The notes: generated by a model not told the origin, from the letters alone. Positions 1 through 64,000 are shown, counted from the first letter of the stretch. The stretch: DNA of 64,000 nt from the human T2T-CHM13v2.0 reference genome, Homo sapiens (GCF_009914755.1 NC_060926.1), one strand, 5' to 3'. Numbers and translations are program-made.

Positions 1-703
1 GCTCAGAAATTTGTTGTAAAAGGGAATGGACTCGTATTTAAGGACAGGACTCTGAGGACTATTCATGGAATGCATGAAGAAGACTGATAAGGATAGCCTA
101 TAAGGCACAGTATAGTAGTATAGTAGAAGTGCACCAACTATTTCTCCAGACTTGAACAACCAAGTCTAAGAGTAAGATAAGGTAAGACAAGGTCAGGAAG
201 TCTCAGGGCTGGAGAGGTGGTGATGTTGCTGAATAATTGCTTTTTAAAGCTGGAGGGGACTTCCAAGAGTCTCTCATTTAAGAAGAAAAATTAAAGACAT
301 AATTGGTAACGGTTTTGACTGCTGCAGAGGCAACACTTTGCTCACAATCCTACAGATCTACTTCACCTGTAACTACAATTTTCCTGAAGACATAGAAGAA
401 AAATCAATTGTTCTAATCCATATGGAAAAAAAAAAAAAAGAAAACTGCCAATGTGGTTTGACTAGCAAACCACTGGAGTTGTGGCTTAAGCATAAAGGAT
501 TACTTCTTCCATTGCCACTAATCTAATTACTTTCCCCTATCTGTCTCCATTCCAGCAGGCATGTTTAGTAGCCAAGCTGTATTACAAAAAAGGATAGGAT
601 GTGGGTAGGTAAAGCAAACAAACGGCAACATCAAATGCAAAGTCTTTCATTTCAAAGGACTAATGCTCTCTTATTCCACTTGTCTCCAAAGAAAAGCAAT
701 CTC

Positions 704-855
704 AACCAGGTGTGGCCTGTTATCCCAGCACTTTGGGAGGCCGAGGTGGGTGGGTCACCTGAGGTCAGAGTTAGAGACCAGGGGTGGGTCACACCTGAGG
801 TCCGGAGTTCAAGACCAGGGTGGCCAACATGGTGAAACCCCATCTCTACTAAAAG

Positions 856-910
<55 letters not shown>

Positions 911-1072
911 TAGCTGGGCGTGGTGGCAGGTGTCTATAATCCCAGCTACTTAGGAGGCTGAGGCAGGAGAATTGCTTGAACCCGGGAGGCGGAGCTGAGA
1001 TCACGCCACTGCACTTAAGCCTGGGTGACAGATTGAGCGAGGCTCTGTTTTAAAAAAAAAAAAAAAAAAAAA
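704..1072 (+). mobile_element. AluS-like element with an internal duplication and (AC)25 in the linker
   Basis: Alu dimer, poly(A) 1052-1072, TSD aaagcaa(t/c)ctc on both sides. Confidence 0.95.
859..908. repeat. (AC)25 microsatellite
   Basis: Direct reading. Confidence 0.97.
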
Positions 1073-1796
1073 GCAACCTCTCCACTTTTCTGAGACAGCA
1101 AGCACAGAGATGTTCAAATTAGGTTGACTATGCCATACTTCTTAATTATGTATCTGCATAATTATTAATAGTGCCCTCTTTTACTCACAAAAGTGCTCTG
1201 ATTTGGACAATAAGTTATATTGTTATCCTAAATACATTGTGACAGGAAGGTCAACTTATATAAGACACTAAAACAAATTTGACAAAATTCATTTTAGTAG
1301 ATCATCCATTTAACATATATAATTCTACAAGTTCATAACTTATCAAGACTCACTAAGAAACAAAGATTTAAGCTATTTTTATATATTTGTTGTCTTTCAA
1401 AATGTTTCTTTTTGGCAAATAACTTTACTTTAAAAAGTAAGGCATAGACTAATTTAGAAAACAAAAAAATATCATTTCCTCACACTTTACTCTAAATCTT
1501 ATTCAGTGTTATGTCATTTTTTAAAAAAATTTTTGCTTTCTCTTAGGACAGCAAACATTTTTGAGATGGAAGAAAACCCATAGATTATTTACTTCAATGC
1601 CTTAATGTTACTATCAAGAACACTGAAGTTCAGAGAAATGAAATGACTCACCCAAAGCTGCTGGTCTGGTCTAGGTAGCGACCAACTAACCAGACCAGTA
1701 GCCTAATGAGCCAAGTTGGTTCTGGAACTCCTGACTCCTAAATACTTGTTTCCTTCTGCATTCCATTCTGTCTCCTGGATTATATTCTCTATTTTA

Positions 1797-1875
1797 TTAG
1801 GTTGGTGCAAAAGTAACTGCTGGTTTTAATTTAAAAGTAGTAACAAAACCAGCAACTACTTTTGCACCAACCTAA
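1797..1875. mobile_element. MADE1 (Hsmar1-derived MITE)
   Basis: ttaggttggtgcaaaagta...tacttttgcaccaacctaa terminal inverted repeats, 79 bp, TA duplication at 1795-1796 and 1876-1877. Confidence 0.95.
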
Positions 1876-2149
1876 TAGAAGCCTCCTATCAGGAAGAACT
1901 TCATCAAAACCTAGCTTTGCCCTAAGCATCACATTTTCCCACTGGAAAAGGGTAGATAAAAAAGCAAAGGACCAAAAATAAAAATGATAATTTACCAACC
2001 TCTCTCTCAGGAGGCAAAGTACAGAGGTCTCTGCAAAGGAGCATTTTAAAATGTCTTAGGTTATTGATATTTGATTGCTTTTTGAAGATTATGCAGAGTT
2101 CTCCTATCTCTCAGTCTTGTGATTGTCTTCAGTATGACCAATTGTTATT

Positions 2150-2312
2150 TTTACTTATTTTTTTATGTAACTTTTCTTTTAGGTTTGGGGTACATATGCA
2201 GGTTTGTTATATAGGTAAACTGCATGTCATGGGGGTTTGGTGTACAGATTATTTTGTCACCCAGGTAATATGCATAGTACCAAATAGATATTTTTTTTCT
2301 GATCCTCTCCCT
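2150..2312 (-). mobile_element. L1 3' end fragment (older L1PA/L1PB)
   Basis: ggggtacatatgcaggtttgttatataggtaaac is the reverse complement of an L1 3' UTR terminus. Confidence 0.85.
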
Positions 2313-2413
2313 AATATCAAAGAAGAGCAACAACTTTGGGAAGGTTGGCCCAGGAGACATCATTGGGAATTGTAAACCAAACAAGAAAAACATAATCAAG
2401 ACATGTTTCTTAA

Positions 2414-2677
<264 letters not shown>

Positions 2678-2867
2678 TAAACCCAGGCTAGTATGGCCCC
2701 AAAGCGTGGGCCTTTAGTCTTTATGTTACCAGCAGAAATGGCCTTTGGATGGCACAGTGTCCACAATGAACATCTACCATTCACTTTTATTCCATGTTCA
2801 TGTTTAGGAAGCAATATGTTTAAAATGAAGATAGCTGGAGTCAGGCACACTGATAGCTTGGATGGAT

Positions 2868-2892
2868 ACACACACACACACACACACACACA
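2868..2892. repeat. (CA)12 microsatellite
   Basis: Direct reading. Confidence 0.95.
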
Positions 2893-4442
2893 AGGTAAAC
2901 GCACAGAGTCATAAAACAGTAAGCTGGAAAACTTTAGGGTCAAAGACCCAGATCTACTTCAAAATGTTTCAAGTGCTTCATATATAAGAATTGATCATAG
3001 AATTAATAACCAAATAATCAAAACCAGGTCGATTTAAAAGAATATAGTTTACAATAGCTATAGAAGTCATGAAATATTGAGAAAGATGTTCCTTCCCTAA
3101 AATAATTCAAACCTATAGAGGACACTTAAATTATCCAAACAAATAACAACCGCAAGATAGTTTAGCTCTAGATATTGTCAGATAAATATCTGGACTTAAT
3201 ATTCTTTACATTATTTTATTTGTTTTATGTTTACTTCTACACTTATATATTCATATTTACTGTTTATTACATTACATTATATTAATATTATTCCATTTTA
3301 CTAGACCATGTGTAGGTCAGATAAATTACTTCCTAGAATATATCAGCTTATAGCATCCCAGAAACAACCCACAAAGGGTTCTTCTTTGCATAATACAACA
3401 GCTCAGAAAGACTCCCATATCTGATCTTTTGTCTTTTCTCAGTAATCCGTCTGGCCTACTTCAACAACATGTCAGGATATTCTGAGGTACTAGGCCACCT
3501 GAGCCTAAGACCTCAAAAGCACTGAGCCTCAGCTCATCAGATTCCTGGCTAAGTACTTTCAATGTCTGTAGTAGCCTCATTTGCTCATGCTTAATAAGCT
3601 CATACCATTTAGAGAAAGGACTCAAGTGTGAGTAACACATGCTTCCCCTAGTAATGCACAGCATTAAGAAGCGAAGTAGAAGACAAAACTCTCTCCCTAT
3701 TTCACATTCTTCTGAGTTCATTATTGCCATGAAAAACGAATCAGATTTGAGTTGTTCCTAATCTCTGCTCTTCTGGTCTCCATCAGAGAGGGCAGCCAAA
3801 CTGTGACAGGAGCCATCTGGGATGGGGACAGGAGAGGAGAGAGAGCCCTGTAGTTTTCTTCTGGGGAAAAGCAGGCACAGGGGGTAGGTTGCTCCTAGAG
3901 TGGACAGCAACACTGACAGCTCATCATCATTTATTCTCAGCCTAAACACCAGTGGCAAGAGCCCCATCAGGTGGCACTGAGAGAAGGAGGCCAAAGAAGG
4001 CACAGAGAGGCTTTAGGGGTGACTAAACATACACACTGTTGTAGGACTGAACATTCGTACATCCATCTCCTCTAGTAAAGCTTGAGGTTTTCTATGGCAG
4101 AGGCTATGTCTTAGGTACCAGTGTTGTCACAGCATCTTGCAAGGGGCTTGGCATGGGATTGATGCTCATAGAATATTTGCTGGAAGCAGGAATCAATGAA
4201 TAGGGCCCAGCCCTTCTGGATTCCACCGGCTACTTCTGGCTTCTCAAACACACTCAGGCACGTACACTTGATTTCAAGGACAAAGTTGCTGTCTATTTTT
4301 AATAAAGAAGCAGCTTGAGTGAATCCCATTTCTATTTCCTTACTCTCATACTGTCTTCTGTTTGCGTGAGCAAGAGTATGGACTAATTCCAGGCTTCAGT
4401 TCATTTTAGTCACAGCAGAAATCTAATCAGGGCTGTATATTC

Positions 4443-4578
4443 TGTCTCTGTCCCTCTGTCTGTCTCCTTTCTCTCCCCCTCCTTCTTTCTCTGCCTACCT
4501 CTCCTTCTTACTCACCCTGCCTCCACCTCCTTCTCTGCCTCCCTCCATCTTTGCCCCTGTCTCTTTTTCTCTCTCTGT
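4443..4578. repeat. CT-rich low-complexity polypyrimidine tract
   Basis: About 135 nt of mostly C/T. Confidence 0.85.
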
Positions 4579-5869
4579 CAGGTGATATACAAATCCCAGG
4601 AACACAGATATACACACTGAACTGAATAGCTCATTTTTCAAAACTGTGTCAAGATTGTAATGGTTAGTGTGCAAGAAGGAAACTTATCCTTGTAACATTA
4701 GGATTTTTCTTTTTCTTTAATTGCGCCCTAAGAATTAAACCCTATGCAAATAGGACTTAATTTTGCGTTCCCACTTTTTCCTTTAATAATTGTGTGTATA
4801 TGTGTGTGTGTAAGACAAATGTTCTTTGTTGAAAGCTAACAGTTGCAGGCTTCTTTTAAAGGTTATAATTATATTTATAAACACATTGCTATCAGGTTTA
4901 CACCAAATAGACCAATAATTTGCCGGCAAAAGGTAAAAAATTTAATAAAACCACCTTGTTCGAAAACAAATTTGTTATAGAAACACCTGAACATTGGTTT
5001 TGTATAAAGTATATGCAAGATGTAACTGGACATTCATGTGATTTTAGGTAGAATTTTTTGTTTGTTCTTGTCCTCCAGAGAGGATTCAGAAATAAGAATG
5101 ACTTGGAATTGGGCATTTAAAAAATATATCTAAAAATTCTATGTGCTGCGGAGGTTGGAATTCTAAGTTTTTTATAAGATGAACTGCCATGCAGGTCACT
5201 TATTCTAGGAAAGTCTCCTAATAAATAATTCTTACTATTAACCACCTCCAGGGTCACAGAATATGTTTTAACCTCTTTTTAGTGCTGACACAAGGTAATA
5301 GCATCCCCTGATACTAATTCTTTGCTGTCATTAATTTGGATTGTCTGGTAACACATTAAAAAAAAAAAACAGACCAAGAAACTGCTATTTCAAGTACGAA
5401 GAAAAGCTGCATTCATTATTCAGCCATATAAGGAAGTTAAATGCTACAGCGCCAAAGCAGGCAATGACAGAAAACTAGGAATAAAGAAGTTTCTTTTTAA
5501 AAACTAGGAACATAGGGAAATAAATATTGTGTGAGAGAAAAAAGCCAAAACCAACAATAACTAGGTAGGTCAGCTACACGGAGGGACTAAAACATTAAGC
5601 ATTCCCTTGCCTCTCAAACTCAGCTATTCATGGCCTTCTAGGTTAATGGAGAGTGGGGCACGGGGTGCAATGTGGTTAATACACGTTCTAGAATCCCAGA
5701 AAAGATAAATGACTGCTCTAGTTTCTCATCTTCTGAGCAGCTTGAGCATGTGTTGAGGTTACTGTCACTGCACCACAGCCTGATACATATTCCTCCTTGT
5801 GTATGAAAGCCATTCAAAGGAAGAAACAGCCCTGAATAAGACTCTATGGGAATTACAGTCAAGCAGTGC

Positions 5870-6010
5870 TGCTGAATTCTGGATCCACCCTTTATTAGCT
5901 GTGTGACCCAGAGAAAGTTAAATCTCTAAGCTTCAACTTCTTCATCTGTAAAATGAGTCTAATAAGAGTAGCTACTTGATATAGTTGCAAAGATTAAGTC
6001 ATACGGATAC
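5870..6010 (+). mobile_element. MIR
   Basis: ttattagctgtgtgacc...aagttaaatctctaagcttcaacttcttcatctgtaaaatg core. Confidence 0.8.
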
Positions 6011-6051
6011 TTTAAGAATAGCATGAAACTTGTTGTTTAATAAATCTTAGT

Positions 6052-6262
6052 GCCATCACCATCATCACCACCACCACCACCAACACCAAAAATAATCACC
6101 ACTACCGCCATCATCTCCAACACTATCACCACCAACACCATCAGCATCACCATCACTACCACCTCCAACATATCTAGAACCACCACCATTCCAACCACAA
6201 CCATCACTACCACCATTACCAATATATCCAAAATCACCATCACCAACAGCACCATGACCATC
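6052..6262. repeat. Degenerate (CAC/CAT)n trinucleotide repeat
   Basis: ccatcaccatcatcaccaccacc...; explains the Thr/Ile-rich and Val-rich ORFs here. Confidence 0.9.
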
Positions 6263-7824
6263 TTCCTCATTTTACAGGTGAGAAAGTTGACTCAGAACCT
6301 CAGTAACTGGCTGAAAGGCACAAAGCTGGTAGGGGACAGAGAGCTCAAATTTCCAAGTTTAGCGATCCTCCTAAGCCCATCTTTATCTCAGGAAATTTGT
6401 CATGGAAAAATGGTGTGGCCTTGGTTTCAAGGGTCACCACAAGGCTTCAGAATACCTAGGACCCCAGATATCTCATATGTAAGCATAGAAAAGCAAAAAT
6501 AAAATCAAAAAACTATATCTGGAAAATATCTTAGGGTATTTTATTAATATGTGAATTGCTAAGTATACTGCAACACCTGGTTGCCCTGTTATCATGAGCA
6601 ACAGCCTGAAAGGTGAGGGACTCAGGTTCTGCTTTTCGTTCTTACCTTCATATCTTCAACTGTCACCAAAGAACACAATGCCTATTCCCATATTTAGCCC
6701 TGTGAAGACACTATAGGAAAGAAAGAAACTGTCATCTACAGCACCAAGTCCTCAGGAGAAAGGCAGGAAATGAAAAAGAATTGTTTATTTAGCCTGGCTC
6801 TATAGTGAAACAGCTGTATAAGTCTGTGAAAAGAAAGGGCCCTGGCTTGGCTCAACCTTTGGCAAATACATGGGTATTATGTAGGCAGCATGTCGAGCCA
6901 GGAGAGGAGGCAATGGAGGAGATTTCCTCTAATGCTTCCCATATTGTTAATTGCTGCTTTCCCTCCCAGGGCCTTCTGGACTTCCCACCAGAAATCCAGG
7001 GCAGGAACTGCAAGGCACTATGGGAAGACAGCAGCTTGAGTCCTGCCTGCCCACTCAGCACCTTCCACTGGGACCCTCAGCGGGCTCACCCAAGGCAGTT
7101 ACGAAGATTATCTCATATGCCACTTACCCACAGTACATTCAGCTATCTTCTCACCCTTTCCTGCCACCTGGCCCAGAGCCATTTAACTCTACTGTTGCAA
7201 GGCTAAACTTCTGAGTTTCATGGCATTTATACTGTAATAAGGGACTAATCGATGTTCTACCCCAAACAGTAAATCTCCAATGGTCAGATTTCAGCCATGG
7301 AGGAAATATGATGAAGATATTTTATAGGAAAACCTCAATAGTTCCCATGATATTACAATGTTGCCTATAGGCAATTTTCCACATCTCAGCTTTGTTAGCT
7401 GACAGAGAAGCAAAATAACAGCAAATAACCCCTTGTATGTCTTAGACCCTCAAGGTTGCTCTACTCAAAAGAATTAAGTATACTTAAATCTCCTTCCCTT
7501 GGTTAATGGTGTCCTAAGGAAAGAAAGCAAAGAAAACCTCTTCCCATTTCACAACTTAGTGTAAAATCCATTCAGATTTTACAAGATGGTGACAGAGCAA
7601 TAACTCTTGAGAAAATGATGTGACAATAGCTAATTGTCAATGGCTAAGGACTCCTCAAAAGCTGCTCAATATCCATAGGATTAAAGTAAAGCAGAACCAT
7701 TCCTAGAGACCCAAGGACTAGTTAACAAAGAGAAAAATAAAGTACTAACAATATTTTACTACAAATCTGTTAAATTCTCTTTAGGACCTTCAAGAGGCAA
7801 AGTAGTATGGAAGAACAAGCACAT

Positions 7825-7990
7825 AACCTTTTATTTCAAATAGAAAAGGGTTCAAATCCTAGATCCATAATTTATTAGCACTTTGAAAAAAATTAATCTC
7901 TCTAAGTTTCAGTTTTTTCATCTGCAAGGTCACTTACTTCATTGGGCTATTATAATATCACATGTATGAAAAGCATTTGAGAACGGGAAA
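7825..7990 (+). mobile_element. MIR
   Basis: gggttcaaatcctagatcc...tctctaagtttcagttttttcatctg. Confidence 0.7.
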
Positions 7991-10844
7991 ACAATACGAT
8001 AATACCATTAGTCTTCCAAATTTTGTTTCTACACATTCCACAAACAAAAAGGGTTCTACAAATAGCAATCCTTTAAAGGATGTATTCAGGTTGGTTTAAG
8101 TACCCTTATAATGATTTAAAATCCCATTATACAAAATGTACTTTTACTTAGCCTTTCATTAATTTTGATAATGGTCCTGTCTATTGAAACTGCCCATACT
8201 CTTAGATTTACCAAGGTATGAGTCCATCTTACAATGCACATCCCATTTTCCTTTTAAATTATGCTTTTGTCCTCCAAAAGCAAATGAAAATATTTTATCT
8301 AAAATCAAGGCTTCCTATAGTTTACAAAATGTCTTTAAAATGAAATTTGTACTTATCAGAATATACACCATCTCATTATCTCCCATTTTAGAGTATAAGG
8401 AGCATATTTTTTCTATTTCTGTTATAATTCTTAGCCCACTGATGGCCACAAATCTGTAGCTTATTAAGTATGTGCAGATTAACTGATATATAAATTCTCC
8501 TCTGCCCCTAACCCAGTAAAGCAATCAGCCTTCTATGTAATGGCCTTGAATGATGACTAAGAAAAGAGCCCGTAATTTAAACACTTCAATGTGGCTGAAC
8601 TATGAAATCTCAATTGCTAAGACAAAATTCCTTTACATAATGATATTATAACCCCAAGCTTTAATTAGTGCTGGAAAAATAAGATTATAATAGCAAATAT
8701 GGCAATCTGGTTGACACCATAAACAACCTTTCTGCACACAATCAATTTAAGCTCCTGGCAGTACTAAATTCAGACTCATAAATGTTTTTTGGCTCTTATC
8801 CTATCTTATTTTTATAATAGCTATGCATTCAGAAAACATGCATTTATAAAAACATCTTTTAGTTATAATTTAGGTTTGCAGATGATATTATATGTGATTT
8901 GGCTCTAAAAAGACATAAATATTCTGTTCTGAAAAGATAATCCACTAAAGCAGAAATCCATTCAAATGCTAGTTATTCCATACAAATTTCTTACATTAAT
9001 ACATTACCTAGGAAAATTATATGTCAGTATAAAATATCATACCTCCATCGTATGCTTTAAAGGTAGCAGATAAAATTCTACTGCTATAAAGTAAAGCTTG
9101 AATATGTTGGAGTTATTAAATTGTGTGCAGAAATTAGTATGTGCTAACAGCCTTTCTTGTCTTGTGATATTTTTTCTAATATTTTTCATCATTTCTGATT
9201 TCTCCACACAATTATCCTTCTGTTCTGATCACTTCAAATTTTCTTAATATCTTCATTTCACCTTGTTTACATCTGGCTGTCTTATTGTATTTTGTTCTAC
9301 TCTCAGAATTGAATTGCCATCTCACATAGCTAAGTCTATAGAGAATTCTATAGAATTCTCTAGAACAAGAAAAGAACACAGGTCCCATAAATAGCAAAAA
9401 CAAAATATTTATTTTCCCTGGAATATAATAATAATTCCATAGAACCCATATACTACTGAAATTTTTTTTCCTTTCTAGTCTTTTTTCCAAAAAGAGTAAA
9501 ATGTGATATAAATATTGAGCATCAGACAGCTATATTGGTTAAGATGTCTTACACATACTATTTCCTAAAGTTAATGAAGTTACAACTACACTGAAAAATA
9601 TAATAGTTGTTAAAACAAAATTAAGTTTGGGTAGGCCCGTTGTTTAATATGTTATACTATGACTAGGAACCTCTGGTAAGCTGATATTCTAAGGAGTATA
9701 TTAAGTAAATAATCTAACTTGCATACTCTGATTTTTCAACTCTGTACTTTAAATATATAATACTAAACGCTCATAATCTTTTAAATTGTCTTCCAAAAAT
9801 AATACTATTGCTGGGCTATAACTAATTAAATTTGATTTGTATCTACATTAGTTAATTAGCCTTATCATTTTTCCAAAACAGTTAAGCTAATGTTAGACCT
9901 TGAAATACCAAACAATATTTTGTAATAATTATTACCATTAAACTAGAACCATTAAAGAACAATCATTAACAGCACTTCAAATGTGTAGATATTACCTACC
10001 AAACCACAAATCAAATTAGCATATTCTTAATTTATTTTTTATTAGCTGTTAACATTAGACAGAATTCCCTGTTGTAAGTCAAAATTAGTTGGCATTGGTT
10101 TAGTATGTGTCATTGATTGAGTTTATAAAAAAGCATGTGCTAGCTGTTAATTATATCTATTTAATGGGATTTTGCTTTGTAATTTTAAAATGTTTTGCTG
10201 AGAATATATTTTATTAGAAATTACAAGCATCACTTATCACTTATCAAATTGAAATAAATCAACTCATTTATGTGAGAATATGAATAAATATTTATAGACA
10301 TTTTTATATTATAAATTTAAATGACTATTTCTACACTAAAAATAAGATCAAAGATTAGGAATCTATCTTGTTTTTGGAATCCAACAATCATTAAAGCTGT
10401 AGTGCCTCTTATTCTCCATCCTTGATCAGATTGGACCTTATTTCTACCTTTGTTAGGGACTTCTTAAAATTAGCCTTTAAATTTAGGCTTTTCCAGGAAT
10501 CTCTTTATGGTGCTCTGGAAAGAATAATAAAGTCTGGCTTTGTGCACAACATTAAACAAACATTTTTTTTTCAAAGTACTTAATAAAGCTTGGTGGCGCC
10601 ATCAGCCATGTTTAAGTACTGTAGGTTTTGAAGGAGGACATCTTTCAAGATTAACTATGTAATTTGATGAGATATAAATTCATTCTTAAAGATAAGTTGG
10701 GTTTAATCTACATAGTCTGACTCCATTGCACGATGACAAACTCTTTCACTTGGATCTGACTGTATGGAAATAAGACAACTGCCAAAGGAAAAATAATCCA
10801 TAAAAAAATAATGTTTTCTAAGCTGCTAAGAGGGCAGCACAACT

Positions 10845-10971
10845 CCATTTGACCCAGCAATCCCATTACTGGGTATATACCCAAAGAAATATAAATCATT
10901 CTGTTATAAAGACACATGCATTTGTATGTTCATTGCAGCACTATTCCCAATAGCAAAGACATGGAATCAAC
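10845..10971 (+). mobile_element. L1 ORF2 3' fragment
   Basis: ccatttgacccagcaatcccattactgggtatatacccaaag...atagcaaagacatggaatcaac. Confidence 0.9.
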
Positions 10972-13420
10972 ATATCTTTGATAATATGTTTTTCTAGAAA
11001 CCTTGTGTTTGAATCTTGGTGCTTAATTTAAGGTTAAGTCCCAGCCAAACAAATCTGTACAATCAACAGACCTATTTAGCATCTACAAAGCTTGTCAGTA
11101 ATACAACTCTACGAAGTCAAGATGAAATCTCTTCAAAATTAAAAATCTAGAAAAAAGAAAAATGTAGGGCTGTAATTTCATTCCACTTATAAGTTAAATG
11201 CTTTGCCATTTCTAAAATTTCACATTTCAATTAAGCAAATGAAGTATAGTAACAATTTTATAGAGCAAGAAACTTGCGATTGATCTTCAATACTCCTAAG
11301 AACATATATATAGAGATGGCATGAATTATTAGCCAATTTTCACCAACTCCACCAATGTTTACCAATTCTCACAAGAAATCTAAATTTCTAAAGATGGAAT
11401 GTGGCAATATTCCTTCCAATTTAATTGCATAGGATGAATGTTTTAAATGGAACTTGGCAGAATAAGTTATTCTATCAAATCAATGTCAATCCTTTTTAAA
11501 AATCCTTTTCCTTATTCTTCTGCATCGTACCACCCAAAAGAAGGTTATTTATGGTTTGGTAAAAGTCCTGAACTGCAGAATAGATAGGGAAAGACTGCTT
11601 TTCAGATAAACCAGTATAGAGTCCTTATTCTTAAGAAAAGGTAAGATTAAATTTTCAAAAGAAAATATGCTTAGTCAAACAAACAAAACAAAACACAGAT
11701 TTAAGTTGTTTTAAGGGCTACCCTTATGAGTTCATTTAACGACATGAAATATACCTTTAACAACACGCAGTACACTTTTAGATGGATTACAAGTGCTATC
11801 TACTACAGAAGGGTTCAATAATTGAAATGATTAGAAAACATAATCATTAGGGAAAATATAATCAATAGGGAAAGAATTCCTAGCAAAGGAATAAAGTTCA
11901 TTTGTGTTAACCTGGGCACACATGAACTTTCCAATGCAAGACCACTGAAAAAATTCTTTCTTGGATATGAAGGATATTAATTTGCTACTAGATCACTATC
12001 TTTCAGTAAAATAAGTATCCCAACAAAACACATCTCAATAAGTGTAACACTAACAACATTAGAATTAACATAAAATAGATATTAATCAAAACACTTTGCT
12101 CCCTACAAACATCAGAAGATGGATATTATAATCCCTGCTTTGCTTGATTTCATTGTGATATTGTACTCGACACTACTTATCACTATAGTATAACAACAAA
12201 GAGATGTAAAGACACTGGAAGGCTCTCTCAGGAAAATCTGTTCTCTCTGCCCATCCCCTCCCCCTTTTTGGTTTGTTTTCTCTCACTTTCAGTAGGAGAA
12301 ATTTCATATTTAAAGAGCATGCATTCACCATTTGGCATATCATATGCCATTATCGTAAGAGTTAACTATTTTCGAACTGTATTTATATATTTATTTTTCT
12401 TCCCTGAAATTTCTAAATGTCCAGTGCTTCAACCAACATAATCATTCATTTTAACGTCGTTTGTTGTACTGAAGATATTATAGTCAGCCTCCCTCCCTCT
12501 CTCCCTCCCTCCTTTCCCCCCAGAAATTGTTCATAGAGTCAAATTTTCTGGTTTGCTTTTGGTGAGTTGAGTGCAACACACTTTCCTAGGCAAAGGGGGA
12601 ACAGCCCTCTAAATATCAACTCTCAGTCGAAGAATCACTTAACAACTGGGTACTTCATATTACTACATGAGCACAGTGCCACTGTAAAGTACCACGAGGA
12701 AGAATAAATTTTTCCTTCTTTTCTCTGACCTGCTCCCTGACAACTAGACACGTGGACAGAACCTTATTTCTCTCTCCATCACTGTATCAGTGGGGTACAG
12801 GGTTTGTTTAATAAGGATGTAAAATAAAACCGGACTTGAACTACAAAAGGGCTGGATGGCCTTTCCCATGTTGGCATAACACTGAAGAAGCAGGATTGGT
12901 TATGAAGTCATAATTTAGCATTGGCATTTAAGCAGAAACATTAACTTATATTGTCACAAAACACAATGTCACATAAAAGCCACAAAAATATTTTCAGCCA
13001 GCCCTGGTAGCCAAGAAATTATTTTCAGGGTGTTTCCTTTTTGGGTTTTCCCAATTTGTACTCAGAAACGAAGTTAGAGACCTATTGTGATGTTTTAAAT
13101 ATTCCTTTTCTGAGTATATACCATGTGATTCAAAATAGAAGACCAATTTCTCAGCCTGTCTTAAGTCATCTGATAAACTGTGTCCCATCACTCATTTTAT
13201 CATAGTCACAATGTAGTTAAAATGTGTAAATGTATAAAAGTAAAAATAAAATTCTGATGTAAATAAATTTAAGATCTCTGTGTGCAGAGCATATTGATAA
13301 CTGGCACCCAAGCAAAGACTGATATCTTGAAAGGGATCTTGTATAAAAGCTATTCCATTCCTTGCATGCTATTTAATTTAAAAAATGATGCACAGACTCA
13401 CATTCATAAACACACTGAAC

Positions 13421-13446
<26 letters not shown>
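13421..13446 (-). repeat. (GT)13 tract 20 nt downstream of the exon 2 donor; intronic splicing regulatory element
   Basis: (CA)13 on the + strand. I recall a polymorphic GT repeat in NCX1 intron 2 being described as a splicing activator (not checked here). Confidence 0.9.
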
Positions 13447-13452
<6 letters not shown>

Positions 13453-13465
13453 ATATAGAACTTAC

Positions 13466-15273
13466 ACAATTTCATCATTCTGGAATTCGAGCTCTCCACA
13501 AGTGTCCTCAAAATCCTCCCCTCCACCTCTGGCAGTCCCTTCGATGGTTTTATATGGAACGATAACATTTCCTCGAGCTCCAGATGTTCTCAATACTTTC
13601 ACCTCCATGATGCCAATGCTCTCACTCACATGAGTCACAGGTTCCTCAAAAGTAAAAATGCCTGCGTGGTCATCATCAAAAATAGTTACAGTGGCAGTGG
13701 AGGGAGATCCGAGGCAAGCAAGTGTAGAAACATGATTGGCTTCCAGTATGCCATCTTCTGAAGCTTCAGAAGATACTTTGACATTGCTGAGATGCACAAG
13801 GAAATTTTCATCCTCCTCAAAGATATCATCATCTATGATACCCACTCTGATTTCCTTCTGGGTATCACCAGGCTTAAACACCACAGTTCCTTCAGTAAAT
13901 TCATAATCAGACCCAGCATTTGCTGTGCCATCCTCTGTTCTGAAGTCAACAAACACAGTGTTAGTCAAATCACCACCTCTGCGGATAATGGTAAGGGCCA
14001 CAGTACCACAGTTCTCCAGACACTGATATGTCCCTTGTTCAAAGAAGATCTTACTAACAGGGTCATTTTCAGTCACTTCAGTGTTGACCTCGTGCATGCT
14101 GACAGCCTTCCTTGCTTGGTCAGCTGCATGCCTCTTTAAAATGTTGCCAGCTCCAGTCATGAGGCGAGTAGCTTGAATGCGATAAAATGCTCTACTTTTT
14201 TGCTGCTGACTTAGGACTTGGTAGTTAGCTAATTCTATTAATTGCTCTATTTCTTTATCTGGATGCTTCTGCTTAAGTTCCTTCAGAATCCTAGCCATTT
14301 CTCGCCTAGCTTCTTCATCATCTTGGTCCCTCTCATCCACCTCCAGAACCAGAGCACCATCTAAGAAATTTTCAACATGAGAATTGACCACTTTCCCGTC
14401 CATTTCAATTTCAGTCTTAGAAGATGGCCTGTCTCCTTCATGTTCAATAATCATCCCCCTCTGCTTGCCAGCTCGATACCTCTTGTAGACATACTTGTAA
14501 AACAGAAGTCTCCTATCCGCTACCCAAGCGAACACAACACAGATGGGAAAGAAGAAGAAAGTAAGCAAACCTTCCCAGACCTCCACAACACCAGGAGATA
14601 TGACAGACAAAATAATGTAAAGCCAGGTGTAGGCAAAGATGCTCCAGGCTGCTGTCACAAAGAAGACACGCAAATGCTTAATCTTCCTTGTCTCTCCGTC
14701 AGGCACCACATAAACACAGAGTGCAATAATGATGAACATATTGAATGCAGCACTTCCCACGATGGTGCTAGGACCGAGGTCTCCTGCAGTGAAGTTATGG
14801 CCACACACTTCAATTACTGAAAGGAGAATCTCAGGAGCAGAAGATCCCAGGGCCATCAAGGTCAGGTTAGAAACTGTTTCATTCCAGATCCTCACAGTTG
14901 TCTTGGTGGTCTCTCCATTGGGTTTCTTTATGGTTATTTCTTTTTCTTGAGATGTGATGACTTCTATAGAGGACATGAACCGATCAGCTATGATAGAGAC
15001 TCCAAGAAACATGTAGACCATGGCCACAAAATACACAGTAGCTCTAGCAATTTTGTCCCCAAAAGAAGGGTCTTGGGGTTCCCAAATGGGCAAAATCACC
15101 CCTTTCTTACAGTAATATGATCCAGTACATTCACCAGTTTCATTTCCTTCTCCTTCCATTTCTGTCTCAGCAATTACATGGTCCACATGGGAAAATAAGA
15201 GACTCACAGTAACTAACAGATGAAATCCCATTGAAAAGGTGGGTGAAAGACTTAATCGCCGCATGTTGTACAT
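13466..15273 (-). CDS. SLC8A1: Sodium/calcium exchanger 1 (NCX1), coding part of exon 2 (602 codons + 2 nt; CDS continues in exons beyond the left end of the window)
   Basis: Translation begins [20 protein letters not shown] (signal peptide) and contains alpha-1 repeat [35 protein letters not shown] and Calx-beta acidic motifs [11 protein letters not shown] and DDDHAG. The ORF-track start at 15291 is a GTG; the first ATG is at 15273. Donor ATTGT|gtaagt at 13466/13465. Confidence 0.99.
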
Positions 15274-15297
15274 GACACTTCCAACTGTCACAACCTA
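13466..15297 (-). ncRNA. SLC8A1: Exon 2 (1832 nt, or 1829 nt from acceptor 15294); source of the back-spliced circular RNA circSLC8A1/circNCX1
   Basis: Polypyrimidine tract then ttttacCAG|TAG|GTTG acceptor (15300-15295); donor gtaagt (13465-13460). Circularisation of this exon is established knowledge, not visible in DNA. Confidence 0.9.
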
Positions 15298-15392
15298 CTG
15301 GTAAAAATAAGATGGGGGAGAGGGCAGAAAAAAAGTCATGTCATTAGAGCTGCAGCCAAAGCATTACTAATTACTTATTTTTATTACTCTTA

Positions 15393-15456
15393 CCAAAATT
15401 TGTTTATATTTGACCATCACAAAACCGAAATTTGTTTATATTTGACCATCACAAAA
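15393..15456. repeat. 32-bp tandem duplication (one mismatch)
   Basis: cc(a/g)aaatttgtttatatttgaccatcacaaaa x2. Confidence 0.95.
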
Positions 15457-17164
15457 TCTATGGTGAATGATTGTTCTAAGACTCCATCAGTGACTAAGCA
15501 ATCCTTTGTAAAGTTTACAACTCAATCTTTCTGTGAATTTACTACATGTAGTACCCATTCACTGAGCAAGATACACAATTGACTTACTGGAAAGGAAAAG
15601 TTCAATTTATATAGCCTTGCCTTATTAAACACACATTTATGCATGCTAATAGCCAAAATCACAGGACTTTTGAAGCATTAAACAATTTCCTCCTTTTTAC
15701 TAAAGCAGATTTTCTTCTAAATTTGTGTTAGTACATCATCTTCCAAAAACGGTTTCAATGCCAAAAGCACCTTATTACAATTGATGCTTTGAAAATCAGA
15801 CTCCGAAAAAATCCCACCAACACAAGGCCTGGTGATTATCTTAAACGCCAGAGAGCATCTTACACTGTATTTCATGAAATCATGTCCTATTGCTCCACAC
15901 TTACTTGGAAACAAAACTTCAAGCTTGCCTGAAATCAAAGCTCAATGGCATTTGTTCTTGAGGAGAAAAAAATTCTGCTATAATGCAATATTTCCACACA
16001 TTAAGTACAGTTTTTAAAAGCATGTTTTGATGAGAGCACATTTCTTTCTAATTTTCAGCCAGCCCAGGTCTGCTGATACATTAGCAGCTGGGCATCTGGT
16101 TCTTCAAGCACAGCTCTTCACATCTGTGTACAGAGCCTGTTTTTCTGCAGGCTGGAAAGGGAGATAAACAGGCCAAGGCCTAGTTGTGGGTAAGCGCCTG
16201 GCAGGCTGTGGAATCAGCGTCACCAACCTTAAAATGTTCCTTCTCGGTGTCGGTCATATTTTCCATGGTCATTCTAAAATACATATTAGTTCTGTCGAGG
16301 GTTCAAGTGACCAAAAAATGCAGGACCAATAATTCCATTTAAATTAGCTCATGTGGCATGACAAGAGTGACCACAAAATATACACATGATGAAGGACTGT
16401 AGGCAAGGAGGGCCATGGCAACAGAGTCAGTGAGCAGCACACAAAGCTTGGTAGGCATAGCAGTGGACTCAACCACCATGGCCTTAAGTCCACCCACCAG
16501 CTCAAGCAAAACTCTACTCAGACCTTACATCCCTTCTGCTTCCAGAACCTGGGATGGAGGTGAGGGGAAACTGAAGTAGAGGAAGGTCTGCTCCAAGTCA
16601 AGGTGACTGTCTCCCAGGCCTTGCAGGATGGACTAGTTATGACATCAGATAAAGCAGCAATAGGAAGAAGCCCTGAGTCAGAACATACCCTTATGTCCTG
16701 GAAAAAGTTAAAAGAGGAACTGGATTACAGGCTTTCATAGCTTCGGGCTGGCTGAGAGCCACCCCACATTCGCCTACACTCTCTGGCTCATGTTTGCTGC
16801 TGATGGCTTATACTGCAAACTGCACCAGTGCCCAGGAGAACACCGCTGCCTAGGACATTCTGGCAGACCCTGAGAGATCCCACCATAGACTAAAGCCCTT
16901 TATAGCTCATCACTACAGGGAGATAAGCTTCTTTGACATTTTTCCCATACTAAAGAAAATCAGAGGAGGGTTATAGCAGTAGAATTCAAAACTAAGTAAA
17001 AGGCTGAAAAATAGAGGTAGCATATTTTCAAAATATGCAAAAGTTCTGGTCAGTATGTCTGCTTGTTCAGTCTTTGAAAGGCTTTGAGATTTCTGCTTGA
17101 AACAAGGTGAAATTTAACCATCCTGCAAGAATGTTGGAAGATCTAGTTCCAACTCCCTTGTGTA

Positions 17165-17850
17165 TCCATTTCATCCACAATATTTATGCATGCTTAATAT
17201 GTATTTTAGAAAGACTTACTAGTCTGTCTTCTAGATCCTGAGAATTCACCAGTGATAAAACAAAGTCTCTGTCCTCACAGAGCTTATATTCTAATGGTGG
17301 AGGAAACAAACAAATATAAATATCAGAAGGTTAAAAACTCCTATGGTACATGTGTGTGCAGAACAATCTATAGAGGACAAGGAGAGTGTGAGATTGTGTG
17401 TGTGTGTGTGTGTGTGTATGTGTCAGTGTGTATACACGTGGGATGCATGATTTCATACTAGATGGTTAAGGAAGGCCTCTCTGATAAGGTAACACTTGAG
17501 CAAAGTCCTGAAGGACACGAAAGATCAAGTTTTGTGGATATCTGTAGGAAAAGAATTCCAGCAAGTGCAAAGGTCCTAATGGGAATCATGCTTGGCACAG
17601 TCTAAAAACACAGAAAACCAATGTAGCAAGAGGGTAATGGACCAAGGGGGCAGGGCTCAGGAGTGGGAATGGATCAGAGAACACTGAATTGCCATAAGGC
17701 ATGGGCTTTGATGGGGTAGAAGATGAGAATCACTGGGAGGTTCTAATCAGAGGGTGATATGATCTGATTTTTCTTTTAGAAGGATCTCTCTGCTGGTTCA
17801 GTGCAGAAAAGACTGAAGGGGCAAGGGTGGAAACAAGGAGACCAGATTTT
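17165..17850 (-). mobile_element. L2 3' region containing a (TG)n tract at 17395-17431
   Basis: ctctgtcctcacagagcttatattctaatgg and ggaaggcctctctgataaggtaacacttgagc are L2 antisense hallmarks. Confidence 0.75.
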
Positions 17851-18099
17851 GCCTACTATATAAAATCTAATTTATAAGTGATCCCAATACTTGGCAGGTA
17901 TACAAAATGGTACAGAAGATATTTAACATTTAAAATGGTGAAAGAAATGTCTTGGGGACCTGAAAGAATCAGAAAGGTGAAATATTTGTGATAAATAGTA
18001 GTACTGAACATAAACACTGAAGGGAGATTCAAACCTGTGTCTGTCTCCAAGACTGATATAACTAACCACTCCCTTCAAATTACTGCCAAATCGCATCAT

Positions 18100-18330
18100 T
18101 CCATTCTTCACGTTTCAGCCAAAATGAAATTCCTAAAGTGCAGATCTGACACTCTTCACGTCCCTTAAAACTCTTCATTGGTTTCCCACTTCCCTGAGGA
18201 CAAAGCTCAAACCCCTCAACAGGCTTTCTAAGACCTTTTATGATCTGGCATCTGAGCTCCAGAATATGGAAATTATTCCCATTCCCTGAACAAGGTAACA
18301 ATTTCTTACATCCAAGTCTTTGCAGATTAT
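18100..18330 (+). mobile_element. L2 fragment
   Basis: cccttaaaactcttcattggtttcccac...aagctcaaacccctcaac. Confidence 0.6.
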
Positions 18331-18589
18331 TCTGTGTCCAAAACTATTTTGCTTTTTCCTTCTTAGAAGCAAGTTTCAAAAGAGCTGAACACCAAATTAT
18401 AACCAATTTCCTGAGAGAATACTAGATTCCATTCTTAAACAGTCACAGATACCATGCTAAATTGTCTCTATACATATCAATTATATTTAATATTTCCATT
18501 AGCCAGCATTGCTGTTATAAAATGCCTAGTGTTGCTATTTCCATTATAGTCCATGAGAACAGCACCCCTGGAGATGTGCAATGCACAGT

Positions 18590-18755
18590 ACCCTAACAAT
18601 AATCCTAAATAGTAGGTACTATTAGCCCATTTGGAGGTTGGATAACTGAGGCTTAGATAGGTTAAGTACTTGCTGAAAGTCATACAGACAGTAAACTCCT
18701 CAACTAAGACCCAACCCCTGGTCTTTTTCCAAGACTGATATAACTAACTGCTCCA
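18590..18755 (-). mobile_element. MIR
   Basis: aggtactattagcccatt...aactgaggcttagataggttaagtacttgctgaaagtcatac. Confidence 0.75.
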
Positions 18756-20714
18756 TTATATCATCCCTGATAGTGTGTGAAGTAATCTTTGAGAACTATT
18801 GGGGTTGGCTTGGACTAGCCCGTTGGAAAGCCTCTTGGCTTCCATGCAGGGTCAGGAGGGCCTAGTTAGCAAAAGTCTTGTGGAAGGTTTCCAATAGCCT
18901 GGCTTTTATCTTATGCATTAGACTCAAACAGACAAGCATCAATAACTGTGATGTAACATGAGGGCTAGCATGTTCCTAGAGACAGCTGCCCTTCAATCTG
19001 GTCTTTTAGCAATTGCCTGGCAACCTCTTCCTGCATGCACTGTCAGGGCAATCTCCTGGGCCAGCCAAGAAAAAGCCCTGCCCTTTATCCCTTCCCTAGC
19101 CCACATCCCACAATATGTTCTTAGCCAAAAGGTCACCAGATGTCTAAAGGTAGACAGGTCAGTAAAAATCCATCATCATTATCAGAGAAAAAGGAAGGGG
19201 GCTTCCGGTGTTAACTAAAAACATTACAATTATATTCAAAAGAGAGCAGTATTATAATTTGTGAACAGTGGACACAGCACACTGATGTAGCTTATTGGCA
19301 ATGAAGCAATTGGAAAGAACTCTCTGGACTTAAATTTCTTTTTCTTATTAAATTAATACCAAATTCAAATGCCCACGAAGATGTGGAATAGATGTTATCT
19401 AAATGTGAGTTCCTTCTTCATCCTTTTGTTTTCTTTCTTTCGGGGTCTTTCCTCTATCATCAGATTCAAAGTAGTTCTACTAAACTCTCCCCATTTTCCC
19501 TCAAATATACATTTCCATACAAATTAAGCAGAAAGATAAGAATAGAGACTGTGGATATGTTGATTTGCTGCCTGGCTTTCTTATATTCTGCCTTAATTTA
19601 CCAATACAAAGTATAGGCTGATTTTTATGGTGGATTCAGATCAACTCGTACAACTGTGAGCAGTACTAACTTAAAATATCCATTACATCATGAAATGAGA
19701 CTTTAGCACAGTATCAAGAATACCCAAATTATCTTCTGATCACTATTTATTTTAAAACAACACACAACCCATCACCCACAGATTACAGACCCAAATGACA
19801 CTGACAAAGGATGGTAAAAAGATATCCAGCTGTGAGTAGTCCAGCCAGTTGTGTCGGAGGAAGAGGTCACAGCTACAAGGAATAGAAACCCACATCTACA
19901 AGAGATAGATCCAACTGCTTTGTAAAGGAAGAGGGAGAGCTTTTGGAGCAGAGGCCTGAAGAGTGGTTGGCAGCACGGTGACCATTCCCTGCTGGAAGCT
20001 ATAGCCAGTTTTGACTACCAAGGAGGACGTGACTCAGAGCAAAGGCATATGCTGGCATTCCTAACAGCCCAATATATTGGACAGTCATCCTAATGGCATC
20101 CTCTTGATTGGCAGCTGGGGTTATTCCAAGGAACTCCTTGATGGCCTTCATCAGTACTTGGAATTCCCTTCTATGTAATTCTTGCTGACTGAAAGACTCA
20201 AAGCTAAGCAATTAATCTGTTTCTAAGGCAACATTAAAGCAACCATAAATCCTTATCCACTACCAAGGCAAGCACTTCCAAATGTTTCTAGACAAAGAGA
20301 TGATGCCAGAGGATGAAGGCTTTTCTCATCTGACCATCTCACCTAAAGTGAAAATTACTGCCCTGGCTCCAGCCTCAGGCTATCAGACCATGGCCAGATT
20401 TCAGGAAAAAAAAAACCTCATTTACACAGAGACCCTCTACTAATACCTAATTTTCCCTTCCAAAGAAAGTTTCCTCTCTGCTGTTTAATACTTTGGGACA
20501 GGTGCCGAAGGGGATGGGCTATGAGCGGTCACATCATAGGCTCAAGCCTTTCTCTTAAACTCACAAAACAGAAGTCAGGCCCCTGCCTTATGACCAAAAA
20601 TACCCGCTGAAATTGTCCAGGAAATGAAGAAACTAGGGTGAAGGTAGGCAATGTGGTCACAAAAGGAAAGATAGACTTAGGATATAAAATAACGAAGTTG
20701 TTGAAAACTCATGA

Positions 20715-21062
<348 letters not shown>

Positions 21063-23689
21063 AGCTCTTATTACTTCTTACATGCTATCTATTTTATTCA
21101 ATGGTTCTATTTATTGTCTTTCTCTCTTCAAAAGATGCAACTCTCTAAGGGCAGGGATTTTCATTTCTTTTTTTTCATTGAGGTATTCCCAGTTCCTAGA
21201 GCACAGCCTGGCACTTAGAAGATGCACAACATCTGCTTATTGAATGAGTAAAGTAATGCTCACAGGGTCACGTGCTGATTCACCAAATCTCCAGTGGTAA
21301 ACCAGAATCTGGGAAATGGGCCTAAGCATTTGCAGTTAAAAAATGTTGTCTGTGTGAAATGGTTGCACCCTAACATGAGCAGAGTTCAAAATCAGATTGT
21401 AAAGTCAATGTCAGTGTTAGGAAGAGAGGAAACACATGATTCAGACTCATGAGCAAAGACTCTTGGGCTGGAAAGACTGATCTCCAGCATAACGAGAGCA
21501 CCTGGGCCCTGACATTTTCCCCACAACCTGGGTGTGTGTCTTCCAGCATCAGCCCTGGCTTGCTTATTTTATATGCTCTGTTAAGAGGGCCCTAACACTT
21601 TGGACATACTCAAGGAAGTACATCTTCCCATCCTTCCAATACAATTAAAAGACACATATTCAAGCACAACAAAAATCACCTTCATTGTAGAGGCCCTACA
21701 CAAGGGAAAGAACACCAAGCATTTAAATTTAAATATTAATCTGCATGCTAACACGGAAATATGGGTAGAAAAAAGAAAGCTGGAGAAGAGAGAGTCTTTC
21801 AATAGAAAATAAATAAAAAAGAATGTAGAAGGAAGATGCTCTGATAATCTTGGGCTCCATGTGAAGTTAGCCAGGTTTGTCCTCTAATTCATTATGCCAG
21901 AACCACAGAGCAGGGTTTAAGGGCCCTACTCAGGGCACTGATGGCAATAATGACTGAAATCATGGACTGAGCATCTACTTGTCCCAGGTACTGTGCTAAT
22001 TACTTTGTATTCACTGTCCCTGACTTTTCTGACGATACTACAAGGAGATATTATCATTCGCATTTTACAAATGAGAAAAATAAATGGTTCATGAAAGTAA
22101 GCTGGCTAGAGTCATATATACTTAAGTGACAGAACTAGAATTTTAATTCAGGCATTTTGCATTAAACTATAACGATTTCCAAAATGGCAGACACATTTTA
22201 TTTTCACGACAATAAGTTAACAATGTTTTCTGGGGACAGAGAGCTCAAGATTTAGGTACTTAACCTGCCATGCTGCCCCTTCTTCCCACCTGAATAAATG
22301 TGTGTAGGTTGCATTAGCTCATCAAGGAGCCTCACATGTTTCCACTCCTGCCTGATGCCTTCCCACTCCCCAAGTAAGTATTGTAAGCACTTCTATTCGT
22401 CACATAGCAAGGGAAAGATGATCCATGTGAAGGATCATCAGCTGAAGACAGAGGTCTGAAATCACTCCAAACTCATGTAGTAAACTCAAGGTTTTTCCAT
22501 TTGGTCAGGAGAAAAGCAAATGAAGAAAGAATCCCTAGCAGTAAGCAAGCAAAACTAAAATAAAAGAGGGGAACGGATAATGAACGGGAGCCAGGGAGAA
22601 TGATACAGAATGTTGCTATAACAAGTAGGTTAACACTTTGCTCTAATAACAATAATTCAGTATTTTTTAAAATAGAATTTCATTGCAGCTCAAAAATTTA
22701 CTGTCTTGGGGGTCATTTTTCTTAACATCTTAAATTTAAGCCAATAAGTAATCCAAAGAAATGCAAAAACAACACATTCGTTTATGGTTTTATCTGCCAA
22801 GCTTTTCTTAGCCACTCATATATGCCAGACACTGTGTTTCAAAGATAAATAAAACATATCTCCAAAGGAGCTTGTATTCTAGTGGGGCACTGGCAGAATC
22901 AAGGAGTGAGTCCCTTCTGTGGAAACCAGGACCCTTCCATTACTAGAGATTCACTGAAGAGAAGAGACTTTCCTGGCATTTGAACATTGACACTGAGCAC
23001 TGAAGTGGACTACCTAGTCCCCAGGTTAACGTACCTTGAGTCTTGAGTTAATAAACCCAGCATTCTAGAAATCTCGGACTGCTCAGACTGTGGTCCTGCA
23101 AGCTAGAGATTTCAATTATAATGAGCTCCCAGAGGCAGAGCCTTGGACTCTGTACATCTTTCAAAAGCCTCCTGATAGACAATGGTAATTCTTTCACATA
23201 ATAATTGTTCACCACTAACCCTGAAGAGAAACAGCAGCCTTTCTTTGATGTTTGACCTTAAACACTGAAAAAGAATGAGGTCATATACATGCTTTTATAT
23301 CTAGGTCACCAAAAAGGATTTTCTACCTAAAAATATTTCCCCAATAGCTGGTTGACATTTAATCTTAAAAATCTGTATATATAGTGAGCCCTTCCTATGT
23401 TTCTAGTTCTAGAGGCAATGAACCCTTCATTTATTCATCAAGCCTCTATGGAGTAGCTTCTATGTGCAAAGCACCATAACAGACACTACAGGGATTGCAA
23501 ATATGATTGACACGTGGTCCCTGTACTTACTAAATTTACAGTCTGCAAGCGACAGTTACTCCAATGACCATTAATACTAGGAAGAATTGACAAAATGTCA
23601 TAAAAGGAAGGGATGGGAAGGATGACAACGGCTAGAGAATGTGACAGCACATTCTAAAAGGAAGAAATGATATGGACAAAGGCATAGAG

Positions 23690-23855
23690 CAATGATTCTC
23701 CAACTTCAGTTCACCTAAGAATCACCTGGCAAACTAATTAAAATGCAGTTAACAGGGCCCTATAATCAGATACAGTTGAGGAATCTCCAAATTTGAATTT
23801 TAACAACAATCCCAGGTGATTGTCATGTAGGTGGTCTTGGACCACCCTTTGTGAA
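23690..23855. mobile_element. MER5-family hAT MITE
   Basis: aagaatcacctgg...ttttaacaacaatcccaggtgatt...ggaccaccctttg. Confidence 0.7.
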
Positions 23856-25639
23856 GTGTAAGGCAGAAAGAGCAGAACTGAGTAGAAGCACAGGAACAGC
23901 ACACAGGGCATGGGGCTTGTTTAGCAAACAGACTGGAAGTGCGTGTCTGAAAATCAGAAAACAGTGTTTGTTCTAATATCAGTAAGATGTTGATGTTAAG
24001 TAATATGTCAGCTGTGCTTTCCCTCTCACAGACTGGGTCTCCAGGCAGGATCAAAATATGAAGCCCCGTAGTGAATATGTGTCCAGGAGGTGGGGGACTA
24101 GAGGGCAGAGGAGGACAGATCTTAATAGGAGAAAAGAGGGGCCCCAAAAGGGAGATTAAAGCACTGGAGGTAATATAAAGTTCCTACTTCATGATGTTGC
24201 TGCAGGTGTTTTGTCTTCTCTAAGAAGAAACAAGCAAGGATTACTAGGTCACTACATTGGCAGGTGACAAAGACTTAGGATAAAGGGACATCTTCAGAGA
24301 CCTATTCAGTTTCTATATCCAAACCCTAAGTAGAGGTAGAAAACATGCAGAAACATGAACCCCAAAATGAAGTACTGGGTGGTAAGGAAAGCTGTGCTCT
24401 TCAAATGACAAGTTCTTTAGGGGGCAGCCCCTACTCTTTTTCTTCATTTCAACTCAAGAACGAATCCCTGTGGTCACTCTTTCTTCTTTCTAGTCTGCCT
24501 CTTGGAACTGGGGATGTTTAATACAGAAACCAATCTCAAGTTGAATGACAGTCAATCCAGCAAGATTTTTTTCTTTTTTATTTTTTAATCTTTTTTAACA
24601 AGGTAAATGCTGGTTGTGTGAGCAGAGGCTGGTGAATTTCATCAGCTTTTTCAGTGAGTCATTAAGATTCATCTTCAAGTAGATAGCATTTCAGAAGACA
24701 GAATCCTATCAACTTGAGGTTTTTAAGTCTTAGATTTTCCTGCATAGTTTCAAATTACAGTCCTTGAAAGAATAAGCTCTTCTTGAAAAGAGTGGAAGTA
24801 GGAAGTAAAAAGAAACATATTTTAAAAAGTCAAGGTGATGGGTGCTCACATAAGGGTGACTCTCCATCAGTGTTGTATGCTACAATTTTCTAAAGTTCCT
24901 GACAATATACTCAGTGACAAAGTTCTAACACCAAGTGTCTATTTACATATTACAATATTGTATAGTATATATTACCTATTACAATACACTTTAAAAATGA
25001 AACTCACCTTAGAAAGAAACTAGTCAAATCTTATTATTTAGAGGACCAAAGGGAGTGTTGGTGACATGGGAAAACACAACATTCTTACAGAAATCTAGTA
25101 GAGAAATACATGGTTTTTCTCTACTAGCTAGGGCATCTAGTGAATATGTTCTTTAAACCAATCTTATATACCTGTGTTTGAAAAATTATTAAAATTGGCT
25201 TAAGTGGTATGGTTTTAACGTTAGTAACTATGCTGACACTGCTAGATTATTGTCTTTTGGTGACAGATGAGGATTATAATAGATGTGAATTTATCTATCA
25301 CAAAGGTGGTCCTAAAAGGAGCCATTGAAAAAGGTAGAGAAAAAAGTCACTGGAGGAAGAAATTCTATTTAATAATTTAATTAGCAATTGAAGATAATTT
25401 CTATCTATGAAGCCTTTGCTAATGCAACAATTATTTTCATCAATATCAATGATTAATAGGAGAACATTCATTCATTAAAAAAAATCAAACGTCTTTTATG
25501 TATATAGCAAAGTGCGAGGCACTGGGGCTAGAACCATGAGATAGACAGACGTAATCTCTCTCCTTAAGGAACTTATTACCTAGCTGGGAAGACAGATGAC
25601 AGATGTTCATTTAAATTACTACCCAAAATCCATAATTAT

Positions 25640-28267
25640 GTCCATCACATAAACAGAACCAATGACAAAAACCACATGATTATCTCAATAGACGCAGAAA
25701 AGGCATTTGATAAAATTCAACATCGCTTCATGTTAAAAACTCTCAATAAACTAGGGATTGATGGGACATCTCAAAATAATAAGAGCTACTTATGGCAAGC
25801 CAATAGCCAATATCATACTGAATGGGCAAAAGCTGGAAGCATTCCCTTTGAAAACTGGCACAAGACAAGGATGCCCTCTCTCACCACTGCTGTTCAACAT
25901 TGTATTGGAAGTTCTGGCCAGGGCATTCAGGCAAGAGAAAGAAAAAAAGGGTGTTCAAACAGGAAAAGAGGAAGTCAGATTGTCTCTGTTTGCAGATGAC
26001 ATAATTCTATATTTAGAAAACCCCAGTGTCTCAGCCCAAAAACTCCTTAAGCTGACAAGCAACTTCAGCAGTCTCAGGAAACAAAATGGATGTGCAAATA
26101 TCCCAAGCATTCCTATACACCAAAAATAGAAAAGCAGAAAGCCAAATCATGAATGAATTTCCATTCACAATTGCTATAAAAAGAATAAAATATTTGGGAA
26201 CATAGCTTACAAGGGACGTGAGGGACCTCTTCAAGGAGAACTACAAACCACTGCTCAAGGAAATAAGGGAGGACAGAAATGGAAAAACATTCCATGTTCA
26301 TGGATAGGAACAATCAATATTGTGAAAGCAATTTATAGATACAATGCTATTCCCATCAAACTACCATTGACTTTCTTCATAGAATTAGAAAAAAAAAAAA
26401 ACTACTTTAAGTTTCATATCGAACAAAAAAAGAGCCTGTACAGCCAAGACAATCCTAAGCAAAAAGAACAAAGCTGGGGGCATCACACTACCTGACTTCA
26501 AACTATACTACTACAAGACTACAGTAATCAAAACAGTACGGTACGGGTACCAAAACAGACATTATAGACCAATAGAACAGAACAGAGACCTCATAAATAA
26601 CACTACACATCTACAACCATCTGATCTTCTACAAACCTGACAAAAACCAGCAATGGGGAAAGGATTCCCTACTTAATAAATGGTGCTGGGAAAGCAAGCT
26701 AGCCATATGCAGAAAACTGAAACTGGACCCCTTCCCTACACCTTATACAAAAATTAACTCAAGATGGACTGAAGACTTAAATGTAAAACTTAAAACCATA
26801 AAAACCCTAGAAGAAAACCTAGGCAATACCATTCAGGGCATGGGTATGGGCAAAGACTTCATGACTACATCACCAAAAGCAATTCCAACAAAAGCCAAAA
26901 TTGACAAATGGGATGTAATTAAACCAAAGAGCTTCTGCATAGCAAAAGAAACTAGCATCGTTTTCTTAATCCAGTCTATCATTGTTGGACATTTGGGTTG
27001 GTTCCAAGTCTTTGCTATTGTGAATAGTGCCGCAATAGTGGTGGGGTGGGGGGAGGGGGGAGGGATAGCATTAGGAGATATACCTAATGCTAAATGACGA
27101 GTTAATGCGTGCAGCACACCAGCATGGCACATGTATACATATGTAACTAACCTGCACATTGTGCACATGTACCCTAAAACTTAAAGTATAATAATAATAA
27201 AATAAAATTAAAAAAACAAACAAATGTATAAATCTTTTTACTAAAAGTGATAATTCAAAAAAAAAAGAAAAAAGAAAAAGAAACTAGCATCAGAGTGAAC
27301 AAGCAACCTACAGAATGGGAGAAAAACTTTGCAATCTACCCAATCTGACAAAGGTCTAATATCTGGAATCTACAAGGAACTTAAATTTACAAAAAAAAAA
27401 AAAAAGAAAAAACATCAAAAAGTGGACAAAGGATATGATATGAACAGACGCTTATCAAAAGAAGTCATTTATGCAGCCAACAAACATATCAAGAAAAGCT
27501 CATCATCACTGATCATTAGAGAAATGCAAATCAAAACCACAATGAGATACCATCTCACACCAGTCAAAATGGCAATTATTAAAAAGTCAGGAAACAATAG
27601 ATGCTGGTGAGGCTGTGGACAAACAGAAATGCTTTTATACTGTTGATGGGATTATAAATTAGTTCAACCATTGGGGAATACAGTGTGGCAATTCCTCAAG
27701 GATCCAGAACCAGAAATACCATTTGACCTAGCAATCCCATTACTGAGTAAATACCCAAAGGAACAGAAATCATTCTACTATAAAGACACATGTACACATA
27801 CGTGTATTGCAGCAATATTTACAATAGCAAAGACTTGGAACCAACCCAAATGCCCATCAACGAGAGGCTGGATAAAGAAAATTTGGTACATAGACACCAT
27901 GGAATACTATGCAGCCATAACAAGGAGTGAGATCATGTCCTCTGCAGGGACATGGACGAAGCTGGAAGCCATCATCCTCAGCAAACTAACATAGGAACAG
28001 AAAACCAAACACCACACGTTCTCACTCATAAGTAGGAGTTGAACAATGAGAACACATGGACACAGGGAGGGGAACAACACACACTGGGGCTTTCTGAGGG
28101 GTTGGGGGCAAGGGGAGGGAGAACATTAGGACAAATACCTAACGCATGCAGAGCTTAAAACCTAGATGACAGGTTGATAGGTGCAGCATACCACCATGGC
28201 ACATCTATACCTATGTAACAAACCTGAACACTCTGCACATATATCCCAGAACTTAAAGTAAAAAAAG
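25640..28267 (+). mobile_element. 5'-truncated L1PA7/8-like LINE-1 (degenerate ORF2 RT/C-terminal region and 3' UTR), inserted in an L2
   Basis: ORF2 fragments [37 protein letters not shown] and LFADD, with frameshifts; TSD aaatccataattat at 25626-25639 and 28268-28281. Confidence 0.95.
26960..27275 (+). mobile_element. Nested short L1PA3-like insertion with 5' inversion and 3' transduction
   Basis: TSD aaaagaaactagcatc at 26944-26959 and 27276-27291; inverted piece 26960-27037; sense 3' UTR from 27038; two A-tails. Confidence 0.92.
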
Positions 28268-29047
28268 AAATCCATAATTATTAACTCGAATAAATGGCTA
28301 TGGAAGTAAAAATGTGACTATAAAACTAAGTAACAGAGGACTTCACCTACCAGAGTATTAGAAAAAGTTCAGCTGAAAAATAACATCTAAGCTGAGATTT
28401 AAAAGACATTCTGCAGGAAACCAGCCAAAAGGTTGTTGAATTGTAAGGTCTTAGGTGGACACTTTTGTAATTACCCTTCTCTGTAACAGGATTATTCACA
28501 GACGTACCTTCTTAGATATGCTGGGGTATGAGATCATGTTTGGAAGGGACAAAAAGTAGCTTCTATAATTTATACAAGACTTTTTCTCTCTGAGGTCAGA
28601 GCCATGCAACTGCATTTAATTGCATTCTACCACACTTATAGGGTCAATGTGGTAGATGGAAGGTTCACTGGTCTAGGGACTAAAAGAAATGAGTGCTGGT
28701 CTCAGCTCTACTGACCAGTCATATGTCCTTGGAGAAGTCATTTTCCCTCTCTTAGTATCATCTGTAAAACTGGGAAATTCTGCTAACAATCTGCAGCTGT
28801 GATATTCGAATCCTACACTTTGGCATTCAGTGCCATCTATAATATAACACCTGTCCATCTGTGCAGGTTTACTGTTAGTCAATATATCAGCTAGTAGTCA
28901 GCTGAGCTACTAAATGAAAATTACCCAAATATGTACCACATCATCTTTTCTAATGCTTTGATGGTTATCTTCCATGACCCATCTCAAATGTCAAATTTCC
29001 CTTATAAAACTACTTTGATTGCTAGGAAGGCCCTTAAACGTCATCTA

Positions 29048-29350
29048 GGCCAGGTACAGTAGCTCATGACTATAATCCCAGCACTTTGGGAGGCTGAGGA
29101 AGAACTGCTTGAGCCCAGGAGTTCAAGACCAGTCTGGGCAACATAGCAAGACCCCTGTCTCTACAAAAATAAAATTAAAAAATTAGCCAGGCACAGTGAC
29201 ATATGTCTGTGGTCCCAGCTACTCAGGAGGCTGAGCCAGGAGGATTACTTGGGCCTAGGAGGTAGAGACAGCAGTGAGCCATGATCATGCCACTGCACCC
29301 CAGCCTGGGTGACAGAGTGAGACCCTGTTTAAAGAAAAGTAAAATTAAAA
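29048..29350 (+). mobile_element. AluJ
   Basis: Alu dimer with ctgcttgagcccaggagttcaag; TSD aaa(c/a)gtcatct. Confidence 0.93.
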
Positions 29351-29580
29351 AGTCATCTGTCTCCCTAGCCCCCACCTTTCCCAGTAAGAAAACTTGGGGC
29401 CTGATAACTGAAAGAGACATTTCAAACCCAAATATCTCAGAAGTGATGGAGCTGGGCTCTAAAACAAATTCTGTGAATTTCTAGGCCATTTCTCTTCACA
29501 CTACACCAACACCAATTGCTAGGATTCCCCAAGCCCATCAATGTTTCATTTGCGTCTCTCATAATCTATACTGTGTGTGT

Positions 29581-29900
29581 CAAGAGTTGGCAAACTATGG
29601 TTAATGGGACATAGTCAACCTCCTACCTGTTCTCGTAAGGCGCACAAAATTAAAATGTTTCTTACCTTTTAAAATTACTGGAAAAAAAAGAATATTGCAT
29701 GATGTGAAAATTATGTGATATTCAAATTTCAGTGTCCACAAGTAACATTTTATGGAACACAGCCGTGCCCATTCATTTATATATCATCTATGATTGCTTT
29801 CTTGCTATAACACCAGAGTTGATAAATTATGACAGATCCTATAGTTCACAAAGCCAGAAATACTGACTATCTGGGCATTTAAAAAATCAGCTCTCTGATC
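29581..29900 (+). mobile_element. MER58-like hAT-Charlie element
   Basis: caagagttggcaaactatgg...ttttatggaacacagccgtgcccattcattta...aaagccagaaatactgactatctgg. Confidence 0.8.
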
Positions 29901-32900
29901 TTCGGTATATGCCATTTTGCGTGTACTTATCTTCCTTTACCTTCCTGTGGCAACCCCTTCACCACACCAATCAGTGTATTCACCTGGGGGCACACAGGCA
30001 GGAACAAGGCTCTCTCTCACCATTTATATCTTCAGTAATGAGCTAACAGTTGCTGAGCACCCATGTGTCAGAAACTGTTCCAAATATTTTACTAATATTA
30101 ATTTATTACTCCTCACACAAAACCACAAGCCTTTTTAATATTTTTATTCCCATTTAATAGATGAAGAAAGTAAACACGGAAAAGGCTAAGTAATTAGCAC
30201 AATGTCAAATATGCCATCTTTTGAATTCAAACGAATGTTATAACTATCATGAATATGTCTGCTGACCTCAGAGACCTTTAGTCTGAGGACCCTAGGTTGG
30301 TTCATTTTGTTAGTCAGTATTCTCAAACTAGATGAAAAGTCGTAGTTCCCTTTCCACCCTGAAGAATCCTTATTAGACATTCAGGAATTCCTGAGGCCCA
30401 GAAAACACAGGCAAATTTCTGGAGGCTTTCTACACAGGGAAAGAAAAAGAAAAAGAAAAAGAGGTAACTTGGATGAAATGATTTCAGAGTCATAGAACTG
30501 GATTCTACTATCTCCTATTTCAGTCTTATAAAATCATTTAATTTTACATGGCCTCCATTTGCTTATTTGTAAAATATAAACACAAAGCAAAACTAGGTGA
30601 TATCAGATGTCTCTTCCAGTGCTAGCCATGGTATGAAGCAACAGAAGGACTGATAAAGAGAAGCTCTTAAAAAGAACTTCTGACAGCTAGCTGCATGTCC
30701 AGGGGAAGAAAGGCAGACAGGGAGGAGTCAGGGGAAAAGAAGCACTGACTGCCCAACACTGATTCACAAATTTCAGCTTTGAAGGGTCCATATCCCCCAA
30801 CATTTGAAAGATCATTTTGGAAGAGTGACTTGAAACTTCTGAGAGACATTTGATGGGTACCTCTCCAAACTGTCTGATGCCACCCACAGTTGGGTCTCTA
30901 ACACGGCCCCCAGAGGAAGTTAAAGCTTGGATGTAGAGTAAGCAGTCTCATTCTCTCAACCTGCTACCAGGATGGGATGCTATTCATGGAGCACAGCAGA
31001 GAACCAAAGGGTGGCCCTGGGTCCTGAGCTTTAAGGGAAAGCTGAAGAAATGGGAAGCTAGAGAAGTTCCAGAAGCTCAACTGTAAAAGCACCAGCATAA
31101 CCATTTGGTGCTAAAGAGATAAATAAAAACCACCTACCCTAGTAGAGGAAACAGAATCATCACCTTTAATAAAGGAACAAGTTAGCAAGTGGTCTGTCTC
31201 TTGCCTCACCTCTGACTGGTATAGCCTCTCTCCTCCAAGGCCATGCTGGAAGTTCATCCTACATTTTGGTTTCAAGTATAAAATGCATTTGTACAATGGC
31301 TTATGTTGTTATTTGTTTCAGATCCTGTTTCTGTGGCATGGTCCTGACTGGGACACAGAACGGAATGAAAGGGTCTAGAAACTGCCCTAACATTTCTCCA
31401 CGGTTACCTTGTCGTAAATAAGCTGGGGCTCTTTGACATGTTTCAAAAGTGGCTAGCCTTATTTGCTTTCAAAATCCTTTTCACTCTTTCTGAATAAATT
31501 AAAATGCTTCCTCCTCCGTGAAACCACGTCCAATGTTCTCTTCTTCCTTTCAACTCCTTCAGCACTTTGCTCAGTTGCAGTGGAGTGATCTTTCTTGCTC
31601 AGCCTTGTACTTCAGCATAGGTGTTCTAGACCATGACATCCCTGGGAACAGAGAACAGTGTAGAGCATGGCTTTTGGAGAGCCTTCCTTATTAACCATTA
31701 CTTGTTAGCCCTTGGCCCAAGTTATTTCACTGAACCATAGTCTTCATCCTTAAGTCAGAAAAATGATGCTTCCTTGTCCTGCAGAATACTCATAAGCATC
31801 CAATGAGAAAACGTGTGTAAAGCATTCAGACTAGTCCCTGGCACATAAAAAGTGCTCAACAAATGTCACTAACTTTTCTTCATCATCTGCATTCTTTGAA
31901 AAGCCAAGCACAGGGCCTTGTATACACTGAATGCTCCATAAATATCATAATTTGGTTGAAGTAAATTGCTGAATCACTACCTTGTTTGACTTGCTCTCAC
32001 ATTGGATCCAACCAGGAAATTATTAATTGTTCTCACTTACCATGCAATGATATCAACAAAGTAATTAATCTGTCTTTTTAAAAAAATTAAGATGATCTTT
32101 AATATTTACATCTAGTTTCCTAGATCTATTACATGTACAAGAAACCATTTGTCTGAATTGGTATCACACTAGCATTTTCTAGGTTACGGGCATTAATACA
32201 TATTGCAGAATGATACAGTCGAATCTATTCAAGATTTTAAGGATATAATTTCACTCTAGGGAAAATATTTTGCCCACTCCTCAGAGGACTTAAATGGCTA
32301 AATCTTCAAGAAAGTATCAAATTTGTATTACCCTTGTTGCTCTAGAAGCCAAATTTTGGAGAGTTTATCTTTGCCTTTGTCTGGCTACTCTCTATCCCTC
32401 CCCATCAACAGCCCCATTCCTGGGCACTCACATCGCCCCAAACTTCCCCACCAAAATGGCCCTGAGTGCACTAACTGGGCAGCAACCTAGTTTTAAACCT
32501 CTTTCACATTCTCTGTATTTTCCTGTGTTCCAGGCCCCCAGGACTTTGTCTGCCAGTTGACCTGATAAACCAATCCAAGTTAAAAAAAAAAAAAAAAAAA
32601 AGAAAGAACATATGCTAATGATTTGTGAGAATTAATGGTAGCTCCTTCTCGGATAATATTTCATTTTATTAGGGTCTATTAGATAGAATTCCTTTATTCA
32701 AATGAATGGTTCTAATTGTGAAAGTTTCAGATACTATTTTGCCCAAGAAATAAATGCTTTGAACCTGGGAATGCTTTGCCCACCCTCAAATCACTGTATA
32801 GACTGCTGCCTGCAATGCACTTGCCCTTGATCACAAAAGCATTTTCTTTGCTTCAGCTGCCAGAGCTTTTCCTCTTCCACATGTTCCCCTCCTTCTACTG

Positions 32901-35344
32901 AAACTCACTAGGAAGTTTCAGGTAAGGTGGAAATGTGATTCACTTAAACTTTTGTCTTGTTACTGTCTACACTCTTGGCTGGGCAGATCAAAGGACAATC
33001 ACAAATGTAAATTTAAAACACCTACTGTTCAATATAGTCTCTGCAAAGAGAACTTACAAAAATCACTTGAGGCAGCAAGGACTACGAGCAACTGTCTTAT
33101 AAGTCAATGCACTGGAAAATACATCAGAAAATGGACTGTTTGATTAATAAGTACTACTGAGAACCTAGTCATTGATTAGGTCTTCAAAATATATATTGTG
33201 TAAAACGTATTTTGTAATGTATATGTGTGCATGGAGGACTGGGGATGGAAGGTGACAGAGTGGGGAGGCCAGGGAGAGAAAGAGAGAAAAAGAGATTTTG
33301 GAAGAGGAAGAAAGAAAACCGAAAGTAATCCCGCTGCACTTAATGAGGCCCCATTGGACTAGTCCTGAATCCAAATCTGAATCTCAAAGGCAGACGCTGA
33401 AAGCTCACATTCTCAGAATCTAGTCCATCCCAATGGGTCAGAAAACACCTGATATTTATTTCCACTAAATCTCAGCTATATCTCTAGGGAACAGAAATAC
33501 CTTCGTTTAAAAAGAAAAGTGGAAACAGCTAGTACAGAAATCCACTGGTTTTGTTAGCCACCTTTACTACCAAGAATTAGAGCCAAAGTGATAGACAGCT
33601 AAGGGAACCATAAGTGATGTCAGATAGGATTCTGGAACCCAGAGAAAGTCAGGCAGAACGTTTGCCACAAGAGGGAGCAGTAGAATTTGGTCAGATGGGA
33701 GACCATTTGGTAGGGGTTATGATGAGGGGTGTATGAGGTATGGGAGGTTATGATGAAGGATTTAACTACAAGTATGGGTGATATTTGGATAATATTTTAG
33801 CAAAACACATTTATCCTTGGGGGCAAAAACAAAAAGATAAAGGGACCAGGAAGAGTAGAGAGATAATAGCATGTTGATTCCTAAATTCTTAGCAAATATA
33901 AAGTGACAATTTAATGTTTACTTGAAAGCAACATACTACGAAAATATAAAACATGCAACATATGTGCTCTAACAGCCTCTTCTAGAGGCTGCATTTCTTT
34001 TTCCAGATCTAATTTATATTTCAGTTTGAATTTTGTTTATTGCCATATTTTTAGGGCAATCTCCTTCTTATCTATATACTATCCTCCCTGTACCTAAAAG
34101 GCATCACAAAGAAAGAACTTGTCTCACTGAATTGCAACATTAAAAAAAAAAAACAAAAAACAAAAAACAACAACAAAAAAAAACACACAGACATTAATGT
34201 CCCAAAATGCACTTACTTTGAGACAACCACATCTATGAGCTAAATGAATGCCTTGGCTGGCTTTTTAAAGGGGAATTGCAACTTCCTTGGATCTGCACAG
34301 CTTTTCTCATCATTTATTTTGTCAAAGAAATAGATTGAATACTAAGAGGAATCATGTGTTTATTTTGCAAGTAAATAAAAGTCTATATTTGCCTGGCAAA
34401 AGCATGTTAAACATAGCTTTTTAACAGATGCTGAAGTTCTCTTGGAATATATTTTATTTTTTCAAAACACAGAAAGCTTAACAGAGCAATTAACATAATT
34501 CCTGCAAATAGTCCTATAGATGTTACTGACTATACCTCACTTTCCATTTGTAATTTTATTGGGAGTCAAAGCACTGTTACTCCCATGCTCTTTTCTTCCC
34601 CTGGTCAACAAAAGGGCTATGTGCTTAATCTGAAACGTTACAGTAGGAACCACTATATAATAATATTAAAGTAAAGACATAGGTAGATAGATACATAGAA
34701 AATAAGCCTTCATATTTTAGTTCATTACTCTCCTCCTTCAGCCCTGTTAAGCTTTCAAGACAGTAAAGTCTGATTATCATGACACTCTTACATCCTTTGT
34801 AGCCCTATACAGCTCAACAATAAATAATGGTTTATCTCTGTTCAGTCCTTTTTGTTGCTGTTGTTTTTCTAGGAATTAATCATTTTTTTAAAAAAAGACA
34901 ACAACCATTTTAAGGGGACAAAATCAGGGCTTCTTTTATAGCAGGTGTGAGAAATCTTAGCTAAAGAGCCGTGAGATCCAAATGGAATTCTTCAAGCAGG
35001 CAGAATTTGTAAAACGAAAACCATTTAAGAGCACACATCTTGCCTCTTGATGAAATAAGTTGGTCCTCCCCCACCTTCTCACTCACAAGGCCCCAAAGAT
35101 GGAGCTAGTTTTCCCTTCCTTCCTCCTGCTTTCACACCCGCCTAACCTCCCAATTAAGCAAGTTTAGCAAACCCAGGGAGCTCAATCCAAGTAACACAGG
35201 ATTTGAAAGAGGAACCTAAAACCAATCATCCCTCTTCCGGCTTTGTCTTCTTATTTGAAATGAATGAAACATCTAGATTCATTTTCCTTTTTTTTTCTGA
35301 CTCGCTGCAGGAGTAGCTTTGAGAGAGAAAGAGAAAGCATGTGA

Positions 35345-35378
35345 GTGTGTGTGTGTGTGTGTGTGCACGCGCGCGCGC
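35345..35378. repeat. (GT)10-GCAC-(GC)5 alternating purine-pyrimidine tract
   Basis: 34 nt of uninterrupted alternation. Confidence 0.95.
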
Positions 35379-36731
35379 TGGTGGGGGCATGGGAAACAGA
35401 GGTATACTTTCAGAATTCTCTCCTGGTGGCTCCCTCTTTCCCTTGGGAAATCTTCGCACAAGTCTCAGATTGTGCATGTTCAACTGCTCATATCTGGAGA
35501 TACTCCAGCAATGCCTTTAACCAGATCTGATCAGAAATCTCCACCTACTCAGCTAGAGGCTCCTCCATGATCAGGACGCTTGTACTGTCTTCACCACATC
35601 TGTCATTTTTTAAAAAGCTTCTTCCACTACACCTCCCACTGATATCCTTTTTTTCTCTTTTTAGTCTTTACACCTCCAGCAGGACAAAGTTTGTATTGTT
35701 ATATTCACAACCACTAGTAGCTGACTAGCAGGAGAGAGAGAGAGCGGCTTCAGGAGAGCCAGGTTCGGGGGCTTCAAAAGGATACCTAGCGCAAAGCATG
35801 ACTTTCCAATGACTGCGTACAACATGCACATTGCTCTCTTCTAAAAATGCTTTGTTAAATTTCATCACCCCTGTTCTCAACTCAACCACTACCACTTTGG
35901 AGAGGGAAATACAAATTGCCAGCCCAAGCCATTCATCAAACAGCAACAGAATCCACGGGGTGGTGGGGGGGATAGAGAAGAGGCGGGGGTGATGCAGGGG
36001 GTGGATTTAAAGAATCAAGGATGCACACGTACTGTATTTTCAAGAGCATCGCCTGGGCGGATTTGGTTTCTTTGGCCGGCTGTCCAGCTATAAGACCGCC
36101 CTCTTCTTCATTAAGGAGGAGCCAAAAAGGATATCTTCACATCTCAGAACACAGACCATTTCCCCCAAGAGCCAGCAAAGCTCCAGAGGCAGAGAATGCA
36201 GCTGCAAAGTTCCCTTCCAATCTCTTGGGGAAAGATGCCTGTGTGTGCAGAATCCCCAAAGCACACCACGGCACAGTGCCCAGAGACGTGGACCCCGCAG
36301 CCCACTCCCTGCTACCCCCTACATTTCTTCCTCGTCTGTCTCTGCCCCGCCACACCTCCCTCCTCTCCGCAGTCCGTGGTGAATGAGCACCCAACGCCCG
36401 CTGGAAAACAGGGGGCTCGGAAATGTGGCCTTGGGGAAAGACCCCAGGGATTACCGGAAGGAGGGATGTCCGCGGAGAAGAGTCCAGTGGGTGGGGACGC
36501 CTGGATCCCCAGCAGCTCTGCATTCGGGGTGGACTTAGCTCTTCGCGCCCTGAATCCTCAGAGCCCAGCGCGGTGCAGGGTGCAGCATCTCTCCTTAGCA
36601 GCCCTTTCTTCCTCCGGCAGCCTGCACTGGCAGGCAGGCAGGCACCCTCACGCCCAGACGCACCAGCCCGAGCAATTTCACTCTGGGAAGCGCGGACACC
36701 CAGAAAAATGTGCAGGCGCGCACACACCACA

Positions 36732-36732
<1 letters not shown>

Positions 36733-36774
<42 letters not shown>
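36733..36774. repeat. (CA)21 microsatellite (UG in the pre-mRNA), about 120 nt after the first-exon donor
   Basis: Direct reading. Confidence 0.96.
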
Positions 36775-36776
<2 letters not shown>

Positions 36777-36892
36777 TTTAGAAGCCGCTCGTTTGCCAAA
36801 GCAGAGGGAAGTGTAGCCTTATGAGCAGCAAATGGAAAATAGTTCTTGGTCTCTGACTAAATGCCTTCTGCCTGTCCATCATAAGATCCTAC

Positions 36893-37100
36893 CTGGTTTG
36901 GGGAGTGTGAATGGATTCTTCCTCCGTTCCTCCACGCTAGTAGAAAATACGGCGCACTCCCTCCTTTTAAACAGCTCCCGATCAGGAAGAGGTCGCTCCC
37001 ATCTTCTGTGGGAAGCACAAAGCAGGCGGCGGCGGCGGGCTGACTACCGTGCAGCGCCGGCGCGAGCGGGAGCCGCGGCAGCGGGCAGCGGTGCGCGCGG
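36893..37100 (-). other. SLC8A1: Non-coding alternative first exon of SLC8A1 (GC-rich, brain/ubiquitous-type promoter); TSS end approximate
   Basis: Donor CAG|GTAGGA at 36893/36892 at the edge of the CpG island, followed by a (UG)21 tract. NCX1 is known to use several untranslated first exons spliced to exon 2. Confidence 0.7.
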
Positions 37101-37480
37101 GCGGGAGGCAGGCGCGGAGGCCGGGAGGCTGGGAGGGCCGGGGCCCGGGCGGCGCGCGCGCTCCCCCTCCCTCCCGCGCACACTCGCCCGCCCGCCGCCC
37201 GCAGCCTCGCACTCGCTCACACGCGCGCTCGGCCCCGCGGCTGCCGGGCGCCCCGGGGCCCCCTGCGCGCCCCTTGGGCTCCCCAGGCGATCGCGTCGGG
37301 GCAAAGCCGGCGCGTTTCTGGAGCACCGAGCGGGTGGGGAGCCCTTCCAGCCTCCCAGCCTCTGCCGGCGAGCAGCTTTTTCGATTTCCTGCCGGCTCTC
37401 GGCCCCGCAGTGCGTTGTGGCCGCGCGCTAGCGCTGTCTCTCGCACCCAGCCCATCGATGACACGCGCACACAGGCGCTG
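36990..37480. promoter_or_regulatory. CpG island, TATA-less promoter with GC boxes
   Basis: Very high GC and CpG density (ggcggcggcggcgggc, cgcgcgcg, gggcggg) in an otherwise AT-rich, CpG-depleted window. Confidence 0.95.
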
Positions 37481-38398
37481 CAACTTTTCTTTTGAACCCT
37501 CTTCTTCTCTTCCGCAGACAGAACCCTGACCCCCAATTCGCCTACCCGTTTCTCACCTCTGACTTTGTTAATCCAACTATCTTTCTTCCCTCACTTCCTG
37601 CCCTTCTGCTAAAGGAAGCTTTCTTTTAGCAAAAGGATCTGGGCATATATCAATGATTTTTTTTTTAATCCTCACCCTGTGTTTTTCTACGTATCAGATA
37701 TGCACAACTATACGTTGGCTACTAGATGCTGACACAAGCAAACAGAGATATTCGGGGGAGGGTGTCCCCCGGCCAAGAACTGGGACAGAGTCTCTGTGTT
37801 GGTATTTCCCTCAAAGATGCGTTTCACCTGGGAATAAAGACCCAGAGTCTGTTTCGTGTGAAAGGCGTGCTGGTTTTAAACTACAGTGAGGAGTAAAAGC
37901 CGAGCATTAAGGTTGAGTGGGAAAAAACCTAATGCAGCAATCGACGAACCATTCTTTGCCCTTTCCAAGAGAAGCATTATCATTGCCAATAAATCACTTT
38001 CCTCATAATTAATAAAGGAACACTGCACCAGGCCTTTCCTCTCTTGACAGCTCATTCATTCTTACAAACCCTTAATGACTTCACGTGGTGAAAGGCTAGA
38101 CCTACTGTGGAGTTCACTAGCTTCCAAACCTGGCTGCGCATCACACACACCTGGGAATGTAGTCAGATGCTGTAGAATCTGAGGCCGAATCTGATGCAGA
38201 CTCTCCCGTTGTAGGTCTCAAATGGGGCTCCAAATTAGTATTTTTAAAACACCAGTTGCTATCGGCCACTGGTGTCGTTTGCCAAGGTGTGTGGGGGGGT
38301 CAGGAGCAGCTACTTGGGGAAGGTGGGAGAAGGAGGGACCTGCAGAGCACAAGGCAGAAAGTTAGTTTTTTTTCGTGGAGACGTCCCCCCATACTTAC

Positions 38399-38500
38399 AG
38401 TGCAACCAGGGCAGTCACCACGACTGATAGATTCTGACTCCAGGAACCTCAGTTTGCCTCCGCAACAAAGAGGGGGCGGAATGGAAGAAATAGCCTCTTC
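38399..38500 (-). other. SLC8A1: Candidate second non-coding first exon (possibly kidney-type); 5' end uncertain
   Basis: Donor CACT|GTAAGT at 38399/38398, GC box gggggcgga at 38472-38480, local CpG retention, about 1 kb upstream of the CpG island. Confidence 0.45.
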
Positions 38501-38511
38501 TGCCCCTGTGC

Positions 38512-38693
38512 CAGTGGCTCTCAACCCTCCTTGCACCTCAGAATCTCCTGGGCCGTTTTTAAAAATCCCAGTGCTTAGGCCACACCCCCAAACTGATTAA
38601 CTTTGACTCTCTGCAGGTGGGCCCCAGACAGCCTTAATTTGTTTTTAAGATGCCTGGTTGATTCCTATGTGCAATGAAGGTTGAGAACCACTG
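38512..38693. mobile_element. MER5A (followed by a MER5B-like copy to about 38840)
   Basis: TIRs cagtggctctcaacc / ggttgagaaccactg, 182 bp. Confidence 0.88.
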
Positions 38694-41026
38694 CTCTAGG
38701 CCAATACTCCTCAAACATGAATGTGAGTATGAATCACATGGGGATTGCAGATTCTTTTTCAATAGACCTGGAGCAGGCCTGGGGTAGGCAAGTGTTGAAG
38801 TGATGCTGAGGCCGTCTGAATGAGGACCTCACTTTAATTAGTCGGGTCTGTTGCCAGCAGTCTTGGATACTGGCTTTGTAGAGGACACTCTAAGCTGCTT
38901 CACGTCTTATAAAATTTGCAGGAATCGTTCTTGCCTAAGAACATTTTTCTTTCCTTGCTATAAGTTAAATTTTCTTGGAAGCTACTTTCCACACCAACTT
39001 GGTTAGACTACACTTACTAGTGGATATAAACAGAATGACCTGTGGGGAGAGACAGAAGGTCACTGTCTCTTTTAGAATATGTCCTCTACCAAAAATTACT
39101 TAGAGTCCCTGAATTTAAGGCAGTGTGAGTAGCAGATATTTGGCTCACACTCAATGAAAGGGGCTTGGAGAGAAAAGTGGCTGCCTTCTAAATAACACTA
39201 AGGAAAGCTTATAACTAAAGACTCCACTCAATAGGAAATAGAACACAGCCAAATGAAGGAACCAAGAGAAAGCTAAATGAAAATGTGAGTGGGCCATATT
39301 TCACTGGAATAGATTTTGTGGAAAGAGTGTAGCCTCTTATTGCTATGACGGGCCGCTTAGTGAAAGCTGAGATTTTCTTGAAATTTTAGGCATGTTTGTG
39401 ACATGGAGTGACAAGAACCCTGTTCTTTAAATGTTTATACTCCAGTGATGCCCAAAGTCTGTCTTAAGACTTTTTTTTTTTTTTTTTTTGCTTTGACCAT
39501 TGAAACTGAAAGGCTACATCTTGGCCACTTGATTCTTCCTCTTTTCCAATCGAAACTGCTTTTAGACTGATTTGGATTCTTGGGAAAAAAACAATATTAA
39601 ATGGTCTTCTGTTTATCTAGAACTATTGGAGAGGCAGCCTAGTGCCTAGTGATTTGGCATCCTTTTTGGTTCAGTCAGTTTCTGAGCCCCTAATTTTCTT
39701 TGCCTTTCATTTCTCTTTAAAGGCATTTTTATAATGGTTCCAGGGCCCCAAGGCAAATCAAACCTTTTGCTCCCTCCTAAATGTCATACATGAGTGAGTT
39801 TTTATTGCGAGAATTATCAAAGGCTGCATCACAGGCACAAGGCTGAGGAAGACTATGGCTCTAAGAAAGGAAAAAGTGAGGCTGCTGCAGTCTGTGGCTT
39901 TGGAAAGAAGACATGTTGAATGGAGGAAGGTGGTAATTTACATTCTAATAGCAGTAATGTTTCTTAATTGCAGTCTTCCATATTGATTGCCATTCTTTCC
40001 TCCGGACTTGGAATTAAGAGTCACCGGGTCTCCACTGTTATCTAACCAAAGCAATACGACACAACCATTCAGGGGACTCCACAGGGATATCACTAAGATT
40101 TGATATATTCGAAAGATGTTCTGATGTTCACAAACTATTTCCTAGGAAACCTTCAGGGGATCTGTTAGCAAACTCATTTTCAGACCAAGTGTAAATATTG
40201 TGAATTAGGCCCTACTTTTTATCTAGTCTATAGAAAATTTAGACATGTGATCAGGTTACCAAGATTTTTAAAAATATTTAATACTTTACTAAAGCACTCA
40301 ATATGTTTTCATCATAGGGAAAACAAGCACAATACTCTGTTTAAATTCCTTTCATTTTTACTTTGAATTACATAAAACAGAGGTACCTCTATTGTCTCTT
40401 CCATTGCTTCGGGCTTCTGAAATATGTTAATACAGTCTTAGTCGTCCCTCACCTCATTTCTTACTCTGCCAGCCTTCACTAATCACCTATCTGTTCAGTC
40501 ACAGGCTCAGTTTCATAGTGATTTCTACATAAGAAAATGTTATTACATAATAGCATCCCTAGCCTGGCCAGTGAGTGGAGCTTAGAATTAGCCATTTTTC
40601 CATACCTAAGAATCTCAGGTGAACCACTGGGTTCCCAGTTTTGTTCTTTAGGTTTTCTTTGCTGATGAGTAGATCCAGGGTTCTTTGCTTTGGGGATGAC
40701 TTTGAGAATTCTTTGTTGACTTCTAAGTGCTGTTGTTCCTCTTCCCTGGAGACTTGTTCCTGCAGTTAAACTTTTACTTCTCTGTTTTGTTTTGACCAAC
40801 TGAACACCACTCTTGTACCTCACCCAGTTGTAAACCCTGCTACTGCACAACAGTCCACAGACTGGGGCAGCCTTCCTGGCAGACTCACAGTCACAACTCT
40901 CCTCCTCTCTGCATTACCGTGGGGTCAACCACTTCCTCTGAGTCGCCGATGAATTTGTCACAGTCTTTGGACATCAGGGACCTGCAATTCTACATTTGAG
41001 CAACTGATATTAAAGAATTGGGTTTG

Positions 41027-41370
<344 letters not shown>

Positions 41371-41484
41371 TCATTTCTGCCCCTTATTAAATTAAGGAAA
41401 TATCTAGTCTCTGTCCTGCAACTTTATCAATGGTAACTCAATGGCAGAATCATTATCTAGAGCTATTAATTTAGAGGTCAGAAA

Positions 41485-41720
41485 ATAATAGCAGATTGGT
41501 TAAGAGCCAAGGCTTTAGAGTCAGAATATCTGTGTTAGATTTTTCAGATCCAGCTGTGTGACCTTGGGGAAGCTTTTTAACCTCTTAAATCTCAATATCT
41601 TTGTTTGGAAAACATGGATCATAAACTCTCCCTCAAGGTGCTGTGGGAAGGATAAAATGTATATAGGATGCTTGGCATAGTTCCTGATCATAGTAATTGC
41701 TCAGCAAACGATATTGCTGT
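41485..41720 (+). mobile_element. MIR
   Basis: ggttaagagccaaggctttagagtcaga...agctgtgtgaccttgggg. Confidence 0.8.
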
Positions 41721-42914
41721 TATTATTACTGGTAAAGTTTCATAAACATGATGTCAATGTAAATTTTAAAATTTCTATATAATTAGATTCTACATAATCA
41801 GGTCATCCAATTATTGATATTGATTATGCTGTTGTTTTTGTTATACAGAGTTCTATGCAATGAATAATCCAGAAAAATATACATTTCTACATCAAGAGAG
41901 TACTTTTCCTCTCTGTAATGAAAAAAGCTGCTTGTGAACTTTCTGATTTTGTAAGTACATAGTGTGGTTAGTGATTGATTAAAAGGGGCAATGAATTCTT
42001 CTCTCCTTCACAATAATTCTGTTCCCTTATGTCTGGGTATCAATTTGATCTTATCTCTATTATAAACTGAGGGTAGAATTTCAAAGACAGCCATTTTACG
42101 CAAATCCTGCTACAACTAAAATTTTGATTGTCACATTACATTAATTTTATTAACTGGGAACTTTTTCTGTAGGGCGTAAACTTCTTCACTAAGTTTACAC
42201 AACACACTTTCCTCAACATTGATTCAAGGACTCTTCATCAAATAGGGGCTCAAGATAAGCTCCCTGGGGTGCTTTGTACCAGGCAGTTGTTCCCTACAAT
42301 CCAGTTCAGAAGCAATGTCCCTGCGAGATTACACTTCAGCCTTTTTCATAAATCTCTTTTCCAAGGCACCGTTTATGATATATATCTCCCTCGCTGTATC
42401 TTCAATTGCTGGTCACTGATTAGACTCTTCTGAGAGCTGCCACTGTTTTAGTGCTTACCACAATGCCCAGACAGTAGCCCTTGAAGATGAAACCTAAGGG
42501 GAAAATTGACTAAACTTATGGGTGTTGTAATCCATGATTTTAATGATGCTGATTCTGCTACTACTGGAAGTGTCTGGAAATAATGAAACTGTATGCTCTC
42601 GTCTCTTTAAAAATGTAGACTCATACAGTGTGACCTAAAGAATCCTTAGTAATCACAAACAAGTAATACTTAGAAACTGCATTCTATTTTCCCATTCTTT
42701 TAAAAGTATTATCCAGTCACACAAAAGTCACCTTTGGGTTTGTTTCAGCATTCCTAAGAATGTCTTTATCAAAACAAAGGATAAATTGTTTGTATAGACA
42801 TTAACATTTTTTGCCACCTCCAATTTAATTTTTATGTAAGAAATCCTTGTGAACTAGTTGGGGCTGCTATGGTTACTCTCATTTTACAGACTGAGAAAGA
42901 AAGTACAAAGGGAT

Positions 42915-43093
42915 TTGCCGAATCCTGGCTGTACGCATGTATCAGCTGGGTTATTTAAAAAAATACTGAAAGCTGGGTCCTACCCTTAGACATTCTGCCT
43001 CTATTGGTCAGAAGTCGAGTCTGGGCACTGTTTTGTTTTGTTTTCAAGTTTTTTGGGATGGTTCTATGATTCAGCCAGGGCTGAAAACCACTG
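42915..43093. mobile_element. MER5A
   Basis: cctggctgtacg...aaaaatactga...cagccagggctgaaaaccactg. Confidence 0.75.
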
Positions 43094-43984
43094 ACCTAAG
43101 GTCAAATAGCTAATTTGTGGCAAAGACGAGTGATAAAGCTCTTTTACGTCTGGCACAACTCAGTTTCTTTTCTGCTGCTCTATCAAATTTCACTATTAAT
43201 AGAATATAAAAATGAGGACTTTTCTGGGAAATTTAAGAGGACTTACAAACGTTTAAGTGCCTTTTTGAGTCCCTAAGGGGCAGGTAATGTAATTCACCTG
43301 ACATAAGCAGATTGGAGGATATGATCTAGAAAGTCCAGTCCATTACTATGGGGCCCCCTTCTACTTGAACATTTATTCCTCAGCATCTAGAGCAGTTTTT
43401 GGTGCATGGGACATGAATTAGTAGAACATGTATCGTCCCCTGTAAGGGGACTGGTGTAGATGGAAAGAAGGATTCCGGTGATAGGGTAAACTCTTTGGCC
43501 TCTCTCCAGTGCAAATTGCAACTTAATAGCAATCATCTCTTTGTGGCTGCAGTTCAGGCTCTGGTTAGCTGACACAGTCACCATATCTACACCGGTGTTC
43601 TGCCTGGCCACCTGCTCTGCGATGACAGACAGATTGTCTGTGACACTGCAGGACGAGGAACCACACAGAGACAGCAATCTGACCGAGCCTCAGGCTTGAG
43701 TTTGTAAACTAACCCTTTGTCAGTTATCTCAGGAATTACTTCTAAGCTCTTATTTGGACCAATTTGTGACTAAGTCAGAGAATCTCTTATCTCCTCTATT
43801 AAGAAGGGTTCACTAGGCATGGGGTTTATAAGCATTATTCTTGTATTCTTATTTATTATTTTTCAAGATTCAAGGAATATGTAAGTTTCCTGATTATGTC
43901 AATCGTTGGTCATCAAGCAACTCTTATTAAAGGAAAAAAAGCTGGGTAGAACAGAGAAAAATAAAACACAGCTGAGAGTAGCCA

Positions 43985-44270
43985 TGAATTCATTTGTTCA
44001 CTCATTTCTTTATGGATTTTTTCAACAAATATTTATAAGGATGGACTCCGGACCAGGCACTGTCTCAGACACTGGAGAGACAGCAGTGAAAACATCAGTA
44101 GACGTTTCTACTCTCCTGGGACTCACATTCTAGTGAAAAAATGACAGGCAACAAGCAAAATAAACAAATTAACACATTGTAGGGTGTCATATGGAGAAAC
44201 TGCTATGAAGCTCATAAAGCAGGAAAAATGGAATAGAAAGGTTTAGGGAAAGTACTAGTTTAGGTGGTCA
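43985..44270 (-). mobile_element. L2 3' end
   Basis: ttcaacaaatatttat...ccaggcactgt...ctcacattctagtg. Confidence 0.8.
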
Positions 44271-45571
44271 GTTCTGCAGAGACTTGAATTAAGATTTCCT
44301 GTTGACACCACCAAACCTTTTTTGAGAGTCCCAAACAGATAAAATGATATAGGACAGTATATTTTTTTTTTGTTTTGAAAATTTGTTTCTGCCCTGTACT
44401 GAGTTTTATTTTGTTTTTAGGAATTCCTGCCTCAAAGCCATCGGACTTTATCAGGGTCAGCAGCAGAGGCATGGCCATATGACTTGTACCACTGCGTTTT
44501 GGAGCATATTCATATTAAATACATCCAAGAGTTGTTTCAAAAAGACAGACTGCCACCAGGGGTTGCACATAAAAATAACCATTCCTTCTAAGGCACAGTT
44601 GACACAAGAATTCTGAGTGCCTCTTTGGTTTATATTATAGCATCTTATTAGTGCACCTGGATGACCAACTTTATAAGTAAGCTCTGGTGGGTGAACCTCT
44701 TGCCACAAAGTCAACAGCATTGGTGGGCAGTGTTGGGGGAGGCCATGGGAATCATGCATGTGTAACTTAATGGTGGTCCCAGTGCTGCTTTCTATGGGTC
44801 CATCATACCTCCTTTTCCTTTTTCCTGAATTGTTACCTGAAATTATACTATACACAACACACACACACTCTTCCACAAACTCACATACTCATTCGCATAC
44901 ATGGCTTGTAAATATGGCCAAATATTTAATTATTGAAAAATCACCAATTGCAAATTTGCAAATACCCATGAAAATCATAGCTGACCTCTTGTTTTTGTAA
45001 ATGTTATTTAACGTCAATGGTGTCAATGGTGTTTTATTTGCAGAGTCTTGTATACTTCTTTTCACGTCTACTTGGAGACTCAGGGCCTAAAGCAGATTAC
45101 AACTCATATACTGTGCTTTTTTGAAATGAATGATATCAGATTTGAAGCCTAAAATAGATATATGAATTATGTATCTCATGGATCTTAAGAAAGGATTTAA
45201 TTTTTCTCTTATTGTTTCTTTTGTAAAAAGAAAAATAAAAATCTCTGAATGTTGCTCAAGGAAAAGCAGAGCTTGGATAGAAAATTATTCCACACAGCAA
45301 AGTGCATACTTCACTTGTAACAGATAGATCAATAAATATCTGTTGAATAAATGATGCAATTTAATGGAACATGCTACTTTATAGGGTAATCATTTATATT
45401 TTGTAGCAGATTACTGGTTTAATTTTTAAGTCATTCCAGCTGCAAATAGGGAGTGACTACTCCATTCAGAGCCATGAACTAAGTTCTGTGGTGATTAAAA
45501 AAATGAATTAGACACTCTCCATGGCCTCTAGGAATTTAGACTTATAGGTAAAATCAGACTGTAAGTATTTT

Positions 45572-45865
45572 TTAATTTTTTTTTTTTTTTTGAGACAGAG
45601 TCTCGCCCTGTTGCCCAGGCTGGAATGCAGTGGCATGATCTGCAACCTCCGCCTCCTGGGTTCAAGTGATTCTCCTGCCCCAGCCTCCCCGAGTAGCTGG
45701 GATTACAGGCAGGCACCGCCATGCCCAGCTGATTTTTTATATCTTTTGTAGAGATGGGGTTTTACCATGTTGGCCAGACTGGTCTTGAACTCCTGACCTC
45801 AGGTGATCTGCCCACCTCAGCCTCCCTAAGTGCTGGGATTACAGGCGTGAGCCACCGCACCTGAC
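45572..45865 (-). mobile_element. AluSx-like
   Basis: Alu dimer; degenerate TSD gact(g/a)taag(t/g)atttt. Confidence 0.95.
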
Positions 45866-46957
45866 TGACTATAAGGATTTTTCAAGAAGTAAGTGCTATG
45901 GCCGGATATGTACTTTATGAAGGTAAATCTTGACAGTGTGTCTGAGATGTGTTTAAGTGGGCATGACCAAGGATAAAGAGACCAGAGACTCACATAAAAG
46001 GACTCTAAACAACTACTGAGGGCGAAAAGGAAGAATATAGCCATTTTTTTCTTTGGCCCAATTCTTAGCAGAATCCTATTACCGCTCAGCTTAATCTTTT
46101 AAAAAAGTACTGAGTTTTCGTTTTGAGAGGAATCACTCTGGATGGTTTCAAGTGCAACACATATAATTTCTATAAAGTCGTTACTATTATAGGAAAAAAA
46201 TCATTTTTAAGACTGGCATATCAAGGTGCGGATGGAGGGTGCTAGTCTGCTGTACCAGGCAGAGAGGATATTTCACCACTGAGATGATGAATGGTAGCAA
46301 TAAAAAGCAGACAGACCCTTCGTTGGTTTTATTATTGTGCCTAACTTCTCTACAGACAATGCACCCCCTGATCCTTTGCAACGTGGATTTACTGCTCCCA
46401 CTGCCTGTCCCCCTTGGTGTGCTGGTGTTTCTAAAACAGATTATAGTAATCTGAGAATATCCGGTCTTCTTTCTATGACATAGAACTGACTTGCAAGTAA
46501 GGAGGAGGTGAAAAAACCCTTGCCCACTCCGCGCCCCTGCACAACCACCAGACATTTACATTTACTGTGAGTGAAAGCTAAGTCTGACAAAGGATGGATT
46601 TTATAAAGAGCCTCTTACTTCCCTTAACTACCACTGATTTTACTATTATTTCAGAAATATACAAGACCAGTGAAGGAAATCTAATATATTTGTAACATTT
46701 AATCAAGTCTTTTTGTCTTTTGATCATATATATTCAGAAGAACATTGTTTTGTTAAAGGCAGTCTTATTTGTTAGATAACAAGTCCAAAGATAAAATAAA
46801 TTGTTTGATTTTTCATGTGTATTTTTGACATCTTTCTGACACTGTTAATCTGACACAAACTAAAACACTATACATTCATCGTTATAAGAAATCTAGTGTT
46901 GATTTAACAGTACTTGACATTATAAGATATATTTATAAAATGGAAAGAATATGCTAG

Positions 46958-47299
<342 letters not shown>

Positions 47300-47519
47300 A
47301 TAAAATCCTACATTTAATTAAATAAATCTAATACTTTTTAATTCTTAATCAACTATAACTAAATAAATTTAAGTAAACTTATTTAAATAAATAACATTCT
47401 ATTTATATATGAATCCTAGTGTTAGAAAAATACCTAATGAATTTCCTGACAAGTTGGGAATCTTTTCTTTTTTTTTTTTCTTTGAGAGGCAGTATCTCAT
47501 ATTAGAGAAGATCAGAGCA

Positions 47520-47834
47520 GGCGGGGCATGGTGGTTCATGCCTGTAATCCCAGCACCTTGGGAAGCCTGGGTGGGAGGATCGCTTAGCCCAGGAGTTCGA
47601 GACCAGCCTGAGCAACCTAGTGAGAACTCATCTCAATAAAAAAGTCAAAAATTAGTCAGATGTGGTGGTGCATGCCTGTATTCCTAGCTACTTGAGAGGC
47701 TGAGGTGGGAGGATTGCTTTAGCCCAGGAGTTTGAAGCTGCAGTGAGCCCAGATTACGCCACTGCCCTTAGCCTGGGTGATAGAGTGAGACTCAGTCTAA
47801 AATAAAATATAAAATAAAATAAAATAAAATAAAA
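47520..47834 (+). mobile_element. AluJ with (AAAAT)n tail
   Basis: gggaggatcgcttagcccaggagttcg. Confidence 0.93.
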
Positions 47835-47914
47835 CAGCAGGAATGAGCTTGAGTTTTGTGGGAATAAACTTGAATTTTGGTAGTTGCCTGCTAGCTGTGT
47901 TATGATAGATAAAA

Positions 47915-48440
47915 ATTATTCGTTCATTCACTCATTTGTTTATTGAGTAGTTTTTGAGTGACCACTAAGCAAGGTCCTGTGTTAGACACAATGGAATTAT
48001 CAGTGAAAAAAAAAATGGGGCTTTCATCGTGGGGAAGAAAACTAACCAAATTACACAATTTAGTTTTTAATTAACATTGTGGTAAGTGGCAGCAAGAAGA
48101 CACAGAGAGTGGGCTTAGACGTTTTCTAAGAGAGAGAGCTAACCTTTTTTAGTAGACTCTGTAAAGCTCCAAAAGGTAAATAAGCATTGGCTAGGAAAGG
48201 AGGGAGTGAAGTGAGTTCAGTAGAGCCCTGGACAAAAGCAGCTTCGGACACAAAGGCCCTGAGATGAGATGCAGTTGAGGAACTGAAAGGTCAGAGGTTC
48301 TAATGCACGCAGCCAGTGAGGGAGAAAGGGGTGTCAGCGGCGGCTGCAAGATAAGCATAGTACGTGTTGAACTTGTCGGAATTAATTTTTTGCTTTTGTT
48401 TTTCCTAAGATCAAGGTGATATCTGCTTCATTCTAAAGAA
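47915..48440 (-). mobile_element. L2 3' region
   Basis: ttcgttcattcactcatttg...aggtcctgtgttagacac...caaaggccctgagatg. Confidence 0.7.
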
Positions 48441-48809
48441 TCGCCTTAGTTCCACTATAGAACAATTAGCCTTACAGTTACTAAATTTTCTGCCCTTTTT
48501 CACTTCTCTCTCTCATAGAAAATTTAGCAGAATTCCTTCTAACTTAATTATTAAGGGGAGAATTGACAACTGGAAGATTAAAAACAAATTAACTCATATT
48601 TTCTATGCATGGTTTTACTTTCATTGCTATCCCTTGTCTGGGGTCTCCTGTGTGATTATTAGTAATTGCCACAATGACCAGAATTATCCACCAGATTGCT
48701 TTTCAGATTGCTTGGTGGAATCTTGTTCTTTTTTTGCCCATATCCCTTCTTGATATGCTATTCTAAATTACTCTCAGACTTACAGACAAGGGAGGAGGAT
48801 TAAAGAGGA

Positions 48810-48825
48810 TATATACATACACACA

Positions 48826-48891
<66 letters not shown>

Positions 48892-48903
48892 GAGAGAGAG
48901 ACA
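48810..48903. repeat. Compound (CA)n(TA)n(GA)n microsatellite
   Basis: Direct reading. Confidence 0.95.
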
Positions 48904-48904
48904 G

Positions 48905-49187
48905 ATTGATGGTGTCTCGCTCTGTTTCCCAGGCTAGAATGAAGTGACGTGATATTGGCTCACTGCAACCTCCACCTCCCAGGTTCTAGCAATTCTCCTG
49001 TCTCAGCCTCCTGAGTAGCTGGGATTACAGGTGCATGCCACCACGCCAGGCTAGTTATTGTATTTTTAGTAGAGACGGGGTTTCACCATATTGACTAGGC
49101 TGGTCTTGAACTCCTGACTTCAGGTGATCCATTCACCTCGGCCCCCCAAAGTGCTGGGATTACAGGCTTAAGCCACCACACCTGGCC
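48905..49187 (-). mobile_element. AluSx-like
   Basis: Alu dimer; flanks aaagaggata(t/c)atac. Confidence 0.93.
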
Positions 49188-50079
49188 AAAAGAGGATACA
49201 TACAAATATATTTCGGGCAGTTCCCTGAACCAGATAGGTTCAGAGAGATTCCCTAAAGAAGAAATATTGGTAGCCAATGTAAACAAAAACAGCACTGGCT
49301 GAATTCTAGCATAGAGACAACGCATTTCATAACTTTAAAAGATTCCTTCATTTCTACCTCTTTGTTTGCAGTTAAGTTTTCTCCATTGTGGCATATGAGC
49401 AAAACAACAATTAGACCCAGTCTACTGTGCACTCTATTAGGAGTTGTGAAGGAGAGGACCCATTTGTTTCTCCTCTTTGAGGTAAAGGGAAGAGGTTCCA
49501 AAAGAATTGCTTTAAAGATTGTAAGAAGGGGAGACTGGCATCTGTTTCCCAATCTTAGCTTCCAGCTTTCTTCTGTATCATATACCCCTAGAGTTGGTGA
49601 AAGACTACAGAGGAGGAATGGAGTGGTGTGGGGTTTGTCACTGGAGAGGTATTTAAAACAGTCTGAGAAGTGGGGATGTGGTGGGGGCATGACATTGGAA
49701 CTGCAGACCTGCCAAGGACTCTACCATAGGACACAGGATGTATTTTGAGTGAGGCCACCAGTTGGTGGGAGTCAACCTATAAGAATAATCTGGTCACATG
49801 TAAGTTCCCCCAGTGCCTGGAGGAGATGCTGAGTAAAGAGTCCATCTCAGTGGGGACAGTTGAGTATTTGATCCAACCACACTGATTAGATAATAAATGA
49901 GATTGATCAGAAGCAGGTGCCAATATGAAGGAGCTGCAACCTTGCCACAAGAGGTGTTCTCTCCTTACTCCTCTCCCACCCCCAGCTGTGCCAGAACACT
50001 ATAGAAGCACAGAGGAAAAAGGGCGGGTGAGAGGGTAGATAATATCTCTCTTCTTTCCAAATCTCTAGAGAAGAAGTTG

Positions 50080-51170
50080 TCAACTAGGGTTGTACCACTC
50101 CCTCGGGGGCAATTTTAAAATTCATGGGGTATTTTATGGTTGTCATGATAATACGAAAGTTGTTATGGATATTTATTTGACTAGAGCCAGGGATACAACA
50201 CATCTTGCAATGTATGGGACAGTCTCCTACCATAGACAATTGTCCTTCATGCCTTATAGCTTTCAAGTGTTTTACAGGGCATTCATGTAGGTGAGGAACC
50301 TATTACATATATATATAGTATTTTTGGCATGCTTACATTTACACTGATTTTTCCAGGAATATAACTACTGTGTATATTGAAGAAAAAGTGTACTGTTTTA
50401 CTTGGAATTTAACAAAAGTTTTTCACCATTTTGATAAAAATCACTTCACTGATGGCAATGTTGCCTGTTAGCAAGCATTTATAGCTGTTGCCTTTGGGGT
50501 AGTTCTACATAATGGAACAAGCATCTGATTACTACATCATCTCTTTTAATGTGGTTCTATCTGAGTGTTTATACATTAAGTAACGTATTAATTTATTATA
50601 AAATGTTACCATTTATTTCCCTTGTATATTATAGTTAGGTCATTATAAAGAATTTTAATATATATACATGGAATATGTTATATTCGTAATTTTATTTCAG
50701 AATAAGGTGCGATAGCGTATTTTTTTATACAAGGAGTACTATGGTCTGAATGTGTCCCCTAAAATTTATTTTTAAAATAAAATGTGTTGGAAAACTTATC
50801 TTCAATGCAACAGCATTGGGAGGTGGGGCTGCATTGGAAGTGTTTAGGTCATGAGAACCCTGCCCTCATGAATGGATTAACACCAATATAGAACGGTCTT
50901 TTGGGGAGTGGATTTTCTCTCTTCTGCCCTTCTGCCATGTGAGGACACAGTATTTGTCTTCTCTTGCCCTCCTGGCTTCTGCTATGTGAGGACACAGCAA
51001 GAAGGCCCTGACAAGATGCCAGCACCTTGATTGTGGACTTTCCATCCTCCATAACTATCAGAAAATAAATGTCTGTTCTCTATAAGTTACCCAGTATCAG
51101 GTATTTTTTCATAACAGCACAAAATGGACTAAAACAAGGGGGAAATTGAGTCCGAAGGAATTGATACCCT
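50080..51170 (+). mobile_element. MER20B-like hAT element, interrupted by an LTR
   Basis: gggggcaatttt...ggttgtcatga...gccagggatac...catcttgcaatgtatgggacag. Confidence 0.6.
50737..51136 (+). mobile_element. MaLR solo LTR (MST/MLT1A type)
   Basis: tactatggtctgaatgtgtcccc...ccctcatgaatggatta...aataaa...aatggactaaaaca; TSD agg(a/g)g. Confidence 0.88.
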
Positions 51171-53787
51171 CACATTTATAACTCTCTAGAGTTAAAGAAA
51201 TATAGTCCACTGTGGCAAGGGCAGGGGTTGGGAAAGAAATTTGAATTGATTATGACATTGACATTTAACAATAAATAGGACTAAGTCAATTTCAAAAATG
51301 AGGCTCTTTCAATCAAAAGCGATGGAAAATTTTGTGGAACGATATACCCGTCAGGAAGCTGGGGCAGCAAAGAAGCTTCACAGGGGCTACACTCAAGCAT
51401 ATTATTAAAACATGTCTTAAAGGTCCTCTACAGCTTTTACATCCAATAAGATGGTCAGCTGCCTGCCATAAGTCTGAGGTGTATGAAAAGAAAATATGTA
51501 GTTTCAGTTCTGCTACTAATTAGGTGCTGGTAAATCCACAACTGCTCTGAGCCTTGCTTCCCTTGCAAACTGAGGGTGCTAATCTGCTTCTTTCTATATT
51601 ACGAGGATCTTGTAGTGCAATAAGGATAAAGTGCTCTGTAATGACAGGAAATATGATTCTTTACCCTCTTGCATTACACAGTACCCAGGCCCATGCTGTG
51701 CATATTATAATACCTAATAATTCATGTTGGTTTGTTGAATGTGTCTTTTTTCTCCCTAAGGAGCATAGAGGCTGAAAATTGCAACTTGGACTCTGTATTT
51801 CCAATACATGCTGCTTAATTTTTTCATTCACATATTTATGCACCTGAAAAACTATATATGATTACTTGACATCAACTCATTAGAAATAGCCAAGAGAGCA
51901 TTAAATATAAAAGTGCCCAGATATTGAGATTAGTAAATTAAATACCTTACAGGAATGAGTTATCTAAAAAAAAAAAAAAAATGTGCAGAGAACGGAAGAG
52001 AAGTGACATAGAGCTTTAAAAGATGGATTAATTTGAGAGTGAAATCCCACCTGGTGCACACCAGGGGGACAGTTAATTAAAGCCTCTGTAGAAAGGACCA
52101 GAGAGGATCCCCAAGGCTGGCTGGAGGCTAAGCTGGTTAGAGCACAGTGCTTATGATGCCACTTAGCATATGGATCTGACTCCCAGAAGGGTTGCTCAGC
52201 TTCAATTTTTACGTGTCCAAAGACTCCACTATTAACCCCAAGCTGCCTATCTGAAAATGCTGTCCTTTTGCATACAGCTGAGAGTGTGTTGGAGCACTGA
52301 TGTATATGAACTCAATTTTGTTACTAAAGGAGCATCTCACAGGGAAATGATTTGCCCCATAAAGCACTACCCTATAGAGCTACTTCTGATGGGGGTGGGG
52401 GTGAAAGTGCTATTAACTGCTATTCAGTACAGATGGAGAGAGGACAAAAGTCAAAACAATTTTATTCACTCCTCTAAATTATCTTTCTCTCAATTAAAAA
52501 CATTGGCAGCTGCTATTGTTGTCTCCTTTTATGTTCCTTCTACAGAATAATGATTTGCTGCCTTTTTGTTCCTTTTAGAGACAATTTCTTTCTTAATTAA
52601 AGGTCATATAGTATGTCTTTCTATTTGACATTCGCATAAATAACTGCATAGTGTCGGTCTTGTTATTCCTGTCAGAACGCTGTCCACTTTAATTAAATCC
52701 CAATTAATTTCCTCTTTTCCCAAAGAAAACAATGGTGGTTTTCTGTAACACTTTTGCATTCACTAGTATGTTCACCATCCTTATCTATTACATTAATGAT
52801 ATTAAATTTTATGGTTACCACCTTTGCAATCTTCACAAAGTGATTTTTGACAACAAAGTTGGAGTAAAGAATTGTATCATGCATGATCATAAGACTGCAT
52901 ATAAATAAGCCAAATGTATTCACTATTAAATATGGGTATAACTTTAAGCAAATCACTTCAGCTTCCTAGATCTCAGTTTGGTTGTCTATAACATGAGAAT
53001 GTTGAACTGATTTCAGTCTCTTTTACCCATTTAAACATTGAGATATTATGATATAAAATCTGTGTTTAATCTTTTGGTTTCAATGCTTCCTACACATAAT
53101 ATACCCATTTATTTTAATTTGATCTACATTATACCTTACACACAAGATGACATGGAAATGTTATTATTTCCCTCCACTACTGACAATTATTTTATCATGT
53201 ACAAAGTATACTCATTCATTTTTCTCTGGAAAAATAATTTTGAGATATTACTAACTTTAGTAAGCATTTACGTATTTAAAAATAAGTGGCGTTTAGTGGT
53301 GTTTATGTATATTCTACATATTACTATTATTGGCCTTGACAGAAATACAGACTTTGTCCATTTAAACAGTTTCTTCTAATTGACAATTACTTAGTTTATT
53401 TTAATTATGAAGACTTTTTATGTCTTTCTACATAATTCTTAGCACGGCTCATTAAGTTTAAATAAGCGCCTTCTGAAACACGAATAATTTTTAGATTATT
53501 ACAATTCTCTATTTTTAATTTCTGCTTAATTAAAAGTTACTTTTCTTTTCTGTATTTTGTGTATTCCCAGTGTGCATAAATCTTAATTATATAGTAATCT
53601 ATGTTTAAATACTTTTTTCCTCCTTTTTTATCATAGTAAATTTCAAACATATGCAAAGCAGAAGGAATAGTGGAACAAACCCCATATACCCATCTTTAGC
53701 TTCACCAGTTGTCAACTGGTGCTCACTTTTGTTGCATCTAGGTCTCTTCTTCACCCTTCACCTTCGATGACTTTAAAGCCTTTCCTG

Positions 53788-53940
53788 GGCTGGGTGTGGT
53801 GGCTCACGACTATAATCCCAGCTATTAGGGAGGCTGAGGTGGGAGGGTTGTTTAATCATAGGAGTTTTATACCAGCCTGGGCAATATAGCAAGATCCCAT
53901 CTCTATATTTAAAATAAATAAAGAAAATCAAAAATCAAAG
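53788..53940 (+). mobile_element. FLAM (Alu monomer)
   Basis: Left monomer plus A-rich tail; TSD taaagcc(tt/aa)tcctg. Confidence 0.88.
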
Positions 53941-54186
53941 TAAAGCCAATCCTGGATATAATATTATTTCATCAGTAAATATTTCAATATATGCTTCTAA
54001 AAGAAGTCTGTATTTCATAAGTGCAAAAATATTACCACACTTGAAAAGTTAATAATAATTCCATAATCTCATCAAAGATCCCTGATGGTCTCATTAACAG
54101 TGTGTGTGCAGTTGGTTTGAAAGAATAATGATTCAAGTAGCATTAAAGCATTAACTATGTTTGCAATGCTTTTTAAACATACATGA

Positions 54187-54547
54187 TGATATGGTTTGAC
54201 TCTGTGTCCCTAGCCGAATTTCATATGGAATTGTAATACCTACATGTTGGAGGAGAGGCCTGGTGGGAGGTGATTGGATTATGGGGTGAATTTCCCCATA
54301 CTGCTGTCATGATAGTGAGTTCTGATGGTTAAAAAGTGTGTGGCACTTCCCTCCTCACTTTCTCTCCCATGCCACCATGTGAAGAAGGTCCTTGCTTTGC
54401 CTTCCATCATGACTGTATGTTTCCTGAGGCCTCCCAGTCATGCTTTCTGTTAAGTCTGAAGAACTGCGAGTCAATTAAACCTGTTTTCTTCATAAATTAC
54501 TCAGTTTTAGGTAGTTCCTAATAGCAATGTGAAAACAGAATAATACA
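54187..54547 (+). mobile_element. MSTA-like MaLR solo LTR
   Basis: tgatatggtttgactctgtgtccc...tttcctgaggcctcccag...attaaacct...taataca. Confidence 0.9.
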
Positions 54548-57532
54548 CAAAACAATGTTTATAAATACCACTCCCTCATCCTTTTTATTTTTATTTTTTT
54601 TGCAATTTAATGTTTGAGGAAATCAAGTTTTTGTTCCATCAAGTTTCACACATTCTGGAATTTGCTGATTGCATTTCTGTGTTTTCTTTTCATGGATTTC
54701 TCTGTCCCCTGTCTTTCCTATATATGTTTATAAGCTATTGAATGTATTATGGATTTTGTTGTGTATATATCTTTTATTTTGTCATATCAAAAGGAAAATA
54801 ATGTCTGCTTACACTCAGTGTTGCTAAAATTGTCAATGTGTTCAGGTATCGTCAACTTGATTCGTTTATTATAAACCTTCCCATTGAATGTTTTCAGCAA
54901 CCATTGCTAATTATTGCCTAATCCTTTATTTCCTTGGTGATTTCAAAACGTTTGTATCCTAAAACTATAATTACTTTATCATTATTAACTGGGATTTTTA
55001 AAATAACTTTCTCTCATCGACTATTTGGTTTCCCTAAAGTTCAGTTTCAACATTGTTTTAGTACTTTCACTGAATTCTACTTACGCACACTCTTTCCCTA
55101 TTTTTCTGCATACTCTTCTTATTTTCTCTGGAACTAATCCACATTTTAATGTATCTTTTTCCCTTTGGATAACAGCATTAAAACTCAGTTTCTTTCAATT
55201 AAAGCTCTACACTTTGGGAAAACTTAAAAATTTCCCATTGTGTTTAAATCAAAATAGTTTTTCTGTAGGGCAATCTAGCAAACTTTATAAAATTTTTAAT
55301 AAGCATAGCCTTAGAATAATTATACTAGAAGTAAATTATCCTAAGAAAATAATTGAAAAGTATGCACAAATATAAAGGCAAAGAAGTTCAAAATGGCATT
55401 ATTTATTATAGCAAAAATTACTGAAAACAATATAAATGTCCAACACTAGGCTAAGACATTATTATAACCATGGAAACCCATTAAAAATGGGATTGTAAAT
55501 GTATATTGACATGAACAGAATGAAGTATTGATTAATATAGACCTATATTAACATAAACACATATTGTGTTAAGAGCAAGTTATAAAACATTACATATAAT
55601 AAGATCCTATATTTATAAAAAGAATAATTTTATATGTATAGCTATAGATATATGTATAGAAAAAAATAAAAGACTATCCCTCAACTGATATGTGTGTTTG
55701 TCAACTTCTGGATGGTGGCTTTTGAATAATCTTTTCTTTCTACTTTATTTACTTTCATTAAGACTTAATTTTTTCACAATTAACAATAAAAATAAAATTA
55801 AAATTTTATCTTTTATAATTAGGGAAGTGTTTTCAATCAACAATTGTTTAATTGCCAAATTAAACTATCAATTTTCAATGTGGAAATAAAAAAAGATCCT
55901 TGTCACTTAAATGTAACACATACCACTGTATCTTCTTCTCTTAAATCTCATGGTACAGATTACAAACACATAAGTGGTTTTGCTATTACTATGAGCTCTA
56001 CAACCCAGCTTTTAAAATGGGAAGACTTGCTGCTTTTTATCATCTGTGAAATTGCTGATTTTACACTGAAGTGGCTGCTGGAAGCTTTTCACTGAAGGCT
56101 TGGTTTCTGAAACAGCAAACCTCTGCCACTGCTAATGGAGACTACATATGAAGCAATTTAATCTTTAGAACCACCCTCTGACATAAGTATTGATAACTTT
56201 ATTTTATAGGGAAGAAAAAACTTCATGTCATTCAGCTCCTAAGCAGGGCCGTGGACCCAGGGTTTTTTTACTGCAGTGTCCGTTCTTTACCTGCTTGACC
56301 ACTGCTTTTCCACCTCAGCTGCATTTCCTTCTTTTCTACCTTGAAAGTCCTACCTGACAAGCCTGTGTGACAATCACACAGAAAACATCTTACTTAATTC
56401 TCTATCACCATATGAGGCTGGAATAGATGACCTCATCCATCAATGTCTAAACTCTCATGGCATTAGCACACTTTCAGTCCCTGTGAAATAGGGGCGTACT
56501 ACCTCCCACCCCTGATCCTATGGAGTGAGACAGTAATAAACCGTAAGCTAAGCACACTGACTTGCTTTTGCTGCCTAAAAATAATGTTTCTCCATCAGTC
56601 ATATAGAGGAAGCACACCCCTCATTAAAATAAGAAGTTACTGACCTCAGGCATCTGTCTGGAAATACCCTATTCATGTAACCCAAGGAAATAAAGTTGAC
56701 AGGAAATCTGAAATGATTAATGCAATTGCAATAAATGGAAACAAATTTTTTGAAATTACAAATAGTAAAAACGTCAGCTACCTTTGGCAAGATAGGACAA
56801 GGTCCATTTTTTAATAAAAACTTTCTAAGACAAAACTTCAAAACATATATTTCTATATCATGCTGGCAAATCTTAAAGAAGTAAGAAATTTAAAATATGT
56901 TCATCCAGCTACAATGCATCATCTAATAGATGTAAAAGGCAGGGCATCAATCACATTAGGATAGAGAACTCTTCCTGCTTGTGAAAGGAGGAGAGGAGGA
57001 GACTGCGGTTGACTATGAACAAACATGACCTATGTCTGAACCGGGGGAATTGTAAACATGGGGCATGGAAGTGGAGGAATCAAAGTGGTATGGAAGGCCA
57101 AGTGCTGCCAAAGGTGACCTTCTGACTTTCATATAAGAAAATGTCCACTTTATATGACAACCTTGCAGTAAACTTACACACGCATATTGTGGAGTAAAGA
57201 AAAAAACTTGAATTGGAAGATGTGGATTTAAGCCTAACAACTTCTATGTCTCAAATTATTCCTTTAATCTCTGTGAGCTTCGTAAAATTGCCCCTTTTAT
57301 AAGATGGAAATGAAACATTCCATCTTCCTTACTCCAGGGAGTTGGAGATGACATGAGAACACACATGACAAACACTTGATCAAATATAAAAGCACTATAT
57401 TAACATGTCTGAATTTTTAGAATTGTTTGCCAATTATCACAACCCTATCTGTTGTCACTGCACACTCATCTAGCTGTTTCATAGATGAAACAAAGATGTT
57501 TCAACCAATGTAAGATCTTTGGTTAAAAAATA

Positions 57533-57661
57533 TTTTTTTTTAGAGACAAGGGCTTACTATGTGCCCAGGCTGGTCTCAAACTCACTCCTTGCTTGAAGTA
57601 GTCCTTTTGCTTTGGCTTCCCAAAGTATTGGGATTATTGGTGGGAACTACCATGCCCAGCC
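57533..57661 (-). mobile_element. FLAM / Alu left monomer
   Basis: tatgtgcccaggctggtctcaaactc...cccaaagtattgggatta. Confidence 0.85.
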
Positions 57662-58339
57662 CAAATGTGTTTTCAACACCTACCATGGCCCATACCCATT
57701 CTAGGTGCTGCCAATATATTAATAAACATAATAAAACTTTCTGTCCTCATGGAGTTAACATAACCAATCAGTGGAATCTAAACTTACGGATTACTAGATT
57801 TGTGAGAGATAATTCATGCAACTAAGTCTACTAGAAGCACACTATGTGTCAAGAACAATGATGAAGTAGAATATACTGACTGTTATTGTGGAGCTCATGG
57901 CTTAGAATGCTCTCTAGAGACTGTCAAGTTTAAGGTGAGTTACAATACAGCATAATACAGCACAGATAATACATACAGGAGGCAGATAACTCAGATTTGG
58001 AAGTCAGGAGGGTAACCTGAGAGCAGCGCTGCTCACGTTAGAAGTCAGAATGGCGGGAGGGGGCGGGAGGGTTGCAATTTTCACATTCTACTCTGTTTCC
58101 CGAGTATAGTGTTCCCTGGCTGGGGTATGTCCAGGGGAAAAAGACCTGAGATACAGAGGACCTAAGAATCACAGCACATGGAAAATGAAGAAAGAACTGA
58201 AGATATTCCACCTGGAAAATGAAAGACATAGAAAAATACCTAATTATAAATAAATTAAACTTATTTGGTATGATTCCAGAAAGCAAATTTCAATCTATGG
58301 CCAAGTAAAATTTTCCTAAAATCCCCACTCCTGCCTCTT

Positions 58340-58616
58340 CAATTGCTTCTGGGAATATCCATCCCTCACTATTTAACCAGCTAACATCTCCTCGTCTCCA
58401 TCTCAACATTCCTTTTCCCTCTCCCCTACTTGATTTTTCTCCATAGCACATAACAGTTTCTGACATACATAATGTTAACTTATTTATTATTAATCTGCTT
58501 TTTCCCCAAATAATATGTCTTGTAAAGACAAACATTTTACATGTTTTGTTGATTGCTATATTTCAACTTCCTAGAAGTGTGTCTGGCCCATAAATATTTG
58601 TTGAACAAATGAGTGA
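58340..58616 (+). mobile_element. L2 3' end
   Basis: ...cataaatatttgttgaacaaatgagtgaa. Confidence 0.7.
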
Positions 58617-59474
58617 AAGTTGTTCAGAATATGAAATGGGTTGCCACACAGAGCAGTCTTGCTGTCGAAGACAAAGGATAGTGGGCTTGTTTATTACAGT
58701 ATTAATGAGATGGGTAAGAAACAGAATTAAATGGACTTATATTTTTTTCTGATAGAAATATATAGACTTTTCCTTTTACACACCCAGTGGTGGGGAACTC
58801 ATTTCCTCAAGCAACTTGGGTAGATAACTCTATTTTGAAGTTTATTGTTAGGTTGAACCAAATTCTTCCACTTTGAAAAATAGATTTAGTGATCCTAATT
58901 TTAATATGATTTGATATTCAATATAAATATAGGCATAATCTCATTTAGTATCGAAAACTTGCCAAAAATGTAACTTCCACAAATCGTAGTCATAGTGCAA
59001 ATAGAAAAATAAGTTACATGATCTAGAACATTCCAGCTAAGATTATTCCTTCTGCTGTCCTTTCTGTAGTGCAAATGTTGAGAACTGCCTCTCTCAATAG
59101 ACTATCTCCTTACAAGACTGGCTTTCATTGACTCTCATGACACTGTGTCAGAACAATTGTTCTCTAGGAATATGATTTTAAATATATGGCATCCTGGCTT
59201 GGGAAACATCAGGAGATTATATACTTAGGAATTAACAGATTGTCTTCCCTGTGAATACTAATTTTCATAAGTTCAGTCTTTGTTGTATTCTTTGGGACAT
59301 GTATTTAATCTGCATAATGTAGCCTTATCACATGATTACTGGTTAAAGTACCAGAAAAGGAAGTTTACTCTTGGACAAAAACATAAATGGTTTCTCAGAA
59401 AAGAAACCTTAAATGGCCAGATTAACTTTACCATTCAATTTCTAATTTTTTTGACACCTCACTACTTCCTAAGG

Positions 59475-59512
59475 TTTTAATGTCAGCTTCCCCTTTTAAT
59501 GTCAGCTTCCCC
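59475..59512. repeat. Perfect 19-bp tandem duplication
   Basis: ttttaatgtcagcttcccc x2. Confidence 0.96.
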
Positions 59513-60113
59513 GTTTTCTTCCAGAGTTCCTGCTAGTATTTTGGTACTATTCTCAGAAATGGTGGTAACAGTAGCTAACAATACTAAATTGGCTATGACA
59601 GTTACTAACAAATATTAATGTTCCTAGTACTGTTCTGAATACTTCTTAAGTATGAAGTTACTTAATCTTACAAGCCCTTTGATTTAGGTTCTAATATTAT
59701 TCATATTTTATACTTAAAGAAACTGAAGTACAGAAATATTGAGTAAATCCAGGCAGTTTGGTTTGGGAGCTTGTGCTCATGGCTATAATGTTAGATCATG
59801 AAACTTTTCATTGGTTTCCATAAATTCATGTTTGTAAGGCTTTATTTAACTGTATATGCAAATAGTTTGGAGTAATCATCTAAGTCTACATTAAAAACTT
59901 TTGCTGAAAGAATAAGACATAACAAATGTAAAAATAAATCATTATTTGTTTGGAGTCCTGGTAAAGATATATAACTAAAGTGATCGAGGTTACTAATATG
60001 TCTTCATTGTTTTAAGTTTAACTTATAAAAAAATTATTTAGGAATCGATTTGTTGTAATCTCAATGTCTTGGAGCAGCAGTTCTCAAAACTTGTGAACTT
60101 CTTTCTGCTATAA

Positions 60114-60426
<313 letters not shown>

Positions 60427-60577
60427 TATAAAAATTATTGAGGACCCAAAAAACTTTTGCTTATATAGATAATATCTGTAGGTATTTATTGTATTTGAAG
60501 TTAAAACTGAGGATTTATTAAATATTTAGTTTTTAATTCATTTTTAAATAATAATATACCCATTATGCATTAACATA

Positions 60578-60690
60578 AATACATATGTACATGACATATG
60601 TACATGTACATATACATACATGTACACAGACATGTACACATGCATACATGTACATGTTTATGTAAATATATAAATACATAAATACATATT
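60578..60690. repeat. (CATGTA/CATA)n degenerate self-complementary repeat
   Basis: acatatgtacatgacatatgtacatgtacatatac... Confidence 0.88.
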
Positions 60691-61369
60691 TTTTACAAAA
60701 ATAACTACATTTGCCAAAATAAAGCTCTTTAGTTGCTGAAGGATCTCAAAATCACACTTTTGAGAACTTCCATCTTAGAATGACTGGCTAGGAAAAAAAA
60801 TGAAATAAACCCTAGGGCATTCTCTTAGATCATTACCTAAGCCCTAGATTCTCCTATTTTCAGTACTATTTTCCCCCAAAAAACATAACTTTCTATGATG
60901 CATCACATCATAGAAAAGGATTTTGGGAGAATTTGTCTCCTCTGAGTAGTTTTCTGTTCAAAAGATAATAACCTTAACAAATTCCCAAACTCATTTTTTT
61001 CTTTGAGAGGTATTGTTTTGGCACAAAGCATGAAAATAAATAAATGATGACAAATAGCATCATTTTTCAATTCGATTAAAGCATTTTGAGGTTAGTTGTG
61101 GAACTTCTTGATTTTTCTATGCAAGTGTAAAAGTCTATTACAGAACTGTGACTCTTTTCTATTCATATATTCCTCATATTATCTAATTTGCAACAACCAA
61201 TTTTCACTTGTCTTTCTCAAAGGGGAGCCTATAGAAACTCTGGACCCAAGGACTAAAGCAATGCTGTTTCAGTTTCCCAGGGATGCCTCGGACCTTTATC
61301 CCTTCTTCATACCTGCTGGATATCAGGCATTCTTGATACCTGCTGGAGGCAATTCATTCATTTAGGGAG

Positions 61370-61850
61370 AGAGAAATAAAGTCTTAGCCTTCAGCTGGGA
61401 AAGACTGAAAATAAACAAAGATATATTTCTAATGTTAGATACTAATAAAGCATATAAAAAAGAAAAGCAAGCTTTGGGGAAATAGAATGACTGAGAGGAT
61501 GTTTAGGTAAGGTGCTTAGTGAAGGCGTCATTGAGCAGATCACATTTGACCAGAGACCTTAATAAAGTAAGGGAGAGTCCATTATGGGACAAGATTAGTC
61601 TGGGCAGAGGTCATGGAAAATAGTAATTTCCTGAGGTCAGAAGAAACTTGACCTATTTGCTTTAGAGGAAATAGTGGGAGCAAGTGTGGTTAGTGCCAAA
61701 TACATGGTAGAGATTTAGAAGTAAAGGAGGGTGGCATAGCTCAGGGATAGATCATATAGGGCCTTGAACACCATAGGAAGTCATTCCAATTTTATGAGAG
61801 TGCAAAAAGCCATTGGCAGAGTATCTAGGAGGAGTGATCATCCTTTCAGA
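61370..61850 (-). mobile_element. L2 fragment
   Basis: gaaggcgtcattgagcagatcacatttgaccagagacct...agatcatatagggccttg. Confidence 0.7.
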
Positions 61851-63764
61851 TTTTTCTGATACAATCAACTTTCAATAGTGAGTCTTGTTCTTTCCTTTAT
61901 TTATGGCATCAAATTTAATGCCTACTGCATATTTTTGAAGCAGTGAGTGAATCAGTAAATCAATGAATAAGAGTTATTGGATTTTCTCTAATTTTTTTTG
62001 GGAGGATGTTCTGGAAAATACAGGAATTATTGTTTTGTGGGTGCATTTTTCCTATAGCAAACATAATACTGTCCACGACAATGTCATGCATTATTTGTCA
62101 AGTTAAATGTTTAAAAACATTTAATACTATTTTCTGAAAACAGAAACAGAAAGTCCATTAAATAATAAATTTCCTGGGCAACGTGATCTTTTTCAGTTTA
62201 TTTTTAGTAGTCTGAACTACCATGGTATCTGATATCTGAAGAAAACACTGTTTCTCTTACAAGAGAGAAAACCTTGTGTTGTAGTCATGGATTGAGAGCT
62301 GAAGTGTTGCAGCTCCCTATTTCTAGAACCTTCTGAACACATGTGAGTAAATCAGTTCAATCCTATGTGCTTCTGGTTATTTGTCTGTAAAATGATCCAC
62401 CTACTCCTTCTCCCAGCCCCCTCCCTATTTCTTTGTCCTACACGGTTGAAAAGAAGATAATTTATTGTCACTTAAACAATGTCTTAGATACGAACCCTCA
62501 ACTTTTCAAGCACCACCCAAATGCCAAAGACTCTTGATGTTTTGCGGAAGGAAGACAATCAGAGGTTTGGCTTAGAAAGTTTTCCTTCCTCTGGCTGAAG
62601 ATGAACTTCACAGCATTTTTCTCCACTTTGTACACGTAAGCCACATGAGTAATTTTCCTTTAAGTTGAACTACTGAATTTAAATAAAGATGAGTGTGTTT
62701 TTGTGTGAGTTATATGAGTGTGTGTGCCTGTGCGTAGTGTGTATGTGTGTGTGCACGTGTGTGTAGGGGGAGATTTGACCAACATGGGGAATGAATGCAA
62801 AGACATTGAATAACCAAGTTTCCAGCCACCTCTTAGTTAGCATAGCTTGATGTGGCTTACTTTCCAGAATAGTTGTGACTTGGTACTTTTTAGGAGCTAT
62901 TTGGACTGAAGCTCAGGGAATAACCAGATGACCATAATGTATCAAGAACTTCTCAGAAAAAGGTACTGTATAAATAAATGGCACTTTTATTATTCTAGTC
63001 TGCCTCCTTTGGCTATAGGTTTTGACATCAAACTGTGAAAGTCAGTAATACAGTTTCTGAAGAGCTGTTTTACTTTCTTTTTTTCTTTTTCTTCCTGTTC
63101 TCTAATATCTCTATTCTGTTTTCTGAAAATACTCAGCTATGCCTTGGCTGGGGATGATAAAACCCTTGTTCACCCAGTTTTCCTGATTGATATCTCCACA
63201 CAAGCTGATACACCCACCCGCCCTCACACACAATCAGACAGAGTCCATTACCATTTTTCTGAAAAACCAAACAAGTTACTTGTTTAAGGCAGTTCTACCT
63301 GTCATGGTGAGACAACTGTTATTTGAGCCTTAATTAGCAGAGTATTGGGCTGAACCATGTGTCTTTTGTGTCCTGTTTGCAGGTTAAACTCAATATGACC
63401 TTTACAGATCTAAAGGTCCTAACAAATTGCAATATGCAATCATTTTTGTATCTACAAACCCAAATATTTAAAAAATAACTATTTAAAGCAACATGAGTTA
63501 GCTAGTCAAATGTGCTGTCCATTTAAAAGTCTATGATTTTCTTTGGTAAAAAGCTCAGGTAGTTTTTTCACTGAGTTTTTTTCAGTAAAATATTCTATAA
63601 ATATGAGTGTATTTCTCTCTCCCTTCTGAAAAATCAATATCTGATGAGTTCCAAAATCTCTCATAGACCTAAGTTTTTAATTTGACTTTTATACTTTGAT
63701 AGACTTTCTGAAGGAAATTTATATCAATTTCCCTGGATGTTACATTTCATTTTCAACCACCTAA

Positions 63765-64000
<236 letters not shown>

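What the first reader, a model, noticed from the sequence alone, without database searches (positions are those of the whole stretch)
13383..17453. Non-Alu microsatellite clamp bracketing the circularising exon
Seen: + strand 13407-13446 (taaacacactgaaccacacacacacacacacacacacaca) matches the reverse complement of 17395-17434 (tatacacactgacacatacacacacacacacacacacaca) at 36/40 without gaps, and one mismatch is a G-U pair in RNA. The match includes the non-repeat interruption acacactga in register, and an outer block aaatgatgca (13383-13392) vs aaatcatgca (rc of 17444-17453) adds 9/10. In the pre-mRNA these form a nested stem, one arm 20 nt after the donor and the other 2.1 kb before the acceptor. 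Established: reverse-complementary intronic matches promote back-splicing; UG repeats bind TDP-43/CELF and CA repeats bind hnRNP L. Inference: this duplex helps drive circSLC8A1, tunable by repeat length and RBP competition. I know no description of it. Caveat: CA/TG repeats are common, so only the flanking matches are informative.
Basis: partly seen in the sequence, partly recalled or inferred. Interest (0 to 1): 0.8.

Follow-up and report, generated by a model that had tools for sequence, protein, structure and literature searches.

The report
CA/UG microsatellite pair around circSLC8A1 exon
Two ordinary CA/TG microsatellites in opposite orientation sit on either side of the SLC8A1 exon that makes a very abundant heart circular RNA and could pair as RNA to loop that exon out, but whether this pairing helps make the circle is untested.

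Summary
Window 13407-13446 matches the reverse complement of 17395-17434 at 36/40, one mismatch being a G-U pair. The outer 9/10 block exists but is offset by 5 nt. In the minus-strand pre-mRNA this is an imperfect (CA)n 2,098 nt upstream of the exon 2 acceptor and a (UG)13 starting 20 nt after the GTAAGT donor.

It is the most proximal reverse-complementary match between the two flanking introns, with a summed distance of 2,118 nt; the next lies at 12.7 kb. It forms in the MFE fold of the 4.2-kb segment. Duplex energy is about -64 kcal/mol for the 40-nt arms and -78 with flanks.

The flank evidence is mixed:
- By alignment, 6-9 of 105 real CA-array pairs do as well.
- By energy, 4 of 156 foreign-flank combinations do as well.
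- A pure CA array at 855-895 matches the upstream arm better, 41 nt at 92.7%.
- Longer UG arrays, including one 119 nt after the exon 1 donor, pair more strongly with the CA arm.

No paper found describes this pair. AC/GT bridging of splice sites and simple-repeat matches beside circRNAs are known. My verdict is a plausible but unproven helper, a new member of a known kind.

The parts
13466..15297 (-). SLC8A1 exon 2 (1,832 nt), the circularising exon of circSLC8A1; holds the start codon
   Evidence: Hub annotation (exon 13466-15297, coding from 15273). Stagsted 2019 Table lists chr2:40655612-40657444 SLC8A1 as an AUG circRNA.
13460..13465 (-). Exon 2 donor, GTAAGT in the pre-mRNA
   Evidence: Read directly.
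13421..13446 (-). Downstream arm core: (UG)13 in the pre-mRNA, starting at intron position +20
   Evidence: TRF (CA)13 with 100% matches; sequence; paired to 17395-17420 in the MFE.
13370..13420 (-). Degenerate flank of the downstream arm, including the shared CACACTGA stretch (13410-13418) and the outer block 13383-13392
   Evidence: Adding the flanks takes the duplex from -43.1 to -77.5 kcal/mol.
17395..17431 (-). Upstream arm: imperfect (CA)18 in the pre-mRNA (pure over 17395-17417), 2,098 nt upstream of the exon 2 acceptor
   Evidence: TRF (TG)18.5 with 82% matches; (I13).
17432..17460 (-). Outer flank of the upstream arm, including block 17444-17453
   Evidence: 9/10 with a 5-nt register shift; paired in the MFE.
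36721..36774 (-). Competing (UG)27 array in intron 1, starting 119 nt after the exon 1 donor; a stronger predicted partner of the CA arm
   Evidence: TRF; sequence; duplex with the CA arm -93.7 kcal/mol against -84.8 for the cross-exon pair; the repeat finder I11, I15, I16, I18.
35340..35365 (-). Second (CA)n array in intron 1, 1.4 kb from the 36721-36774 UG array; a possible decoy partner for that array
   Evidence: TRF; I12; duplex -90.7 kcal/mol; sequence.
859..909 (-). (UG)25 array 12.6 kb into the downstream intron; an alternative cross-exon partner of the CA arm
   Evidence: TRF; I4-I10; 41 nt at 92.7%; duplex -96.3 kcal/mol.
2868..2892 (-). (UG)12 array 10.6 kb into the downstream intron; a weaker alternative partner
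   Evidence: TRF; blastn; duplex -59.9 kcal/mol.
36893..37079 (-). Exon 1 of NM_021097.5; its donor competes with the exon 2 donor for the exon 2 acceptor
   Evidence: Hub annotation; donor context read.

Best explanation
Two independently arisen, ordinary CA/TG microsatellites lie in opposite orientation on either side of SLC8A1 exon 2. In the pre-mRNA the upstream one reads as an imperfect (CA)18 and the downstream one as (UG)13. They can zip into a 26-bp perfect helix, extendable to about 60 bp with bulges, that loops out the exon with only 20 nt and 2.1 kb of intron. That would bring the exon 2 donor near its own acceptor. I judge this duplex to be at most a facultative, probably lineage-specific helper of back-splicing, possibly a neutral passenger, and not the main cause. 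The main cause is more likely the conserved architecture: a 1.8-kb AUG exon with a consensus donor, a 21.6-kb upstream intron and a downstream intron of about 250 kb. With that architecture the exon 2 donor waits a long time with no partner except its own acceptor. Shown here: the complementarity, the positions, the rank as nearest match and the predicted stability. Inferred: that it forms in cells against RNA-binding-protein occupancy and competing partners, and any effect on the circle.
For: The geometry and complementarity are real. It is the nearest inverted match between the introns, at a summed distance of 2,118 nt, with the next at 12,670 nt. It forms in the MFE of the 4,161-nt segment. 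Energies are -43.1 for the core, -64.1 for the 40-nt arms and -77.5 to -78.3 kcal/mol with flanks. For only a helper role or none: circSLC8A1 is a top-10 circle in both human and mouse ENCODE data. AUG circRNAs as a class have distal inverted Alus, very long flanking introns and DHX9 insensitivity (Stagsted 2019, passages). [quoted passage not shown] The 213 kb of that intron examined holds no complementary (CA)n RNA array within 126 kb. CA/TG arrays are common, 15 in 264 kb. Flank similarity is matched by 6-9 of 105 random array pairs. Other UG arrays bind the CA arm more strongly, at -93.7 and -96.3 kcal/mol. HNRNPL binding to AC repeats and TARDBP binding to GT repeats scale with repeat length (STR-splicing preprint, passages). 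Twelve UG repeats can fold into a pUG quadruplex (abstract in the listing).
Against: Several results favour a real role. Only 0.8% of random 1,832-nt placements in the 264 kb are bracketed this tightly. The flanks add more stability than 152 of 156 foreign-flank combinations and all 500 shuffles. [quoted passage not shown] The Stagsted minigene maps to 13354-15770 by its primers, so it holds the whole UG arm but lacks the CA arm. Its figure legend reports effective circle expression when an artificial inverted element was added. That shows this exon responds to intron pairing. Human fetal heart shows a circle at 2-5 times the linear RNA, against a ratio of 0.23 in rat heart, which leaves room for a human-specific booster; the methods differ between those figures. 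Conservation of the arms in rodents was not tested here because no non-human genome was available.
Confidence: 0.5

Rival explanations
1. One reading: the CA:UG duplex is a principal driver of circSLC8A1. Its strength is set by the polymorphic repeat lengths and by competition from TDP-43/CELF on the UG arm and hnRNP L on the CA arm.
For: It is the nearest inverted match across the exon and pairs in the MFE. Its length is within the range sufficient in minigenes. The flanks add more stability than 152 of 156 control combinations. Only 0.8% of placements are clamped this tightly. The minigene lacking the CA arm was given an artificial inverted element for effective circle production. TDP-43 binding in flanking introns is enriched at circles that rise on TDP-43 loss (two 2026 preprints, passages).
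Against: The circle is equally prominent in mouse and present in rat, while microsatellites turn over quickly (general knowledge, not tested here). AUG circRNAs as a class are DHX9-insensitive, and no association with other inverted repeat elements was seen. Stronger competing UG partners exist. Not every complementary pair supports circularisation, and stability is a poor predictor. SLC8A1 does not occur in the main text of either TDP-43 preprint (0 occurrences each). No paper links circQTL and SLC8A1.
Confidence: 0.2
2. The repeats act as single strands, not as a duplex. The (UG)13 at +20 is a TDP-43/CELF platform, or a pUG fold, that modulates use of the exon 2 donor. The (CA)n is an hnRNP L site. 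Any effect on the circle comes through splice-site kinetics or protein bridging.
For: HNRNPL-AC and TARDBP-GT binding scales with repeat length, and AC repeats are associated with exon skipping. A GT microsatellite downstream of BRD2 exon 3b correlates with its inclusion, and GT tracts in CFTR alter splicing. A pUG fold needs 12 repeats and this array has 13. TDP-43 binding near back-splice junctions is linked to repression of circles.
Against: No binding data for this locus were available here. The predicted duplex is far more stable than either arm folded alone, -78.3 against -8.1 and -9.6 kcal/mol. The pUG fold is not scored by the folding program.
Confidence: 0.15
3. A three-way pairing switch. 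The single CA arm 2.1 kb upstream of the exon 2 acceptor pairs either with the (UG)27 array 119 nt after the exon 1 donor, which bridges intron 1 and favours linear splicing, or with the (UG)13 array 20 nt after the exon 2 donor, which loops the exon and favours the circle. The (CA)13 at 35340-35365 acts as a decoy for the exon 1 array.
For: Both donors are followed closely by UG arrays. Predicted energies are -93.7 for CA arm x 36733, -84.8 for CA arm x 13421 and -90.7 for 35346 x 36733. AC/GT pairing across an intron enforces splice-site pairing in zebrafish, shown by RNase mapping and compensatory mutants.
Against: This is entirely post hoc. The CA arm is 2.1 kb from the acceptor, not within the 200 nt seen in fish. 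[quoted passage not shown] Repeats near promoters and in first introns are common (cites intron 1 examples).
Confidence: 0.07

Closest known systems
Reverse-complementary-match (inverted Alu) driven exon circularisation (Jeck 2013, Zhang 2014 as cited; Liang & Wilusz 2014, PMC4201285, passages)
   Same: Inverted complementary sequences in the two introns flanking a circularising exon. The arm length (36/40) is within the ~30-40 nt shown sufficient. One arm lies right beside the 5' splice site, which was tolerated in the ZKSCAN1 minigene.
   Different: The arms are dinucleotide microsatellites, not Alus. They can slip register, have many alternative partners, and are prime binding sites for abundant single-strand RNA-binding proteins. 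There is no functional test at this locus.
(AC)m-(GT)n bridged introns of teleost fish (Lin et al. 2016, PMC4691745, passages)
   Same: The same chemistry: AC and GU dinucleotide runs pair to bring two splice sites together. Pairing was shown there by RNase mapping and compensatory mutation.
   Different: There the pair spans an intron, lies within 200 nt of both splice sites (AC near the 5' splice site, GT near the 3'), promotes linear splicing, was not enriched across exons and is described as lost in humans. Here the pair spans an exon, the upstream arm is 2.1 kb from the acceptor and the polarity is reversed.
Simple-repeat reverse complementary sequences tabulated beside mouse cardiac circRNAs (Aufiero et al. 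2018, PMC5959250, text passages and Supplemental Table S4 rows)
   Same: TG/CA Simple_repeat matches within 1 kb of back-spliced exons, including a different Slc8a1 circRNA (chr17:81807407-81844933), Ptprm and Prkce.
   Different: It is a catalogue only, in mouse and for other exons. The exon 2 circle is not in the tables I could search. The authors state that experiments are needed.
Alu-independent AUG circRNAs with long flanking introns (Stagsted et al. 2019, PMC6487579, passages, Tables)
   Same: circSLC8A1 is listed as an AUG circRNA. The locus has no nearby inverted Alus and has very long flanking introns. The paper calls the mechanism undisclosed.
   Different: That work measured distance to inverted repeat elements and found no association. 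It does not mention this microsatellite pair, whose summed distance of 2,118 nt would fall inside their 2,300-nt cut-off if it counted as an inverted element.
UG/CA microsatellites as splicing regulators through TDP-43 and hnRNP L (CFTR, eNOS, BRD2; cited)
   Same: A polymorphic dinucleotide repeat lies close to a splice site, with length-dependent protein binding.
   Different: Those cases act on linear exon inclusion through single-stranded binding or self-structure, not through a cross-exon duplex.

Membership tests
RCM-dependent exon circularisation | Inverted complementary sequences, one in each intron flanking the circularised exon | tested here: met
   36/40 match; I13; top proximal inverted blastn hit.
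RCM-dependent exon circularisation | Pairing long and stable enough, about 30-40 nt in minigenes | tested here: met
   A 26-bp perfect core. The 40-nt arms give -64.1 kcal/mol and the arms with flanks -77.5. 57 pairs form between 17395-17460 and 13370-13446 in the MFE. Threshold taken from the passages.
RCM-dependent exon circularisation | Cross-exon pairing favoured over pairing within one intron | tested here: inconclusive
   It is nearest by distance for both arms. But the CA arm is predicted to bind the intron 1 UG array at 36733-36774 more strongly, -93.7 against -84.8 kcal/mol.
RCM-dependent exon circularisation | Disrupting either arm lowers the circle and compensatory changes restore it | not testable with these tools
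   Needs CRISPR or a minigene. The published minigene (13354-15770) lacks the upstream arm.
RCM-dependent exon circularisation | Evidence that the duplex exists in cells (editing, DHX9/ADAR binding, crosslinking) | not testable with these tools
   No such data were held. As a class, AUG circRNAs show reduced DHX9 binding.
Inverted-Alu dependent circRNA | The arms are Alu elements in inverted orientation close to the exon | tested here: not met
   The arms are dinucleotide repeats. The nearest Alu-like inverted match, 20768-20842 against 992-1069, has a summed distance of 17.9 kb. A recalled Alu 5' motif matches only at 41027, 53788 and 60408.
(AC)m-(GT)n bridged intron (Lin 2016) | [quoted passage not shown] | tested here: not met
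   In intron 1 the UG array lies at +119, but the CA arm is 2,098 nt from the acceptor. The polarity is the reverse of the fish class.
Alu-independent AUG circRNA with long flanking introns (Stagsted 2019) | The circle holds the annotated start codon and the flanking introns exceed 6,500 nt | tested here: met
   Coding starts at 15273 inside the exon and the upstream intron runs 15298-36892 (hub annotation). The downstream intron is about 250 kb by the hg19 coordinates. It is listed as an AUG circRNA. Cut-off taken.

The most novel reading that the evidence does not exclude
The circle-to-linear choice at SLC8A1 exon 2 is set by a three-way microsatellite pairing switch. One (CA)n arm upstream of the acceptor pairs either with the (UG)27 just after the exon 1 donor, giving linear mRNA, or with the (UG)13 just after the exon 2 donor, giving the circle. 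The balance is tuned by polymorphic repeat lengths, by a nearby (CA)13 decoy, and by TDP-43, hnRNP L or pUG folding. That would make the output of the most abundant cardiac circRNA a heritable, STR-encoded trait.
Probability: 0.07. Interest if true: 0.7.

Novelty: new member of a known kind. Interest (0 to 1): 0.4.

Why it matters
circSLC8A1 (the NCX1 exon 2 circle) is among the most abundant circular RNAs in human and mouse heart. It belongs to the Alu-independent AUG circRNA class, whose mode of production the field calls undisclosed. If this microsatellite pair contributes, it would give that open question a concrete, deletable element. It would also predict that common repeat-length variation alters the circle level. 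If it does not contribute, the locus becomes a clean example of a stable, proximal complementary pair being ignored by the splicing machinery. That would sharpen the case for intron length and kinetics as the real determinant.

Tried and rejected
- Common origin or inverted duplication of the two arms: rejected. Similarity does not extend beyond about 60 nt, and the flank alignment score (12) is ordinary among real array pairs.
- Known structured RNA in 12500-18500: none at Rfam gathering scores.
- A PIN4-like pseudogene abutting the donor (hub annotation ends at 13459), which might have dated the downstream arm: the first of the three frames submitted for 12260-13459 has 20 stop codons and the family scan was not run. 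Nothing gene-like was seen by eye. Dropped.
- Mouse evidence from Aufiero 2018 supplements: the exon 2 circle (mm9 chr17:82047149-) does not appear in the circRNA or RCS tables. Only a differential-exon-usage row was found. So nothing was learned about mouse flanks.
The null sets therefore rest on 264 kb and 15 arrays.
- Earlier findings of this scan were not open to the session.
- Papers on FUS, cardiac circRNA resources, Parkinson's disease and TDP-43 cryptic circles were checked for a mechanism at this locus and gave none.
- Supplements of bioRxiv preprints were closed, so SLC8A1 could appear in their tables unseen.
Full report
**What is there**

SLC8A1 lies on the minus strand. Exon 2 (window 13466-15297, 1,832 nt) holds the start codon (hub annotation) and is the exon of circSLC8A1. 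That circle is listed as an AUG circRNA at hg19 chr2:40655612-40657444 in Stagsted et al. 2019 (supplementary table).

Read in the sense of the pre-mRNA, the donor is GTAAGT (rc of 13460-13465). After 13 nt of UA-rich sequence a perfect (UG)13 begins at intron position +20 (13446 down to 13421).

Upstream, 2,098 nt before the acceptor, lies an imperfect (CA)18 (17431 down to 17395, pure over 17417-17395).

**Check of the observation**

- 13407-13446 against rc(17395-17434) gives 36/40 without gaps. One of the four mismatches is a G-U pair.
- 13383-13392 against rc(17444-17453) gives 9/10, but this block is 5 nt out of register with the inner one.
- The repeat finder reports the pair independently (I13).

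**Can it pair, and is it the nearest match?**

Energies:
- RNAduplex gives -78.3 kcal/mol for the two arm regions. Each arm folded alone gives only -8.1 and -9.6.
- Broken down: -43.1 for the pure cores, -64.1 for the 40-nt arms and -77.5 with 51-nt flanks.
- An MFE fold of the whole 4,161-nt stretch from 17500 to 13340 contains the long-range helix, with 57 pairs between 17395-17460 and 13370-13446.

Rank among inverted matches:
- I ran blastn of the upstream intron (15298-36892) against 213 kb of the downstream intron, inverted hits only.
- This is the most proximal complementary match, at a summed distance of 2,118 nt to the two splice sites.
- The next hits are the same CA arm with UG arrays at 2868-2892 and 855-909 (12.7-14.7 kb), a 40-nt match at 26997/10932 (14.2 kb) and an Alu-like match at 20768/992 (17.9 kb).
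- The strongest matches, over 1 kb at about 85% identity, lie more than 200 kb away.

No Rfam family matches the region. A recalled Alu 5' motif matches only at 41027, 53788 and 60408.

**Is it more than chance?**

The core complementarity is that of any CA array with any TG array. In 264 kb (the window plus 200 kb fetched) there are 15 arrays of 8 or more units, one per 17.6 kb.

Against significance:
- The 5' flank local alignment score is 12. It is reached by 51 of 2000 shuffles and ranks 3 of 28 among window pairs.
- It is reached by 6 of 105 real array pairs in the same flank and 9 of 105 in either flank.
- A pure CA array at 855-895 matches the upstream arm over 41 nt at 92.7%, better than the reported 36/40. 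The "interruption in register" therefore carries little weight.
- TG and TA dinucleotides are generally enriched within 10 bp of TG repeats (primate TG/CA preprint, passage).

For significance:
- In energy terms the real flanks do better than 500 of 500 mono-shuffles, all 26 single swaps with real flanks of other arrays (best -76.7 against -77.5) and 152 of 156 double swaps.
- Only 0.8% of random placements of a 1,832-nt segment in the 264 kb are bracketed this tightly. All of those placements lie within this same interval, so the figure is a local base rate and not an independent test.

I read this as suggestive but not decisive. The feature was also picked out after the fact.

**Competition**

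In the pre-mRNA the window holds UG arrays at 48834-48879, 36721-36774, 13421-13446, 2868-2892 and 859-909, and CA arrays at 35340-35365 and 17395-17431.

| Pair | Predicted duplex energy (kcal/mol, 40-nt padding) |
|---|---|
| CA arm x 860-909 | -96.3 |
| CA arm x 36733-36774 | -93.7 |
| CA arm x 48834-48879 | -92.8 |
| CA arm x 13421-13446 (cross-exon pair) | -84.8 |
| 35346-35365 x 36733-36774 | -90.7 |

The 36721-36774 array starts 119 nt after the exon 1 donor. It is transcribed before the CA arm. Pairing with it would bridge intron 1 rather than loop exon 2.

By distance the cross-exon pair is the nearest for both arms. The next complementary (CA)n RNA array downstream is 126 kb away.

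Both arms are also classic single-strand protein sites. HNRNPL-AC and TARDBP-GT binding scales with repeat length (STR-splicing preprint, passages). Twelve UG repeats can form a pUG quadruplex (abstract in the listing).

**What the literature adds**

For each paper I saw only the passages returned by term searches, plus the named supplementary rows.

- Stagsted 2019: AUG circRNAs, with circSLC8A1 among the top 10 in both human and mouse, have distal inverted Alus, very long flanking introns and DHX9 insensitivity. The mechanism "remains undisclosed".
- The same paper's SLC8A1 minigene primers (Table S8) map to 13354-13374, 15751-15770 and 15411-15430. The construct therefore spans 13354-15770. 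It contains the entire UG arm with its outer block but not the CA arm.
- The legend of its Fig. S11 speaks of effective circle expression when flanked by an artificial inverted element, a 360-nt inverted copy of 15411-15770. I could not see the figure. So this exon responds to intron pairing, and the UG arm with 473 nt of upstream intron was evidently not relied on. The natural pair has never been tested.
- Szabo 2015: the NCX1 circle runs at two to five times the linear RNA in human fetal heart. [quoted passage not shown] Not every pair supports circularisation, and stability predicts poorly.
- Lin 2016: AC and GT runs pair across zebrafish introns to enforce splice-site pairing, shown by RNase mapping and compensatory mutants. 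An "exon looping" arrangement was considered but was not enriched. The system is described as lost in humans.
- Aufiero 2018: about 10% of significant reverse-complementary sequences beside mouse cardiac circRNAs are SINE B2-B4, LINE or simple repeats. Table S4 lists TG/CA Simple_repeat matches for a different Slc8a1 circle, Ptprm and Prkce.
- Two 2026 preprints link TDP-43 binding in flanking introns to repression of circles. SLC8A1 does not occur in their main texts.

No search returned a description of this pair: circSLC8A1 with flanking intron, circRNA with dinucleotide repeat, SLC8A1 with microsatellite, TDP-43 with UG repeat, simple, GT or CA repeats, microsatellite with base-pairing, circQTL with SLC8A1 (0 papers) and NCX1 circular transcript. 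Subscription journals and closed supplements were not searched.

**Judgement**

The feature is real and is a legitimate candidate cis-element. The case that it drives the circle rests on geometry and predicted energy alone.

Against a principal role:
- the conserved abundance of the circle in rodents
- the class behaviour of AUG circRNAs
- the commonness and rapid turnover of CA arrays
- stronger competing partners
- protein occupancy of both arms

For some role:
- the unusual tightness of the clamp
- the better-than-typical flank energy
- the proven sufficiency of such short pairs in minigenes

It is a new member of a known kind (complementary-match-assisted back-splicing, AC/GU bridging), not a new kind. 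The decisive data are cross-species alignment, arm deletion with compensatory rescue, and STR length against circle level. None of these could be obtained with these tools.

Noticed in passing
window 36721-36774: A (UG)27 array, as read in the pre-mRNA, starts 119 nt after the exon 1 donor. So both the exon 1 and exon 2 donors are closely followed by UG arrays, and this one is a stronger predicted partner of the CA arm than the exon 2 array.
   Followed up: partly
window 860-909 and 112.9 kb before the window start (C2:40311044-40311087, in L010): These two CA arrays lie in opposite orientation and share long flank similarity on both sides (local scores 37 and 42 over 60 nt). They probably sit in two copies of the same interspersed repeat.
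   Followed up: no
window 15392-15456: A 32-nt unit is tandemly duplicated (2.0 copies, 96% matches) 95-159 nt upstream of the exon 2 acceptor, in the likely branch-point region. The published minigene's inverted-element primer lies inside it (15411-15430).
   Followed up: no
window 15294-15297: A tandem acceptor is annotated (exons ending at 15294 and at 15297). It matches the minor circle isoform that is 3 nt shorter, reported at about 10% of the major one (Szabo 2015) and listed separately by Stagsted 2019.
   Followed up: partly
window 12260-13459: The hub table gives a PIN4-like pseudogene whose single exon ends at 13459, 6 nt from the donor and over the UG arm. The first of the three minus-strand frames submitted has 20 stop codons, and nothing gene-like was seen in the DNA. 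The span looks like an annotation artefact.
   Followed up: partly
window 25626-28270 and about 180-199 kb before the window start: There are long inverted matches between intron 1 and the distant downstream intron, up to 1,361 nt at 85%, probably LINE fragments. They are far stronger than the microsatellite pair but more than 200 kb from the exon.
   Followed up: no
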